Positions 1 through 64,000 are shown, counted from the first letter of the stretch. The stretch: DNA of 64,000 nucleotides from Bacteroidota bacterium (GCA_021323165.1 JAJTCJ010000005.1:3056-67055); one strand, 5' to 3'. Translations and numbers: made by a program. Notes: generated by a model not told the origin, from the letters alone.

Positions 1-129
1 ATGAAAGGGAAAAGCATCCTTAAGGTATTTTATTATCACCTTGCCTTCATTTTTATCAAATTCACCATCTACCTGCGACAGTATCATAAGCATATGATAA
101 CCCGCCATCACTTTATTCATTTTCGCCAT
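1..129 (-). CDS. 5' end of a hypothetical protein gene running off the left edge (43 codons visible)
   Basis: Reverse-strand ATG at 129..127 opens an uninterrupted frame to position 1 (MAKMNKVMAGYHMLMILSQVDGEFDKNEGKVIIKYLKDAFPFH). It is too short for the ORF track. No family assigned. Confidence 0.35.
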   Translation of the reverse strand, partial: MAKMNKVMAGYHMLMILSQVDGEFDKNEGKVIIKYLKDAFPFH

Positions 130-763
130 TTTTTCTGTGTGTTAACCTATGTAAATATACGGTTTTGAATAATAAATAAGCTTAAAACTATACGTTTTTT
201 CAGAAGGTTTTAAACCTGATAAACCTTAAAAAGCATTTTTGTCAACAACAAGTTTCTTTTATTGGGATCAGCTCGGGAAATGAAGAGGTAAAAGAATTTG
301 AGGGACTTGAACTTGTGAAGACCTTACCTGAAGCCTTTTGATACCAAAAATATGGTATCATTAATTAATAAGCACTTGCTTTAGTAAGTTAGCTTGTTTG
401 AGTACAATTCAAATATCCCTTTTAAATTCCCCACACAAATTATATTCCAGCATCAGGTTTTATTTCAGAATAAAATGAAATAAATCTGTTTTAATAAGAT
501 CAAATTCTCCAAGAATCCTTTTCCTGTTTCATTCTTCTTAATATTTTATTTCCAATGGATTATCTGCAAAATCTATTGGATGTATTTGCTGTTTTATAAT
601 TAACGGATGGCTTTATTTTTTAATTAATGTTTTGAGATAATGAATTCAAAAAGTTCGACAAATAAAATTGTTTTACTAATGAAATCTAAAATCAACATGA
701 TGAATAAAAATTGGCTTGCATTGAACATGATAATAAGTAAAACTCATAATAACACAAACCGTT

Positions 764-3700
764 ATGGATAACAATCACAACTATTTACCAAAAAGCATTT
801 TAACTATTCTTTTTGTGCTAATGGGTCTCTTTAGTCAGAGTCATACTTTTGCTCGAAATGCTGATTTAAGCTCCGCATTTATTAGCGATTCGCTTCCCTT
901 TCCTACTATTACTTCAGATCAGGATGATTATCCGCCCCTGAGTGATGCCTATTTATCCGGCAGAGGTTTTCACCCCTTAGAAAATGTCATTGTCCGGGTC
1001 GTTCAATTTGATGAAAATCATCCAGATGGTGTGAACAGCGGAACCTGGAGTGTTACTGCAGACTCCGCAGGTAATTTTGAAACTTACTGGCAGGTTTGTA
1101 ATTGTATAGGTGCTACTCTGAAAGCATCTGCTGACGGACAAACTTCCGGCTTACATGCAGAAACCATATTTACGGATGCTGATCTTACTGTTTCAATCTC
1201 CGGAGCAAGTTCAATTTGTACCGGAACAACTACTAATTATTCCGCTAATCCTAGCTCAGGAGGTGGCTCCTACCAATGGAGAAGGAACGGCACCAATATA
1301 GGAGGAGCTACAAGTTCTAATTATACAGCTTCCCTTGCAGGCACATACGATGTGGTATATATCAAAAGCGGAGTTTCTGCTTTTTCAAACACCATTACCT
1401 TAACAATCATTAATCCTGTTCTCTTCAGTGTTACCGGAGGAGGTACGTTTTGTACAGGTGGTGCAGGTGTGGCTGTTGGCCTAAGTGGTTCCGAAACTGG
1501 TTTAAGTTATCAGCTAAAAAGAAACGGTAGCAACGTAGGTTCCCCGGTGGCAGGCACGGGAGCTGCATTATCATTTGGCAACCAGCTATTGGCGGGAACT
1601 TATACTGTTACTGTTGTAGGATGCGCTACCACCATGTCCGGAAATGCTTCTATCACTATAAGCTCCAGACCGACTGCTACAATTACGAGTTCAAGCACTG
1701 CAATTTGTAACGGAAGCAGCGTGAATATAACAGGTAATGTAACCGCCACAGGCAGCTGGTCACTAACTTTAAATGGTGATGGTGTGGTCACAGGTTCAGG
1801 AAACGGCTCTTTCACAAAAAACCTGAGTCCTTCATCTACCACTACATATTCGATCGCATCACTTGCTGATGCAGCCTGCAGCTCGCTCTCTTCTGATCTT
1901 AGCGGCTCAACCACTGTTACGGTTAATCAAAGGCCTACTGCAGTCATTACAAGCACCGATAAGGATCTCTGCAATGGCGGAAGCACTAATATAACAGGAA
2001 ATGTGGTGGCGAGCGGACACTGGACATTATCTTTAAATGGTGATGGTACTGTAACTGGAAATGGAAATGGAACTTTTTCAAAAAGTGTTACACCTTCAAA
2101 TACTACAACTTACACCATAGGTACATTAAGTGATGCTAAATGTACTGCTATAGCAGCTGATCTTAGCGGTTCTACAACCATAACTGTGGTTCAGTTATCG
2201 GCAGCTACTGCAACTCCTTCATCTCAAACCATCTGTTCAGGTGATACAATTACTCCCATTGTTTTAAGCGGAGCATCCTCCTATTCATGGACACGTACCA
2301 ACATGGCAAATGTGTTAGGAATTCCAACAAGCGGAACAGGAAATATCAGCGGAATCCTGAACAACAATACCACATCTGCAAGAACGGTTACATTTACAAT
2401 AACACCTACTCTAAGCGGATGCACAGGCGACCCTATCACCGCAACTGTTACCGTAAATCCTTTACCTGTTGTTACAGCTCAACCGGCAAATCAAAGCATT
2501 ACGTATGGTTCAGGTGCAAGCTTTACTGTTGCCGCTGCCGGAATGGTATCCGCTTATCAATGGCAGGAGTATGCTGGCTCAACATGGATTAATGTGACAG
2601 ATGGCGGGATCTATTCAGGAACTAACACCCCGACTCTGTCATTATCACTTCCAACCGCATCCATGAATAATTATAAGTACCGCTGCATTGTTTCAGGATC
2701 TTGTCCACCCAATGCTATCAGTAATGAAGCTTTATTAAATGTGAGTCAACGACCGATCACCGTAACAGTTGATCCCGGTCAGACAAAAGTTTACGGACAA
2801 AGTGATCCGGCATCATTTGCTTACCAGTTAACTTCAGGTACTCTTTTAAGCGGTGATGCATTGAGCGGTACTTTAAGCCGTACTGCAGGTGAAGATGTTA
2901 ATATATATGCGATTAATCAGAATACATTAACTGCCGGACCCAATTATCTGATCACTTTTATCTCCGATAATTTTTCAATCACACATTTAAATATTACAGG
3001 AGATTTTACTGTCGCTGATAAAATTTATGACGGCAATACAAATGCAACTATTCTTACTCGAACTCTAATAGGAAATCTTCCCGGTGATGATGTTTCTTTA
3101 ATGGGCGGTTCAGCAACCTTCGATAATATGAATGTTGGAAACGGCAAAGTAGTTACATTAACAGGAATGAGTCTTTCAGGAGCAAAAGCATTAAATTATA
3201 ATTTGTTATCCGTTGATACTGCATCGGCAGATATTACTCTGCGATCGTTAACAATTACAGTTGATCCCGGCCAGACAAAAGTTTACGGACAAATTAATCC
3301 GGCTTCTTACACTTACCAGATAACTGCAGGATCATTAGTAACGGGAGATACATTAAGCGGAGCATTAAGTCGTGCTCCCGGTGAAGATGTAAATACTTAT
3401 GCGATCACTCAAAATAGTTTAAGTGCCGGTTCAAATTATCTGATCACTTTTAATCCTGATAATTTCTCCATCACACATTTAAATATTACAGGAGATTTTA
3501 CTGCCGCTGATAAAATTTATGACGGCAATGCAACTGCAACTATTCTTACTCGAACTCTAATTGGAAATCTTCCCGGTGATGATGTTTCTTTAACTGGCGG
3601 TTCGGCATCCTTTGAGAATATGAATGTTGGAAACGGCAAAATGGTCACTTCAACAGCTATGAGTCTTTCAGGAGCAAAAGCATTAAATTATAATTTGTTA

Positions 3701-6028
3701 TCCGTTGATACTGCATCGGCAGATATTACTCTGCGATCGTTAACAATTACTGTTGATCCCGGTCAGACAAAAGTTTACGGACAAATTAATCCGGCTTCCT
3801 ACACTTACCAGATAACTTCAGGCACGTTGGTGACAGGGGATACATTAAGCGGAGCATTAAGTCGTGCTCCCGGTGAAGATGTAAATACTTATGCGATCAC
3901 TCAGAATAGTTTAAGTGCCGGTTCAAATTATCTGATCAGTTTTAATCCTGATAATTTTTCAATCACACATTTAAATATTACAGGAGATTTTACTGCTGCG
4001 AATAAAATGTATGACGGCAATGCAACTGCAACCATTCTAACACGCACCCTTATAGGAAATCTTCCCGGTGATGATGTTTCTTTAACGGGCGGTTCAGCAA
4101 ACTTTGATAACAAGAATGTTGGAAACGGAAAAGTGGTTACCTTTACAGGAATGAGCCTTTCAGGAACAAAAGCATTAAATTATAATTTATTATCAGTTGA
4201 TACGGCATCAGCCAATATAACAGCTAAACCGGCATCAGTAAGTCCGACAGCAACAAGCAAAACCTATGGCGCAAGTGATCCGGCATTAACAGGAGTGCTG
4301 TCCGGTTTCATTTCAGGAGACGGCATTACAGCTATCTACACCAGGGTTGAAGGTGAAACAGTATCAGGCAGTCCTTATTTGATCACTGCGGATTTAAATC
4401 CGGACAGTGCATTATCAAATTATACTATAACATATAATACCGCAAATTTCACTATCAACCCTGCATCGGTAAGTCCTGTTATAACTTTTTCAGTAAATCC
4501 TCAGCAATACAGTGATACTGAAACATTCACCTTAACCATTCCCGGAGGAGCGCCATTAATAAGCGGGGGGCCGCAGGCCGCTCAAAGCGCAAGCTTTTAT
4601 ATCGGAACACAGAGCCTAGGAAATGCCAACCTTATCATATCCGGATCAGACCTGGTTGCAACATTAAGTAATATTCCACTGCTGGAACCTACTCCATTCG
4701 GAACAGCACCGGTCGGACAAATGGCTCCGGGAGCACGAACCGTAAAAGCAGTTATCAATAACCCGGATAATAATTATTCATTCAGCACTTTAGAACCTAC
4801 AGCGGTTTTAAATATCAGCAAAGAGAATTCAGCTGCATATTATACCGGAGGAGAATTTGCAAGCACAGGAACTGCAACTGCTACTACAGCTAATATTCGT
4901 TTATCGGCAACAGTAATTGATACTGCTGATTCAAACAGAGGAGACATCAGGAATGCACTTGTGCGTTTTAAGATCCAACCTTACAATTGCGATATTTCAA
5001 TGACTCCGGGTGCTGTTATTTATACCCGATGGAGAACCGTTTCACTTGTAAACGCATCTGATATTTCTACGGGAACCGCGGTTCTTGATACATCATTCAA
5101 CATAGGAAGCTGTGATGCAAAGATCTATGATGTTACGGTTGAAACCGGAAACTATTATACAGGCAATTCCGGTATGGCAACAATAACTGTAGCTAAGTCT
5201 CTCAACGATTTTATTACCGGTGGCGGTCATCTTATAGTGGGTGCTGGTTCCGGAAATAAAACAAGCGGTACATATAAATCAACAGACAATTCAAAAACAA
5301 ACTGGGGATTCAATGTGAAGTACAATAAAAACAAAACCAATCTCCAGGGGAATGTGAATATCATTATTCGCAGTGGCGGGAAAAGCTACCAGGTGAAAGG
5401 TATCGTTGGCGGAAGTAATGGTGCATTGAGTGTTAACACTACAGATCCATCCAATATGCGTGCAACTGTTACAGCCAAAGCAAACATGATCGATCTTTCC
5501 ACCGGACTTGCAGTAAATTACGGCAGCAACGCGACAATGGAATTAAGGATGAGCGATAAAGGTGAACCCGGAGTAAACAAAGACACCTATGGAATTACAA
5601 TTTGGGGTTCAAACAATACATTGCTTTATTCAAGCAACTGGACAGGCACCACAACAGGCGAGCTGCCTATTAACGGAGGCAACATCCAGGTGAAGAGTAC
5701 ATCCTCGGGCAGGAGTATGGAAGAATCAGAGGCAGTAACAACAATAAATGCAGATTCAGTTGACCCGGAAAAACCATTTATTATTTATCCGAATCCGAAT
5801 ACAGGAATGTTCACCGTTGAGATCTGCAGAAAAGACATAAGTGAAAGCGCCCAGATAGAAGTAACAAATTCTGTAGGTCAGCTGGTGTATACAAAAATAC
5901 CCCAAGTGCAGGATGGATGTATCAAAGAAATAATGGAGCTTGATAATTCATTACCAGATGGAATTTATTTCATTCACCTTAAAATTGGACAAAAAGATCA
6001 AATGATGAAGATGATGTTGATGAAGTAG
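764..6028 (+). CDS. Large T9SS-secreted adhesin-like surface protein with Ig-like domains and MBG/YDG repeat modules
   Basis: N-terminal signal-like segment. Repeated Cys-containing Ig-like units (TxICxGxS). Three MBG-type (VYGQxxPAxxxYQxTxG...GEDVNxYAI) plus YDG-type (ADKIYDGNxxAT) modules. C-terminal T9SS sorting domain (IIYPNPNTGMFTVEI...GIYFIHL). Confidence 0.85.
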   Translation: MDNNHNYLPKSILTILFVLMGLFSQSHTFARNADLSSAFISDSLPFPTITSDQDDYPPLSDAYLSGRGFHPLENVIVRVVQFDENHPDGVNSGTWSVTADSAGNFETYWQVCNCIGATLKASADGQTSGLHAETIFTDADLTVSISGASSICTGTTTNYSANPSSGGGSYQWRRNGTNIGGATSSNYTASLAGTYDVVYIKSGVSAFSNTITLTIINPVLFSVTGGGTFCTGGAGVAVGLSGSETGLSYQLKRNGSNVGSPVAGTGAALSFGNQLLAGTYTVTVVGCATTMSGNASITISSRPTATITSSSTAICNGSSVNITGNVTATGSWSLTLNGDGVVTGSGNGSFTKNLSPSSTTTYSIASLADAACSSLSSDLSGSTTVTVNQRPTAVITSTDKDLCNGGSTNITGNVVASGHWTLSLNGDGTVTGNGNGTFSKSVTPSNTTTYTIGTLSDAKCTAIAADLSGSTTITVVQLSAATATPSSQTICSGDTITPIVLSGASSYSWTRTNMANVLGIPTSGTGNISGILNNNTTSARTVTFTITPTLSGCTGDPITATVTVNPLPVVTAQPANQSITYGSGASFTVAAAGMVSAYQWQEYAGSTWINVTDGGIYSGTNTPTLSLSLPTASMNNYKYRCIVSGSCPPNAISNEALLNVSQRPITVTVDPGQTKVYGQSDPASFAYQLTSGTLLSGDALSGTLSRTAGEDVNIYAINQNTLTAGPNYLITFISDNFSITHLNITGDFTVADKIYDGNTNATILTRTLIGNLPGDDVSLMGGSATFDNMNVGNGKVVTLTGMSLSGAKALNYNLLSVDTASADITLRSLTITVDPGQTKVYGQINPASYTYQITAGSLVTGDTLSGALSRAPGEDVNTYAITQNSLSAGSNYLITFNPDNFSITHLNITGDFTAADKIYDGNATATILTRTLIGNLPGDDVSLTGGSASFENMNVGNGKMVTSTAMSLSGAKALNYNLLSVDTASADITLRSLTITVDPGQTKVYGQINPASYTYQITSGTLVTGDTLSGALSRAPGEDVNTYAITQNSLSAGSNYLISFNPDNFSITHLNITGDFTAANKMYDGNATATILTRTLIGNLPGDDVSLTGGSANFDNKNVGNGKVVTFTGMSLSGTKALNYNLLSVDTASANITAKPASVSPTATSKTYGASDPALTGVLSGFISGDGITAIYTRVEGETVSGSPYLITADLNPDSALSNYTITYNTANFTINPASVSPVITFSVNPQQYSDTETFTLTIPGGAPLISGGPQAAQSASFYIGTQSLGNANLIISGSDLVATLSNIPLLEPTPFGTAPVGQMAPGARTVKAVINNPDNNYSFSTLEPTAVLNISKENSAAYYTGGEFASTGTATATTANIRLSATVIDTADSNRGDIRNALVRFKIQPYNCDISMTPGAVIYTRWRTVSLVNASDISTGTAVLDTSFNIGSCDAKIYDVTVETGNYYTGNSGMATITVAKSLNDFITGGGHLIVGAGSGNKTSGTYKSTDNSKTNWGFNVKYNKNKTNLQGNVNIIIRSGGKSYQVKGIVGGSNGALSVNTTDPSNMRATVTAKANMIDLSTGLAVNYGSNATMELRMSDKGEPGVNKDTYGITIWGSNNTLLYSSNWTGTTTGELPINGGNIQVKSTSSGRSMEESEAVTTINADSVDPEKPFIIYPNPNTGMFTVEICRKDISESAQIEVTNSVGQLVYTKIPQVQDGCIKEIMELDNSLPDGIYFIHLKIGQKDQMMKMMLMK
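2749..4224 (+). repeat. Three tandem in-frame 492-bp (164-codon) MBG+YDG modules inside the adhesin gene
   Basis: Anchors gttgatcccgg at 2768 and 3260, and gcgatcgtta at 3241 and 3733, give a 492-nt period. Copies 2 and 3 differ at 2 of the first 60 nt compared. Confidence 0.85.
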
Positions 6029-6049
6029 AGTGCTTTTTCCAAATGAAAG

Positions 6050-6079
6050 ATCCCAAATGAGAATTTGGGATTTTTTTTT
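6050..6079 (+). terminator. Rho-independent terminator after the adhesin gene
   Basis: Stem atcccaaat / atttgggat with loop gaga, followed by a T9 run. Confidence 0.8.
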
Positions 6080-6175
6080 AAATGAAAAATTTTCTAACTC
6101 TTTTGCCGGAAAATCCCGATAACTGTCGATTTTCGGTATAAATCGAAATTAAGCTTCGTTTTTAACGAAAATGTT

Positions 6176-6204
6176 TTGCAGAATTAAAAAAATACTTACT
6201 TTTG
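6176..6204 (+). promoter_or_regulatory. Bacteroidota-type promoter upstream of tRNA-Gly
   Basis: TTG at 6176-6178, an 18-nt spacer, then TACTTTTG (perfect TAnnTTTG) at 6197-6204, about 44 nt upstream of the tRNA. Confidence 0.55.
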
Positions 6205-6247
6205 CAATCCATTATCCGCTATACGCTTGTATTGAAGGATAAAAAAC

Positions 6248-6320
6248 GCGAAAGTAGCTCAGTTGGTAGAGCGCGACCTTGCCAAGGTCGAGGTCGCGGG
6301 TTCGAACCCCGTCTTTCGCT
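6248..6320 (+). tRNA. tRNA-Gly (anticodon GCC)
   Basis: Cloverleaf read by eye: acceptor GCGAAAG/CTTTCGC, D arm GCTCAGTTGGTAGAGC, anticodon stem-loop CGACC-TTGCCAA-GGTCG, T arm GCGGG-TTCGAAC-CCCGT. No encoded CCA. Confidence 0.92.
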
Positions 6321-6367
6321 CTTCGTTCACTATAGCCCGTTTAGGCGAAGGTGAGCATAAGAGAAAG

Positions 6368-6397
6368 CCCTCTTTTAACCGAGAGGGTATTTTTTTA
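6368..6397 (+). terminator. Hairpin plus T-run between the two tRNA genes
   Basis: Stem ccctct / agaggg with an 8-nt loop, followed by tattttttt. Confidence 0.55.
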
Positions 6398-6435
6398 AAG
6401 ATTTCGGAATACTACCAGATCCGGAACTTATATTG

Positions 6436-6520
6436 GCCCAGGTGGTGGAACTGGTAGACACGCAGGACTTAAAATCCTGTGATCATTGCGATCGTACCGG
6501 TTCGATTCCGGTCCCGGGTA
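6436..6520 (+). tRNA. tRNA-Leu (anticodon TAA), long variable arm
   Basis: GCCCAGG acceptor, GTGGAACTGGTAGACAC D arm, CAGGA-CTTAAAA-TCCTG anticodon arm, variable-arm hairpin GATC-ATTGC-GATC, T arm ACCGG-TTCGATT-CCGGT. There is one A5:C68 acceptor mismatch. Confidence 0.88.
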
Positions 6521-6525
6521 CTAAG

Positions 6526-6555
6526 CCGGATCATTTAAACATGATCCGGTTTTTT
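6526..6555 (+). terminator. Rho-independent terminator after tRNA-Leu
   Basis: Stem ccggatcat / atgatccgg with loop ttaaac, then T6. Confidence 0.8.
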
Positions 6556-6813
6556 GTTTCTCTTCCTCAATAAAATCAAGGGTTTCAGTTTAAAATTCAG
6601 ATTCGATATTTTAGTGGTTAAATTATTCGAATTTCAATTCGCATTGAGAATGAATTAATTGCGAGTTCGAGTACGGTTCACCCTAAAAATTCAAAATATG
6701 AGTAACTACAAACGATTAAGTATTGAGGAATTGAAAGCATTTCCCGGCTTTGAAAATCACACAGATGAAATGGCAAATGAAACAATAGCAACTCTGCTTG
6801 TCTATTTTGTTCT

Positions 6814-8286
6814 ATGAACTATACCAAAAATCTCTTTCTGAGGAAGAAATCAACGCTACTCAATAGTAAATTTTGTATATTTAATACAATGAGACTTTCG
6901 ACATTCATATTGTTTCTCTTTACTTTTCTGTTATTTAGCGGAAAGGCGCAAAAAGAAATTGCCCAATCAACCGAACAAGATGGATATGTTCAGGATTTTA
7001 ACATCCTTACTACGAGTATGCGTGAACTTTACCCTATGTTTTACACGGTTCAAGGGAAAGAGAAAGTCGAGCAAGCAATTAAAGAAACCTTTGTAAAACT
7101 TTCTACTGCAAAGACGAAACACGAAGCGTTGTATATAATTCAACGCTTTCTTTATGGGTTTTCAGACGTTCACGCTTCACTTATGATATATGGTGATCTC
7201 TTGGTCGAAAAAGCACTGCCTTTCAAAGTACAGATTATTAAGGATGAACTTTATATCAAAAATTTTCCGGCCAATCCGTTACTGAATGGAGCAAAAATTA
7301 ATGCAATTGATTCTCATAATACAAAAAATGTCATTGATAGTTTAAAAGTTCTATATCCAGTAGATGGAAATAATGTAATGGGTCTCGTCATCCAACCGTT
7401 ATTTAATTCCTTCTATGGGGCTTTCATTGAACAACGAGATTCCTTCTCTATTAATACAGATAAAGGGATAATAACAGTTCCATGTCTAAAAAGAAGTGAT
7501 CCGACATTCAACGACATTATCCGCAATTCTTGGATGAGCTATATGGTCACTGACAAAGATTGGATGAAAAAGGAAGTCACTGATCAATATGGGTACTTTA
7601 GACTTCTTAGTTTCGATAAAAAAGTAAATGGCTTTAAAATAGAGAATGAGTTCAATAGTCTTATTGCGGAACTTAATAAACGAAAAGTACCAAATTTGAT
7701 TATTGATTTAAGGTACAATTCCGGAGGCGATCCTTATATGGCAGGCAGAATAGCTTCCTTGCTCATAGATCAACCGATAAAAGTATTTGAAAAACTTATT
7801 GTTGTTAAACCAGAGGCTCCGAGTTTCAGCCAATATCTAAAAATTAAATATCCAGGTAGGACTAAAGGAGTTATTAAGGTTAGCGATCACTATGAAAAGG
7901 TTTCAGGAGATAAAGGACTTGTTGCAATCAACCCTTCAAAAGACCAGTATAAGGGAAAAATTTATGTTATTACAGGTGCTATGACGGAATCTACTTCTAC
8001 GATGTTATGTAAATATTTAAAAGGCAGAAAAGATGTAATTTTTGTGGGATCGGAAACACCGGGTGCAATTAATTATTTTTGCGCTCATAACCATTGTGAA
8101 GTTACCTTACCTAATATAGGCTTCATTGCAGGATTTGGCATGCAGCTTATAGAACTGGAAAATGGCTCAAGTGCAGATCAAAAGCCTCAAGGGGTAAAGC
8201 CTGATGTGGCCGTTGATTATAATATTGAAGAGGCTTTGTTGAAAAAGGACAAGGAAATGGAATGGATTCTTAATAAGCTAAAATGA
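6814..8286 (+). CDS. S41-family (C-terminal processing / tail-specific type) peptidase-like secreted protein
   Basis: Motifs IIDLRYNSGGDPYMA and VITGAMTESTSTML are typical of peptidase S41. A signal peptide (MRLSTFILFLFTFLLFSGKAQ) starts at the internal ATG at 6889, which is the more likely start. Confidence 0.7.
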   Translation: MNYTKNLFLRKKSTLLNSKFCIFNTMRLSTFILFLFTFLLFSGKAQKEIAQSTEQDGYVQDFNILTTSMRELYPMFYTVQGKEKVEQAIKETFVKLSTAKTKHEALYIIQRFLYGFSDVHASLMIYGDLLVEKALPFKVQIIKDELYIKNFPANPLLNGAKINAIDSHNTKNVIDSLKVLYPVDGNNVMGLVIQPLFNSFYGAFIEQRDSFSINTDKGIITVPCLKRSDPTFNDIIRNSWMSYMVTDKDWMKKEVTDQYGYFRLLSFDKKVNGFKIENEFNSLIAELNKRKVPNLIIDLRYNSGGDPYMAGRIASLLIDQPIKVFEKLIVVKPEAPSFSQYLKIKYPGRTKGVIKVSDHYEKVSGDKGLVAINPSKDQYKGKIYVITGAMTESTSTMLCKYLKGRKDVIFVGSETPGAINYFCAHNHCEVTLPNIGFIAGFGMQLIELENGSSADQKPQGVKPDVAVDYNIEEALLKKDKEMEWILNKLK

Positions 8287-8392
8287 AAGAAAGCAAAGCC
8301 CTTTTAAGTCGTTTGTTTGCAAAGGTGGCGTAACAGGCCAGATTGGAGAAATTCTCCTCATAGGTGGGCAATGGATCATGAGGATTCTAAGT

Positions 8393-8437
8393 CGCTGTAA
8401 ATCATCCAAAAAGTTCGATATTTGCAACCCGTAGGGT
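8393..8437 (+). repeat. Copy 1 of a 45-nt intergenic repeat (CGCTGTAAATCATCCAAAAAGTTCGATATTTGCAACC(C)GTAGGGT)
   Basis: Identical to 12011-12054 except for one extra C. It contains GATATTTG, one mismatch from the TAnnTTTG -7 box. A hairpin plus T7 (ccttgc tac gcaagg) follows near 8450-8475. Confidence 0.8.
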
Positions 8438-8532
8438 ACTCTTTTAAAGCCTTGCTACGCAAGGCTTTTTTTATTCCCTATATTATTATAAGTTCCCTAT
8501 ATCAACACTGTGGAAAGACAAAAGCTTCATTC

Positions 8533-9096
8533 CTACTGAAACCAATGACGAGGTCCAACCCGAAAGAAAGTGGCAAGAGTACAATCGCCTTCTATGACAC
8601 AAAGCAAACAACAATGAACCTTATTCTTTTTCAACTTCTTTGTCTTAACCTTTTTTTTCGTCAAGGACCCACTAACATCAAACACATTATTCAAAGACAA
8701 TAAATTCTGAATTTTAGTGGAATCGGAACCATTGTAAATTGTACGCTGTGAAATTTTTTGTGCTTTTCCGGCAGATTTAATGTTTAGTCTTCCTGACGGC
8801 AAATATTTGCGCATATCAGCCTGCAATTTTTTTATTCGTTTTTGTGTTAATTGCTCTGTTTCACTACTGTCACGGTAAATATCTAGGCTATATAAATCTT
8901 TTATATTAGCCGCGATATATTTAAAACACGAATCAACACTATAGGGCATTTCGGCATACTCGATGGAATTATGTTTAAAATAAATGTTGGGGTAGGTCAT
9001 CGTGAGACCAGCAACCTGTCCGCTGTTTCTTTGGCCATGAAGAGATAGTGTGCAAACAAGAAGGATCAATAGTGTTTTCACGGTTCTTAGCTGCAT
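8533..9096 (-). CDS. Hypothetical secreted protein
   Basis: N-terminal signal peptide (MQLRTVKTLLILLVCTLSLHGQ). No family recognised. The lysine-rich, odd C-terminal tail makes the true stop and extent uncertain. Confidence 0.5.
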   Translation of the reverse strand: MQLRTVKTLLILLVCTLSLHGQRNSGQVAGLTMTYPNIYFKHNSIEYAEMPYSVDSCFKYIAANIKDLYSLDIYRDSSETEQLTQKRIKKLQADMRKYLPSGRLNIKSAGKAQKISQRTIYNGSDSTKIQNLLSLNNVFDVSGSLTKKKVKTKKLKKNKVHCCLLCVIEGDCTLATFFRVGPRHWFQ

Positions 9097-9159
9097 GGTA
9101 ACATAAAGATACTACACCTATCCAAATAAATCTCTGTCCTTTTACTTATATTTACTCTT

Positions 9160-10659
9160 ATGAAAAGACTACTATCCTTTCTCATTTTATTGACATCACT
9201 GCTACTATTTCAATCGTGGGTAACTTCGATATCCAAAAAGCCTAAAAAAACGGATCCGGACACTTTAAGAACGAGTGATTTCTTTAAGAAATATTCTATA
9301 AGTGAACAACAGGAGGACTTAAAATTACTGAAGGAAGCGTTAGAAAAAATGCACCCGGATTTATATTGGCATGTAACAAAAGAAGACCTTGATAAGGAAT
9401 ACGCCACTCTTTTAAACGGTATTACCAGTGAAAAAACAGCTTATCAATACGCTTATTATATTAGAAGTTTGATTGCTAAAATTCGCTGTGGTCATACAGC
9501 AATTAGTTCGCCTCCATTTACAGATGAAATTAAAAAGAATAACCAACCCTGCCTGCCATTTAATGTAAAAGTAATTGATGATAAGCTTTACATTAAAGAC
9601 AACTTTACAGAAGACAGTTTATTTAACACTGGGGCGGAAATAATAAGTATCAATGGAGTAAAGTCAGTAGATCTGGTAAATGAATATCTACCAAAAGTGC
9701 ATAATGATGGTTTTAATCAGCAGGCCAAAATAGGTCGTGTTGAATTTTATTTTAAAATGTTGACTGAATTTAAATTTGATTTTCCTTCTTTCTATGTAAT
9801 GGAAGTCCTTACTGCCAGCGGCAATTATGCAAAAAGAAATGCAATGGGAATAAGTTTATCATTGATTGAAGCTAAATATGAGAAGAAATACCCGAATCAA
9901 GAAAATCCTTCACTTAAAATTATCGATTCATTAAAGACGGCAGTATTGACCTTCCCCACATTTGAAAATGAAACCTGGCGTACATTCTTAGACCCAAGCT
10001 TTAAAAAAATAAAAAAGAAAAAAATTGAAAACCTGATTATTGATTTGAGAAATAATTTAGGCGGTCGCGACCTATATAGTTCTAATTTATACGCCTATTT
10101 AGCAGCGGGACCATACAACTTTTATCATCACATTGAAATGCGGTTAGATAGTCTGGATGACCCCTTTTTAAAATACGGAGAATTAGACACCACAGAACTT
10201 GCACCTTTCGTTGGTAAGAATTATTTAAAGAAAATGCCTAACGGGAATTATATTGTAGACAAGAGCGCACATGCGATTACAGCTGAAGCGCCTTTAGCAC
10301 CTGACGGAGACTATAATTTCAAAGGTAAAGTTTTCATATTAATTAATGACGGAACATCATCGACAGCAGCCGCATTTTGTGCTATAAGTCAGTTTAATAA
10401 AAGAGCTACATTTATTGGGCAAGAGACAGGTGGCGGTAGTTGTGGAGATGCCGCAGGCATTTATTTTATTTTAAATTTGTCAAACACCAAAACCAAGGTT
10501 GTTATTCCTATAATGAGATTTTATAATTCGATGGATAATTGCCAAAGCCAGGGAGGGATAAAACCTGATTACGAGATCAAACCGGATTTGACCGACCTAA
10601 ATCCCACCATAGATCGTGAAATGAAAACTACATTAGATTTAATTAAAAAACAGCAATAG
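9160..10659 (+). CDS. S41-family peptidase-like secreted protein (paralog of 6814..8286)
   Basis: Signal peptide. Motifs IIDLRNNLGGRDLY and ILINDGTSSTAAAF. Same overall layout as the upstream paralog. Confidence 0.7.
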   Translation: MKRLLSFLILLTSLLLFQSWVTSISKKPKKTDPDTLRTSDFFKKYSISEQQEDLKLLKEALEKMHPDLYWHVTKEDLDKEYATLLNGITSEKTAYQYAYYIRSLIAKIRCGHTAISSPPFTDEIKKNNQPCLPFNVKVIDDKLYIKDNFTEDSLFNTGAEIISINGVKSVDLVNEYLPKVHNDGFNQQAKIGRVEFYFKMLTEFKFDFPSFYVMEVLTASGNYAKRNAMGISLSLIEAKYEKKYPNQENPSLKIIDSLKTAVLTFPTFENETWRTFLDPSFKKIKKKKIENLIIDLRNNLGGRDLYSSNLYAYLAAGPYNFYHHIEMRLDSLDDPFLKYGELDTTELAPFVGKNYLKKMPNGNYIVDKSAHAITAEAPLAPDGDYNFKGKVFILINDGTSSTAAAFCAISQFNKRATFIGQETGGGSCGDAAGIYFILNLSNTKTKVVIPIMRFYNSMDNCQSQGGIKPDYEIKPDLTDLNPTIDREMKTTLDLIKKQQ

Positions 10660-10882
10660 TATATAGTTATACGTCTTGTAATAGGTGACCGTACAAATCC
10701 CAAATCCGAGCAAGATCCCTTGTATCTTCAAGGATCTCGTTCATGTTTGGTCTGAAAGGGGGTACAAATGAACGATATTGACCTTTATTGAACCAAATTA
10801 GACGGCATTGGCCGATAAAAACGAAAGGTTTGCTTTAATATGGCAACCCTTTTTTTATTGATATTTTTGTAAAATAATTTTT

Positions 10883-11401
10883 ATGGAAGATATCAAAATA
10901 AAAAAAGCAACAGTAAGCGATATAAATGAACTCCAAGCAATCGGGAGGCAAACGTTTTTCGAGACTTTTGCATCAGGAAACACGGAGGAGAACATGGCCA
11001 AGTATCTCGAAGAAGGTTTTTCTAAAGAGAAATTAACTGCCGAGCTTTCTAATAAAAACTCTGAAATATACTTCGCGATTTTGGAAGACAAGGTCATTGG
11101 GTATTTGAAACTGAACTTGGGGGAATCACAAACGGAATTAAAAGATAATACTGCACTGGAAATTGAACGTATCTATGTCCTGAAGGAATTTCACGGAAAA
11201 AGTGTCGGCCAGGTGCTTTATGAAAAAGCGATTGAGATCGCACATGAGAAAAAGGCGGAATATGTTTGGTTAGGTGTGTGGGAGGAAAACCCACGAGCCA
11301 TAAGCTTCTATAAAAAGAACGGATTCCAAGAATTTGATAAACACATCTTTAAGTTGGGTGACGATGAGCAAACTGATATTATGATGAAATTGAGATTATA
11401 G
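10883..11401 (+). CDS. GNAT-family N-acetyltransferase
   Basis: IERIYVLKEFHGKSVGQVLYEKAIEIA...NPRAISFYKKNGFQEF matches the GNAT acetyl-CoA-binding core. Confidence 0.85.
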   Translation: MEDIKIKKATVSDINELQAIGRQTFFETFASGNTEENMAKYLEEGFSKEKLTAELSNKNSEIYFAILEDKVIGYLKLNLGESQTELKDNTALEIERIYVLKEFHGKSVGQVLYEKAIEIAHEKKAEYVWLGVWEENPRAISFYKKNGFQEFDKHIFKLGDDEQTDIMMKLRL

Positions 11402-11526
11402 TGCGGTTCTATTTTATGAACTACATCAAAAATGTATTTCTGAAAGCGGAAAGCTTTCCGAGAAAGTAGGTTAAACTATGCCCTTTTCTTTATATTTACA
11501 TGAAGCAACTTTAATTTAAACACTTA

Positions 11527-11931
11527 ATGAAAAAGATTATTTCAATTGCAACATCAATATTAATTATTTGCGGATCGTTAAACGCTCAGGACAATGGAAT
11601 GCTTGTCCGTATCTCCGAAATTGAAATTCATGCTGATAGTTTGGTAAGTTACAAAGCTATTCTCAAAGAAGAAGCTGAGGCATCGGTAAGGTTAGAACCT
11701 GGAGTAATCTTGATTTTTCCAATGTATCAGAAAAGCGATTCAACGCAGATCAGAATATTAGAGATTTATGCCAGCAAGGAAGCATACCAGTTGCATATTA
11801 AGTCGCCTCATTTCCTTCAGTATAAAACCACAACCCTTAGCATGGTAAAATCACTTAAATTGATAGATATGACAGCTATTGACCTGCAGACGATGGAGAA
11901 AATATTTGTCAAGAAGACTGTTAAGAAATAG
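11527..11931 (+). CDS. ABM-domain (antibiotic biosynthesis monooxygenase-like) protein with signal peptide
   Basis: About 100-aa ferredoxin-like ABM pattern (IRILEIYASKEAYQLHIKSPHFLQY) after an N-terminal signal sequence. Confidence 0.6.
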   Translation: MKKIISIATSILIICGSLNAQDNGMLVRISEIEIHADSLVSYKAILKEEAEASVRLEPGVILIFPMYQKSDSTQIRILEIYASKEAYQLHIKSPHFLQYKTTTLSMVKSLKLIDMTAIDLQTMEKIFVKKTVKK

Positions 11932-12010
11932 ACGACCTGTTCTTAGGATATTAAGAACAGGCTTCCGATCATTTTTGAACGGAAGTCAATTGTTCTTCAG
12001 AATGCTAATG

Positions 12011-12054
12011 CGCTGTAAATCATCCAAAAAGTTCGATATTTGCAACCGTAGGGT
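12011..12054 (+). repeat. Copy 2 of the 45-nt intergenic repeat
   Basis: Same 37-nt core and GTAGGGT tail as 8393-8437. A hairpin plus T7 (ggtcac attaa gtgacc) follows at about 12108-12131. Confidence 0.8.
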
Positions 12055-12173
12055 GCAAGTGAGTAGTTAACGAACTTTTCAGGAAGTTAACTGATATAAA
12101 GTTAGAAAGGTCACATTAAGTGACCTTTTTTTATACAATTAATATGCTTGATTACCAATTTGTTATGCAAATA

Positions 12174-12209
12174 AACTATAATTATAGTTACTAAACTATA
12201 ATTATAGTT
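12174..12209 (+). promoter_or_regulatory. Candidate BlaI/MecI-type operator: two tandem perfect 16-bp palindromes
   Basis: AACTATAATTATAGTT occurs at 12174-12189 and again at 12194-12209 (20-bp period), about 50 nt upstream of the repressor ATG. Confidence 0.6.
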
Positions 12210-12259
12210 GTATGGACTAAACAAATCGTTTACATTTGCATAAAATAAATTATAACATC

Positions 12260-12637
12260 ATGAATGAACTAACCAAAGCAGAAGAACAAATCATGCAAAT
12301 TCTGTGGGAAAAGGAAAAAGCTTTTGTCAAAGATATTGTTGATGAAATACCTAAACCAAAACCTGCCTATAATACTGTTTCAACAATTATAAGGACATTA
12401 GAACGAAAAAAATTCGTTGATCATAAAAGTTATGGGAACTCACACCAATATTTTCCAATTGTTGAGAAAATCGAATACACTAAATTGTTTATGAAACGTG
12501 TTATCAATAACTATTTTGACAATTCCCTTCATCAAATGGTCTCTTTTTTTTCAAAAGAGAACGACCTGAATATTAATGAAGTAGAAGAGGCTATTAAATT
12601 AATGCAGGAAATTAAAAAACAAAAAAAACATGGATAA
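12260..12637 (+). CDS. BlaI/MecI/CopY-family winged-helix transcriptional repressor
   Basis: LTKAEEQIMQILWEKEKAFVKDIVDEI...AYNTVSTIIRTLERKKFV is the family N-terminal HTH. The ORF-track start at 12236 is TTG; the in-frame ATG at 12260 is preferred. The stop overlaps the next gene (ATGGATAA). Confidence 0.85.
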   Translation: MNELTKAEEQIMQILWEKEKAFVKDIVDEIPKPKPAYNTVSTIIRTLERKKFVDHKSYGNSHQYFPIVEKIEYTKLFMKRVINNYFDNSLHQMVSFFSKENDLNINEVEEAIKLMQEIKKQKKHG

Positions 12638-14921
12638 ATTTATTATTTACTCTGTAGAGATAGCACTTAGTCTTGCTTTGTTTTATTCAGCATACTGGAT
12701 ATTCTTAAAAAATGAGACTTTTTTTAAATTAAACCGGTTTTACCTGATCTTCTCGGTGGTGATTTCCCTATTAACGCCATTGCTGAATATTACAATTGGC
12801 GGAGATTCATTTATAACTAAGAACCTGATATCACCAATTGAACTATACGAACAAAGTATGTTTCAAAATACTGATGGTGAAAACATTCCAACACGAAACG
12901 GAATGATCCCTCAGGGAAATGACGGAAACATTGCAGGAAACAAGGTAGCAAACATTGATCACGAAACCGGCAAACCGGATCCTGAACAAACGGCCTCCGT
13001 AAATTCATCTGAAGCAAGCAGTGCTGACACAAAAACAAACTGGTTGACAGTGGCATTAGTGATTTACCTTATTGGTGCGTCTCTATTCTTGATTCGTTTT
13101 ATTGCAAATTTCATTTTGATTTTCAGCTATACGATAAGACACAAGCAGGAACAAATATTCGGAATGAATGTGATCAGATTTGAAAAAAACATTTCACCTT
13201 TTTCTTTTCTAAATCTAATATTTATTAGAAACATAGAATATCCGGAAGCTGAACTAACCAAAATAATTTCCCACGAAAAAGTACACATCAGACAAAAACA
13301 TTCAATAGACCTTATTCTCTTCGAATTGTTGTTCGTTTTTCAGTGGTTCAATCCTTTTGTCTGGCTTTATAAACGTGCGATTAAAATTACTCACGAGTAC
13401 TTGGCAGACCAAGGGACTTTAAAATCAGGAGTAGATCTGCCGGACTATCAATACTCATTGCTAAATCAGGTGCTCCGTGAAAATAATTTTGAAATTGCAA
13501 GTAATTATAATTTATCCATTAAAAAACGAATTGAAATGATGATGAAAAAACGATCCCCCAAATTATCTGCGCTGAAATTAACTATCGCTCTGCCGATACT
13601 TGTTTTTCTATTTGTTGCATTTGCTTTTACTTCTAAAAAGGATATTGGTCAGACCAATATTGAGCGAAATGAATTAAAAGCAGAGCCCGATTCCACAATC
13701 AAAAAAGTAAATGTTCCTATTGAGTATTTAAAGATGCTGGAAGGCGAATATGTTTCATCCAATGACCCCAACAGGGTGAGGAAGATTAAGTTCGTGGAGG
13801 TGCTGGGGGTATTGGTCGGTAACGATGCCGGCTACCGATACAAAATAATCCCGCTTGGGGATGGAAAATTTATCAATCCGGATGATGGAGCTTCATTAAT
13901 CTTCGATACCAAAGACAAAAATGCAATATCATTATTACTTTTCGGAAAGATCAATTTAAAGAAGGTGAAGGAATCCGGGGACTTTCCAAAAAAATCTGTC
14001 GCTTTTTCTTTGGCAAATACGATGGCCAAAGATGGCATCCCGGCCGCGCTATCAAATTATAAAGAAGTCAAAAACTCTGGTAATTATGATCTAAATGAAA
14101 GCGAGATGAATATTGTAGGATATCAGTTATTAGAATCAGGGAAAACAAAGGAGGCGGCAGCCATTTTTAAGTTAAGCACCGAAGCATTCCCTAATTCATT
14201 TAATGTTTATGATAGTTATGGAGAGGTGCTAATGGCTCTTGGAGACAAAACGCAGGCTATCGAAAACTATAAGAAATCTGTCCGCTTAAATCCAGGAAGC
14301 AGAAATGGATTAAAAGTGTTGAAAGAAGCAGGGATAGATACAGATACCCTTATCAAAAAAATAAAACTTCCTGATGGGTATTTGAAATCATTAGAAGGCG
14401 AATACAAGTCAACCAATGAACCCCATGGAGTGAGGATAATCAAATTTATAGAGGAGGAAGGTGTACTGTTTGGCAACGATAATGGTTACAGGTACGACTT
14501 AATTCCGATGGGAGAAGGTAAATTCATTAACCCGGATGATGGAGCCTCTTTGGTATTTGATACCAAAAACAAGAATGCAATAACCCTATTGCTTTTTGGA
14601 ACCGTAAATTTAAAGAAAGTGAGTGAATTGAAAGAGTCAGATAGAATAAAAAAAGTAGAAGTTCCTATTGAGTATTTGAAGCAATTGGAAGGGGAATACC
14701 ATTCAACCGATGATCCTAAGGGGGTAAGGAAGATCATCTTTACCGTGGAAGATGGTGTATTATACGGTAATGACAATGGATATCGATATAAACTGGTTCC
14801 TGGTGGAGACGGGAAATTTACAAATCCGGATGATGGAGCTCCATTGGTATTTGATACCAAAGACAAGAATGCAATCACCTTATTGCTCTTCGGAAGGATC
14901 AATTTAAAGAAGGTGAAGTAA
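12630..14921 (+). CDS. BlaR1/M56-family membrane metalloprotease-type signal transducer with C-terminal TPR and three ~90-aa repeat domains
   Basis: N-terminal TM helices plus the HExxH motif (SHEKVHIRQKHS) and downstream THEYLADQG typical of peptidase M56. The C-terminal half has three copies of EGEY...GVR.I.F....GVL.GND.GYRY.L.P.G.GKF.NPDDGA.L.FDTK.KNAI.LLLFG..NLKKV, with a TPR-like segment between copies 1 and 2. Confidence 0.85.
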   Translation: MDKFIIYSVEIALSLALFYSAYWIFLKNETFFKLNRFYLIFSVVISLLTPLLNITIGGDSFITKNLISPIELYEQSMFQNTDGENIPTRNGMIPQGNDGNIAGNKVANIDHETGKPDPEQTASVNSSEASSADTKTNWLTVALVIYLIGASLFLIRFIANFILIFSYTIRHKQEQIFGMNVIRFEKNISPFSFLNLIFIRNIEYPEAELTKIISHEKVHIRQKHSIDLILFELLFVFQWFNPFVWLYKRAIKITHEYLADQGTLKSGVDLPDYQYSLLNQVLRENNFEIASNYNLSIKKRIEMMMKKRSPKLSALKLTIALPILVFLFVAFAFTSKKDIGQTNIERNELKAEPDSTIKKVNVPIEYLKMLEGEYVSSNDPNRVRKIKFVEVLGVLVGNDAGYRYKIIPLGDGKFINPDDGASLIFDTKDKNAISLLLFGKINLKKVKESGDFPKKSVAFSLANTMAKDGIPAALSNYKEVKNSGNYDLNESEMNIVGYQLLESGKTKEAAAIFKLSTEAFPNSFNVYDSYGEVLMALGDKTQAIENYKKSVRLNPGSRNGLKVLKEAGIDTDTLIKKIKLPDGYLKSLEGEYKSTNEPHGVRIIKFIEEEGVLFGNDNGYRYDLIPMGEGKFINPDDGASLVFDTKNKNAITLLLFGTVNLKKVSELKESDRIKKVEVPIEYLKQLEGEYHSTDDPKGVRKIIFTVEDGVLYGNDNGYRYKLVPGGDGKFTNPDDGAPLVFDTKDKNAITLLLFGRINLKKVK

Positions 14922-15074
14922 TTTTGGCTGAATGCCAACAATTTTTACAATCAGTTAAAGATCTCCCAAATTGCGAAAAGTTAGGTGTGGAATTCAAGTG
15001 GGGAAAATGTATAATTTTGCTGATTTTTGATTAAAAATGCGCCTGTTTTCAGGCGTTTCAGGGGCGTCAGCTGC

Positions 15075-15132
15075 ACTTAAAATCCTGTGATCATTGCGAT
15101 CGTACCGGCTCGATTCCGGCCCGGCTACTAAG
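15075..15132 (+). repeat. Degenerate direct copy of the 3' half of tRNA-Leu (anticodon loop to 3' end plus 5 nt)
   Basis: Aligns to 6467-6525 with two substitutions and one 1-nt deletion. The sequence just upstream has no resemblance to the tRNA 5' half. Confidence 0.85.
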
Positions 15133-15176
15133 GCTAAAACACGCACACATAGCGAATTTTAGCGAGTATTTAAACT

Positions 15177-15208
15177 AAAAAAGCCTCTCAGAAATGAGAG
15201 GCTTTTTT
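15177..15208 (+). terminator. Terminator hairpin of the recurrent AGCCTYTC-AGAAAT-GARAGGCT family
   Basis: aaaaaagcctctc agaaat gagaggctttttt, flanked by aaacta / tagttt arms that extend the stem. Confidence 0.75.
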
Positions 15209-15361
15209 AGTTTAAGCAGGATTTAGGAGGAATTTTCAATTACCTGATAACCTTTTCCTCCCTAAATGCTCAATTTTTGTATCTTATTATTATTTTTAAA
15301 TACTCAAATTTGAGTTGCCATATGATTCTGGTTATCATTTTTTTCACTTAAATCATTATGA

Positions 15362-17221
15362 ATGAGTAAAAACGCTAGACATTCAACTAGAAGTGTAAAA
15401 AAAGAAATAAAAACTGATAACGCTTTTACTATATTTATTTTAGGATCAATAATATTTGTATTCGCTTATACGCTTTACTCTAATACTTTAAAACACGATT
15501 ATGTTTATGACGACTTTTCAGTTTTAAAAGAAAATAGAATAGTAAAAAATGGTATTAATGGCCTTTCTGATATTTTCACATCTTCTTATCGTCATGGTTC
15601 ATTAGAGAAATCAGAAGATTTATACAGGCCTCTGTCTTTAGCAATGTTTGCGATTGAGTGGGAGCTATCTCCGGATAATCCTGTTTTAAGTCACTTTATG
15701 AATATTTTGCTATATGCGATAACCGTTTTATGTCTGTTTTTAACTCTAAGAAAAATCTTTTCAAAGTTTAATATTGTTTTCCCTTTTATTATTTGTATCC
15801 TTTTTAGTGCCCACCCTATTCATACCGAAGTTGTTGCCAATATTAAAAGTCGGGATGAGATCATGTCGTTTTTATTCATGGTGTTATCATTAAAATATCT
15901 CTGGGAATATTTAAACAACAAATTACTCAAGAATGTGATCATTTCGGTTTGTTTATATTTTTTCGCGCTTTTATCCAAAGAAAGCGCGGTTATGTTTGTG
16001 CTAATAGTTCCTTTAATTATTTACTTTTTTACAAATGTATCTTTGAAAGAGAATTTAAAGACTGCTGCATTCTTTCTCATTCCATTGATTTTAATTTTAC
16101 TATTGCGGAATTCAGTTATAGGTAATTTTGCAACTTCCGCTTCGCCTTCCGAAATTGATAATATTTTAATTGCAGCTCCCGACCTATTCTCACGTTATGC
16201 AACTGCCATGTTGATCCTTGGGAAATATTTAGCGAAACTTTTTTTTCCATATTCTTTGGTTTCAGATTATTCATTTAATCAAATCCCAATTGTTCCATGG
16301 TCCAATTTCTCTGTCATTGCCTCCTTAATAACATATTCAGGCATGTTAATCTTTTCGTTGATCGCTATAAAGGGTAAAAATATTTATTCATTTATAATAT
16401 TGTTATTTCTGATCACCATCTCTGTTTATAGTAATTTATTTTTGACAATTGGCAGCTCCTTTGGAGAAAGATTCTTGTATTTACCCTCCCTGGCCTTTTG
16501 TATTGGTATTGCTTACTTCATTCTGGTTTTATTTAAAACAGATCTCCAATCGGTTGAGATTCCCGGATTTCAATTTTTTCTGTCTAAATTTAAAAACCCA
16601 TTATTAATTTCGGGAGCCCTTGTTCTGTTCTACTCCTTTAAAACATATTCAAGAAACGCAGAATGGGAAAGCAATTATTCTCTTTATAGTGCGGATGTAA
16701 AAAGGTCACCTGAAAGCGCGCGTCTCCACTTTAATTATGGGGTTTCACTATTAAACAAAGTTTACGAAGCTACCTCTGTTCAACAAAAACAACAATTTGA
16801 AACCTTGGCAATCTATGAATTAAAAAAGGCTATTACAATCTATCCAAAATATGCTGAAGCACATGAAAGATTAGCATCAGTATTTCTTAAGCAGGAAAAT
16901 AATACAGAGGCGCTTAAACATTTTGAACTTGCTTTACAATACGATCCTGGCAGGGCAATTACTTATAGTAATATTGGGATGATCTATTTTAATAAAGGAC
17001 AATTTAAAAAGGCAATAGATTTTTACAGCAAAGCAGTTTCGCTTGATAGTAGTTTCGCAGATGCTTATATGAATTTAGGAAGTTCCTACGGAATGTTAAA
17101 AGATTATGAAAAAGCAATAGAATGTTTCAGGCGATGTCTAAGTTTACAACCTGATAATGCAAATGCTAAACGCTACCTTGAACTTGCAATTCAAATGAAT
17201 AATAAGATGAAACAGCAATAA
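15362..17221 (+). CDS. Polytopic membrane protein (GT-C / PMT-ArnT/TMTC-like) with C-terminal TPR repeats
   Basis: About 11 predicted TM helices, an early YRPLSLAMFAIEW loop motif, and a C-terminal ~170 aa of TPR repeats (AEAHERLASVFLKQ..., ADAYMNLGSSYGML...). Confidence 0.6.
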   Translation: MSKNARHSTRSVKKEIKTDNAFTIFILGSIIFVFAYTLYSNTLKHDYVYDDFSVLKENRIVKNGINGLSDIFTSSYRHGSLEKSEDLYRPLSLAMFAIEWELSPDNPVLSHFMNILLYAITVLCLFLTLRKIFSKFNIVFPFIICILFSAHPIHTEVVANIKSRDEIMSFLFMVLSLKYLWEYLNNKLLKNVIISVCLYFFALLSKESAVMFVLIVPLIIYFFTNVSLKENLKTAAFFLIPLILILLLRNSVIGNFATSASPSEIDNILIAAPDLFSRYATAMLILGKYLAKLFFPYSLVSDYSFNQIPIVPWSNFSVIASLITYSGMLIFSLIAIKGKNIYSFIILLFLITISVYSNLFLTIGSSFGERFLYLPSLAFCIGIAYFILVLFKTDLQSVEIPGFQFFLSKFKNPLLISGALVLFYSFKTYSRNAEWESNYSLYSADVKRSPESARLHFNYGVSLLNKVYEATSVQQKQQFETLAIYELKKAITIYPKYAEAHERLASVFLKQENNTEALKHFELALQYDPGRAITYSNIGMIYFNKGQFKKAIDFYSKAVSLDSSFADAYMNLGSSYGMLKDYEKAIECFRRCLSLQPDNANAKRYLELAIQMNNKMKQQ

Positions 17222-17295
17222 ATGGTAAGTATTCATCTTGATATGCTCATTCATTAATAAATCACTAGATTTGTTTATATTCTAATCTCTGAAAC

Positions 17296-20200
17296 ATGAA
17301 AAAAATTTTATTTACTCTACTGCTTTTGTGGGTTGGTAATTCATACTCCCAACAATTCTTGCAAATAAGTACTACCAATTTTTTTGGAAACTCCAGCGCT
17401 TCAGCAGGAAGTTGTCGATCTGTGTGGGGTGATTATAATAATGATGGGTTGCTCGATTTTATTTTCATAGGGGCTCAGGTAGGAAGTTCAACCCGGTTAT
17501 ATAAAAACAATGGTAATCAAACCTTCACAGAGCAAACAAGTATGGTTTTTCCCGCAGCAAGTGCAGTAGGATGGGGAGATTATAATAATGATGGTTTTAT
17601 TGACTTGGCTCTTTCAGCAGGTGGAACTCCTGGCAATACGTACATCTTTAAAAACAATGGTGGAACCTCTTTTACAAATCAAACAGGAATTAATTTGCCG
17701 GGGATTCAATTCAGTACATTGCAGTGGGCCGACCTAAATAATGATGGAAACTTAGATCTCGTTATTGCCGGAGGATACAATATAAGCTCCTTAATATTTA
17801 TGAATAATGGGGACAATACATTTACCGAATCATTTGGTGTTACATTAACAGGGATCACTCCAGGTTCCTCATCCTCTCACAACCAGTTAGCAACCGGAGA
17901 TTATGACAATGATGGTGATGTTGATATATTAACTTCAAAGATCTATGAAAATAACGGAAATCAAACTTTCACTGAGCAAACCTCTAATGGATTGCCTAAT
18001 ATGAGTTTAAAATCATGTGCATTTGGAGACTACAATAATGATGGTTTTCTGGATGCAGTTCTGGTTGGAAATGTGAATTCAACTAATGTTGCGAAAATCT
18101 ATAAGAACAATGGAAACAGCACCTTTTCTGAGCAAACAGGTATTAATAATTTGCCAGGTTTGGTCAACAGTTCTGTAGCATGGGGTGATTATGATAATGA
18201 TGGACAATTGGATCTGTTAATGTCCGGCTATTTGGGTACTCCTGTTACTAAATTATTTAAAAATAACGGGAACAACACTTTCACTGAGCAATCTCTCACT
18301 GTTCAAGGAATTGAACGAGGTACGGTAACCTGGGGTGATTATAATAATGATGGCCAATTAGATATTCTTTCCACCGGCTTTTATGACTGGAGTAATGCAA
18401 CTATAAAGATTTATAAAAACAATTTACTAAATGTAAATACTGCACCATCACCACCTTCAGGTTTAACCGCAACTGTTAATACTAATAATGTTGTTTTTCG
18501 CTGGCAACGCTCTACAGATTCAGAAACTCCAATACCAGGCTTAAGTTACAATATGTATGTTGGTTCTACTGCTGGTTCCGATAACAATGTTTCATCCCAT
18601 GCAAATATGAGTTCGGGCTTTAGAAAGATAGCCCAGCTAGGAAATACTTTCATGGATACAACATGGGCCATTGATCGTGATGTTTTAACTGCAGGTTCTA
18701 ATTATTGGAGTGTTCAAGCAATTGACAATGCTTTTAAAGGTTCCGCATTTGCTGCGGAAGGTACCTTCTTTATTCCCTTGGAAATTGAGGCAGGTAATGA
18801 TGTAAGTATAGTTTGTGGGGGAAGTACTCAATTAAATGTTTCATCTGATAATTTAAGTGCCGGAACCTTTACATACTCTTGGAGTCCTGCCGCAGGTCTA
18901 AACGCAAGTAACATTGCAAACCCCATCGCTTCTCCGATTCAAACAACAACATACACTGTAGAAGTTTCAAATGGCAGCCTTACTGCTATAGATTCGGTTA
19001 CAGTAGTTGTAAATTCTTTTACTGCGAATGCAGGTTCTGATAAAACAGTTGTGTGTGGCGGTGATGCATACTTAAGTAACGTAATAACAAATTACACTGG
19101 TTCGGGTTCATTAAATTATTCTTGGTCACCATCAACCGGACTGAATAATGTAAATAGTGCTAGTCCAATTAGTAATGTTATAGTACCCACCGGATACACA
19201 GTAACTGTCACCACTGATAATGGTTGTGTAGCCTCTGATGCGGTAAATGTCAATATTAATCCTCTTATAGTTAATGCAGGGATGGATAAGATTACGAGTT
19301 GCTTTTCTTCTATACCATTAAATATGGTTACTTCGAATTATACTGGTGCCGGAACGCTTGCGTATTCATGGTCAAATGCTCCCTTTCTTAATAATCCATC
19401 TTCTCAGCAGCCAATAGCAACTTTAAGTAGTAATACAACATTTTCAGTTACAGCTACAACAAACAATGGTTGTTCTGCAACTGATAATATAACCGTGTTT
19501 CTTGAGCCCTTATCTGCTCCTTCCATTTGTTTAATCAGCATTGACACTTTAAATAAGAACAATGTAATATGGGAAAAGCAAGTAACAAATGTGGTGGATT
19601 CTTTTTGTATTTATCGGGAAACCTCAATTACAAATATCTACGAAAAAATTGGAGTGGTTTCTTATGATTCGATGTCAATTTTTATTGATAACACATCACT
19701 TCCAAGTGTTGTTTCTAACCGATACAAAATTTCTATAAAAGATAAATGTGGATTAGAATCCAGCATGAGCTTAGCTCATAAAACTATGCACTTGTCAATT
19801 AACCAGGGTTCGGGAAATGCATGGAATCTAATATGGGAACAATACGATGGTTTCCCGGTTTCGTCTTACAGAATCTATCGTGGGACTGCTTCAAATAACA
19901 TGCAGCTTATTGGATCTACATCAGGAATAAATTCTTCATATAGTGATTTTTCTGCACCAGCAGGTATAATTTATTACCAGGTCGAAGTTATTAGTCCATA
20001 CGTATGTACTCCAACACGGGTTTATAACACTTCACGGTCAAATGTGGCTACAAATAATCCTATTGGTATAAATGAGGAAACCTTTGATAACTCTGTTCGT
20101 TTTTACCCAAATCCGACAATGGGACAATTAACGATGGAAATACCCGCAAGATCAATAGTTGAAATAATAAATTTACAAGGACAAACTGTAAAACATCTGA

Positions 20201-20313
20201 GTCTGATAAATTCACTAAATACTATTGATTTAGATGAATTAACAGCCGGGGTATATTCTGTTAGAATAATAACGGATAAAAAAACTATTGTCAGAAAACT
20301 TGTAAAACAATAA
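17296..20313 (+). CDS. FG-GAP/VCBS-repeat secreted protein with T9SS C-terminal sorting domain
   Basis: At least 8 repeats of GDYNNDGxLD...YKNNGNxTFTEQT. Central Ig-like/FN3-like segments. C-terminus RFYPNPTMGQLTMEI...GVYSVRI. Confidence 0.8.
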   Translation: MKKILFTLLLLWVGNSYSQQFLQISTTNFFGNSSASAGSCRSVWGDYNNDGLLDFIFIGAQVGSSTRLYKNNGNQTFTEQTSMVFPAASAVGWGDYNNDGFIDLALSAGGTPGNTYIFKNNGGTSFTNQTGINLPGIQFSTLQWADLNNDGNLDLVIAGGYNISSLIFMNNGDNTFTESFGVTLTGITPGSSSSHNQLATGDYDNDGDVDILTSKIYENNGNQTFTEQTSNGLPNMSLKSCAFGDYNNDGFLDAVLVGNVNSTNVAKIYKNNGNSTFSEQTGINNLPGLVNSSVAWGDYDNDGQLDLLMSGYLGTPVTKLFKNNGNNTFTEQSLTVQGIERGTVTWGDYNNDGQLDILSTGFYDWSNATIKIYKNNLLNVNTAPSPPSGLTATVNTNNVVFRWQRSTDSETPIPGLSYNMYVGSTAGSDNNVSSHANMSSGFRKIAQLGNTFMDTTWAIDRDVLTAGSNYWSVQAIDNAFKGSAFAAEGTFFIPLEIEAGNDVSIVCGGSTQLNVSSDNLSAGTFTYSWSPAAGLNASNIANPIASPIQTTTYTVEVSNGSLTAIDSVTVVVNSFTANAGSDKTVVCGGDAYLSNVITNYTGSGSLNYSWSPSTGLNNVNSASPISNVIVPTGYTVTVTTDNGCVASDAVNVNINPLIVNAGMDKITSCFSSIPLNMVTSNYTGAGTLAYSWSNAPFLNNPSSQQPIATLSSNTTFSVTATTNNGCSATDNITVFLEPLSAPSICLISIDTLNKNNVIWEKQVTNVVDSFCIYRETSITNIYEKIGVVSYDSMSIFIDNTSLPSVVSNRYKISIKDKCGLESSMSLAHKTMHLSINQGSGNAWNLIWEQYDGFPVSSYRIYRGTASNNMQLIGSTSGINSSYSDFSAPAGIIYYQVEVISPYVCTPTRVYNTSRSNVATNNPIGINEETFDNSVRFYPNPTMGQLTMEIPARSIVEIINLQGQTVKHLSLINSLNTIDLDELTAGVYSVRIITDKKTIVRKLVKQ

Positions 20314-20390
20314 ATTAACCGGTCAAAATGGAGGGTAATATTTGTTTCTTACAACCGACTTCATTGAGCTACCCGCAGGGTAATAAACTA

Positions 20391-20419
20391 AAAAGCCTTT
20401 CAGAAATGAAAGGCTTTTT
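20391..20419 (+). terminator. Terminator hairpin, same family as 15177
   Basis: aaaagcctttc agaaat gaaaggctttt. Flanks aaacta / tagttt extend the stem to about 17 bp. Confidence 0.75.
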
Positions 20420-20457
20420 AGTTTATTATATAATGGAATTAAACGTTCTTTTCAATA

Positions 20458-20793
20458 TTATTTAACAATGACTCTTTTAGTAACTGTTACATTCCCCGTA
20501 ATTACATTTAGCAAATATATTCCCTTACTAAAGGCTGAAAGATCAAAATTCTCTTTTCTAGTTTCCTTGCTCAGATCCTTTTCCAACAATTTCTCTCCAA
20601 GAGCATTATAAATTGAAACCGTTGCTTTTTCTTTCGAAAGCATTGCTAGATCTACCCTAATACAATAGAGTAAATTAATAATTTTCTCTTTTTTAGAGTT
20701 TTCCTTACTTTTACTTGTAATCTTGTAACGCATAAAAAAATGGAAACCGAGCCAAGACACCAATGCCTGATCTATGAAGGAGTTCCTTCTCAA
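20458..20793 (-). pseudogene. Probable remnant of a T9SS cargo gene (only the distal part of a type A C-terminal sorting domain is recognisable)
   Basis: The last ~60 aa (ATVSIYNALGEKLLEKDLS...SKGIYLLNVITGNVTVTKRVIVK) match a T9SS CTD. The N-terminal part of the ORF is low-complexity, and there is no signal peptide or passenger domain. Confidence 0.45.
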
Positions 20794-21221
20794 AAACTTC
20801 CACTCTTAGCGGCAATCATACAACGAAAAATGGATGAGGCTACCGATTCATGTACTTTAATAGCCCACCAATGGTAACAGGTATGGCTTCAACTCCTTCA
20901 GCTATTGGTATAGGTGCGGTTTCTGAAAACTGTACCGTATGGGATGCAAATATTCAATTTTTTTAGATGATAAACAGTGACTTCGAATCTTGATGAAGTG
21001 CCGAGATTTAAGTCTCGGCTTTTTTATGGATTGAAATGGCAAGTGAGGAACAGGTAATAAAGAACCCGTCAACCGAAAAACTGGAAAGAGAAACGATTGC
21101 CGGGTCCTCACTATATAGAATACAGTATTACAAAAATAAATAATATTCGTAAAATATAAAGTGACAATTATCAATTTTTTGAACTGAAGGATTGCTTATT
21201 TTTATATTATATATATAATAT

Positions 21222-21419
21222 ATGTCGATACGATATCAATTAATAGCCGGATTCACAATTCTGATCATGATATTTATTATGGATTTTTTTGTAAATCAAC
21301 GACTTTCCAATGAAGTACTGCAAAACACTTCATATATAAGTAACTCGGAATCAGTTATCCGTAATTCAAATATGTTGCATAAAGAAATGATCGAAATGTC
21401 AATTTACTTGATTCCATAA
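21222..21419 (+). pseudogene. N-terminal (TM1 plus start of sensor domain) fragment of the downstream histidine kinase, separated by a frameshift
   Basis: MSIRYQLIAGFTILIMIFIMDFFV is a TM helix. The frame closes at 21417-21419, while the kinase frame is open from 21383. A 1-nt indel near 21405-21412 would fuse them. Confidence 0.5.
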
Positions 21420-21532
21420 ATCTAACCCATAAACTCTGGGTTGATTATGCCACTGATTTAATTAATTATCGTTTAGATACATTCCCCGAATCCAGTAAAA
21501 AGTATAAAGAGCTTTTTGAAACTAAACTTCGA

Positions 21533-22549
21533 ATGGAAGTTGGTAAAAAGCTGAATGATAAAATCAAAGTCATCTTTTCAAACTTTGACAATAATGAGTA
21601 TAAGCTTAGGCAGGAAAGACGGAGTAAGTTGCAGTTATCAATTGAAAGTACCCGAAAAATAACGCTTTCTTTGACCTTAATATCCATTTTACTTGCTGTA
21701 ATTTCAAGCCAATACTTTATTAGAACTATTACAAAAAGAATATCTAAAATGGTAGTGTTAGCAGATCGTATATCGAAAGGTTTTTTTACTACCATGAAGG
21801 ACGATAAAAGAGACGAATTGAATGAGTTGTGTTTGTCACTAAACAGTATGTCCGAAACTCTTGAAAAAAACTTCAAAGACTTGACGACCAAAAACAAGGA
21901 GTTGGACCAATTTGCATATGTAGTTTCACATGATTTAAAAGCTCCATTACGGGGAATTACGAATATTATTGGGTGGATTGAAGAAGATCATGAAAATGAA
22001 ATTACTCCTGGAGTAAAACAGAATTTAGAATTGATTAAAGGAAGAACCAACCGGCTTGAAAACATGATCAACGGACTTCTGGAATATGCAAGGGTTGGTA
22101 AGATTAAAAAAGGACATGTGAAAGTTAATACAGATCTTTTGGTACGCGACCTTTTGAATTTTCTTGTTCCAAAAAATTTCATGATAACAATTGTTGGCAA
22201 ACTTCCTGTTCTGACAACCGAAAAACTACATTTAGAACAAGTGTTTTCTAATTTAATAAGTAATGCTGTAAAGTATAATAAAAATGTACAACCAAAAATC
22301 TCAATCTTTACAGAAGAACTTGAGAACTATTACAAATTCACCATAAAAGATAATGGGTCCGGTATAGAAAAAGAATACTTTGAAAAAATATTTATTATTT
22401 TTCAAACATTGCAGGAACGTGATGCCTTTGAAAGTACTGGTGTAGGATTAGCAATAGTCAAACGAATCGTTGAGGATTATAAAGGAACAATATATGTAGA
22501 ATCCGAGATTGGAAAAGGTTCTCGTTTCATTTTTACCTGGCCTAAATAA
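21533..22549 (+). CDS. Sensor histidine kinase (TM, HAMP-like, HisKA, HATPase_c)
   Basis: TM helix ITLSLTLISILLAVISSQYFI. H-box FAYVVSHDLKAPLRGI. N/G boxes NLISNAVKYN, DNGSGIEKEY, GVGLAIVKRIV. The upstream in-frame sequence is open back to 21383. Confidence 0.85.
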   Translation: MEVGKKLNDKIKVIFSNFDNNEYKLRQERRSKLQLSIESTRKITLSLTLISILLAVISSQYFIRTITKRISKMVVLADRISKGFFTTMKDDKRDELNELCLSLNSMSETLEKNFKDLTTKNKELDQFAYVVSHDLKAPLRGITNIIGWIEEDHENEITPGVKQNLELIKGRTNRLENMINGLLEYARVGKIKKGHVKVNTDLLVRDLLNFLVPKNFMITIVGKLPVLTTEKLHLEQVFSNLISNAVKYNKNVQPKISIFTEELENYYKFTIKDNGSGIEKEYFEKIFIIFQTLQERDAFESTGVGLAIVKRIVEDYKGTIYVESEIGKGSRFIFTWPK

Positions 22550-22563
22550 TAAAAACAAAACAA

Positions 22564-22971
22564 ATGAAAGTAAAAAACATATTATTAGTAGAAGATGATT
22601 ATCTGGATATTGAAAGCGTTAAAAGAGCGCTTAAAAAATTGAAGATCGAGCACAATCTGATGATCGCGCATAACGGAGTTGATGCACTTGGTATTCTAAC
22701 CTCAGAAGACACAAAGGTGACACCAGATGTAATTCTGCTGGACTTAAATATGCCGAAAATGAACGGAATGGAAGTTCTAACAATAATCAAAAATTATTAT
22801 AGCTTAAAAAACATTAAGACGTTTATTATAACTACTTCAGGAGAAGAATACGAACGGATGGCAGCACAAAATCTTGGAGTCACCGGTTATATTATTAAAC
22901 CCCTAAGCTTCAAAGAGCCTATGAGTGATGATGTTGCGCTGCTTTTGAAAGAATTAACGAGCGAAATTTAA
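22564..22971 (+). CDS. Stand-alone response-regulator receiver (CheY-like) protein
   Basis: ILLVEDDYLD...DVILLDLNMPKMNGMEVL...IITTSG...GYIIKP are the receiver-domain acidic pocket, phospho-Asp, Thr and Lys positions. Confidence 0.9.
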   Translation: MKVKNILLVEDDYLDIESVKRALKKLKIEHNLMIAHNGVDALGILTSEDTKVTPDVILLDLNMPKMNGMEVLTIIKNYYSLKNIKTFIITTSGEEYERMAAQNLGVTGYIIKPLSFKEPMSDDVALLLKELTSEI

Positions 22972-24746
22972 AGAGAAGACTGTAGTTCTGTCCTATATTT
23001 AGTTAAAATGCTCGATTTGGAAAGAAAACCGATGTATTTGCCTTTGTTAGTCACCGGTAAATTCCATTGAGAAGATTCGTCAAATTTCTTCATTATTGTA
23101 AATATGTCATCCTGTATTTTAATTGAGCTACTCTGTTTATGCATTAACTCCTTAGCAATTATTTTATCGTAAAGTTCATGATTAAAAACTTCTTCTCTGA
23201 TATCATCAAGGAAAATAACACCAATTAAATTGTCAGATGCGTCAATAACAGGAAAAGTATTCCTCTTAGAATGTTTCACCGCCTCTACCACCAGTCTTAA
23301 TGTATCGTCCTGATTAATTTTTGAAAAGTCTTTTTCGATAAGCGCTTCAACATTTATCTTACCTAATATATTTATATCCTTATCTTCGGAGATAACAGTC
23401 CCTCGCTTTTTCAGCTTCTTTACATCTAGCGAATCCGGATGAAAGTATTTTACTACAATATAGCTAATGGAAGAAACGATCATTAAAGGAATAATTAGTT
23501 CATAGCCGCCCGTAATTTCAGCAATTAAAAATATACCGGTTAAAGGTGCATGGAATACTCCGGTTAAAATACCAGCCATCGCAACCAGTGTCAAATTGCC
23601 TATTGGTACATTATCAAAACCAAGTAGCTTTAGAACGCTTGCAAACACAAAGCCCAGGTATGCGCCCACAAATAAAGAAGGTGCGAAATTCCCACCATTT
23701 CCCCCACTGCCAAGAGTTATTCCCACAGCAACAGCCTTAAACATCATTGCCAATAAAACAAATATGATTATCCATATTTCATCTTTAAATAAAATATTTA
23801 GAATACTATCTCTATAAACCAATTCCGGCTGATGATCAGCCAATTGTTTAATACTATCATAACCTTCACCGAATAATGATGGGAAAACAGAAACCATGAT
23901 TGCTAAGAAAATGCCGCCTAAAAGCCATTTCCAATAAATGGATTTTATTTTACGAAACTTTCGTTCAACATTATCAAATAAAAAAATATAATACAGAGAA
24001 AGAAATCCCGCAAGAAAGCCTAAAACGATATAAAAGGGAAGATTATAATAGTCAAATGGTTGTCTAAGTTTAAAGGACAGTAGGATATTTTCTTCTAAAA
24101 TAATTTTTGAAATCAATGCACCCGAGGCAGAAGCAATAAGTAATGGAATGAATGCTGTTATATTGACTCCTACGAGTAATACTTCCAGAGCAAACAAAAC
24201 GCCCGCAATAGGTGCGTTAAAAGCTCCGGCAATACCTCCTGCAGCCCCTGCTGCCAATAGCAAGGTTCTGTCCTTATAAGAGAGCTTGTATCGCTGAGCA
24301 TAATTCGAACCAATTGCTGATCCGGTACTTACTATAGGTGATTCTAATCCCGCAGAACCTCCAAAACCCACAGTAATTCCACTTGTAATAATATGTGAAT
24401 AAATATGTCTGAAAGGCAGAAAACTCCCTTTTTTCGCGATTGAATAAAGTATATTGGATGTTCCCCGTAAAAGCTTTCCTTTAAAAAACCGTTGGACAAT
24501 CAATACAGTAATTCCAATCCCTACAAGTGGCATTAAAAGGTAGATGTATTTGAAATCAATACGGAATAAATGACTTTCCAGTATTGAATGCCGTATAAAA
24601 TGCACAAATAACTTTAATAAAACAGCAGCCACTCCGGCACTAACACCAACCAGAATGCTGGAAAAAATTAAAAACTGCTTATCATTTACACGACTATGGA
24701 TCCAGTCAATGCCTTTTTCAATAAAACTTATTTTAAATAAACTCAT
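22968..24746 (-). CDS. ClC-family chloride channel/antiporter with C-terminal CBS pair
   Basis: GSAGLESPIV, GAFNAPIAGVLFALE and GGNFAPSLFVGA are ClC selectivity-region motifs. The C-terminal ~140 aa resembles a tandem CBS. Confidence 0.85.
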   Translation of the reverse strand: MSLFKISFIEKGIDWIHSRVNDKQFLIFSSILVGVSAGVAAVLLKLFVHFIRHSILESHLFRIDFKYIYLLMPLVGIGITVLIVQRFFKGKLLRGTSNILYSIAKKGSFLPFRHIYSHIITSGITVGFGGSAGLESPIVSTGSAIGSNYAQRYKLSYKDRTLLLAAGAAGGIAGAFNAPIAGVLFALEVLLVGVNITAFIPLLIASASGALISKIILEENILLSFKLRQPFDYYNLPFYIVLGFLAGFLSLYYIFLFDNVERKFRKIKSIYWKWLLGGIFLAIMVSVFPSLFGEGYDSIKQLADHQPELVYRDSILNILFKDEIWIIIFVLLAMMFKAVAVGITLGSGGNGGNFAPSLFVGAYLGFVFASVLKLLGFDNVPIGNLTLVAMAGILTGVFHAPLTGIFLIAEITGGYELIIPLMIVSSISYIVVKYFHPDSLDVKKLKKRGTVISEDKDINILGKINVEALIEKDFSKINQDDTLRLVVEAVKHSKRNTFPVIDASDNLIGVIFLDDIREEVFNHELYDKIIAKELMHKQSSSIKIQDDIFTIMKKFDESSQWNLPVTNKGKYIGFLSKSSILTKYRTELQSSL

Positions 24747-24761
24747 AAATCTGAATCTGAA

Positions 24762-27002
24762 TTAATCAATTAAAAGATCAACGGATGAATTGATTAACTT
24801 ATGGAGGAGAGCTATGACATCTTTTTGATGTTTGAGATTAAACCGGGACACGCTTTGAGCTAAGCCGACTCTAATAGAATACTCAGTTGGAGGAATAACT
24901 CTGAATAAATCCTCATCAGTTTTGTCATCTCCTATACCAAGAATAAAACTGTATTTTTTTTGTTTTAGCCAGATAGAAGCTGCCGATCCTTTATCAACAC
25001 CTCTTGCCCTTGTTTCAATGACCTTGTTTCCCTCAATAACCTGGAAATTTAAATGAGAGGATATTTCAACAAGAGAATTAATAAGTTCTCTTGATCTCAG
25101 GAAACCCAGGTCTTTTCCTGCATTCCTGTAATGCCAGGCAAGGGAAAGTGCTTTTTCTTCAACGAAAGATCCGGGGCAACGCTCAGTAAAAAGTTGCAAA
25201 ACTTGCATAACTTCTGATTTCCAATCAGCATTAACCTGTACCGTTTGAAGCCATCGTGCATCTCGCTTTTTATAAAACGCACCATGCTCTGCAACCAAAT
25301 TAACATTTAAATTGCCAAACCAGTTTTCAAGAACATTCACTGGTCTTCCACTGATCAAAACCACTTCGTTCTTTTCGTCTGACGATAACATTTTAATAAG
25401 TGATAATAACTCCGCATCCGGGATTGCCAGATGTGGCAGAGCAGCAATCGGAGCCAACGTGCCATCGTAGTCGAGCAAAATCAATCGATTCGCGGCCTTT
25501 TCGTATCGTTCCAGAATCTGATTTTGTATAACTTCATTAACTATCTTCACCTTTAATTTCTCCTGCTTTAATTTTTTCTGATCAAGCTGAGTTAAAAAGT
25601 CTTCTGCCCATTTCATTACATCATACTCGCGTAATCTTTGCTGCATCGTTTCATTTCTTTTAATTTGTTCTTCAATCGGCATGTCTAATGAAAGTGCTAT
25701 TGCGTCCGCAATTTCCTGATGATCCGTTGGATTCACAAGAATTGCTTCACCTAATTCAGACGATGCCCCTGCAGTTTCAGCAAGAATAAGAACTCCACGC
25801 TTATCTGCCCTGGTCGCAATAAATTCCTTTGCCACCAGATTCATTCCGTCACGCATAGGTGTAATTAAAGCTACATCCGCGGCAAGATAAAGACCAGCAA
25901 GTTTTTTAAAATCCAGGGGCTTATATTGATAAATAATGGGCGTCCATCCTAACGTACCATATTTCCCATTAATCCTACTCACTAAGCCTTCTATTTCTTT
26001 CTTTGTTTCCGCATACTTTGTAATAATATCTCTTGATGGAACTACCAACAGGACATAGGTTACATTGGCTCTGTGCAATGGATATTTTTCCAGAAAGAAT
26101 TCGAAACTTTCCAAACGATTAACAAGTCCCTTTGCATAGTCTAATCGATCAACCGAGATGATTACTTTAACATTATGTAATCCTTCTTTTATAATACTCT
26201 TTTCTGAACAGATCTGAACATCCGTTGATGCCTTGTTGAACTTGGAGAAATCAATACTGATTGGAAAAGTATCAACAGTGACACTTCTATCAGGCGTACT
26301 AATCACCCGTAATGTATTATCATATCCGAGTATTTCTCTGATAGACTTTAAAAAATGTTGTACATAATCATTAGTATGAAAACCTACTAAATCTGCTCCA
26401 AGCAACCCGGAAAGAAGTTCCTTTCTCCACTTACTGGGGATTAAACGAAACAGTTCAAAAGAAGGAAATGGTATATGGAGAAAGAATCCTATTGCTGCAT
26501 CCGGAAGATGCTTTCTCAATAATCCGGGCAGTAACAGTAAATGATAATCATGCACCCAGATAATATCCCCTGGCTTGTACACTTTTAAAACCTTATCACA
26601 GAAAATATTATTTGCTTGTACATAATTTGTAAAATACTCATCGGGGAACTTTGCATATGAAGGGAAATAATGAAAAAGAGGCCATATTGTATCATTACAG
26701 AAACCATTGTAATATTTATCATACATTGCGGGCGGTATAAACACAGGAGACAGCTCGAAATCATCATGATACAGATTCCCTGTTTCATGCAATTTCATGA
26801 ATCTCTCTTCTGAAACATCAGCTGTACCAATCCACAGAGGTGGTTCTATAGCAGAAAGATCCGTCAACGTCTTGCTTTTTTCTACATAAGACTTTATACT
26901 GGAAACCAAGCCTCCTGCACTAGGTACAAAATCAATCTTACCATCTTTTTCAATGATATTAAACGGCAGTCGGTTTGAAATTAATATAAGTCTCTTTTTC
27001 AT
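24762..27002 (-). CDS. Bifunctional trehalose-6-phosphate synthase (GT20, OtsA-like) / trehalose-6-phosphate phosphatase (OtsB-like) fusion
   Basis: N-terminal LILISNRLPF...PSAGGLVS plus the GT20 body. C-terminal HAD motif LLDYDGTLAP and GDDKTDEDLF. Confidence 0.88.
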   Translation of the reverse strand: MKKRLILISNRLPFNIIEKDGKIDFVPSAGGLVSSIKSYVEKSKTLTDLSAIEPPLWIGTADVSEERFMKLHETGNLYHDDFELSPVFIPPAMYDKYYNGFCNDTIWPLFHYFPSYAKFPDEYFTNYVQANNIFCDKVLKVYKPGDIIWVHDYHLLLLPGLLRKHLPDAAIGFFLHIPFPSFELFRLIPSKWRKELLSGLLGADLVGFHTNDYVQHFLKSIREILGYDNTLRVISTPDRSVTVDTFPISIDFSKFNKASTDVQICSEKSIIKEGLHNVKVIISVDRLDYAKGLVNRLESFEFFLEKYPLHRANVTYVLLVVPSRDIITKYAETKKEIEGLVSRINGKYGTLGWTPIIYQYKPLDFKKLAGLYLAADVALITPMRDGMNLVAKEFIATRADKRGVLILAETAGASSELGEAILVNPTDHQEIADAIALSLDMPIEEQIKRNETMQQRLREYDVMKWAEDFLTQLDQKKLKQEKLKVKIVNEVIQNQILERYEKAANRLILLDYDGTLAPIAALPHLAIPDAELLSLIKMLSSDEKNEVVLISGRPVNVLENWFGNLNVNLVAEHGAFYKKRDARWLQTVQVNADWKSEVMQVLQLFTERCPGSFVEEKALSLAWHYRNAGKDLGFLRSRELINSLVEISSHLNFQVIEGNKVIETRARGVDKGSAASIWLKQKKYSFILGIGDDKTDEDLFRVIPPTEYSIRVGLAQSVSRFNLKHQKDVIALLHKLINSSVDLLID

Positions 27003-27004
27003 CT

Positions 27005-28180
27005 TTATTTAAATTCGTTAATTAAACGGAGAAAAATTGCATTGGTCCATCCAAATCCAAATTGGGTCGGATATCTTGATGGATTGTAAATTCCTATTTC
27101 ACATTTAACCACATCATGCTTTTCCCAAAACTTGCCCGTTTCCATAAATAGTTTATGATTCATATCAAGCCATTTCCTTGCGATGCGCATCGCATCATCT
27201 GAATATCCATAATTCAGAAGTCCTTTTATTACTATCCATTGCTGATGCGGCCAGCCATTAGGAAAATCATGCTGTTTAAGATCAGAAGATAATCTATGTT
27301 GCTGTGTGTTAACTACTCCCCCATCATATTCAAACATCGGTAAAATGTATTCTTTGATTGATGCAGCTTGTTCTGGACTCGCTAAACCTGCCCACATTGG
27401 ATAAAACCCCGCAACAGAAATGAACTTACTTTGTACTTTCTTCTTATAATCATAATCATAATAGAACTTTTTCTTCTTGTTCCACATTAATTTATCTATT
27501 TCAGTTCTTCTCCTTTCAGCCATATCAAAATACATTTTTGATTTCCTCGGATTTTTATACTCTTTGAAAAATTTTGCTAAGTCCATTTCGTACTTATACA
27601 AACATGAATTGAGATCTATAGGCAAATAATCAAGGCAACGATCTTTAAATCGCGATGTCATATCCCAACCCGATTCATGTTCTGAACCAAGGTGTGTTAT
27701 AAAATGATCACAATAACGGGAAAGGCCATTATAAACAATATGAGTTTCAGTGAGTGACTCATTCTTCCAGTATTTTTTTAATTCCTTTTCAGCCACATTC
27801 ATTACTTTATTTAACCATAATATGTCTTTGTCATAAGAAAATACTTCTAATGCCATTGAAGTTAAAAAGGGTGGCTGTGACGTTCCCAAATTATAATACC
27901 TGTTACGCATAGGGATAATTCCAAACCGATCAAACAAATAGCAAAAATTATCTACCATTCCTTTGGCCAGATTATTCTTATTTGCTTTAACTAACCCAAG
28001 AATTGTAAAGTATGAATCCCAATAAAACTGATCATTCTTAAAAATTATATTGTTAGGTGAAATGAATTTATTAGGAAGCCCCAAATGCAGTTGCTTGTCA
28101 TGTGGGTGATAACAGGTTATTTTTTTCCAATAATTTTTTATATACAACAGGCTTTCTTTATACTCCTCGCTATTGATCAT
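27005..28180 (-). CDS. GH37-family trehalase-like glycosidase (cytoplasmic, no signal peptide)
   Basis: DQFYWDSYF and QHDFPNGWPHQQW resemble the two GH37 trehalase signatures. It lies 2 nt upstream of the OtsAB fusion. Confidence 0.7.
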   Translation of the reverse strand: MINSEEYKESLLYIKNYWKKITCYHPHDKQLHLGLPNKFISPNNIIFKNDQFYWDSYFTILGLVKANKNNLAKGMVDNFCYLFDRFGIIPMRNRYYNLGTSQPPFLTSMALEVFSYDKDILWLNKVMNVAEKELKKYWKNESLTETHIVYNGLSRYCDHFITHLGSEHESGWDMTSRFKDRCLDYLPIDLNSCLYKYEMDLAKFFKEYKNPRKSKMYFDMAERRRTEIDKLMWNKKKKFYYDYDYKKKVQSKFISVAGFYPMWAGLASPEQAASIKEYILPMFEYDGGVVNTQQHRLSSDLKQHDFPNGWPHQQWIVIKGLLNYGYSDDAMRIARKWLDMNHKLFMETGKFWEKHDVVKCEIGIYNPSRYPTQFGFGWTNAIFLRLINEFK

Positions 28181-28314
28181 TTTTTTGTATATTCAAATTG
28201 ATTTTTCTTTTGCTTTTTTAACCTCTTTCTTAACCAATAAGCAATAAAAAGAAGTATACTTAATATGATTAAAACAAGAAATACAACTATCGCAACCAAT
28301 CCTAGATAAACCAT
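28177..28314 (-). CDS. Unannotated 45-codon single-TM small ORF, translationally coupled to the trehalase gene
   Basis: Hand translation gives MVYLGLVAIVVFLVLIILSILLFIAYWLRKRLKKQKKNQFEYTKK. Its TGA overlaps the trehalase ATG (ATGA at 28180-28177). It is below the ORF-track size cutoff. Confidence 0.45.
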   Translation of the reverse strand: MVYLGLVAIVVFLVLIILSILLFIAYWLRKRLKKQKKNQFEYTKK

Positions 28315-28367
28315 TTTGCTATGAGCTTAAGTTCATTGCAAAGATCGATATTCAGGAAAGTTGCTTC

Positions 28368-28385
28368 AATGACAATTGTCAATTT
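28368..28385. promoter_or_regulatory. Crp/Fnr-type palindromic box 1 (core TGACAATTGTCA) abutting a minus-strand promoter for the trehalose operon
   Basis: CAATGACAATTGTCAATT. On the minus strand it is followed directly by TTG (28369-28367), a 20-nt spacer, and GATCTTTG (28346-28339, one mismatch from TAnnTTTG). Confidence 0.55.
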
Positions 28386-28434
28386 TAAACTTTATTTATC
28401 TAACTTGATTGTCCTTTATTCAATAGCATAAATG

Positions 28435-28470
28435 AAAAAAACCTGCCAAATGTTAAAACACATGACAGGT
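28435..28470 (-). terminator. Minus-strand rho-independent terminator inside the divergent intergenic region
   Basis: The minus strand reads acctgtca-(14-nt loop)-tggcaggt followed by T6-7. It sits between the two palindromic boxes. Confidence 0.6.
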
Positions 28471-28524
28471 TCGGAGATATATAAATTATTTACAGGTCAA
28501 AGATAGTAATTGCGACTCCAGGCA

Positions 28525-28544
28525 AAATTGACAATTGTCAATTT
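28525..28544. promoter_or_regulatory. Crp/Fnr-type palindromic box 2, a perfect 20-bp palindrome
   Basis: AAATTGACAATTGTCAATTT is its own reverse complement. It matches the TTGA-N6-TCAA FNR/CRP-family layout and lies 32 nt upstream of the Crp-family gene ATG at 28576. Confidence 0.65.
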
Positions 28545-28575
28545 CAATTCTTATAAAAACATATATTATTACTTA

Positions 28576-29271
28576 ATGGAATATAATATTGAAAATTATC
28601 ACCTGAAATCTTCTTCGCTTTTCGATTTTCTTTCCAGCGAGGAAACTAAGCTTGTTAAAGGCAAAATGGTCCGAAAGGAATATGACAGAGGGGAATATCT
28701 ATTTAAAGAACAAAGCTTTTCTCGCGGGATTTATATTATTAGAAAAGGAAAGGTGAAGATATTTCAAACAAACAACGAAGGGAAACAAAGTATTGTTTAC
28801 ATATATAAAAAAGGTGAATATTTTGGATACCGGCCAATACTTGCTAAAGAGCCACACCCGGTGTCTGCGGTAGCCATGGACAATGTTGTTATTTCTTTCA
28901 TCTCCAAAGATTTATTCCTTAATCTTTTGGAGGGCTCTTCGACTTTGGCTAACGAATTACTGTATACCTTGTCAAAAGAATTTTCAGTGTGGGTAAATAA
29001 AATGACAATATTTTCTCAATACGGGGTAAAAGAAAGGGTAGCCTTAAGTCTTTTGATACTAAACCAAGTTTATCAACAAAACGATGAAAAAAATAAGCCT
29101 GTTTTAATAGCTATCAATAGAGAAGATTTTGCGGGATTCGTAGGCACTGCCAAAGAAACGCTTGTAAGAATGCTTCGCATCTTTAAAGATGAAAAAATTA
29201 TAACAACAAGGGGGACAAAAATAATTATCTTAAAACCGAAAGTGCTGTTAAATATGATAGCCACATTTTGA
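28576..29271 (+). CDS. Crp/Fnr-family transcriptional regulator (cNMP-binding domain plus C-terminal HTH)
   Basis: RGIYIIRKGKVKIF beta-roll segment and C-terminal REDFAGFVGTAKETLVRMLRIFKDEKII HTH. The ORF-track start at 28510 would include palindrome box 2, so the ATG at 28576 is preferred. Confidence 0.85.
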   Translation: MEYNIENYHLKSSSLFDFLSSEETKLVKGKMVRKEYDRGEYLFKEQSFSRGIYIIRKGKVKIFQTNNEGKQSIVYIYKKGEYFGYRPILAKEPHPVSAVAMDNVVISFISKDLFLNLLEGSSTLANELLYTLSKEFSVWVNKMTIFSQYGVKERVALSLLILNQVYQQNDEKNKPVLIAINREDFAGFVGTAKETLVRMLRIFKDEKIITTRGTKIIILKPKVLLNMIATF

Positions 29272-29384
29272 TTTTTCCTATAAATTATACTTTCAGTCAT
29301 TTCAGAGTTAAAATCCTGAGCATTATTAAACGCAAGATTAGCTTACAAAAAGAAACCAGCAACCTTTTTTATTGGTATTTTTAG

Positions 29385-29951
29385 ATGGTGAAAGAATTGC
29401 TTGAACATATCAAAACCATCTATCCACTTTCTGCTGAATCTCAATCAGCCTTATCAGAGATCTGCAAAGAAATCAAATTCACTAAAGGAGAGAACATTCA
29501 GGATATTGGCCATACCTGCAAAACCATTTACTTCGTTAAAAAAGGTGTTGTACGTATCTATTACTTCAAAGATGCCACTGACATCACTGAAAGTTTTGAG
29601 TTTGAAAATTCATTTGTCGCGAGAGCAGAAAGCTTATTTACCGGCAAACCTTCAAGAAAAGCAATACAGGCAATTGAAGACACCACTCTCATCGCTATTG
29701 ACTCCAACAAGCTTTTTAAATTCTTTAATTCTTATTCAGATCTCGAACGTATGTTCAGGAAAATAATAGAGTCTTCGTATGTGAATACAGTAAATCGTAT
29801 TGAAAGTCTGCAGTTCAATACAGCAGAAGAGCGTTATAAGTCTTTACTCAAAGATGCACCCGACACTCTTAAACGCATTCCCCTAAAATACATAGCCTCT
29901 TATCTGGGGATCACCCAGGTAAGTTTAAGCCGGATCAGAGGCCTTAAGTGA
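29385..29951 (+). CDS. Crp/Fnr-family transcriptional regulator
   Basis: cNMP-binding-like N-terminal domain (TIYFVKKGVVRIYY) and C-terminal HTH (LKYIASYLGITQVSLSRIRG). Confidence 0.8.
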   Translation: MVKELLEHIKTIYPLSAESQSALSEICKEIKFTKGENIQDIGHTCKTIYFVKKGVVRIYYFKDATDITESFEFENSFVARAESLFTGKPSRKAIQAIEDTTLIAIDSNKLFKFFNSYSDLERMFRKIIESSYVNTVNRIESLQFNTAEERYKSLLKDAPDTLKRIPLKYIASYLGITQVSLSRIRGLK

Positions 29952-29953
29952 TT

Positions 29954-29971
29954 ATTTATCATATGATAAAT
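29954..29971. promoter_or_regulatory. Perfect 18-bp palindrome upstream of the MFS-rhodanese-DsrE genes (candidate operator)
   Basis: ATTTATCATATGATAAAT is self-complementary. It lies 3 nt after the regulator stop and 44 nt before the MFS start. Confidence 0.45.
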
Positions 29972-30014
29972 TTTATCCTGAATGGTAGCCATAGCTTTGC
30001 TGTAAATAAAGCAA

Positions 30015-31325
30015 GTGATGAATACCGTAAAGCTAGGTCTTAAAGAAAACAGGACGCAATTTATATTGCTAGTAATTGTTAATGCTTTTGTTGGCGGCAT
30101 GATTGGACTTGAAAGATCAATACTTCCAAAAATTGCTGAAGCCGAATTTCATCTCGCAGCAAAAACTGCTATACTGTCTTTTATTGTGGTATTTGGTATT
30201 GTAAAGGCAATCACTAATTTTTATGCAGGAACATTTGCAAATAAGTTTGGTCGCAAAAATTTGCTGGTGACAGGCTGGATCATTGCATTGCCAATACCGT
30301 TCATTCTGATGCTCGCTCCAAACTGGAACTGGATAATTGCTGCAAATATCTTATTGGGCTTGAGCCAGGGATTGACCTGGTCAAGCACCGTTGTAATGAA
30401 GATCGACCTGGTTGGAGAAAAGGAGCGTGGTTTTGCAATGGGCTTAAATGAATTTGCCGGTTACCTGGCTGTCGCGATAGTCGCTTTTATTACCGGTTGG
30501 ATCGCAGGGAACATAGGATTGCGTCCATATCCGTTTTATATTGGCATAGCTTTGTCATTTCTCGGATTGATCATTAGCTGGATTTTTATAAAGGATACCA
30601 AACATCATGTTGCTAAAGAAGCAGAAACAAATAGCATCCGCAAACTGAAAAACATTTTTTGGGACACAACGATCTTTGATGCCAATCTTGGTTCTGTCAC
30701 ACAAGCCGGGTTGATCAATAATTTAAATGATGGGATGGTATGGGGACTCTTCCCTATCATTCTTTATCAAAAGCACTTTAACCTTTTTGAAATTGGGATC
30801 ATTACAGCTATTTATCCTGCTGTATGGGGGCTTGGACAACTATTTACAGGGAAAATGGCGGATAAATTCTGTAAAAAAAATGTGCTCTTCTGGGGAATGT
30901 TGCTGCAAGGTATCGCACTCATCTTTTTGATCTCAGCAAATACTTTTCTTCATTTTGCAATCATTTCGGTAGTGCTTGGCTGGGGCACCGCAATGGTCTA
31001 TCCCACTTTCCTCGCTACTGTTGCAGAATACACGCACCCGCATGATCGCGCAAAGAGTTTAGGGACATTCAGATTGTGGAGAGATCTGGGATATGCATTC
31101 GGAGCAATTCTAACTGGAATAATAGCGGATGCATTTAACATCAACACTTCCATAATTATTATTGCGCTGCTAACCATTGGATCCGCATACATCATCGAAT
31201 ACAGGATGAGATGTAAACCTCATGCGATCAAACTGACTGATTGGCTTTTCAATAAACTAACAAGAAATAAAAATGGAGCAAAAAACATCCATAAGCTCTG
31301 CGGAACTGAAAAAACTGCTTGCTGA
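30015..31325 (+). CDS. MFS transporter
   Basis: About 12 TM helices. The loop 2-3 motif GTFANKFGRKN is MFS-like, and a second half-repeat is present. Confidence 0.8.
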   Translation: MMNTVKLGLKENRTQFILLVIVNAFVGGMIGLERSILPKIAEAEFHLAAKTAILSFIVVFGIVKAITNFYAGTFANKFGRKNLLVTGWIIALPIPFILMLAPNWNWIIAANILLGLSQGLTWSSTVVMKIDLVGEKERGFAMGLNEFAGYLAVAIVAFITGWIAGNIGLRPYPFYIGIALSFLGLIISWIFIKDTKHHVAKEAETNSIRKLKNIFWDTTIFDANLGSVTQAGLINNLNDGMVWGLFPIILYQKHFNLFEIGIITAIYPAVWGLGQLFTGKMADKFCKKNVLFWGMLLQGIALIFLISANTFLHFAIISVVLGWGTAMVYPTFLATVAEYTHPHDRAKSLGTFRLWRDLGYAFGAILTGIIADAFNINTSIIIIALLTIGSAYIIEYRMRCKPHAIKLTDWLFNKLTRNKNGAKNIHKLCGTEKTAC

Positions 31326-31572
31326 AAATAATAATGTCCGGATTCTTGATGTAAGAACCGAAGCTGAATTCAATGAGCTTCACCTACCAAGGGCAATTAA
31401 TATTACAGAAGATAAAATCGAATTCTTCGAAATATTTAAAGATGAAATAATTATAACCACCTGCGGAAAAGGGGGAGGAAGATCCGAAAAAGCAGCGAAA
31501 CTGATTCGAAACAAAACAAAGAACAAGGTTTATTTTCTTGAAAATGGTACATTTGGATGGTATTCAAAATAA
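31273..31572 (+). CDS. Single-domain rhodanese-like sulfurtransferase
   Basis: ILDVRTEAEFNELHLPRAINI and active-site loop CGKGGGRS. The 5' end overlaps the MFS gene by 53 nt. Confidence 0.8.
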   Translation: MEQKTSISSAELKKLLAENNNVRILDVRTEAEFNELHLPRAINITEDKIEFFEIFKDEIIITTCGKGGGRSEKAAKLIRNKTKNKVYFLENGTFGWYSK

Positions 31573-31577
31573 ATAAA

Positions 31578-31931
31578 ATGAAAGCACTATTTATTATTAA
31601 TGAAGCTCCTTCGGGCAACGAAAAAATTTACAATGCCTTGAGGACAGCGCGACAATTACAAAAAGATTTTCAGGATTGCGAGATCCGAATGTATCTTCTG
31701 GCTGATGGCGTGTTTTGTACTCTTCCAAATAAAGGCATGCCTGCCGGAGTTTATAATATTTCACAAATGATGACAGACTTTATTACTGCTGGCGGCAAGG
31801 TGAAGATGTGCACTTCCTGCGGAGAATCAAGAGGTCTGAAAGAAATGAAGTTACTTGAATCTATGGAATGGGGTAATTTAAAAGACCTAACATCATGGAT
31901 CGCTGACAGCGACAAAATCCTGACGTATTAA
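31578..31931 (+). CDS. DsrE/DsrF-family sulfur-relay-like protein
   Basis: ALFIINEAPSGNEKIYNALR...YLLADGV...MCTSCGESRG matches the DsrE-like fold pattern. The ATG at 31578 is preferred over the TTG at 31557, which overlaps the rhodanese stop. Confidence 0.7.
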   Translation: MKALFIINEAPSGNEKIYNALRTARQLQKDFQDCEIRMYLLADGVFCTLPNKGMPAGVYNISQMMTDFITAGGKVKMCTSCGESRGLKEMKLLESMEWGNLKDLTSWIADSDKILTY

Positions 31932-31947
31932 GATCGCTCATTAATCT

Positions 31948-31974
31948 CAAAGCCTTTCAGAAATGAAAGGCTTT
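31948..31974 (+). terminator. Terminator hairpin, same family as 15177 and 20391
   Basis: aaagcctttc agaaat gaaaggcttttc. Confidence 0.75.
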
Positions 31975-32155
31975 TCTCTTGTTCAATGTTTCACACATCA
32001 TTCTGAATAATTATAACTCCCGATAAACATGACGTGTGAATCATGCAAGTCTTCCCTACAATTGTGTAACAGAAAAAAATGAATGCTTCTCATCTTTGTA
32101 TCGTGAAAACAATTCACATCTGTCCGCCAGCAGCGGAAATTAATAAAAATAAAAA

Positions 32156-33238
32156 ATGATAAAATATAAAAAAATGTTTTCGGTGTTTGCAGCAGCAGCC
32201 GTGTTATTAACAGCAGCTTGTAAAAAAGAAGAATCAAACGGACCAGCAACTGTTCCTTCAACTCCCTCAATAACTGCAAAAAGTCCGGCAGCAAATGCAA
32301 GCAATGTTTCCCTTAATAAAGTAATATCTGTAACCTTTAGTGAGGCAATGGATGCTTCAACAATTAATACGACCAATTTCACTTTAAAACAGGGAACACT
32401 AAACATAAGCGGTATAGTCGCATATGAGGGAACAACGGCCACTTTCAAACCAACAGCCCTTTTAACTGCAGGAACTACTTATTCCGTTTTGATTACAACA
32501 AACATCAAAAGTTCCCAAGGTATTGCGATCGCTGCCGAAAACTCCTGGACATTTTCAACAGGCACCAATGCAACCGGACTGACACCTGTCAACCTTGGAT
32601 CAGCAGACAATTATGTTATACTTGCTAAAACGGCAATAAATAACAGCCCTACATCAACCATCACAGGAGATTTAGGACTAAGCCCTGCAGCAACATCGTA
32701 TATTACAGGCTTCTCCATAACCAATGCAACAGGTTATGCAACTTCAGCACAGGTGACTGGTAAATTATATGCAGCAGACATGGTAAGCCCTACACCAATT
32801 AATCTTACTACCGCTGTAAATGATATGATCACTGCTTATAATGATGCAGCAGGTCGTACTTCACCGGATTTTTCTCAACTTGGAGCGGGAAATATAGGTA
32901 GCAAAACACTTACAGAAGGACTTTACAAATGGACGAATACTGTGACAGCACCTACAAACCTAATAATTTCAGGAAGTTCAACTGATGTTTGGATATTCCA
33001 GATTGCAGGAAACCTTTCAGTAAGTTCTAATGTGAAAATAACATTGAGCGGAGGAGCTCAGGCCAAAAATATTTTCTGGCAGGTAGCAGGTACTGTTACA
33101 ATTGGTACTGGAGCTCAATTTAAAGGAGTTATCTTATCGCAGACAGGAGTTACTTTAAGAACAGGAGCATCACTTAGCGGACGTGCATTGGCTCAAACAG
33201 CTGTTATTCTTGATAAGAATGTTGTAACACAACCATAA
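32156..33238 (+). CDS. Ice-binding-family (DUF3494) lipoprotein with N-terminal Ig-like (Big_5/SbsA-type) domain
   Basis: Lipobox LLTAAC. The Ig-like segment is NASNVSLNKVISVTFSEAMD...TNFTL. The DUF3494 body is LGSADNYVILAKTAI...ITGDLGLSP...AYNDAAGR...LTEGLYKW...DVWIFQIAG...NIFWQVAG...GRALAQTAVILDKN. Confidence 0.8.
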   Translation: MIKYKKMFSVFAAAAVLLTAACKKEESNGPATVPSTPSITAKSPAANASNVSLNKVISVTFSEAMDASTINTTNFTLKQGTLNISGIVAYEGTTATFKPTALLTAGTTYSVLITTNIKSSQGIAIAAENSWTFSTGTNATGLTPVNLGSADNYVILAKTAINNSPTSTITGDLGLSPAATSYITGFSITNATGYATSAQVTGKLYAADMVSPTPINLTTAVNDMITAYNDAAGRTSPDFSQLGAGNIGSKTLTEGLYKWTNTVTAPTNLIISGSSTDVWIFQIAGNLSVSSNVKITLSGGAQAKNIFWQVAGTVTIGTGAQFKGVILSQTGVTLRTGASLSGRALAQTAVILDKNVVTQP

Positions 33239-33264
33239 TTTATTTAGAAAGTAATTATACTAAT

Positions 33265-33300
33265 AGACCGCCTCAGAAGTAAAATTCTGAGGCGGTCTTT
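33265..33300 (+). terminator. Rho-independent terminator after the ice-binding gene
   Basis: 14-bp stem agaccgcctcagaa / ttctgaggcggtct with loop gtaaaa, then ttt. Confidence 0.75.
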
Positions 33301-33354
33301 ACTTATGTAAATCTTTAACTTTTTTGCCGAAAAATATAAATTCAATTCTTTTTT

Positions 33355-33535
33355 CTTTTTGTCTTGAAACAAAAAGAAACAAAAAGTTCAAGGCTGAACG
33401 ACTCCCTCCCGCTCTGCCATTTTCACGAAAAACCTAAAGCAAAAAAACTAAAGTTTTTGCTAAGGTTTTCAATGAAAATGACATTCACATCTTAACGACA
33501 TCGCGTTCAGCCAAGCCTCACGCGCGTCTTCGAAC
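33355..33535 (+). repeat. Left copy of a diverged inverted pair of a structured (candidate ncRNA or hairpin) element
   Basis: Hairpin A is 33355-33376 (ctttttgt/acaaaaag, loop cttgaa). A rod-like hairpin B is closed by 33392-33400 ggctgaacg with 33504-33512 cgttcagcc. Its inner stems are 33415-33425 with 33473-33483, and 33439-33445 with 33454-33460 (loop aactaaag). Confidence 0.7.
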
Positions 33536-33689
33536 TATGATATTTCTATCATTAATGATATTAGAATTCAAAATGGAGATTCTGCTCTTAGGGTGAGGTT
33601 TTGAGCCTGTATAGCGATAGCGGAAATGAACGCTATTGAAAATTAATCTTTCGTTAACATACCAGATCATTAATAATTAACAAATTATA

Positions 33690-33875
33690 GTTACGAAGCC
33701 GCGCGTTAGGTTTGATCAGGCGCGATGTCGTGTAGCGGTGAACAGTATTTTTCAAGAAAATCTAGGCAAGAGCTTTAGTTCTCTTGACTTTAGATTTCCT
33801 GAAAAATGCTGAGAGGCGGGAAGCAATCGCCTGATCTTGATTTTTTTGTAACTTTTTTTATCAAGAAAAAAAGTT
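33690..33875 (-). repeat. Right copy (reverse orientation) of the same structured element
   Basis: Read on the minus strand it aligns with the left copy. Hairpin A' is 33850-33875 (loop cttgat). The closing stem is 33828-33836 with 33714-33722 (gatcaggcg/cgcctgatc). The inner stems are 33798-33811 with 33743-33756, and 33781-33786 with 33767-33772, with an identical aactaaag loop. Confidence 0.7.
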
Positions 33876-33946
33876 AAACATCAAAAAAAATTCAATGTGA
33901 GATCGCTGAACCGGTTATTCCAAAGAAATAACTAATTTAGTCCTTA

Positions 33947-34414
33947 ATGCAACTCCTTAATAAATACAAAGAAACCATCATCTTTGGCATCTCCATGGCA
34001 GCATTGCTGATCCTTCTTAAATTGCTGGAGGCTAATTTCATTGTTTTTAATTACAGATTAGATTTCTTTATTGGTGCCATTGCTATCATATTTACAGTTT
34101 TAGGAATCTGGCTGGCACTTAAGCTTGTTAAACCGAAAATAGAAACCCGGATTATTGAAAAGGAAGTTTATATCAATACTCCGGTTCAAAAGGAAATTGA
34201 TCTAGGGGAAATTGAAAAACTGGGCTTAAGCAAGCGCGAACTGGATGTTTTAAATTTAATGGCAACCGGATTAAGCAATGAGGAAATTGCCGGGAAATTA
34301 TTTATAGGTGTAAATACGGTTAAAACACATTCTTCCAATATTTTTGTGAAACTGGATGTCAAAAGACGGACACAGGCGGTCGAAAAAGCTAAACGGCTGA
34401 ATATCATACAGTAG
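33947..34414 (+). CDS. Membrane-anchored LuxR/GerE-family HTH regulator
   Basis: Two N-terminal TM helices, then LSKRELDVLNLMATGLSNEEIAGKLFIGVNTVKTHSSNIFVKLDV, the LuxR C-terminal HTH. Confidence 0.85.
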   Translation: MQLLNKYKETIIFGISMAALLILLKLLEANFIVFNYRLDFFIGAIAIIFTVLGIWLALKLVKPKIETRIIEKEVYINTPVQKEIDLGEIEKLGLSKRELDVLNLMATGLSNEEIAGKLFIGVNTVKTHSSNIFVKLDVKRRTQAVEKAKRLNIIQ

Positions 34415-34534
34415 ACTCTCTCCTACTTTAGTATGAAAAGTGGAATTGGTATTAAAATCACCCGAAAGAGTGAAGGAAAGTGAAGATTTCAGGGCGACTT
34501 TTGCGGCATAATTAATTTAAAAAAACAAAACATT

Positions 34535-35080
34535 ATGAAAAGAAACATTTTAGTATTCGGAACAATTTCAGGAGTGATCATCAGCGTATTTATGGGAATT
34601 TCTATGGCAATTATGAATTGCGGAAGCGGTGATGCCGATGGCGGAACAACAAGTATGATCATCGGCTTTAGTGCCATGGCTGCAGCATTCTCATTTATTT
34701 TTGTTGGTATTAAGAACTACCGTGACAAACAAAATAGCGGGACAATTACCTTTGGGAAGGCTTTTGTTATTGGATTTATGATAAGCCTGATAGCCTCTAC
34801 CCTATATGTTCTTACCTGGGCGGTCGAATTTCATTTCTTTATGCCTGATTTTATTGATAAGTATTCCGCAATGCAGGTTCAGCAAATGCATGATAGTGGT
34901 ATGTCCGGACCGGCACTTGACGAAGCTCTTAAAAACATAGAAACTACCAGCTATAATTATAAGAACAATCCTTTTTTCTTTGCAGCTTACACTTATATGG
35001 AAATACTTCCGGTTGGAGTTTTAATTACTTTGATCAGTGCGTTGATCCTGAAGAGAAAAACACCTGTTGTTATAGCGTAA
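34535..35080 (+). CDS. Small polytopic membrane protein, DUF4199-like
   Basis: Four predicted TM helices in ~180 aa, with size and layout typical of Bacteroidota DUF4199 proteins. The family assignment is from memory only. Confidence 0.5.
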   Translation: MKRNILVFGTISGVIISVFMGISMAIMNCGSGDADGGTTSMIIGFSAMAAAFSFIFVGIKNYRDKQNSGTITFGKAFVIGFMISLIASTLYVLTWAVEFHFFMPDFIDKYSAMQVQQMHDSGMSGPALDEALKNIETTSYNYKNNPFFFAAYTYMEILPVGVLITLISALILKRKTPVVIA

Positions 35081-35102
35081 TATTATAATATACCTAACCC
35101 AA

Positions 35103-35531
35103 ATGGAAGACAAAAAAACTCAAACAGAATCATCAGCCGCGGCTGACAATACACCGAAAGTGACCGGAATAGGCGGTGTTTTCTTTTGCTCTGAAAACCC
35201 GAAAGAAGTAAATGAATGGTACACCAAAAATTTAGGGATTGAGATCAACTCCTGGGGTTCCAGCAGTTTTGAATCCAGGAACATTAACAACCCTGAAGAA
35301 GTGAATTCTCTTCAATGGAAGACTTTCAAAAAGGGAGATCCATCCTTTGCTCCTTCTAAAAAAGAATTCATGATCAATTACCGTGTTCAAAACCTTGACG
35401 GATTATTAACCAAACTAAAAGCAAACGGTGTAACTATTGTTGATGATGTTGCAACTTATGACTTTGGGAAGTTTGTTCACATTATGGATGCGGAAGGAAA
35501 TAAGATCCAGTTGTGGGAGCCAAAAGAATAA
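35103..35531 (+). CDS. VOC (glyoxalase/bleomycin-resistance/dioxygenase) family protein
   Basis: VTGIGGVFFCSENPKEVNEWYTKNLGI...FVHIMDAEGNKIQLWEP fits the paired beta-alpha-beta-beta-beta VOC pattern. Confidence 0.7.
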   Translation: MEDKKTQTESSAAADNTPKVTGIGGVFFCSENPKEVNEWYTKNLGIEINSWGSSSFESRNINNPEEVNSLQWKTFKKGDPSFAPSKKEFMINYRVQNLDGLLTKLKANGVTIVDDVATYDFGKFVHIMDAEGNKIQLWEPKE

Positions 35532-35548
35532 ATAATCTCTCTATTATG

Positions 35549-35580
35549 AAAAAAGCCTTTCAGAAATGATAGGCTTTTTT
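35549..35580 (+). terminator. Terminator hairpin, same family (one stem mismatch)
   Basis: aaaaaagcctttc agaaat gataggctttttt. Confidence 0.7.
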
Positions 35581-35832
35581 GTTTTAATGGCTTATTCACT
35601 TAAATGATTTTTTAAGATTAAAAACAAGGTTCTTAAAACAACAAACTTTGAATCGATAAAAATTGAATGATTTTAAACCTGTAAGTAAGTTTTACAGACT
35701 TCTTGGCAGATAAAAAGACCTCGTTTATCTAAATAAGCCGTATCCTTGTAGCCGAATAACTAATTCATTATTAAGATTATATCCCAATTAATAGGGCAAA
35801 CTTAATTTCGTTTAAGTTATCACACTTTCGTA

Positions 35833-38800
35833 ATGAGGAAAAAACATTTACTTTATCTAATATTCATAGTCTTAGGAAGTTTTCATACAACTGCTCAGCC
35901 TCCCTGTGCACTCAACCTCACACCTTCCAGCGCCACAATTTGTTCCGGCACTTCTGTTGCATTAACGGCCTCCGGTGGCTCTTCATATACGTGGTCTCCA
36001 TCCACTGGCTTAAGTGCGACTAACCTTGCGACTGTTACTGCTAATCCTGTTGTTACTACCACATACATGGTTATTGCTGATTGCGGTGCCGGACAAAAAG
36101 ACACCAATTACATTACAGTAACAGTTAATCCAATACCGAATAGCCCTCCTATTACCGTAACAAATAATAACACTTGTGGCGGTACTTCTATGAGTTTTTC
36201 AACTCCTGCACAAGCCGGAGTTTCTTTTGCATGGGGATTTGGAGATGCTACAGCTGCAAATGGAGCTAGTGTTACTCACATCTATAACCCTAGTCCGGGT
36301 GATGGTAATCAATCTTTTACTGCAAGCGTAGTTGCAACCAATTCTTTTGGTTGTTCTAATTCAACATCACAGGTGATAACCGTAAAACAACGGCCCGATG
36401 CTTCAATAAGCGACTTTACCAGTGATGTTGCATTTACAAATTGTGGGAATACTGATTTTGATCTGATCATTGATAATACATCAACAACAACTGCTACAAA
36501 TTCTTTGTATCAAATTAATTGGGGGGATGGGTCGCCTGTATTTTCTACAGCTAATTTACCTTCCACCGGAACAACGCATACATACACTTCTCAGGGTTAT
36601 TTCACACTTACCTTAACTGTTACAGGATTAAATGGCTGTATCTCAACGAAAACTTATTCGGTATATAATGGTGGGAATCCCGCTGTTGGTTTAGGTAACC
36701 CGGGAGCAACAGTAGAACTTTGTCTGCCTTTTTCACTTACCTTTCCTATTACAGGAACTTCATCGAATCCTGCAGGTACAACGTATACAATTACCACAAA
36801 CACTGGAGCACCCTCTGTAACATACTCACACCCTCCACCAGCCAGTTATACTCATGTTTTTAATACAACGTCCTGTGGAGCAACCGGTGCAAATACACCT
36901 AACTCATTTTATGTTAGAATAAAAGTTGAAAATCCCTGTGGCTTTTCTGAATCTACTGTATCTCCGATTACTACCGCATCAAAGCCAGTTGCTCTATTTT
37001 CAGTCTCGCCTGACAGTATAGCCTGTGTCAACTCACTTGTTACATTTACCAATTTAACTACACCAAGCATTCTTGTTACAAACAATGGGGTGTGTGATGG
37101 CACAACAAAAATAAATTGGTTAATATCACCGGGGACGGGATGGGCTGTAAGTACTGGTACGCTAGGAAATGCAAGTCCGAATATTAATAATCCGGCAACA
37201 TGGGGCTCTAATGCTTTAGGTGTTACTTTTTCAGTTCCAGGTCAGTATGTTATAACTTTAATTACAGCAGGAAAAAAATGCGGGAATGATACGCTCAGAA
37301 AAACGATTTGCATTCAAGGTCCTCCCGCACCATCCTTTACTGCAACTCCATTGATCGGTTGCACTCCATTGGTTTCAAATTTCACAAATACTTCAACTGG
37401 CGTTCCTACCTGCGGACCAACAATACGATTGTGGGTTGTCACTAAAACCAGCTCTAACTGTATTGCAGATTCAACATCAGATTACACTTTTATTTCTGGT
37501 ACAAACTCCAGCTCAGTAAATCCTGTAATTCGATTTAATAACCAGGGAACATATAATGTAACACTTTCTCTTACGAATAGATGCGGTACATTCATCTCAA
37601 CGCCCACAACTTTTACCGTAAAGCGAAAGCCACAGGTAGCAATTACGATACCTCCTAATATTTGTGCAGGTCAAACTTTATCAGCTACATCAACAGTGAC
37701 AAATTGTGCAGATAATCCATTAACATATTTATGGAGTTTTGCGGGTGGAACTCCTGCGAGTTCAACGTTAGCTACTCCTCCTCCAATTTCATTTTCTACT
37801 TCAGGTTCTCATTTAATATCCTTGTCTGTTACTAATGAATGCGGTACGGGCACAGTCTCCTCCTCTGTAAATGTTTTAACCATACCAATTGCAAATGCCG
37901 GTACAGACAAACAAATTTGTTCAGGCGCCAGCACAACTTTGGGAAGTGCTTCAACTGCTGGCCTAACTTATCAATGGTCGCCAACTACAGGTTTAAGTTC
38001 TTCAACAATTTCAAATCCAACTGTTACGATTTCTAATGGAGGTATTAGTCCTCTTGTTTCCACATATTCTTTAACCGTTACTAATGCAGCTAATTGTTCG
38101 GCTACAGACGTAGTGGATGTTACAGTCAATCCTATTCCCGCAATGACAAACACGACCAGTGTTACTATATGCAGTGGAGGATCGTTAAATATTCCTTTAA
38201 CAAGTACAGTAGCCTCAGCTTATAGTTGGATGGCAGGCGATAATCCGAGTACAGCGGGTGAAAGCTTAACTGCACAAGCAACATCTACTATCAATAACAC
38301 CATCACAAATTCAACTGCAACATCACAAATTGTTACTTATTCAGTAACTCCTGTCAGCTCTGCCGGCAGTTGCACCGGAAGCTCTCAAACTATTACTGTT
38401 ACTGTGTTACCTGTGCCAGTGGTTACAAGTGCTACAACTGCAACAATTTGCAGCGGGAATACTTTAAATGTTTCCATAACAAGTAATGTAACATCAACCT
38501 ATTCCTGGATCGCGACAAACAACGCAAATACAACAGGAGAAAGTTTAACGGCTCAATCAACCGGTGTTATTAATAACACGATCATAAACAACACATCCAA
38601 CAACCAAACGGTTAACTATTCAATTACTCCAACTTCAACAACCGGAAGTTGTTTGGGAAATTCACAAGCATTGGTGGTTACGGTAAATCCGAGTCCAACT
38701 ATGACAAGTGCTGTCTCTGCATCTGTTTGCAGTGGAACCTCTTTAAACATACCTCTTTCCAGTGATCTTCCTTCGACCTACAGTTGGGTTGCAACTGATA

Positions 38801-41800
38801 ATGTGAATACCACAGGTGAGAGCCTTACAGCTCAATCAGGATCGAGTATTAATAATACGGTTATAAATAATTCAGCAACTGCACAAACAATCAACTACAG
38901 TATTACTCCTGTTTCAACAGCCGGATCTTGTGCAGGTACTCCACAAATTGTTGCTGTTACAATTAATCCAGCCCCGACTATGACGAGTGCTTCTTCTGCA
39001 ACAATATGCAGTGGAGCTTCGGTAACTATTCCTTTAACGAGTAACATGACTTCAACATATACCTGGATCGCTGGTAATAATCCAGGTACAAATGGAGAAA
39101 GTATTGCCCTTCAAAACTCCGGTACATTAAGTAATACGATAACTAATTCTACTCAAACAGTACAAACAGTAACATACACTGTAACGCCAAATGCGACAGC
39201 AGGAAGCTGTGTTGGAAATACGCAAACTGTCACTGTAGATGTTATTCCTGTACCGACAATGACCAATGCAGCTACAGCAACAATTTGCAGTGGAGCGGCA
39301 CTCAACATCTCATTAACCAGTAATATTCCTAGTGCTTATACTTGGATAGCCTCAGACAACGCAAGCACATCCGGTGAAAGTTTAACTCTTCAAACTACAG
39401 GCATCATCAACAATACAATAATCAACAATACTGCTGCAGTACAAACAGTAACATATACCGCTACTCCTACTTCAACTACGGGAACTTGTAGTGGTACTCC
39501 TCAAACAATTATAGTAACTGTAAATCCGGCACCAGCCATGACAAGTGCAACCTCAGCAACTATATGCAGTGGTGGAAGTTTAAACATTCCCTTAACAAGT
39601 GATTTACCTTCGACCTATGTATGGATTGCAGCTGACAATATTAATACAACAGGTGAAAGCCTTTTAATTCAAAACTCTAATCTGATAAACAACACCATTT
39701 TAAATAACACAGCAAGTGCTCAAATACTTACTTATTCAGTAACACCTACTTCAAGCACCGGAGCTTGCATTGGTGCTCAACAAATAGTTTCTGTTACCGT
39801 TAATCCTGCTCCTACTATGACGAGCGTTTCTTCTGCTACGATATGCAGTGGGGCCTCAGTAAATATTCCTTTAACCAGTAATATGCCTTCAACATATACC
39901 TGGATCGCTGGTGATAATCCTGGTACAAATGGAGAAAGTATAGTTATACAAAACTCCGGCACATTAAATAACACAATAACGAATAACACTCAAACAGTAC
40001 AAACCGTAACATATACTGTAACGCCAAATGCGACAGCAGGAAGCTGTGTTGGAAATACGCAAACTGTCATTGTAGATGTTATTCCTGTGCCGACAATGAC
40101 CAATGCAGCTACAGCAACAATTTGCAGTGGAGCGGCACTCAACATCTCATTAGCCAGTAATATTCCTAGTGCTTATAGCTGGATTGCTTCAGACAACGCA
40201 GGCACTTCCGGTGAAAGTTTAACTCTTCAAACTACAGGCATCATCAACAATACAATAATTAACAACACTGCTACAGTACAAACAGTAACATATACAGCAA
40301 CTCCTACTTCTACCACGGGAACATGCAGTGGTATTCCTCAAACAATAATAGTAACTGTAAATCCTGCACCAGCTATGACAAGTGCAACTACAGCAACTAT
40401 TTGCAGTGGTGAAAGTTTGAACATTTCCTTAACAAGTGATTTACCTTCTACCTATACCTGGATTGCAACGGATAATATTAATACAACAGGAGAAATCCTT
40501 GTAATTCAAAACTCCGGTCTGATAAACAACACAATTATAAATAACACATCCAGTGCTCAAATACTTACTTATTCAGTAACACCTACTTCAAGCACCGGAG
40601 CTTGTATTGGTTCTTCACAAATAGTTACTGTTACCGTTAATCCTACACCGGTAATGACGCCACCTGCCAGCGTTACTCAATGTGCAGGAGTAAGCACATC
40701 AGCAATCATTTTCAATAGCAATCCAGGCGGAACATCTTATAATTGGACAAACAGCAATACTTCAATTGGATTGGCTGCTAATGGAGTTGGAAACATTACA
40801 AGCTTTACTACTTCTAATTTAACCAATGCTGCCATAAGTGGAACTATCAGTGTTACATCAACTCTGAATGGTTGTGTAAGTTCACCTTCTGCTTTTACCA
40901 TAACAGTTAACCCAATTCCAACTGCTACAGCTTCACCGGGCAATTCAACTATTTGTTCCGGAATTCAAACCAACATTAACATAGCATCAAATGTTGCAGG
41001 CACTACATTTTCCTGGACAGCAAATTCTCCGGCAAGCGTTAGCGGTGCTGCAAATGGAAATGGTAATTCCATTCAGCAAACATTGAGCAACACAAGTTCG
41101 GCTATTGAATTGGTGACTTATATAATTGTTCCTACAGCAAATAACTGTATTGGATCTCCAATAATTGATTCTGTTTTTGTTAATCCCGGAGTTACCATTA
41201 GCTTCTCTCCTTCTTCACAGACCTTGTGCTCAAATCAAACATCACAAGTAGTAACAATCTCAAGTGCCACAACAGGCTTAATTTACAGTTGGACGGCCCA
41301 GGCGAATGGAGCCGGTGGAGTTACAGGTTCAGGATCAAATACAATTCCTCCACAGGTATTAACTAATTCAACCAATTCACCTATTCAGGTGGTATACTCT
41401 ACAACCGCAACATTTGCTGGTTGCCCTACTCCTCCTTTCTTATATTCAATAACTGTTAATCCTCTTCCATCCATTGTTTTACCTGCTAATCAAACAGTAT
41501 GCTCTTCAGTTTCAACTGCGGCAGTAAATATTTCTTCACCGGTAGCGGGCACCACATTCACCTGGACTGCGACATCTACAAATGGGATCACAGGATTTCC
41601 TGCAAATGGATCTTCTTCAAGCATCCCTGCTTTCATTCCTAATAATCCCGGAAATACAGCCGGAACTATAGACTATACGATCACGCCTATTGCTAACAAT
41701 TGTCCCGGCCTGCCAGTCAATTACACTTATACAGTTAATCCTATTCCGGTAATAAGCAGTATTCCATCTCAAACAATTTGTAGCGGCCAGACAACAACAA

Positions 41801-44800
41801 TGGTATCACCTGTTTCTGCAGTTGCAGGAAGTACTTTTAGCTGGAGCTCTGCAACCGGTCCTAATATTTCAGGTAATACTGTTTCAGGTGCAGGGAATAT
41901 ACCTCCGGAAACGTTAAACAACTCCAATGCTTTCGCAGAAACAGCTACTTACACTATAATTTCAAATGCGAATAACTGCACTTCAAGTTCAACATTTATA
42001 GTTAACGTAAATCCAAGTCCGGCAGCTGCATTTTCAATTGCTCCGCAAATTATTTGTTCAGGTGAAAATACCCAACAAGTAAATTTAAGTTCAGGCACTC
42101 CCGGAGCAAGTATTAGCTGGAACGCGACTATCCCGCCAGGAATTAGTGGGGGCGCAACTTCCGGAACAACTACAATCCCTCAGCAAACGTTAATCAACAG
42201 TACTAATCAACCATTAACTATTATTTACGATGCTCAGGCTGCAACAACCGGAACTGCAATTTGTCCGGGCACAACCACCACTTACTCTATAACAATAAAT
42301 CCTACTCCTGATGTAATTGTTACCCCCGGACAAACAACTATTTGTTCAGGTATACAAACCAATATCTCTCTTACATCAAATGTTGCAGGCACTACATTCA
42401 GCTGGACAGTGAGTGCGCCTTCAACAATTACCGGAGCATCAAACGGCAGCGGGAATACTATTCAACAAACTCTTTCTAACAATGATATAATAAGTCAAAA
42501 CGTTACTTATACAATTATTCCATCAGCGAATAATTGTCCGGGAAATCCTGTTACCGTTACCATAACAGTTCATCCCGTTCCCACAATAAATTTCTCACCG
42601 GTATCACAAGCTTTATGTTCAGGGGAAACTTCACAAGTGGTTACTGTTACTAGTCCGACAACAGGCGTGTCATTTAACTGGACAGCGTCCGCAAGCAGCG
42701 GAAGTGTTAATGGATTTACAACAAATGGATCAGGTAACCTTCCGGCTCAAACTTTATTTAATTCATCTACTTCAATTCAAACTGTAGATTATATTGTAGA
42801 TGCAGGATTTTCCGGATGCCCGGGCCTTTCCAATACTTACACTATAACCATACATCCTTTACCAATAGTAAATTTTACATTTGATTCAATTGATTGCGTG
42901 AATGTACCTCTAACATTCACGGTAAATCCGGCCCTGGCAAATAATTATACATGGGATTTCGGTGATGGAAACACTACAGGCAACACTACGGGAAATGCGA
43001 TTCATACTTATTCTTTGAGCGGTAATTATAACATAAGCCTTATTGAAGCTACTGCATTTGGTTGTATTGATTCTTTAAGCAAATCAATAGAAATCATTGA
43101 TCCTCCTACCGCTGATTTTACTACTCTACCCGATTCAGGTTGCGCACCTTTAAATGTAGCCTTTGTGAATAATTCAACCGGAAGTTATACTTCCTTCAAC
43201 TGGGATTTTGGGAATGGTAATTCAACAATACTTTTCTCACCGTTGAATCAAACATATCAGCAGGGATTATACGATACTACCTACCAGGTAGAATTAACTG
43301 TTACTAATCAATGTGGTGTTAGTACCTTGATCAAGCCAGTTGTAGTTAAACCGAAGCCTGTTGTATCATTAGGAACAAACTTCGATTCCGGCTGTTCTCC
43401 ATTCCATCTGATTATAAATAATACTTCCACAGGAAATGCCACTCAATATATAATGGATTTTGGCGATGGCAGTCCATTACTTATCACTCCAACAAGAGAT
43501 TCGATCAGTCACTTATATTACACGGGAACACAGGACACAACATATACGATAACCTTGATTGGAATAAATTCATGTGGAAACGATACGATAACAAAAACAA
43601 TATTAGTGCATCCACATGATGTTATCGCATTGTTTAATACCAGCTCTGTTTCAGGATGCGCACCTTACGCTATTACATTCACTGATGCATCATCCGGAGC
43701 AACATTTACATCATGGGATTTCGGAGACGGGAATGTTTCGACTACTCTTAGCGTAACGCATACATACCAAAATCCGGGAACATATACGTGCTATGAATAT
43801 GTTAATAATGGTTGTAGTTACGACACAACCTCTGTAACAATTACAATTCATCCTTCACCAACTTTATCCTTCACTTCTGACGGACCATCAGCTTGTGTGA
43901 ATCAACCGGTTGCATTTACAAACACTTCTTCAAATTCTGTCAACTACAGTTGGAACTTTGGCGATGGAACATATTCCTATCTTACAGATCCAATACATAA
44001 CTATAGTTCTGCAGGTACATATATTATTACATTAACCGGAACATCGGCTGTATATGGTTGTATTGACAGTGTATCCCACTCTATTATAATTGACTCTCTT
44101 CCTGTCCCACAAGCCTCATCCAGTGTACTGTTTGGATGTGCACCCTTAAATGTCGCTTTTACGAATACATCAACTAATTCTAATTTTTATTCCTGGAACT
44201 TTGGTGATGGTAATACATCCTCTACGCCTTCACCGAGCAATTTGTTTGTTGCGCCAGGAATTTATAACGTACAACTAATTGCCGTGAACTTGAATAATTG
44301 CAAAGATTCAATTCAACTTCAGATCAATGTAAATCCAAAACCCGTGGCAGCTTTTAGTATGTCTTCTACCTACAGTTGCTCGGCTCCGGCACCGGTAATT
44401 TTTACAAATAATTCCACAGGAGCAGTAGGCTACTTGTGGGACTTTGGGAACGGTACTACTTCAACAATGAATAATCCTTCCGTTACCTACTCTACTTTTA
44501 ATCAATACCCAATTTCACTTGTAGCATCTAATATATATGGATGTAAGGATACTGTTACTGATATCTATAATGTGTATCAACCTCTTGTTGCTTCATTCAG
44601 CTCTGATGTTCAATCAGGTTGCGAGCCTCTTAATGTTACATTCACTCCGTTTCAAAGTGGTAATATTTATAATTGGAACTTTGGGGATTCCACTTTCTCT
44701 AATGCGAATATTCCATCTCACATATATCCGAATGCAGGAAATTATTATGTTTCTGTAACTGTGACATCCTCAAGCACTCCCTGCACCAGTTCTTATACTA

Positions 44801-45408
44801 TTACAAACCCTATTAAAGTTTTACCTACTCCGACAGCAGAGTTTAATGCCACTCAGATATATGTAGACGGACTACCTGATGGCACTATGAGCTTTCAGAA
44901 TTTGTCAATTGATTCGACATTGATAAATTCATATTATTGGAATTTTGGTGACGGAATGAATTCATTACAAACCCATCCTATACATCAATACCAGGGTGTT
45001 GGAACGTATTCAACAACATTGATTGCAGCATACCCTAATGGCTGTAAGGACACCATAGAACATGATATAACACCCGATTATTTCCAGGGTTTATTTGTGC
45101 CAAATGCAATGGTTCCATTAGACGCAACGAATGAGGCCCGCCTGTTTCTTCCAAAAGGAAGATCGATAAAAAAATATCATTTACAGATCTTCAATACATG
45201 GGGAACCCTGCTATTCGAATCTACTGAGCTGGATGCAAACGGAAGTCCTGCTGTTGGCTGGGATGGTTATTTTAATGGAGAGCTTTGCCAGCAGGACGTA
45301 TATGTATGGAAAATTGAAGCAATATTTATGAATGGAAGTGTTTGGCAAGGAAAAAAATATGCTGATGGAAAAATTAAGCCGACAGGAACTGTTACCCTTA
45401 TAAAATAA
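35833..45408 (+). CDS. Giant (3191 aa) cell-surface protein with Ig-like/PKD-like repeats and a T9SS type B (gliding-motility-associated, CHU_C-type) C-terminal domain
   Basis: Signal peptide. Dozens of TxICSGxS-type Ig-like domains. About 12 PKD-like units (WDFGDGN...). The C-terminal ~95 aa, FVPNAMVPLDATNEARLFLPKG...LQIFNTWGTLLFES...GWDGYFNGELCQQDVYVWKIE, is typical of type B sorting domains. Confidence 0.9.
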   Translation: MRKKHLLYLIFIVLGSFHTTAQPPCALNLTPSSATICSGTSVALTASGGSSYTWSPSTGLSATNLATVTANPVVTTTYMVIADCGAGQKDTNYITVTVNPIPNSPPITVTNNNTCGGTSMSFSTPAQAGVSFAWGFGDATAANGASVTHIYNPSPGDGNQSFTASVVATNSFGCSNSTSQVITVKQRPDASISDFTSDVAFTNCGNTDFDLIIDNTSTTTATNSLYQINWGDGSPVFSTANLPSTGTTHTYTSQGYFTLTLTVTGLNGCISTKTYSVYNGGNPAVGLGNPGATVELCLPFSLTFPITGTSSNPAGTTYTITTNTGAPSVTYSHPPPASYTHVFNTTSCGATGANTPNSFYVRIKVENPCGFSESTVSPITTASKPVALFSVSPDSIACVNSLVTFTNLTTPSILVTNNGVCDGTTKINWLISPGTGWAVSTGTLGNASPNINNPATWGSNALGVTFSVPGQYVITLITAGKKCGNDTLRKTICIQGPPAPSFTATPLIGCTPLVSNFTNTSTGVPTCGPTIRLWVVTKTSSNCIADSTSDYTFISGTNSSSVNPVIRFNNQGTYNVTLSLTNRCGTFISTPTTFTVKRKPQVAITIPPNICAGQTLSATSTVTNCADNPLTYLWSFAGGTPASSTLATPPPISFSTSGSHLISLSVTNECGTGTVSSSVNVLTIPIANAGTDKQICSGASTTLGSASTAGLTYQWSPTTGLSSSTISNPTVTISNGGISPLVSTYSLTVTNAANCSATDVVDVTVNPIPAMTNTTSVTICSGGSLNIPLTSTVASAYSWMAGDNPSTAGESLTAQATSTINNTITNSTATSQIVTYSVTPVSSAGSCTGSSQTITVTVLPVPVVTSATTATICSGNTLNVSITSNVTSTYSWIATNNANTTGESLTAQSTGVINNTIINNTSNNQTVNYSITPTSTTGSCLGNSQALVVTVNPSPTMTSAVSASVCSGTSLNIPLSSDLPSTYSWVATDNVNTTGESLTAQSGSSINNTVINNSATAQTINYSITPVSTAGSCAGTPQIVAVTINPAPTMTSASSATICSGASVTIPLTSNMTSTYTWIAGNNPGTNGESIALQNSGTLSNTITNSTQTVQTVTYTVTPNATAGSCVGNTQTVTVDVIPVPTMTNAATATICSGAALNISLTSNIPSAYTWIASDNASTSGESLTLQTTGIINNTIINNTAAVQTVTYTATPTSTTGTCSGTPQTIIVTVNPAPAMTSATSATICSGGSLNIPLTSDLPSTYVWIAADNINTTGESLLIQNSNLINNTILNNTASAQILTYSVTPTSSTGACIGAQQIVSVTVNPAPTMTSVSSATICSGASVNIPLTSNMPSTYTWIAGDNPGTNGESIVIQNSGTLNNTITNNTQTVQTVTYTVTPNATAGSCVGNTQTVIVDVIPVPTMTNAATATICSGAALNISLASNIPSAYSWIASDNAGTSGESLTLQTTGIINNTIINNTATVQTVTYTATPTSTTGTCSGIPQTIIVTVNPAPAMTSATTATICSGESLNISLTSDLPSTYTWIATDNINTTGEILVIQNSGLINNTIINNTSSAQILTYSVTPTSSTGACIGSSQIVTVTVNPTPVMTPPASVTQCAGVSTSAIIFNSNPGGTSYNWTNSNTSIGLAANGVGNITSFTTSNLTNAAISGTISVTSTLNGCVSSPSAFTITVNPIPTATASPGNSTICSGIQTNINIASNVAGTTFSWTANSPASVSGAANGNGNSIQQTLSNTSSAIELVTYIIVPTANNCIGSPIIDSVFVNPGVTISFSPSSQTLCSNQTSQVVTISSATTGLIYSWTAQANGAGGVTGSGSNTIPPQVLTNSTNSPIQVVYSTTATFAGCPTPPFLYSITVNPLPSIVLPANQTVCSSVSTAAVNISSPVAGTTFTWTATSTNGITGFPANGSSSSIPAFIPNNPGNTAGTIDYTITPIANNCPGLPVNYTYTVNPIPVISSIPSQTICSGQTTTMVSPVSAVAGSTFSWSSATGPNISGNTVSGAGNIPPETLNNSNAFAETATYTIISNANNCTSSSTFIVNVNPSPAAAFSIAPQIICSGENTQQVNLSSGTPGASISWNATIPPGISGGATSGTTTIPQQTLINSTNQPLTIIYDAQAATTGTAICPGTTTTYSITINPTPDVIVTPGQTTICSGIQTNISLTSNVAGTTFSWTVSAPSTITGASNGSGNTIQQTLSNNDIISQNVTYTIIPSANNCPGNPVTVTITVHPVPTINFSPVSQALCSGETSQVVTVTSPTTGVSFNWTASASSGSVNGFTTNGSGNLPAQTLFNSSTSIQTVDYIVDAGFSGCPGLSNTYTITIHPLPIVNFTFDSIDCVNVPLTFTVNPALANNYTWDFGDGNTTGNTTGNAIHTYSLSGNYNISLIEATAFGCIDSLSKSIEIIDPPTADFTTLPDSGCAPLNVAFVNNSTGSYTSFNWDFGNGNSTILFSPLNQTYQQGLYDTTYQVELTVTNQCGVSTLIKPVVVKPKPVVSLGTNFDSGCSPFHLIINNTSTGNATQYIMDFGDGSPLLITPTRDSISHLYYTGTQDTTYTITLIGINSCGNDTITKTILVHPHDVIALFNTSSVSGCAPYAITFTDASSGATFTSWDFGDGNVSTTLSVTHTYQNPGTYTCYEYVNNGCSYDTTSVTITIHPSPTLSFTSDGPSACVNQPVAFTNTSSNSVNYSWNFGDGTYSYLTDPIHNYSSAGTYIITLTGTSAVYGCIDSVSHSIIIDSLPVPQASSSVLFGCAPLNVAFTNTSTNSNFYSWNFGDGNTSSTPSPSNLFVAPGIYNVQLIAVNLNNCKDSIQLQINVNPKPVAAFSMSSTYSCSAPAPVIFTNNSTGAVGYLWDFGNGTTSTMNNPSVTYSTFNQYPISLVASNIYGCKDTVTDIYNVYQPLVASFSSDVQSGCEPLNVTFTPFQSGNIYNWNFGDSTFSNANIPSHIYPNAGNYYVSVTVTSSSTPCTSSYTITNPIKVLPTPTAEFNATQIYVDGLPDGTMSFQNLSIDSTLINSYYWNFGDGMNSLQTHPIHQYQGVGTYSTTLIAAYPNGCKDTIEHDITPDYFQGLFVPNAMVPLDATNEARLFLPKGRSIKKYHLQIFNTWGTLLFESTELDANGSPAVGWDGYFNGELCQQDVYVWKIEAIFMNGSVWQGKKYADGKIKPTGTVTLIK
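38128..40638 (+). repeat. Nine tandem 279-nt (93-codon) domain repeats; the last six form a near-identical 837-bp tandem duplication (38965-39801 and 39802-40638)
   Basis: Anchors actatgacgag at 38977/39814, acctggatcg at 39061/39898 and gtaacgccaa at 39181/40018 all give an 837-nt offset. The 60 nt starting at 39181 and at 40018 differ at one position. Confidence 0.9.
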
Positions 45409-45438
45409 AACATCAATTGATTTAAATAATTTTTATCA

Positions 45439-46548
45439 ATGAAAAGGATTGCACTATTTACTTTTTTATTAATACAATTGGTCACAAAGGCTCAGGATCC
45501 TGTGTCTTCTCAATTTTATTTCAATCAATTGTATCTTAATCCGGCATTTGCAGGAATTAATCACAGCGCACGATTCGGAGGAACATACCGGAATCAATGG
45601 ACTGCGATCCCAAGCAAATTTGTAACCTATAATTGCTGGGCCGACATTTATACACCTTCTATGTTTCAGGGTGGCCTGGGCATTATGGCCATGCAAGACA
45701 TTTCCGGAGAAGGATTTCTCAAAACTACCAGTGTTGGTATAATCCAATCATACGAATTTATTCTTCCCAATAAAATTGCAAGATTACGAACAGGATACAA
45801 TGTTACTATTACTAACAAAAAAATAGATTGGAGTAAATTGGTTTTTAGCGACCAGCTGGATGGTATTCATGGCAATGTAAACACATCAAGCGTTTCAGCG
45901 GGCAATCCGGATGGTAAGACCTTTGCGGACATTGATGCAGGTTTAATACTTGAGTTTAGGAAAATTCAAAAGGAAAAGTTTATCGTTACACAAAGTGCCG
46001 GTTATGCCGCAAATCATTTAACACAACCAAATGAATCTCTGCTTGGAACAGAATATAATATTCTACCCATGAAACACACGATGCATTATACCTTAATGAT
46101 TGAATTAAGAGATGATAAGAGTCCATGGTTTGTTTCTCCAAATATTATTTACGAGCGTCAGGGAACTACACCTGAAAAAGGAGTTTTTCCTTACAACAAG
46201 AAATCTCAATTTTCAACTTTGAACCTGGGTATATATTTAATGCACAAACCTTTGGTAACAGGCTTTTTCTACAGAAAAAGATCGATAGCAAAAACGAAAG
46301 ACCGGGATTCCTTTATTTGTTTCCTGGGAGTTTATTTAGAAACTTCAAAAACCTCTATTGTCAAGATTGGCTACAGCTACGATTTCACAATAAACAATCT
46401 AGCTTCTAACACTTCCGGATCTCATGAAATAAGCTTGTCAATGGAGTTTAAGGATTTTAAACTTATCAGTAAAAAGGCCCAGATGCGGAAGAGAAACAAA
46501 CGGGTAATGGACTGTACTGATTTTGGAGATCATACAATGTTATTTTAA
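45439..46548 (+). CDS. PorP/SprF-family T9SS outer-membrane protein
   Basis: The N-terminus AQDPVSSQFYFNQLYLNPAFAG is the family hallmark. It lies immediately downstream of a type B CTD cargo gene, the usual pairing. Confidence 0.85.
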   Translation: MKRIALFTFLLIQLVTKAQDPVSSQFYFNQLYLNPAFAGINHSARFGGTYRNQWTAIPSKFVTYNCWADIYTPSMFQGGLGIMAMQDISGEGFLKTTSVGIIQSYEFILPNKIARLRTGYNVTITNKKIDWSKLVFSDQLDGIHGNVNTSSVSAGNPDGKTFADIDAGLILEFRKIQKEKFIVTQSAGYAANHLTQPNESLLGTEYNILPMKHTMHYTLMIELRDDKSPWFVSPNIIYERQGTTPEKGVFPYNKKSQFSTLNLGIYLMHKPLVTGFFYRKRSIAKTKDRDSFICFLGVYLETSKTSIVKIGYSYDFTINNLASNTSGSHEISLSMEFKDFKLISKKAQMRKRNKRVMDCTDFGDHTMLF

Positions 46549-46852
46549 ATAGCCTTGAGAGTGCTTATTGGAAAAGGTTATATAAGAATGTTATCATCAG
46601 AATATCTTTTACACCGAGTAAGATTTAAGACTAAACTGTAAATCTAAAATTGAGTTTCTTGTTTAGGCGGATTAGTCTAACTCAGGGCTGCTGAGATCTA
46701 ATAAATAAACTTAATAAGTATTCATACAAAAAAATCAACTCTGTCTCCGAATCCCCGGAATTATTAACATTACAAGTAGTTTAAAGAAAATAATCTTATA
46801 TTTATGTTCCTTTTTTCAAACCCTGAACAATCTATAATACATATTCATTTAA

Positions 46853-48742
46853 ATGAACTCCGACCAGCGTAACGCATTACCATTTTTTGAGCAATTAATA
46901 AAATTCATGATAAAAATCAAACCCTCTATCTTTTCTATTCTAATTCTTTTACAGTTCACGCTGGCGCAATCATCTTACAGCCAATTCACAAAACTACATG
47001 ACTTTGCGGGATCTCCGGATGGAAAGACGGCACTCAGCGATTTCTTTTTCGATGGAACATATCTTTATGGCTCCACTCAGTTAGGCGGAATAAATAATGT
47101 TGGAACCATTTATAAAATTAAAACTGACGGAACAGGCTATGTCAAACTTTTCGATTTTAGCGATACAATTGGGAAATTTCCCAGAGGAACATTTTCCTTC
47201 GATGGCCTTTATCTATATGGAACCACAACTCAGGGTGGGATTTATGGTTTCGGAACGATTTATAAGATAAAACCAGATGGCACCGGGCATTCCAAACTCA
47301 TGGATTTTGACGGAATATTTCCCGGACCAACCTATCTATGGGGAGGTCTTGTCTACGATGGGACTTATTTATACGGATGCAGTGGAAATGGTGGAATCAG
47401 TAGTTATGGAACTGTTTTCAAAATAAAACCTGATGGTTCAGACTATCAGACACTTTTTGACTTTAATGGCTTAGTTAATGGCAAATATCCACGAGGACTC
47501 TATTGTAATAATGGTTTTTTGTATGGTACAACCTATAGTGGCGGCATGCACGATGGTGGTGTATTATTTAAAATAAAAACAGATGGAACTAATTTTACGA
47601 AACTTTTTACTTTTGACCAGGGAGTATCCGGAATAAACCCACTAGCCACTTTAATTTATGACGGAACTTATTTATATGGATCAACTGTATACGGATACTA
47701 CGGTTCCGGAACAATCTTTAAAATAAAACCTGATGGAAGTGATTTTTCAATCGTATATGCTTTTACAGGTCCAAACGGAGCTTATCCATATAGTACTCTT
47801 ATCTTAGAAGGCGGTTATTTGTATGGCACAACTAACAATGGTGGGATTCATAATTCAGGAACTGTATTTAAGATAAAACCTGACGGAAGTAATTTCTTAA
47901 AAATCTTTGATTTTGATTATGGTACAAGCAGTGGATCAGGACCAAGTTGCGCTCTCTATAAAGACGGACCTTTTCTTTATGGAACAAATACATTTGCGGG
48001 AGCTAATAACTTCGGAGCCATATTCAAGCTCTGTAATCCTCAAGTAGTAGCATCATCTACCTCAATGGCGATTTGTGAAGGTGACAGCATTACACTATCC
48101 GGTTCCGGGGCCGATGTATATTATTGGTCAGGTGGAGTTACGGACGGTGTGCCATTTTCTCCTGCTGCATCAACAACATATATTCTTAGTGGAATGATCG
48201 GATCATGTATTGCATATGACACACTAAATATAGTTGTTCATTCTCCAGTTGTAAACTTAACAGCTTACGATCCAATCTGCACGTATAGTCAGGACCTGGC
48301 ATTATCCGGAGGAACTCCAACCGGAGGATACTATTCCGGTCCACACGTTTCTGGTAATACTTTTAATGCTGACAATGCAGGAATTGGTTCATTTCTGATC
48401 ACGTATAACTTTACTGATGTGAACAACTGCTCCAATTCTGATACTGCTTCAATTCAGGTTATATCATGTACAGATGTCAATACTATCGAGTATTCCAAAA
48501 ACCTTAGTGTATTTCCTAATCCCTTTAATAATAGTGTTTCATTCAGGATTGCAAATGGAATTATTCTGAAAAATGCTTCGATGGAAATTTATGACTCATT
48601 GGGAGAGATAGTATATTCCTTGAAAAACATAACCGAATATGAATTTCATATCTATAGAAATAATTTGTCCTCCGGAATTTACTTTTATCATTTTATAAAT
48701 GATAATAATTTAAGTTCCTCAGGCAAACTAGTTGTTGACTAA
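46853..48742 (+). CDS. Beta-propeller repeat (GloVer-type tandem repeat) secreted protein with T9SS type A C-terminal domain
   Basis: About 8 repeats of LYGTTxxGGxxxxGTIFKIKPDGSxFxxLxDF. Ig-like Cys-rich segment. C-terminus LSVFPNPFNNSVSFRI...GIYFYHF. A signal-peptide-like start at the internal ATG at 46907 is more likely. Confidence 0.65.
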   Translation: MNSDQRNALPFFEQLIKFMIKIKPSIFSILILLQFTLAQSSYSQFTKLHDFAGSPDGKTALSDFFFDGTYLYGSTQLGGINNVGTIYKIKTDGTGYVKLFDFSDTIGKFPRGTFSFDGLYLYGTTTQGGIYGFGTIYKIKPDGTGHSKLMDFDGIFPGPTYLWGGLVYDGTYLYGCSGNGGISSYGTVFKIKPDGSDYQTLFDFNGLVNGKYPRGLYCNNGFLYGTTYSGGMHDGGVLFKIKTDGTNFTKLFTFDQGVSGINPLATLIYDGTYLYGSTVYGYYGSGTIFKIKPDGSDFSIVYAFTGPNGAYPYSTLILEGGYLYGTTNNGGIHNSGTVFKIKPDGSNFLKIFDFDYGTSSGSGPSCALYKDGPFLYGTNTFAGANNFGAIFKLCNPQVVASSTSMAICEGDSITLSGSGADVYYWSGGVTDGVPFSPAASTTYILSGMIGSCIAYDTLNIVVHSPVVNLTAYDPICTYSQDLALSGGTPTGGYYSGPHVSGNTFNADNAGIGSFLITYNFTDVNNCSNSDTASIQVISCTDVNTIEYSKNLSVFPNPFNNSVSFRIANGIILKNASMEIYDSLGEIVYSLKNITEYEFHIYRNNLSSGIYFYHFINDNNLSSSGKLVVD

Positions 48743-48833
48743 CAAAAAAAAATATCATTGGTGGAGGAAAACACTCTGCTGTTTTTATTAAAAATCCGAA
48801 GCCAGCTGCTTCAAAATAAAATGCATCTACTCA

Positions 48834-49997
48834 TTGAAACACACTTACGCTTTAATACAGAATTACTTCCTGAACAGTGCATACTCATTTGTTCTATTCG
48901 GCATTTATGCAGTGACAGTTGCTCCTTTCATAAATAATTTTATTGAATTTGGTGAACCTAACACTTTTGTCGGACTCTTTGGTTTCACTGTTCTTATTGC
49001 GGAATTCTTCGCGCTGAAATATAAAATAAAGATCATCAGGGTACGGACACAGCTTAAGCGGCTTGAGTATAAAAAGCAAACAGGAATTGATGTGATCCCT
49101 ACAATCACACCAAGTGTACTGTTTGGTTTATTTACAAGACTTGTATTTCATGTGATCCTGATCATGATCTGCATGAGCTCGCTTGGGTTTGAATGTGACG
49201 AAAGACATATGTCACCGGCAGGTGTGTTTGCCATCATGGGAGGCTTTCTGCTGGAAATTGGAGGCATCACCTATTTCTTTATCAAACAGGACATCTATAC
49301 TGATATTCCGGAAAGCAAAAAGCTTTTCCGTGCGGAAGTAAAAGAGGACAACGATTGGGCTGCAGAGAATCTTTTAAATGAACTGAATAAATATTCATAC
49401 AAAAAAGAATTTGCTGCGAATATCATACTGCAGATATTTTCCTGTATGCTATTTACAACCTTCTGGCAATACCTGAATACAAATGGGATTGACAGGATCA
49501 TTTCCATTTATGAACACGACAGCGGAGCTATGGGCGCTATAGGAACACTTTTTATTATGGTTCCGGTAATGGTGGCAACAATTATAGTAGGATTAAGGCC
49601 AATGCAAATAGCGTACTGGATAGAAAGTTCATTGCAGGCTTTCAGCTCAAAAGAAAAAACGAAGAACTGGATCATCTTTTCAACGGTAGGAGTCTTTGCC
49701 TGTGCACCAACCATCATAAAGTATTTCGAGATCTTTATATTCAGAATTCCCGGCAGTGCAACACCTGACTTTCCGGAATACCTTCAGTACTTTATTTCAT
49801 TTGTTTTGTTTATTGCTGTGTTAATGATAGAGCTCAAAATGCTGGAGAAGAAAGATAAAGCTAATACAGAAACAACTCCATTAACTCCTCAGTCTGTTGA
49901 AAGTATGATACGCGATATTGTTGACGGACAGAATAATCATGTAGAAAAACAGACAGTGAGGTTTACACCGAACAAAGAAAGAATCAGTAAAAAATAA
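48834..49997 (+). CDS. Hypothetical polytopic membrane protein
   Basis: About 8 hydrophobic helices. No motif recognised. The start codon is uncertain (the ORF-track start is TTG). Confidence 0.5.
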   Translation: MKHTYALIQNYFLNSAYSFVLFGIYAVTVAPFINNFIEFGEPNTFVGLFGFTVLIAEFFALKYKIKIIRVRTQLKRLEYKKQTGIDVIPTITPSVLFGLFTRLVFHVILIMICMSSLGFECDERHMSPAGVFAIMGGFLLEIGGITYFFIKQDIYTDIPESKKLFRAEVKEDNDWAAENLLNELNKYSYKKEFAANIILQIFSCMLFTTFWQYLNTNGIDRIISIYEHDSGAMGAIGTLFIMVPVMVATIIVGLRPMQIAYWIESSLQAFSSKEKTKNWIIFSTVGVFACAPTIIKYFEIFIFRIPGSATPDFPEYLQYFISFVLFIAVLMIELKMLEKKDKANTETTPLTPQSVESMIRDIVDGQNNHVEKQTVRFTPNKERISKK

Positions 49998-50000
49998 AAT

Positions 50001-50423
50001 ATGGGAGCCTGGGGAATAAACAACTTTGATAATGATGGCGCAATGGACTTTAGCTCTGATGTGGTTGAAGGAGATAGATCATTCATTAAAGACGCCATAC
50101 TTAAAGTAACGAACACTGGCGATGACGACTACCTCGAAGCACCGGATTGTGAAAACGCTTTGGCTGCAATAGAATTTATTGCTGCACAAAAAGGGAAACC
50201 CTCTCCTGATTTTCCTGAAGAAGCACAAGCATGGATCAAAAATAATGACCTGCTTAATTTCACGAGCGGACTCTTCAGAAAACGCATTGATATCACCGGA
50301 ATATCTTTACAGGCAATTGAAAGAATTGGAAGCAACTCCGAACTGCAGGAATTATGGGAAGAAGGTGATGAATATGAAGATTGGCTTAAAGTATTGGAAG
50401 ATTTGAAAAACCGTATTAAGTAA
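50001..50423 (+). CDS. DUF4259-like small cytoplasmic protein
   Basis: The N-terminus MGAWGINNFDNDGAMDF matches my memory of the DUF4259 signature. It starts 3 nt after the preceding stop. Confidence 0.55.
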   Translation: MGAWGINNFDNDGAMDFSSDVVEGDRSFIKDAILKVTNTGDDDYLEAPDCENALAAIEFIAAQKGKPSPDFPEEAQAWIKNNDLLNFTSGLFRKRIDITGISLQAIERIGSNSELQELWEEGDEYEDWLKVLEDLKNRIK

Positions 50424-50426
50424 ACA

Positions 50427-50456
50427 AAAAAGCCTGTTTTAAAAACAGGCTTTCTT
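50427..50456. terminator. Bidirectional terminator between convergent genes
   Basis: aaaaaagcctgtttt aaaaacaggctttct is an A-run / hairpin / T-rich arrangement usable on both strands. Confidence 0.65.
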
Positions 50457-50462
50457 TCTTTC

Positions 50463-51686
50463 TTATTTAGATGTTGACACTACCACTTTACGTCTGAAAC
50501 CTTCCTCATTGTTTCCTATCACATAATAAACGCCACTTTTAAGATCAGGGATAGTGACCGAATAATTATTATTTTCATTCAATTGAAATATCTGAATTGT
50601 TTGGCCTAATTGATTTATAATTAAGAAATCACCAGGAGCAGTCCCACTTATTGTAAAAAGACTATTGCTCGGATTGGGATACACGATCATAGTATTTTCA
50701 TCAATTTCAGTTTCTGCAATTCCAACAGAACTGCCAGCGCCCCCTGTTTTGATAATTAACCCATAAGAAGTACGGCCGACTGCATAACCTATATTAGGTG
50801 CGGGGAAAAAAACAGAATGTAAATAGGTCCATGTATTATTACTAACCTGGAGATTCCAGTTCAAACCACCATTAATAGTTTTAAAAATGGTGCCACTATT
50901 CCCTACAACATACCCGGTATCCTTGTCTATAAAATGTACAGAATTTAAAACCTTAATAGTCGCGGCAGTTTGTGGAGACCAATTAATTCCACCGTCTGTA
51001 GTTTTTAAGATAAGTGAATTATTAAAACTTCCGGCAGCCCCTCCAACAACATATCCGGTATCCGCAGAGGTAAAATATACAGCATTAAGAGAGTTGTTAT
51101 TTGCAGAGTTATAACCTATGACACTCCACGTAATTCCACCATTTGTAGTCTTGCGCATAACACCATCCATCCCGCTTTTGCCTACAACGTAACCTGTAAG
51201 TTTGTCCGTAAAGTAAACAGATTTATAAAATATTGTAGAGCCGTATGTTTGTACTAGCCAATTATCTCCGCCATTAATAGTTTTTAATATTTGCATGTCT
51301 TCTCCAACAGCATAACCAGTATCTGCATCTACAAAGTAGACTCCATTTAAAGGATAGCCGATTCCACTTGTCTGGGAGATCCAATTAGCGCCCTGATCAG
51401 CGGTCTTTAATATTTTACCTCCTCTGCCAACTATAAAACCAATACTATCAGTAGCAAAAAAAACAGAGTTCAATTGATCGGTAAGTCCACTAGCTTGCGT
51501 ATTCCAGGTCACTCCTCCATCAACCGTTTGTATAATTTTACCATTATTCCCCACCGCATATCCGGTGTCCACACTTGTAAAAAAAACTGATCTTAATTCA
51601 GGAAGGCTGCCTGGAGTTATAACATTCCATTGCGCGTTCGCTTTTATACAAAAAAAAATGAATGCAAATAAGATTATTTTTTTCAT
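50463..51686 (-). CDS. BNR/Asp-box (Ycf48/sortilin-like) beta-propeller protein with T9SS type A C-terminal domain
   Basis: Repeated TxDGGxTWxxQ Asp-box motifs (TVDGGVTWNTQ, TADQGANWISQ, TINGGDNWLVQ, TTNGGITWSV, TTDGGINWSPQ, TINGGLNWNLQ). C-terminus MIVYPNPSNSLFTI...GVYYVIG. Confidence 0.75.
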   Translation of the reverse strand: MKKIILFAFIFFCIKANAQWNVITPGSLPELRSVFFTSVDTGYAVGNNGKIIQTVDGGVTWNTQASGLTDQLNSVFFATDSIGFIVGRGGKILKTADQGANWISQTSGIGYPLNGVYFVDADTGYAVGEDMQILKTINGGDNWLVQTYGSTIFYKSVYFTDKLTGYVVGKSGMDGVMRKTTNGGITWSVIGYNSANNNSLNAVYFTSADTGYVVGGAAGSFNNSLILKTTDGGINWSPQTAATIKVLNSVHFIDKDTGYVVGNSGTIFKTINGGLNWNLQVSNNTWTYLHSVFFPAPNIGYAVGRTSYGLIIKTGGAGSSVGIAETEIDENTMIVYPNPSNSLFTISGTAPGDFLIINQLGQTIQIFQLNENNNYSVTIPDLKSGVYYVIGNNEEGFRRKVVVSTSK

Positions 51687-51823
51687 TATTAATCTGGTAT
51701 ATTTTATTTAATTTTTAAATTACTTTTTGGGGTATTTATATTGAGTAACTTCCTTTATTATTTTGAAATATATAAAGCAATGGACTTCAAAGAATAAATA
51801 CCTTCTAAAAATCAATTGTCGTT

Positions 51824-53473
51824 TTATTGTAATACTAACTTACTCCATTTAATTTCACCGTCCTTTGATAACACCTCCAGAAAATAGATCCCTTTGTCAA
51901 ATCCGTTGAGATCAATAATCGCTGTTCTGTCTTTAATATCAAATGCAATGATTTTCTTTCCACTCATATCAAACACGAAAGCTTTTTCTCCATAAATATT
52001 ATCGCAATGAAAAATACCATTGCCTGGATTTGGATAAACATTGATCATATTTTCACTAACATTTTCCTCAATCATCACTCCCAACTGATTTAATCGTGTT
52101 ACAAAAACATCTGATTCGAAAGTGGAGGGTTTAGTAAGTGTTATACTACCAAATGAAACAGAAGAACTAATAAAAATACCAGAAAAGTAAATTTGTTGAC
52201 TTGATCCAATTTTTACAGACGAACCGGCTGCGTATACATTTCCCGAAGGACCATTTGCCCACAAAGGAATTCCACTTGAATTATACTTCACAACGAATGC
52301 ATTACTATTACCGCCAATCGCATTAGTTAAAGTCACGCCCGGACTAAAAACAATGTTATTTCCTGAATAAGACCCTGCACAATAAATGTTTTCATATATA
52401 TCTGTACATACGGACATACCGCCCTCATTATAATTACCTCCTGCAGTTTTTACCCAGAGAAGATTACCTGAACCATTATATTTTGCGACAAAAAAATCAT
52501 TTCCTGTTAATACACTGTTTTGAACTGACACGGTATCAAACTGACAATTTCTCCCAAGGAAGTTACCGGTTATAATAACATTCCCGGTGATATCTGTTGT
52601 AATTCCGTAAGCATAATCCTGATTCTCACTGTGTACACTTTTAGCCCAAACAAAATTTCCATTTGTGTCGAATTTGCTCAAATAAATATCATGTGTGCCT
52701 ATACTATCATTCAATAAAACTGTGTTTCCTATCGTAAATGCTGAATCGGTAAACGTTCCTGTCATAAAAACATCACCTGCAGGGTCAACATCAATTTGAT
52801 TAAGCAATACGTTTGCACTACTTTTAATTGCCCATAATTCGTTGCCGGTTGCATCTAATTTCAGAAGGTAGGTACCTAACCCAGTTGTGTTTAATGTAAT
52901 AGAACCAAATGTAATGGTATTTGCAAAATACCCTCCAACATATACATTCCCGTTAATATCATTACTAATAGCCTGGGCATCTTCATTACCGGCAGTTCCA
53001 TATTGTTTAGCCCATAATACGGTACCCGATGAAGAATATTTAACAGTGAAAACATCATATCCAAAACTATTATTGGTCATTGTAAATGATCCAAAGGTTA
53101 AAGTAGGGCTGGTAAAACGGCCAGTGATGTATACATTGCCACTTGCATCTACACTAAGATCATTGATGATTTCACGATCCGGACCGGTAATGTTTTTTGC
53201 CCATACTACAGATCCGCCACTGCTATATTTCACTAGAAACGCATCCAGGGAGAAAGCGGAAGGGTCTCCATTTGTTAGTGTAAATGAACCAAACGTAATG
53301 GTGGGACTGTAATACCATCCGGCAACATAGTAATACCCATTTTGATCAGTACCGGAACAGGTGATATAATCATCTTCGCTACCAATGCTCTTTCGCGCCC
53401 AGCTCCATGTTGATTGAGCATTAATAACAATTGAAAGTAAAAGGAAAACAGTAATAGATAAAAATCGTTTCAT
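51824..53473 (-). CDS. SBBP-type beta-propeller repeat protein with T9SS type A C-terminal domain
   Basis: Repeats of DxxGNxYxxGxFxxxxxFGSxTLT...DxFxxKYxSSGxxLWAK. C-terminus INVYPNPGNGIFHC...GIYFLEV. Confidence 0.65.
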   Translation of the reverse strand: MKRFLSITVFLLLSIVINAQSTWSWARKSIGSEDDYITCSGTDQNGYYYVAGWYYSPTITFGSFTLTNGDPSAFSLDAFLVKYSSGGSVVWAKNITGPDREIINDLSVDASGNVYITGRFTSPTLTFGSFTMTNNSFGYDVFTVKYSSSGTVLWAKQYGTAGNEDAQAISNDINGNVYVGGYFANTITFGSITLNTTGLGTYLLKLDATGNELWAIKSSANVLLNQIDVDPAGDVFMTGTFTDSAFTIGNTVLLNDSIGTHDIYLSKFDTNGNFVWAKSVHSENQDYAYGITTDITGNVIITGNFLGRNCQFDTVSVQNSVLTGNDFFVAKYNGSGNLLWVKTAGGNYNEGGMSVCTDIYENIYCAGSYSGNNIVFSPGVTLTNAIGGNSNAFVVKYNSSGIPLWANGPSGNVYAAGSSVKIGSSQQIYFSGIFISSSVSFGSITLTKPSTFESDVFVTRLNQLGVMIEENVSENMINVYPNPGNGIFHCDNIYGEKAFVFDMSGKKIIAFDIKDRTAIIDLNGFDKGIYFLEVLSKDGEIKWSKLVLQ

Positions 53474-53683
53474 GAGTTAAGATGCAAAGGATAAAACAAA
53501 ACATTTAATTGATTATTAGAAAACCATCAATCTTTAATATCCTTCTCAATAAAACGAATTCGAAAAAAGTAGCGGAAACTCTAAAATTTAGCAAACAAAG
53601 ATAAGACAAATTTCACATTCAGCATCTCAGCCCTTTAAAATTGGGCAAATAAGCAAATCATTTAAGGTTAGAAAATAGTTTTA

Positions 53684-54757
53684 TTACTGAGGCGCAACTT
53701 CTTCTTCTTTTGTAATTTTAAGATCTACGGGTAAATATCCAGCATTCATGATATTCACAAGATCCTCCGCTTCCTCCCTCGTAAAAGCTCCGGTAATAGA
53801 AGACATTCCTCCGCTGATTTCACCTTGTACTACCGGGTAACAAACTACATGATCATCCAGGGTAATGGCAATAGAACGCCCAATGTTTGCAGCAGTAATG
53901 CGTTTCCATGCCAGGGCAGGCTCCGGGTTAAACTCCATGGATATTTGCGGTCGTCCTCCATCCGGAGTATCATATACTAATCTAGCTTTTTTTACCAGGT
54001 CACCTGACAGAGCAGGTTCTCCTTTACTATTAATTCTGACCGCTAACAAACTGAATGATTGTATATGCTCTGCAGGCTTAAATGTCCAAATGAATTTAAC
54101 ATAAGGACCGAATATATTCTTTGCTGTTTCACTTCTCATGAAAACATTCACCTTTGCAGTATCTACAGAATAACCAACCACAGGCCCCTCCGCAAGAATG
54201 TATTCTCCGTTTGAGTTTGCATACATTGCAGCACTTAAAACAGCGAACAAAGGATTTTCATTAATTAATTCCTCTTTTGACTTTTGAGGAGCATCCGTTT
54301 TTTTTAACTGCTCTCTTAATGAATTCCCTTCCTCTTCTTTTGGTTCTTCCTTAGGCACTTCTTTTTTCAGGCCTCCCTCTTCTACCAAGGCTGTATTAAG
54401 CTTATCCAGGTTGGGATACATCTCAGCATTGTCATACGTTTCATAAAATGATAATCTTGCAGAGTTTTGCAAAACCATTCTTAAACGTGACATATCATTT
54501 TTACCGGGAATCTCAATTATTATTTCATTTGGCTTATTACCATCCTTAACACTTGCTGAAGAAATTCCAAACTGATCCAGGCGCTTTTGTAAAACTGTTT
54601 CACTTTGTCTTCTAAGTTCAGTTAGGTCTCCCTCATGATGTTCTACTTCAAGGATCATGCGAACGCCACCATCTTTTTTGAAATCTGGTTGTTGGGCGCA
54701 GGAAGAAATTAATACCCAAAGTCCTATAACATTAACGAATGCAATCTTCATTCTCAT
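53684..54757 (-). CDS. Lipoprotein resembling the periplasmic P1-head region of SecD, without the membrane domain
   Basis: Lipobox LISSC. LDQFGISSASVKDGNKPNEIIIEIPG and GRPQISMEFNPEPALAWKRITAANIGRSIAITLDDHVVCYPVVQGEISGGMSSITGAFTREEAEDLVNIMNAGYLPVDLKI parallel the SecD periplasmic segments. No TM helices follow. Confidence 0.55.
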   Translation of the reverse strand: MRMKIAFVNVIGLWVLISSCAQQPDFKKDGGVRMILEVEHHEGDLTELRRQSETVLQKRLDQFGISSASVKDGNKPNEIIIEIPGKNDMSRLRMVLQNSARLSFYETYDNAEMYPNLDKLNTALVEEGGLKKEVPKEEPKEEEGNSLREQLKKTDAPQKSKEELINENPLFAVLSAAMYANSNGEYILAEGPVVGYSVDTAKVNVFMRSETAKNIFGPYVKFIWTFKPAEHIQSFSLLAVRINSKGEPALSGDLVKKARLVYDTPDGGRPQISMEFNPEPALAWKRITAANIGRSIAITLDDHVVCYPVVQGEISGGMSSITGAFTREEAEDLVNIMNAGYLPVDLKITKEEEVAPQ

Positions 54758-54806
54758 GCCTTTATTTATTTAAAAAATTCTTTGTCCATTCATTAAAATT
54801 CTGGTT

Positions 54807-55937
54807 CTACTTCATAAACTTAAATTCTGTCCGTCTGTTAAGACGATGCTCTGCCTCAGAGCAATCTACATTATTCGAGCATCGATTTTTTAGTTGGGTT
54901 TCTCCAAATCCTTTTGATGTCAATCGTGACTTATCTACACCTTTTGAAATAAAGTAATCCATCACCTTTTGTGCTCTGTCTTGTGAAAGCTTCATATTAG
55001 AAGCATCATCTCCTCGTGCATCAGTGTGGCTATTGATAATCAATTTCAATGATTTATTGGTAGCCATTGAAGCTATTATTTTATCAAGTTTGGGAATAGA
55101 AGCTTCTTTAATTTCTGATGAGCCCGCACTATAATAAATATCCTGATCAACAATTAATTCGGCCTTAGATGAAGCAGCAAAATCTTTAATGGCCAATACA
55201 GGATCCACTTCGTTTTCTTTTGCTAAGGACACCAGTTCGGCAGGTAATAATTCATAAACGAATGAATTACCTGCTTTCTTGAATTGCTTAATAATAGTCC
55301 CATCCGTTTTTGCCATGTACAATTTAGCTCCCTTTAACAGCGAATTATATATCGCAACCTTTTCTTTGTACTCTTCCATTGCCGGTTTAAAATCCTTCTC
55401 CTCCAGCACGGGATACACCACCATGGAAACTTTCTTATCCTTTCTTTCCAGAATCATTTCATAATTTCCATTCTTAGGTCCGGGCACGATCTTCACTGAA
55501 TTCCACTGAATAGTGTAATATGATTTATCAAAATTTGTGTTTTCAGAACCTACATCGAAAATAGTTCCTTTGTATGTAGAAAGCTCAGGGAATTCAGCGG
55601 CAGAGAAGTCGATATTAAAACTGTGTTTAGCTGTATCATGCAACATTGGCTTAGTAAGGAGAAGTGAATCGACAGATATCTCCATCTTATAGGTTACGTT
55701 CACATCCAAGCCTTTAAATTCAAAATCACCATACTTATCTGTTGTGGCGTTGAAAGTTTTTGAACTTAAAGGATCTTTCAAAACTACTTTCTGGTTTTTC
55801 AGAGGCTGTTTCTTTTCTCCGTAAAGTAATTTCCGTGCATAATTAACCGGAGAGGATTTAACAGGAGTAATTTTTTTCTCCTGACCATACGATGACAATG
55901 AGAAAATGATTAATAATAAAATTGTTATTTTTTTCAT
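54807..55937 (-). CDS. OmpA-family protein (N-terminal carboxypeptidase-regulatory-like domain, C-terminal OmpA peptidoglycan-binding domain)
   Basis: C-terminal INSHTDARGDDASNMKLSQDRAQKVMDYFISKGV...NRRTEFKF. Signal peptide. Confidence 0.85.
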   Translation of the reverse strand: MKKITILLLIIFSLSSYGQEKKITPVKSSPVNYARKLLYGEKKQPLKNQKVVLKDPLSSKTFNATTDKYGDFEFKGLDVNVTYKMEISVDSLLLTKPMLHDTAKHSFNIDFSAAEFPELSTYKGTIFDVGSENTNFDKSYYTIQWNSVKIVPGPKNGNYEMILERKDKKVSMVVYPVLEEKDFKPAMEEYKEKVAIYNSLLKGAKLYMAKTDGTIIKQFKKAGNSFVYELLPAELVSLAKENEVDPVLAIKDFAASSKAELIVDQDIYYSAGSSEIKEASIPKLDKIIASMATNKSLKLIINSHTDARGDDASNMKLSQDRAQKVMDYFISKGVDKSRLTSKGFGETQLKNRCSNNVDCSEAEHRLNRRTEFKFMK

Positions 55938-55967
55938 GTATCTTATATTTAATAATAAATCAATTAT

Positions 55968-57467
55968 CTATTTCTTATTTAATGATTGTATAATAGCTCT
56001 GAAACTCTCCAAGCCCGCTTCCAAATTCTCTACAATATCATTTGCCAATACATCAGGATCAGGAAGGTTATCTAAATCCGCTAATGACTTATCCTTTAAC
56101 CAGGTAATATCCAATGATGTTTTATCTCTTGCAATGATCTCCTCATATTTAAACTTTCTCCAGCGACCTTCAGGATTTGTTTTCTCATTGTAGGTTTCCT
56201 TACGCTTGTTACGATTCTTTGGGTTGTAAAGCGTAATGAAATCCTTCAGATCTTCCAGCTTTAATGGATTCTTCTTTAATGTGTGGTGAATGTTGGTGCG
56301 GTAATCATATACCCAGACTTCCTTGGTCCATGGGTTTTTACTGGATGGCTTTCCATCAAAGAAAAGCACATTTGCTTTTACTCCATTGGCATAGAAAATA
56401 CCGGTAGGCAAACGAAGGATAGTATGCAGGTCCGTTGTTTCCAAAAGCTTCTTGCGGACAGTTTCACCAACCCCACCTTCAAACAAAACATTATCCGGTA
56501 ATACAACCGCTGCCATACCGGTTGACTTTAACATGGTGCGGATATGTTGCACAAAGTTCAATTGCTTGTTGCTGGTAGTTACCCAGAAATCCTGCCTGTT
56601 ATAAGTAAGGTCTTCTTTCTCCTGCTCTCCTTCTTCATTGGTGAAGGTCATGCTGCTCTTTTTACCGAAAGGCGGATTAGCAAGCACATAATCATAGCGG
56701 GTACCGGAATCTGTTATAAGGGAATCATTTGGAGAGATGAAATTATCTGAATCTATATCTCCAATGTTATGAAGGAATAAGTTCATTAAAGCCAAACGCC
56801 TGGTGCTGGCAACTATCTCATTTCCAAAGAAGGTTTCATATTTTAAGAATTTCTTGGCTTCTTTATCCAGATCCTGGTTTTCTGTGATCCAGTCATAAGC
56901 AGCTAAAAAGAAACCGCCTGTACCGCATGCAGGGTCTGCAATGGTTTTCATTGGTTCAGGGCGGATACATTCTACCATTGCTTTAATTAAAGGACGCGGA
57001 GTAAAGTATTGTCCTGCTCCACTCTTGGTATCTTCTGCATTCTTTTCTAAAAGGCCTTCATAAATATCCCCTTTATCTTTTACCCCCATTAAGATCCAGT
57101 TCTCTGCATTGATAAGCGCAATAAGCTTATATAATTTCGCGGGATCCTGAATTTCATTCCTGCTTTTTAAAAAGATCTGACCGAGAATTCCTTTTTCCTT
57201 AGCAAGCTCACGTAACATTTCATTATAATGGGTTTCAAGCTCTGAACCGCTTTTACCTAATAATGTTTCCCATGTATATTTTTTAGGGATTGGCATTTTA
57301 CGGTTATGCGGTGGCTTGCTGTATTCATCTGCCATTTTTAAAAACAGCAGATAAGTTAATTGCTGAAGGTATTCTCCGTAACCTACACCATCATCACGGA
57401 GTGTTTGGCAGAAAGCCCAGACTTTGCTTACTATACTGGAAGTGTTTGCTGAATTATTGTTGCTCAT
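55968..57467 (-). CDS. hsdM: Type I restriction-modification system, DNA methyltransferase subunit M
   Basis: HsdM N-terminal domain, motif I DPACGTGGFF, motif IV NPPFG (VLANPPFGKKS). Confidence 0.92.
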   Translation of the reverse strand: MSNNNSANTSSIVSKVWAFCQTLRDDGVGYGEYLQQLTYLLFLKMADEYSKPPHNRKMPIPKKYTWETLLGKSGSELETHYNEMLRELAKEKGILGQIFLKSRNEIQDPAKLYKLIALINAENWILMGVKDKGDIYEGLLEKNAEDTKSGAGQYFTPRPLIKAMVECIRPEPMKTIADPACGTGGFFLAAYDWITENQDLDKEAKKFLKYETFFGNEIVASTRRLALMNLFLHNIGDIDSDNFISPNDSLITDSGTRYDYVLANPPFGKKSSMTFTNEEGEQEKEDLTYNRQDFWVTTSNKQLNFVQHIRTMLKSTGMAAVVLPDNVLFEGGVGETVRKKLLETTDLHTILRLPTGIFYANGVKANVLFFDGKPSSKNPWTKEVWVYDYRTNIHHTLKKNPLKLEDLKDFITLYNPKNRNKRKETYNEKTNPEGRWRKFKYEEIIARDKTSLDITWLKDKSLADLDNLPDPDVLANDIVENLEAGLESFRAIIQSLNKK

Positions 57468-57469
57468 TT

Positions 57470-58087
57470 TTATTTAAATTTCAATATATTTAATATTCGC
57501 TCCCTAATCATTTGACGTTGTCGATAATTCGACAATTTATTTTCAAACATAACTTGCTTCGCCCTCGCAAGCGTATGAGCTTCGGAATCTAACTCAAATA
57601 AACTAATTGAATAGGTTGCTTCGTTTGTAACAGCTGAAATAAGAATTTTATATTTCCCTTTTGACCAATTATAATGATTTTGGGGATTATCATTATATGG
57701 ATGCACAATTTTAAAAATACAATTATCATAATTTGCAAGATCAACGTGCGATAAAACATCATCCTGCCCTTTTTTAGATGAACTATTGCAATATTGGCAT
57801 GCAATCGCTAAATTTTTGGGAGTAAAAATAAATGCTGTATAAGCAGGACGTTTAGGCCCCCCCTTTTTTGCAATGTGGTCTACTTCTGCTCTTCCACCTT
57901 CATTAACTTTTAAACCACAGTAGCAACAGTTGTTATTCTGAATAGCCAATAATTGATTATGAATTGCTGTTTTTATAACGGCCACGTCTTTTCTATCCCA
58001 AGCTCCAGGTCTCAAAGGCATAAGAGATTGTAGAAATAATTCTTGTGCTGGTAAAAGGCTATATGTGTTAGGTATTTGATTAATCAT
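57470..58087 (-). CDS. HNH-family endonuclease (PtuB-like, Septu-type partner)
   Basis: CCYCG...EVDHIAKKG...NLAIACQYCNSSSKKG gives a CxxC / DH / N / CxxC HNH layout. The start overlaps the upstream ATPase stop (ATGA at 58087-58084). Confidence 0.7.
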   Translation of the reverse strand: MINQIPNTYSLLPAQELFLQSLMPLRPGAWDRKDVAVIKTAIHNQLLAIQNNNCCYCGLKVNEGGRAEVDHIAKKGGPKRPAYTAFIFTPKNLAIACQYCNSSSKKGQDDVLSHVDLANYDNCIFKIVHPYNDNPQNHYNWSKGKYKILISAVTNEATYSISLFELDSEAHTLARAKQVMFENKLSNYRQRQMIRERILNILKFK

Positions 58088-59670
58088 ATTGTTTTAAGAT
58101 ATGCATTCGCTTCTTCAATAACTGCATTTAAAGGATCATTGGAAGAAATATCTATTGCTTTAATTGTTTCTAATAATTTTTCAATTTGAGTCTTTTCTTT
58201 AGAATTTTCTGAAATTAAACCTAACAAATCTGTTAAATCTGCTTCTAAATAATAATTTCTAACGGTTTTCAATTTAAAAACATTATAAAGAACTTCTTCT
58301 GCCGACCATCCAAAAGTATCCTGACCTTCTAGAAGCTTTGCTCCAAGCTGCCCATTTTCATTGTTTCTAGATAAAGCGGTTACTGAGGAACTATCTCCTT
58401 CTAAGTCAGAAACTAAAAAATGAGAATGAGTTGTAAGAATGAAATGACAGCTAGAAAATTTTGAAAACACTTTTTTTAAAAAAGAAACATACTTCATTTG
58501 CCAATTAGGATGCAAGCTAATTTCTGGTTCATCGATGAGTATTAAACTGTTATCCGAAATATTCGCAAACATTCCAATAAGTGAAATCAAAAGGTGATAT
58601 TCGCCTGAGCTTATTTCATTAATTGAAAGATTGGAAATACTTTTTTGAACTTTTATTCCATTAAGGTTAATAATATCTAGATTCTCTAAATGACCAATCA
58701 TTTTTAAATCATATGCTGAAATATTATTGGAAAAGAGGTCTATTGATAATATTTTAGAGGATGATTTTGCCTTATGTTGCAAATACCGGTTGTCAGCAGA
58801 GATTTTATTTAAATAAGCTACAAGTTCAACGGTTAAAGATTCGTTTTCCTTAAAATTATTATTATAATATGGTATGCTCCATAAAGGATTTTCCTTTTTA
58901 CGATTTGTGAAAGTAAATTTTTCATCCCACCATTCCTCAAAATATTTTTTAAAATCCTCTACTTTAAGTGTGTTTGCAAAAAACAACTTATTTATTTTTG
59001 TAGTATACTCAACTTTAAAGCTTTCTTCAAATCCTAAAAAAATCAATAATTCTTTTAGACTACCGTCAAAATCAATACTTTCATTGGAAGCATTAAATAA
59101 GTGTTTAATAGTTCTCTTTACAGATGATTTTGTACTTGTTGAGCTAGAAGTGCTTCTAGCACCAAGATATTGATAGAAATCATCAGGTTTTGTGTCTTTA
59201 TAAACAAACCTATCAGTATGTAAAATAGAATTAACTAAAACTTTTTCAGGGTATTCCAATTCATTGGATAATGATTCAAATCCCGTAATTATTTCAAAAC
59301 CTTTTGAGTCAAAGAATATTTTTTCTTCAGGTCTATTTTTATAAAAAAGGTATTCTCTTCTTTTGTTTTTATCAAGCACCTTCAATTTACGAGTAACGAT
59401 TTCATATGTATTATGATAATACTGATATCTTAAATGAATATCAAATGGAAGATTAAACTCTTTTTGATCAGTTCTAGAAAATTCTTTAAATTGTCTGAAA
59501 ATTTCAGCTATTGTACGCAAAATAAAACTCTTACCTGTTCCATTGGGACCAATTATTACAGAAGTGTAAGGCTTAATGACATTTTTAATTTCATTTGCTT
59601 CAGAAAGTAATAAGTCAATATCTCCAAGTTGTGGATGTCCTTTTAATTTAAGATATTCAATTCTAAACAT
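58084..59670 (-). CDS. ABC/SMC-like AAA ATPase (PtuA-like, Septu-type partner)
   Basis: Walker A GPNGTGKS, signature-like SSGEYHLL, Walker B LILIDEPEISLHP, H-loop TTHSHF, with a long helical insert between the lobes. Confidence 0.7.
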   Translation of the reverse strand: MFRIEYLKLKGHPQLGDIDLLLSEANEIKNVIKPYTSVIIGPNGTGKSFILRTIAEIFRQFKEFSRTDQKEFNLPFDIHLRYQYYHNTYEIVTRKLKVLDKNKRREYLFYKNRPEEKIFFDSKGFEIITGFESLSNELEYPEKVLVNSILHTDRFVYKDTKPDDFYQYLGARSTSSSTSTKSSVKRTIKHLFNASNESIDFDGSLKELLIFLGFEESFKVEYTTKINKLFFANTLKVEDFKKYFEEWWDEKFTFTNRKKENPLWSIPYYNNNFKENESLTVELVAYLNKISADNRYLQHKAKSSSKILSIDLFSNNISAYDLKMIGHLENLDIINLNGIKVQKSISNLSINEISSGEYHLLISLIGMFANISDNSLILIDEPEISLHPNWQMKYVSFLKKVFSKFSSCHFILTTHSHFLVSDLEGDSSSVTALSRNNENGQLGAKLLEGQDTFGWSAEEVLYNVFKLKTVRNYYLEADLTDLLGLISENSKEKTQIEKLLETIKAIDISSNDPLNAVIEEANAYLKTI

Positions 59671-59698
59671 TAGTATTTTTAATATTAAGTTTATATTT

Positions 59699-60889
59699 TT
59701 ATATTAGCTTCCCTTCAAACGCCTTTTTTAAAATACTCTGCCTTAAAGCTTCAGCTTGTTTTAAACTATCATTTATACTTTCTTCCATTTTATCTGCTAC
59801 ACTTAAACGATTCTCGATTTCTTGAACAATTAATTTTTGTTCTTCCATTTTTGGAAGCGGAATATTTACGTTAGAAACGTCAGTTTGATTAATACTAGCT
59901 TGGTTAACAGCTTGTTTTGCATTTTTCCTTAATTCTTTCAAACCCCTTTGAGAAGAAAGATAGATCGCAACATATTCTGGGAAAGCCATTTTTAAATCAA
60001 CTTTTACCTTCATAATATTACTCTCAAAAACAGTTCTCTCTTTTAAGTGTTTAACAATTCCACATTTTCCCAGATATGGCATACTATTCACTCTATTAAC
60101 TAAAATATCTCCTTCTACAATTTCATATTTTTCTATTTCCTCTTTTGTTAATCTAACTCTCTTGTACTCGTAATCTGATAAAATAGCTCCCTCATAAAAC
60201 CCATCGATTCTTATAATTGGAGTGCCACTACCATATTCAGTCGATGCTTTATACAATCCATTTTGAGGAGTAGTTGAGAAAATCTCACCGAAACGTAAAA
60301 ATTTCCATGTTTCTGGCAATTCCACATCCTTCACATTCTCATTCGTCAACTTGCCTTCAAAAGCCCATTTCAAAACAGCTTGCCTATAAACCTTTAATTG
60401 CTGCTGTGCTGTTTTTAAATTTTTTATTCCTATATCTAACTCAGAAAAAAGTTCTTCGATTTTGGAAACGATAGCTAATTGAAAATTATCTTCGGGAACT
60501 GAAATCTCATAATCTGTAAAGTTTCCCATTCGGATATAATTCGTTGCTGATCCAAATTGTTTATCCTGATTCCTTTTTCTCCAATTACCTAACAAATGAT
60601 AGTATAAATACTTAGGATATATATTTATTTTATTTAAAACATAGGTTCTTTGATAAGCATCAAAATCCCCATTATAGTAAAAAACTTCTCCGACATTAGC
60701 TCCATTGCCAGGCAATATTATACATTCACCACTGAAGCGTTTTGTTTCACAATACATATATTCAAATGCGCAAGTATAAAAACGATACTTACCATTGGGC
60801 TTTTCGTGATTTGCATCGTATTTGCCAGTTTGTATATTGCATACATCAGAAAGCTTTAACAGCTTGAATCTAGTGAGTATATTCTTCAT
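59699..60889 (-). CDS. hsdS: Type I restriction-modification system, specificity subunit S (two TRDs)
   Basis: Two target-recognition halves are each followed by the conserved helical spacer (LKVYRQAVLKWAFEGKL and LRQSILKKAFEGKLI). Confidence 0.9.
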   Translation of the reverse strand: MKNILTRFKLLKLSDVCNIQTGKYDANHEKPNGKYRFYTCAFEYMYCETKRFSGECIILPGNGANVGEVFYYNGDFDAYQRTYVLNKINIYPKYLYYHLLGNWRKRNQDKQFGSATNYIRMGNFTDYEISVPEDNFQLAIVSKIEELFSELDIGIKNLKTAQQQLKVYRQAVLKWAFEGKLTNENVKDVELPETWKFLRFGEIFSTTPQNGLYKASTEYGSGTPIIRIDGFYEGAILSDYEYKRVRLTKEEIEKYEIVEGDILVNRVNSMPYLGKCGIVKHLKERTVFESNIMKVKVDLKMAFPEYVAIYLSSQRGLKELRKNAKQAVNQASINQTDVSNVNIPLPKMEEQKLIVQEIENRLSVADKMEESINDSLKQAEALRQSILKKAFEGKLI

Positions 60890-60894
60890 TTACA

Positions 60895-62664
60895 TTATAA
60901 CTTGGAAATTATTTTAGAGAAACGATCAAAGGTTTCTGCACTTAATTCAACCTTTTCTTTGGAAATAAATAACATTTGAACCGCCTTATTAAATTTTGTT
61001 TTATCAAATTTAATAGCAGTTTTATCAAATTTCTTAGTGATAATAAGACGTTCCTCGTCAGTAAATAACAATTCGGTTGGGAAGTTAAATGTCGAATCAA
61101 TATCTTTAAGAGTAAAGATCTTATCTTTCAACAAAACGCCAAACTCTTCCAAATACCTCTCCTTAGCTCTAATCCCGTGATCATCTCCATCCAATAGAAC
61201 TTTAAATTTTCTATTCCAAGCTAAATACAAGGCTATAACATCTCTGTTCTTATCAGCACCCATACCAGGATAAAAATTTATTATTTTGTCGCCTCCAATT
61301 ATAATTTCATGCAAATATCTCAACGTGTAATAATCATATTTCCCTTCAGTAATTACAATATCAGGTACTTTTTCTAACAATCCTGGTTGATATTCTATAC
61401 TATCCAAAATGGGTTGAAAATAAGTTTGTTGCTCAGGATACTTTGCCGCGAATTGATTATACTGCATCGCTTCAACTTCGGTTTTTCTAGAATCAAAACT
61501 CATTTCATCATTATAATCAAGGTTTTTGTTTCTTATTATATATGCTCCTGATAACCAATCTGGATTAATTAGATGATGACTATGTGTTGTATAAATAAGC
61601 TTACACTTATCAGCCAGTTTCTCAAACGTTTTTAATAGATTTTTTTGAGCAGTTGAATGAAGATTTGATGCAGGTTCGTCTAGTAAAAAAAGAATTTCTC
61701 CATTATCAGAGGATCTCATTTTTCGAAATTCGGTAAAAAGCAAAAAGGTGAAGAACCATTTAAAACCTAAACTTCTTTCAGCAATCTGAAATTGTTGTGC
61801 ACCTTCTTTTAATCGCACTTCTAAATAATATTTCGTTGGATCGCCTTTCTCAACATTCGGTTTTAAAATAATTTCTTTTCCTTTAGACTCAAACAGGGTT
61901 TCCCAAGCTTGAAATACAGTTTTAGAAACTTTTTCACTCATTAAATTAATAGTAGAATCTAACGCTTCTCTGACATCTTCACTCTCTACTTTCATGCGTT
62001 CAATTAGGTGACTTTTAATATTATAATTACCTCCCAAAGAATCCAAAATATCACTTATAACCTCTCGATATGTTTCTTGCTCTTCAGTTTCATCTGGATA
62101 TTTTTCTAAGTAAATCTTTGAAGGAAAATCAAATAAGAAGTCTGGATAATAAATTATTGGAGGAATTAAATTATTTTGAATATAATCGGTGATTTTGGCC
62201 CACTCCTCTGATTTATGGTTTAAAGTACCTTTCCTAGAAGTTCCAACTACTGATCCTTTGATTGTAAGTGCCCAAGTACTACTCGATTCAGCTTTATCAT
62301 AGACAGAATTTTTAAAACACTTAATACGTTCGATTTCAATCTCTCCTATTGTGTCTGTGATTAAAAAATTTATCGTTTTAGCATATAATTTAATTAATTT
62401 TTCATCCTTAGCATTTAATTTTAAAATTGCCTTTACAGTAACATTATCATTAAAGTTCGACTTGTGATTTTTAGGTATTAATTTATGACTATCTGCTTCA
62501 TTGGTATCATTTTCAAATAAATCAATTGCTTCTAAAATTGAAGTTTTTCCACTCTCGTTTAATCCAACTAATGTTAGTATTTTTGATTTGGGCTCTTTTT
62601 CAAGATCAATTGTAATATTTTTAATCCCTTTATAATTCTGAATAATAAATTTTGAGTAATGCAT
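60895..62664 (-). CDS. Single-polypeptide ABC-type ATPase fused to a TOPRIM-like nuclease domain (OLD-family / fused PARIS-like / orphan GajA-like)
   Basis: Walker A GLNESGKTS, SLGFKWFFTFLLF signature-region motif, Walker B ILFLLDEPASNLH, H-loop YTTHSHH. The C-terminal IVITEGKYDYY (TOPRIM Glu) and LLDGDDHG (DxD) follow. Confidence 0.65.
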   Translation of the reverse strand: MHYSKFIIQNYKGIKNITIDLEKEPKSKILTLVGLNESGKTSILEAIDLFENDTNEADSHKLIPKNHKSNFNDNVTVKAILKLNAKDEKLIKLYAKTINFLITDTIGEIEIERIKCFKNSVYDKAESSSTWALTIKGSVVGTSRKGTLNHKSEEWAKITDYIQNNLIPPIIYYPDFLFDFPSKIYLEKYPDETEEQETYREVISDILDSLGGNYNIKSHLIERMKVESEDVREALDSTINLMSEKVSKTVFQAWETLFESKGKEIILKPNVEKGDPTKYYLEVRLKEGAQQFQIAERSLGFKWFFTFLLFTEFRKMRSSDNGEILFLLDEPASNLHSTAQKNLLKTFEKLADKCKLIYTTHSHHLINPDWLSGAYIIRNKNLDYNDEMSFDSRKTEVEAMQYNQFAAKYPEQQTYFQPILDSIEYQPGLLEKVPDIVITEGKYDYYTLRYLHEIIIGGDKIINFYPGMGADKNRDVIALYLAWNRKFKVLLDGDDHGIRAKERYLEEFGVLLKDKIFTLKDIDSTFNFPTELLFTDEERLIITKKFDKTAIKFDKTKFNKAVQMLFISKEKVELSAETFDRFSKIISKL

Positions 62665-62680
62665 AATTTAAATTTTTCAT

Positions 62681-64000
62681 TTACGCTGCTAACACTTCAT
62701 TTAACTCATTAATAATTTCATCTGTTTGTTCACCAAACAAAGACCAGATCTTGCTTAAACCACCATTTTTATTAAAAGGATCAAGATCAAAATCATCTTT
62801 CTCAAGGTGGAAGCTGCTGGCGATGTAATCCTTCATCATACGGAGCCATTGCATTTGTTCCTCGGAAAACTTTATAGTATTTCCTTGCTGCTTTTTCCAA
62901 ACCCAGTCAGCAAAATTTGTATCCACTGTTTTATCGTAAGATGTTAATGTACTGTCAATACCGCTTACTCTTCTTATCAGTGAAACCAAAGCTATCAGTT
63001 CATTCTTTGCTGAACCGTTTGTTTTCTCCAATTGTTCATAAGCCCGCCATACATTCATTGGAGCAAGTAAAGGCTTTTCAGTCTTTAACTTTTCGCAAAG
63101 GTCTTTGATCATTTTATAGGAGAACCCTCTTCTTCTATAGGGTTGCCCGTAAAAGATCTGCAAGGCTGTAATTTCATCCTTGTTGTTTTCAATCCAAGCC
63201 TTAAAATCAGTAATTGTATTTGTGGCGGAAGCAGCCTGGTCTTTTACCCAGCCTATTTTAGTTACTGTATCCATATTAACTACATCAATCACCTGGTCGT
63301 ACTTCTTGCGGATGTCAACAATAAAATCACGCAGTTCAGGATTATGAAATACTGCAACAGCATTTTCAATTAATTTAGCATGTTCTTTTTTTATTGCCGC
63401 TTCTTTCTCAACCGGTGCAGCCCCGGGCATAGAACTTTGAACCTGAAACTTTAAACCTTCTAAAGAATCAGGGTCATACGCATTCAACAATTGCTTTACA
63501 ATATGATTGATCGTAAATCCATTCGCCTGTTCAGAGAATCTTGTTTTGTCTTTTTCGGAGAGTTGCCTTTCCAAACGGATCAAACGGTTAGCAAGGGTAG
63601 TAAGCATATCCTCAGAAGTATTACCCATTGCAACATGCTGCAATACATCTTTCAATGAAACACCCGGAGCTTTTTCCAGGGGACGGCTGTCGGTTTTCTG
63701 TGAGCTTTCCACACCTATCGCATCAATGATCACAAAATGATCCTTGCTGAATTTAGCGGAAGGTGTTCCTTTGGCTTTTAATTCTTCCACAGAACATGTT
63801 CTCGTTCCGCGTCCTTTCATTTGCTCATAATAACTGCGGCTTTTAACATCACGCATAAAGAGCAATACTTCCAGCGGACGAATATCCGTTCCGGTTGCGA
63901 TCATGTCAACCGTTACTGCTATACGAGGATAATAATCATTACGGAATTGCTGAAGCACAGATTTTGGATCTTCTTCACTTCGGTAGGTGATCTTTTTGCA
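62681..64000 (-). CDS. hsdR: Type I restriction enzyme, R subunit, C-terminal part (gene continues beyond the right edge)
   Basis: The frame stays open from 63958 to 64000 (…CKKITYRSEEDPKSVLQQFRN). Helicase motifs VTVDMIATGTDI and QMKGRGTR. C-terminal HsdR helical domain. Confidence 0.9.
   Translation of the reverse strand, partial: CKKITYRSEEDPKSVLQQFRNDYYPRIAVTVDMIATGTDIRPLEVLLFMRDVKSRSYYEQMKGRGTRTCSVEELKAKGTPSAKFSKDHFVIIDAIGVESSQKTDSRPLEKAPGVSLKDVLQHVAMGNTSEDMLTTLANRLIRLERQLSEKDKTRFSEQANGFTINHIVKQLLNAYDPDSLEGLKFQVQSSMPGAAPVEKEAAIKKEHAKLIENAVAVFHNPELRDFIVDIRKKYDQVIDVVNMDTVTKIGWVKDQAASATNTITDFKAWIENNKDEITALQIFYGQPYRRRGFSYKMIKDLCEKLKTEKPLLAPMNVWRAYEQLEKTNGSAKNELIALVSLIRRVSGIDSTLTSYDKTVDTNFADWVWKKQQGNTIKFSEEQMQWLRMMKDYIASSFHLEKDDFDLDPFNKNGGLSKIWSLFGEQTDEIINELNEVLAA

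Follow-up and report, generated by a model that had tools for sequence, protein, structure and literature searches.

The OLD-family nucleases of Class 1 are considered isolated and poorly understood, and to our knowledge P2 Old, Vc OLD and YbjD are the only ones with phenotypes. P2 Old cleaves tRNA when activated by ATP (PMC12445682), its activation proceeding by tetramer-to-dimer destabilisation (bioRxiv 10.64898/2026.07.10.737580), and Vc OLD is an abortive-infection nickase (PMC12392090). The class is considered rare, being found by DefenseFinder in 0.45% of genomes, and a length of ~500–600 aa has been used as its cut-off (both PMC12392090). The Class 1 protein Ts OLD is without a C-terminal helical domain and Class 2 has one, a distinction that comes from one structure; in the Class 2 C-terminal regions the helical domain supplies K562 (PMC7049728). 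Among systems carried within other defence operons, the embedding of PrrC and its activation by Stp have been described (PMC12707154). HEC-04, an ATPase-TOPRIM fusion with an OLD-like metal site, is embedded in Hma systems, and its Walker A and metal-site mutants both lose defence (Payne et al. 2024).

The window analysed here is a 64,000-nucleotide stretch from a Bacteroidota bacterium (GCA_021323165.1 JAJTCJ010000005.1:3056-67055), and near one end it carries a single gene that joins an ABC ATPase to a TOPRIM-like domain. We consider it likely that the product of this gene is a strongly diverged OLD-family protein, Class 1 by its organisation, that acts as an autonomous abortive-infection nuclease. 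The identity is argued from the protein's architecture, its homology to OLD proteins, the conservation of its catalytic residues, the lack of a partner gene across 77 loci and its recurrent embedding in Type I restriction-modification (R-M) operons; its function is probably in defence. The open reading frame begins at an ATG and ends in a stop codon at 60895-60897, and lies in an operon made up as follows.

62681..64000, (−) strand: hsdR, C-terminal part, running off the window (EcoEI_R_C E=5.5e-39; PRK11448 E=7e-43)
60895..62664, (−) strand: the fusion gene, whole; a 589-aa single polypeptide, predicted ABC ATPase plus OLD-type TOPRIM nuclease
59699..60889, (−) strand: hsdS (Methylase_S E=1.1e-31, in two stretches; PADLOC Specificity_I E=4.7e-59)
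58084..59670, (−) strand: ptuA, Septu ATPase (PADLOC PtuA E=3.1e-102, full length)
57470..58087, (−) strand: ptuB, Septu HNH nuclease (PADLOC PtuB E=1.5e-31; TIGR02646 E=3.6e-11)
55968..57467, (−) strand: hsdM, the last gene of the operon (N6_Mtase E=9.3e-68; HsdM_N E=6e-13; PADLOC MTase_I E=2e-196)

The six genes are tightly packed in the order hsdR-X-hsdS-ptuA-ptuB-hsdM, where X is the fusion gene, with intergenic gaps of 16, 5, 28, −4 and 2 nt. The hsdR gene is directly upstream, its stop codon 16 nt from the ATG of the fusion gene; hsdS starts 5 nt past the stop codon of the fusion gene, and ptuA and ptuB overlap by 4 nt. An earlier note, made from the sequence alone, had placed the gene between hsdR and hsdS, and the EcoEI_R_C match upstream and Methylase_S match downstream bear this out. 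It had also reported no UvrD-like (GajB) or DUF4435 gene nearby, and Pfam and PADLOC annotation likewise found neither within the operon. The ptuA/ptuB Septu pair and hsdM, which lie in the same operon, were absent from that note. The fusion gene and ptuAB would be two independent defence cassettes within one Type I R-M operon, presumably co-transcribed with it, and the operon stacks three systems: Type I R-M, the OLD nuclease and Septu. In public data an identical protein from a Bacteroidetes MAG is labelled merely 'family ATPase'.

Along the protein, the following features were assigned.

61528..62664, (−) strand: N-terminal ABC ATPase domain, residues 1-379 (Pfam and structural matches)
62542..62565, (−) strand: Walker A, GLNESGKT, residues 34-41; G34, G39, K40 and T41 invariant, K40 corresponding to P2 Old K37
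61885..62097, (−) strand: helical insert in the ATPase, residues ~190-260 (AF2 secondary structure)
61735..61779, (−) strand: equivalent of the signature motif, ERSLGFKWFFTFLLF, residues 296-310 (conservation and P2 Old alignment)
61657..61692, (−) strand: Walker B and D-loop, LFLLDEPASNLH, residues 325-336; invariant and in register with P2 Old
61570..61593, (−) strand: H-loop, YTTHSHHL, residues 358-365; invariant, H361 corresponding to P2 Old H332
61369..61527, (−) strand: linker or pre-TOPRIM segment, residues 380-432; conserved motif TYFQPILDxxEYQPxxLE
61105..61368, (−) strand: TOPRIM core, residues 433-520 (AF2 models, Foldseek, PF20469 in relatives)
61333..61356, (−) strand: VITEGKYD (ITEGKYD at residues 438-444); E440 and D444 invariant in both alignments
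61174..61197, (−) strand: LLDGDDHG (DGDDHG at residues 492-497); D492 and D494, in register with P2 Old
60898..61104, (−) strand: C-terminal helical subdomain, residues 521-589 (AF2), with E531 and K555 both invariant

Over residues 1-366 the ATPase half is matched by AAA_15 (E=1.8e-26); AAA_21 matches it too (E=1.6e-12). The best PDB match of the full-length AF2 model (pLDDT 86.8) is the Class 1 protein Ts OLD (6p74, E=2.5e-15, 633 columns), and GajA, retron PtuA, Rad50 and SMC heads are also among its structural matches. Across 46 full-length homologs of 49–68% identity, K40, D329, E330, H336, H361, E440, D444 and D492 show no variation, and conservation of D494 is at least 90%; because the motifs are invariant or nearly so across homologs, they are no chance matches. 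In the same 46 homologs E296, S298, L299, G300, F301, W303, F304, F305 and F307 of ERSLGFKWFFTFLLF are invariant, as are Y415, P418, L420, D421, P427 and E431 of the linker, a segment modelled with low confidence (pLDDT about 53–74). The earlier note had read the gene as coding for 589 aa, with an ABC ATPase at the N terminus and a TOPRIM-like domain at the C terminus, a reading that the open reading frame, the AAA_15 match and the conserved motifs support; the motifs it quoted, including Walker A and B, the H-loop, ERSLGFKWFFTFLLF, ITEGKYD and DGDDHG, were all found, at the residues listed above. The helical insert is predicted to form helices 194-210, 216-225 and 229-255, occupies the position of the OLD dimerization domain and pairs with the equivalent P2 Old insert in hhalign. 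The dimerization domain of Ts OLD has four helices (PMC7049728) and three are predicted here, over residues 194-255; by analogy, the protein may dimerize through this insert.

The TOPRIM core is modelled with high confidence (pLDDT 86–98) as strand 435-439, E440, helix 442-456 and helix 474-482, followed by strand 486-491, D492-x-D494, helix 495-511 and strand 516-518. By alignment to OLD proteins whose metal-binding residues have been assigned roles (PMC7049728), E440 is the predicted metal A glutamate (P2 E398, Ts E377, Bp E400), D444 the predicted metal B acidic residue (P2 E402, Ts D381, Bp E404), and D492/D494 the predicted metal A DxD (P2 D453/D455, Ts D431/D433, Bp D455/D457). After the core come ~70 residues of helices (530-533, 536-544, 555-568 and 576-588 in AF2) at pLDDT >90. 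In 36 distant C-terminal domains of 30–46% identity, E440, G441, D444, D492, D494, E531 and K555 are invariant. E531 is probably a second metal-B ligand and K555 probably the transition-state lysine; because the P2 Old alignment ends ~30 residues past the DxD, the catalytic assignment of these two candidates is drawn solely from conservation. The hhalign comparison leaves E531 and K555 unpaired with P2 E543 and K550, and the residue two before E531 is not conserved in the 36 domains.

Profile searches detect the TOPRIM domain in relatives of the protein. The window's own C-terminal domain (223 aa) returned zero Pfam or PADLOC matches even at E<=10, and precomputed PF20469 annotation is present in none of the top 120 homologs. 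PF20469 (OLD-like_TOPRIM) nevertheless matches 32 of the 36 diverse C-terminal domains (best E=2e-6), with Toprim_2 matching seven and Toprim four, and DUF4435 (at E<=10), RloB and DUF4276 matching none. Of the searches that the earlier note had proposed, those with AAA_15 and AAA_21 were positive on the ATPase half, PF20469 was positive in relatives, and DUF4435 was negative. The PADLOC model found most often on the nuclease domain is mad4 (13/36, best E=2.7e-7), against 3/36 for Old. Structural comparison also points to OLD: the best Foldseek matches of the C-terminal AF2 model (pLDDT 85.5) are the OLD C-terminal regions 6njw, 6njx, 6nk8 and 6p74, with probabilities of 0.98–1.00, followed by primase and topoisomerase TOPRIMs, and, taken by itself, the domain gives marginal E-values in this comparison (4e-3 to 2e-2, TM about 0.42). 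Searches of PDB chains with the protein's sequence or profile matched the ATPase half alone; C-terminal family profiles found nothing meaningful in the PDB (DarT and UvrB at E>=0.2), and the BFVD viral structures yielded generic primase TOPRIMs alone.

Homology to OLD continues from the ATPase into the TOPRIM. An hhalign comparison of the family with a 35-sequence alignment of the P2 Old family gave 96.7% probability (E=3.4e-10) over 449 contiguous columns, at a profile alignment identity of only about 18%. The comparison became decisive only once this family alignment replaced a single sequence, as single sequences gave weak results (34% probability for P2 Old, and 77% for YbjD, in which the Walker A region alone was aligned). 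The pairs in register are K40-K37, D329/E330-D299/E300, H336-H306, H361-H332, E440-E398, D444-E402, D492-D453 and D494-D455, and E296-R297-S298 pairs with Q268-R269-S270. The P2 Old members of the former pairs are invariant residues of the P2 Old family and have been experimentally validated, the counterparts of the Walker B and D-loop residues in vivo (PMC7049728). By context the protein belongs to Class 1, because no partner gene is conserved across 77 loci, and its 589 aa fall inside the Class 1 range of ~500–600 aa. The structural description of Class 1 fits imperfectly, because the protein has a C-terminal helical subdomain of the kind absent from Ts OLD and present in Class 2, and the isolated genomic context described for the class is not seen here, the gene lying within a Type I R-M operon together with Septu. 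Among the identities that the earlier note had weighed, that of a Class 1 OLD nuclease is the one favoured by the PF20469 matches, the P2 Old alignment, the top structural matches and the lack of a conserved partner.

The family is large. More than 3,300 homologs of about 590 aa are conserved over their full length, and a C-terminal profile search of representatives at 50% identity recovered 933 proteins; the best 150 of these 933 have the same ~600-aa architecture or are fragments, with no distant bridging relatives or stand-alone form among them. Distribution is patchy, covering 325 of about 185,000 species representatives; these span many phyla and take in CPR bacteria as well as one DPANN archaeon MAG. 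Broken copies of the gene exist. When genes within three positions on each side were clustered all-versus-all across 77 loci, the only families present in more than four loci were HsdS (15), HsdM (11) and HsdR (11). R-M neighbours were counted by jackhmmer, Pfam counts and this clustering, as phmmer with the window's Hsd proteins under-detected them. Neither a helicase nor a reverse transcriptase recurs in the Pfam counts of immediate neighbours. At 19 of the 77 loci, spread over several phyla, the gene sits inside a Type I R-M operon. At least three points of insertion are used, giving among others the orders S-T-R, M-T-S and R-T-S, where T is the fusion gene; the commonest arrangement is hsdM-hsdS-T-hsdR. 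Mapping neighbours onto the family tree gave at least nine independent state changes for R-M embedding. Relatives of this gene have been inserted repeatedly into Type I R-M operons, and the placement that the earlier note had thought meaningful is part of a recurrent association. The genes around it are those expected of a defence island, with R-M genes, PIN, NYN, Schlafen, integrases and resolvases among them. An ORF of ~215 aa upstream of the gene in several loci was considered as a hidden partner and rejected, as it forms no recurrent family on clustering.

A working model can be proposed by analogy with characterised OLD proteins, in which the N-terminal ABC ATPase half would be the sensor or regulatory module and the C-terminal OLD-type TOPRIM a two-metal nuclease. 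Candidate ligands are E440, D492 and D494 for metal A, and D444 with probably E531 for metal B, and K555 would probably stabilise the transition state. At rest the protein may be an auto-inhibited oligomer; a cue associated with infection would then drive an ATP-dependent rearrangement that exposes the TOPRIM site. Its substrate could be tRNA, as for P2 Old and AriB, or DNA, as for Vc OLD and Ts OLD, and cleavage of nucleic acid would arrest or kill the infected cell. Together with Septu ptuAB and Type I R-M, the protein may form a layered defence.

A more doubtful reading keeps the same identity and differs in trigger and coupling: the protein would guard its Type I neighbour, and inhibition of that neighbour by an Ocr-like mimic or Stp-like peptide would lead to tRNA cleavage, in analogy to PrrC and PARIS. 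The OLD subfamily would then be, somewhat speculatively, a PrrC analogue with another nuclease, a tRNase fired when anti-restriction proteins neutralise R-M. In its favour, a quarter (25%) of the loci lie within Type I operons, an arrangement reached at least nine times independently, and Hsd genes are the only recurrent neighbours. The order of the prr locus is hsdM-hsdS-X-hsdR, which the commonest arrangement of the fusion gene matches. The OLD archetype, P2 Old, is a tRNase, and ABC-ATPase defence systems often have anti-defence proteins as their triggers (Payne 2024). Against this, about 75% of the family lies outside any Type I operon, in unrelated contexts, which implies no dependence on a cis-encoded R-M partner; PrrC, in contrast, is almost exclusively embedded (Payne 2024), and autonomous systems such as GmrSD-like proteins and Septu are commonly embedded too. 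If guarding were nonetheless its role, anti-anti-restriction guarding would have arisen on three or more occasions, with PrrC, with PARIS and with this OLD clade, and Class 1 OLD proteins from diverse phyla, CPR bacteria among them, would gain a defined trigger.

It is improbable that the protein is instead an R-M accessory, like a fused MAD3-MAD4, working with HsdM, HsdS and HsdR in one methylation-dependent system. The idea draws on the frequency of mad4 matches on the nuclease domain and on matches of the ATPase to mad3 (E=2.6e-12), of hsdM to mad2 and of hsdS to mad5, in a system whose defence needs mad3 and mad4 and where mad5 is deletable only with mad2 or mad3 (bioRxiv 10.1101/2023.03.30.534895). 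MADS membership raised by these matches is ruled out because MAD6, MAD7 and MAD8, mandatory in the definition of MADS (bioRxiv 10.1101/2023.03.30.534895), are absent from the operon and NCBIfam scores fall far under cut-off (MAD3 16.9 against 420, MADS2 91 against 720, MADS5 36 against 400). The wider accessory role also sits poorly with a family in which three quarters of members have no R-M neighbour.

Very unlikely, too, is a housekeeping role outside defence, in DNA repair or the cell cycle, as proposed for the archaeal OLD protein Cran1. A non-defence role has been reported for an OLD protein, according to a citation in PMC13261556, but the family's patchy distribution, its defence-island neighbours, its broken copies and the GC content of the gene (29.8%, under the 39.4% of flanking hsdR and hsdM) all speak against one here.

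The orphan GajA entertained by the earlier note, meaning a Class 2 OLD whose GajB helicase was lost or is not needed, is highly improbable, and we reject membership. GajA structures do align over the full length (E about 1e-12), the best C-terminal structural matches are Class 2 C-terminal regions (Xcc and Bp), the C-terminal helical subdomain carries an invariant lysine as in Class 2, and some GajA PADLOC models match the nuclease domain (best E=3.2e-5). However, each GajA model matches at most 3 of the 36 nuclease domains, and B. cereus GajA matches the C-terminal model with a probability of only 0.12. A UvrD-like neighbour is recurrent in none of 77 loci; here the gene downstream is hsdS, and no helicase family recurs downstream in 73 loci. 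Recent loss of GajB is excluded because the family is large and uniformly stand-alone.

Fused PARIS (OLD Class 4), a merged AriA-AriB and the option to which the earlier note leaned, is scarcely credible and largely refuted: merged ariAB clades exist (PMC11464382), the R-M context suits the anti-anti-restriction logic of PARIS, and the top PADLOC match of the full protein is the 'AriA' model (E=9.7e-28), but that 373-position model covers residues 1-366 alone and behaves like a generic AAA_15, DUF4435 (E<=10) and AriB (PADLOC, E<=1) match 0/36 C-terminal domains against 32/36 for PF20469, the 50 best structural matches of the full-length model and those of the C-terminal model include no PARIS entry, and the full-length alignment to P2 Old speaks against it, so that membership is rejected.

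Two further candidates were set aside. The HEC-04 PADLOC model matches 0/36 C-terminal domains, which between them match 12 PADLOC families, and is absent from the 25 best of 79 full-protein matches, and its numbering (E319/D375/D377) implies an ATPase shorter than the one described here. For AbiL and RloA-RloB, RloB (PF13707) matches 0/36 domains, AbiLii one of 36 at E=0.027, and AbiLi the ATPase alone.

The likely assignment to Class 1 OLD brings out a large subfamily of these nucleases. Its standard label is merely 'AAA family ATPase' because the TOPRIM falls under Pfam and PADLOC detection in many members, and defence-annotation tools would miss the gene in this operon and hence the three-system stacking too. 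That Type I R-M genes are the only recurrent neighbours contradicts the textbook picture of context-free Class 1 OLDs, and the R-M-linked subfamily offers a tractable place to ask about OLD triggers.

Set beside known systems, the protein resembles Class 1 OLD (P2 Old, Ts OLD 6P74, Vc OLD, E. coli YbjD) in being a single polypeptide of 500–600 aa, in having an ABC ATPase at the N terminus, with a predicted helical insert, and an OLD-type TOPRIM at the C terminus, and in needing no obligatory partner gene; its ATPase residues, and those for metals A and B as far as the DxD, are all in register with the validated ones of P2 Old. Unlike the P2 Old homologs it has no DUF2813 (PF11398) signature, and 37 aa separate its DxD from the invariant glutamate that follows, against 88 aa in P2 Old. 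P2 Old has a long C-terminal region of its own, to which the helical subdomain of our protein, absent from Ts OLD, cannot be aligned. OLD proteins in general have second metal-B ligands in S/T/D-x-E and a conserved Lys/Arg, for which E531 and K555 are the candidates. Class 1 OLDs have been described as isolated genes (PMC10568477), whereas this family is often found inside R-M operons. With Class 2 OLD and GajA (Bp OLD 6NK8, Xcc OLD 6NJW, BcGajA 8SM3) the protein shares a TOPRIM followed by a helical domain, the invariant K555 lying in a helix after the TOPRIM, as does Bp K562; GajA has a GajB helicase neighbour, which this gene is without, and GajA profile matches are weak and sporadic. PARIS likewise combines an ABC ATPase with a TOPRIM nuclease, has fused forms and may share a functional tie to Type I restriction, but its nuclease is of the DUF4435 (PF14491) type and that of this family is not. 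In PARIS the AriA-type ATPase has IS1/IS2 inserts and forms a hexameric propeller, and anti-restriction proteins (Ocr) activate the system, which cleaves tRNA-Lys. MADS places an AAA_15-type ATPase and a TOPRIM-like nuclease amid Type I-like methyltransferase and specificity genes, as here, in two genes (MAD3 and MAD4) rather than one. [quoted passage not shown] PrrC/RloC, finally, also fuse an ABC-type NTPase to a C-terminal nuclease within Type I operons, commonly in the hsdS/hsdR slot; the nuclease of PrrC is an unrelated anticodon-nuclease domain in place of the TOPRIM, and almost all PrrC are embedded, against about 25% of the family described here.

The ATPase-TOPRIM protein (the target) is encoded by an ORF of 589 aa with an ATG start, lying among six close-packed genes on the same strand, hsdR, target, hsdS, ptuA, ptuB and hsdM, which are separated by intergenic gaps of 16, 5, 28, −4 and 2 nt and are probably co-transcribed. 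The earlier note had placed the target correctly between hsdR and hsdS, leaving the Septu pair of this operon unmentioned.

62681 to window end, (−): hsdR, EcoEI_R_C
60895-62664, (−): target
57470-59670, (−): ptuA-ptuB (Septu), between hsdS and hsdM, overlapping by 4 nt

PtuA (528 aa; PADLOC PtuA E=3e-102) and the HNH protein PtuB (205 aa; PADLOC PtuB E=1.5e-31) complete a stack of three defence systems in one operon: Type I R-M, the target and Septu. GC content changes stepwise across 55968-64000 of the window, with hsdR and hsdM at 39.4% (window average 36.4%) and the genes between them at 29.8% (target), 31.8% (hsdS), 27.9% (ptuA) and 33.2% (ptuB). This suggests an exchangeable or variable cassette, specificity subunit included, within a conserved R-M frame. 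The genes 3′ of the operon (51824-55937 (−)) are seemingly unrelated to it: they encode three proteins, one of 549 aa with numerous repeats and a signal-like stretch at its N-terminus, one of 357 aa, and one of 376 aa whose C-terminus looks OmpA-like by eye.

All motifs that had been read from the target were found in it, at the following residues.

34-41: Walker A, GLNESGKT
296-310: signature-like, ERSLGFKWFFTFLLF
325-336: Walker B/D-loop, LFLLDEPASNLH
358-365: H-loop, YTTHSHHL
438-444: ITEGKYD
492-497: DGDDHG

The N-terminal half is a defence-type ABC ATPase, residues 1-366 matching Pfam AAA_15 (E=1.8e-26) and the same half matching AAA_21 (E=1.6e-12). The top PADLOC match was the ‘AriA’ model (E=9.7e-28), which is 373 positions long, is confined to residues 1-366 of the target and acts like AAA_15. 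The next models (PtuA, AbiLi, GajA, Old, mad3 and retron ATPase-Toprim) each matched through the ATPase only, and therefore the N-terminal half cannot tell these systems apart.

In the C-terminal half, residues 367-589 had no match in Pfam or PADLOC at E≤10, and none of the PDB chain searches, with the single sequence or with family profiles, matched through this region. The refutation proposed earlier, that this domain aligns to no TOPRIM or DUF4435 profile, would thus have applied to the window copy taken alone. Because the window copy gave no profile match, family-level evidence was needed, and we scanned 36 C-terminal domains, 30-46% identical to the window copy, singly against Pfam and PADLOC. 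Ten residues are invariant across them: P418, E440, G441, D444, P466, W483, D492, D494, E531 and K555.

Profile matches among the 36 C-terminal domains
Pfam PF20469 OLD-like_TOPRIM: 32/36, best E 2e-6
Pfam Toprim_2: 7/36, best E 0.013
Pfam Toprim: 4/36, best E 0.026
PADLOC mad4: 13/36, best E 2.7e-7
PADLOC GajA, six models: 1-3/36 each, best E 3.2e-5
PADLOC Old: 3/36, best E 3.3e-4
PADLOC AbiLii: 1/36, E 0.027
Pfam DUF4435, RloB and DUF4276; PADLOC AriB, HEC-04 and retron I-B: 0/36

Among PDB structures, the full-length AF2 model (pLDDT 86.8) was closest to Class 1 Ts OLD 6p74 (E=2.5e-15, 633 columns); next came GajA, retron and Septu PtuA, Rad50 and SMC heads. A C-terminal-only model (pLDDT 85.5; 86-98 across the fold) matched OLD C-terminal regions best, with DnaG, T7 primase and topoisomerase TOPRIMs ranking lower; in a viral structure library it matched primase TOPRIMs only.

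OLD structures matching the C-terminal model
6njw, Xcc OLD: E 4e-3, probability 1.00
6njx, Xcc OLD: E 1.4e-2, probability 0.99
6nk8, Bp OLD: E 2e-2, probability 0.98
6p74, Ts OLD: E 2.3e-2, probability 1.00

We compared the target family with P2 Old, using an alignment of 35 homologs; the collected homologs all had PF20469, DUF2813 and AAA_15. The P2 Old family invariants (K37, D299, H306, H332, E398, E402, D453, D455, E543 and K550) are exactly those validated experimentally (PMC7049728). Across 449 contiguous columns, from residue 2 to 527 of the target, hhalign matched the two families (probability 96.7%, E=3.4e-10) with the catalytic positions in register.

Positions in register, target and P2 Old
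Walker A Lys: K40, K37
Walker B: D329/E330, D299/E300
D-loop His: H336, H306
H-loop His: H361, H332
metal A Glu: E440, E398
metal B acidic residue: D444, E402
metal A DxD: D492 and D494, D453 and D455

Conservation, profiles, profile-profile alignment and structure models together establish the C-terminal domain as a strongly diverged OLD-type TOPRIM, bearing out the OLD nuclease among the options first proposed. The alignment stops ~30 residues past the DxD of the target, and here the families part: the next invariant acidic residue (E531) lies 37 aa after D494, against 88 aa between the equivalent positions of P2 Old. In the models the invariant K555 starts a helix within a ~70-residue helical subdomain. 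We regard E531 and K555 as candidate catalytic residues on the strength of their conservation. Between the ATPase and the TOPRIM, residues 380-432 (window 61369-61527 (−)) hold a strongly conserved motif, TYFQPILDxxEYQPxxLE, with Y415, P418, L420, D421, P427 and E431 invariant; this segment is of low confidence in both structure models (pLDDT ~53-74) and might act as a latch or form an interface.

The target belongs to a large OLD subfamily that is very divergent and has been poorly annotated. A homolog search returned >3,300 proteins, of which the best 120 are all ~590 aa, match over the full length at 48-67% identity and carry no precomputed Pfam annotation in their C-terminal third. In public records they are called ‘AAA family ATPase’; JGI sometimes has ‘predicted ATP-dependent endonuclease of OLD family’ or ‘ribonuclease M5’. 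When the C-terminal profile was run in an exhaustive HMM search, it retrieved 933 representatives (50% identity), the best 150 of which all have the target architecture or are fragments thereof. In one-genome-per-species data, relatives occur in 325 species spanning Bacteroidota, Patescibacteria/CPR, Saccharibacteria, Cyanobacteria, Acidobacteriota, Proteobacteria and one Woesearchaeota MAG. On a contig of this DPANN archaeon MAG (L024, 4634-6409), a full-length relative of 49% identity directly follows hsdS, suggesting either that an R-M/OLD unit moved between domains or a binning artefact. Relatives in three loci (L044, from Candidatus Gracilibacteria, L058 and L027) look fragmented under table 11 and were left out of context counts; for L044 this probably reflects an alternative genetic code (UGA sense) rather than pseudogenisation.

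We compared 77 loci in which the copy is intact. Directly upstream of it lay HsdS in 10 loci and HsdM in 3, and directly downstream HsdR in 8 and HsdS in 6. By iterative profile searches, 19/77 copies (25%) lie inside a Type I operon, most commonly in the order hsdM-hsdS-T-hsdR (T, target gene), with hsdM-T-hsdS, and hsdR-T-hsdS in the window and in L001, as further orders. The HsdR proteins belong to at least two families, of EcoEI_R_C type in the window and of HSDR_N/T1RH-like_C type elsewhere, and the embedded state changes at least nine times on a neighbour-joining protein tree. The Type I placement to which meaning had been given is thus a recurrent association. When the genes up to three positions away on either side were clustered all-versus-all, only HsdS (15), HsdM (11) and HsdR (11) were found in more than 4 of the 77 loci; neither a helicase nor a reverse transcriptase, a DUF4435 protein or another hidden partner emerged. 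The other neighbours were a mixed set of the kinds usual in defence islands (other methyltransferases and restriction enzymes, PIN, NYN, Schlafen, integrases and resolvases).

Individual loci showed further variation. L001 (5567-16658; Bacteroidota MAG), which has the nearest relative to lie on a long contig (67% identity), matches the window in order, hsdR...T-hsdS-ptuA-ptuB-hsdM, with two extra ORFs of 281 and 214 aa between hsdR and the target, the latter having no Pfam match. The locus of Flavobacterium covae, a cultured fish pathogen (L014, CP067379, 9342-14922), has decayed: the target survives as a 503-aa piece plus a fragment, and hsdS and hsdR are broken into two and three pieces, respectively, so that the whole resembles an R-M/OLD island that has been inactivated. 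Some hsdM-...-hsdS-T-hsdR loci have an extra ~510-530-aa gene between hsdM and hsdS (L003, 7271-8809; L004, 1991-3580), which forms a small cluster of 4 loci.

Enrichment in Type I operons could mean that the target is an R-M guardian in the manner of PARIS or of PrrC, which fires upon EcoPrrI inhibition (PMC12707154). We consider this unlikely, as ~75% of target-family members lack an R-M neighbour and embedding is also common for autonomous systems such as TgvAB, GmrSD-like proteins, Septu and HEC-04. The orphan GajA proposed earlier was rejected: helicases did not recur and GajA signals were weak, in the profiles and in structure (8u7i, probability 0.12). A merged AriA-AriB (PARIS) was likewise dismissed on the 0/36 counts for DUF4435 and AriB, and PARIS entries were absent from the top 50 structural matches of the C-terminal model. 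MADS was rejected as MAD6-8 are absent and NCBIfam scores fall far under cut-off.

Characterized OLD proteins suggest how the target would work. P2 Old is a tRNase, switched on by ATP hydrolysis, that cuts the anticodon arm off tRNA-Thr(UGU) (PMC12445682), and its toxicity needs ATPase and metal-site residues (PMC7049728). At rest it is an inactive tetramer that is destabilised to dimers, opening the TOPRIM site, and it senses aberrant DNA and ssDNA hairpins (bioRxiv 10.64898/2026.07.10.737580). Vc OLD is a DNA nickase acting by abortive infection (PMC12392090). By homology, the target may be an auto-inhibited oligomer whose ABC ATPase would sense an infection cue and license the two-metal TOPRIM nuclease, whose action on its substrate, possibly tRNA or DNA, would lead to growth arrest.

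PrrC occupies the hsdS-X-hsdR slot, the one that embedded target-family copies most commonly take. The mad4 model, which represents the TOPRIM protein paired with MAD3 in methylation-associated defence, matches the nuclease domain more often than PADLOC Old does, a similarity showing that more than one system places ATPase-TOPRIM modules next to Type I-like genes; the PDC-M38A and PDC-M38B candidate models match the N- and C-terminal halves weakly, respectively. These similarities suggest that MAD4 and some two-gene candidates lie with the target family in one OLD-like TOPRIM radiation. HEC-04 is an embedded ATPase-TOPRIM fusion already validated, and Septu embedding is known in Hma systems (Payne 2024), whereas the host system in the window is Type I R-M. 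Repeated embedding in Type I R-M operons is noteworthy yet precedented, as is the finding, in a gene of Class 1 type, of a helical C-terminal subdomain like that of Class 2; OLD biology is moving fast, and the family should be useful to the specialist rather than surprising. The target is Class 1 by gene organisation and length, but the helical domain after its TOPRIM, with a candidate catalytic Lys, recalls Class 2, in keeping with the Class 2 C-terminal regions that head the structural matches. Ts OLD (Class 1) has no helical domain, an Arg seven residues past the metal-B Glu taking the role of the Lys, whereas in Class 2 OLD K562 comes from a separate helical domain (PMC7049728).
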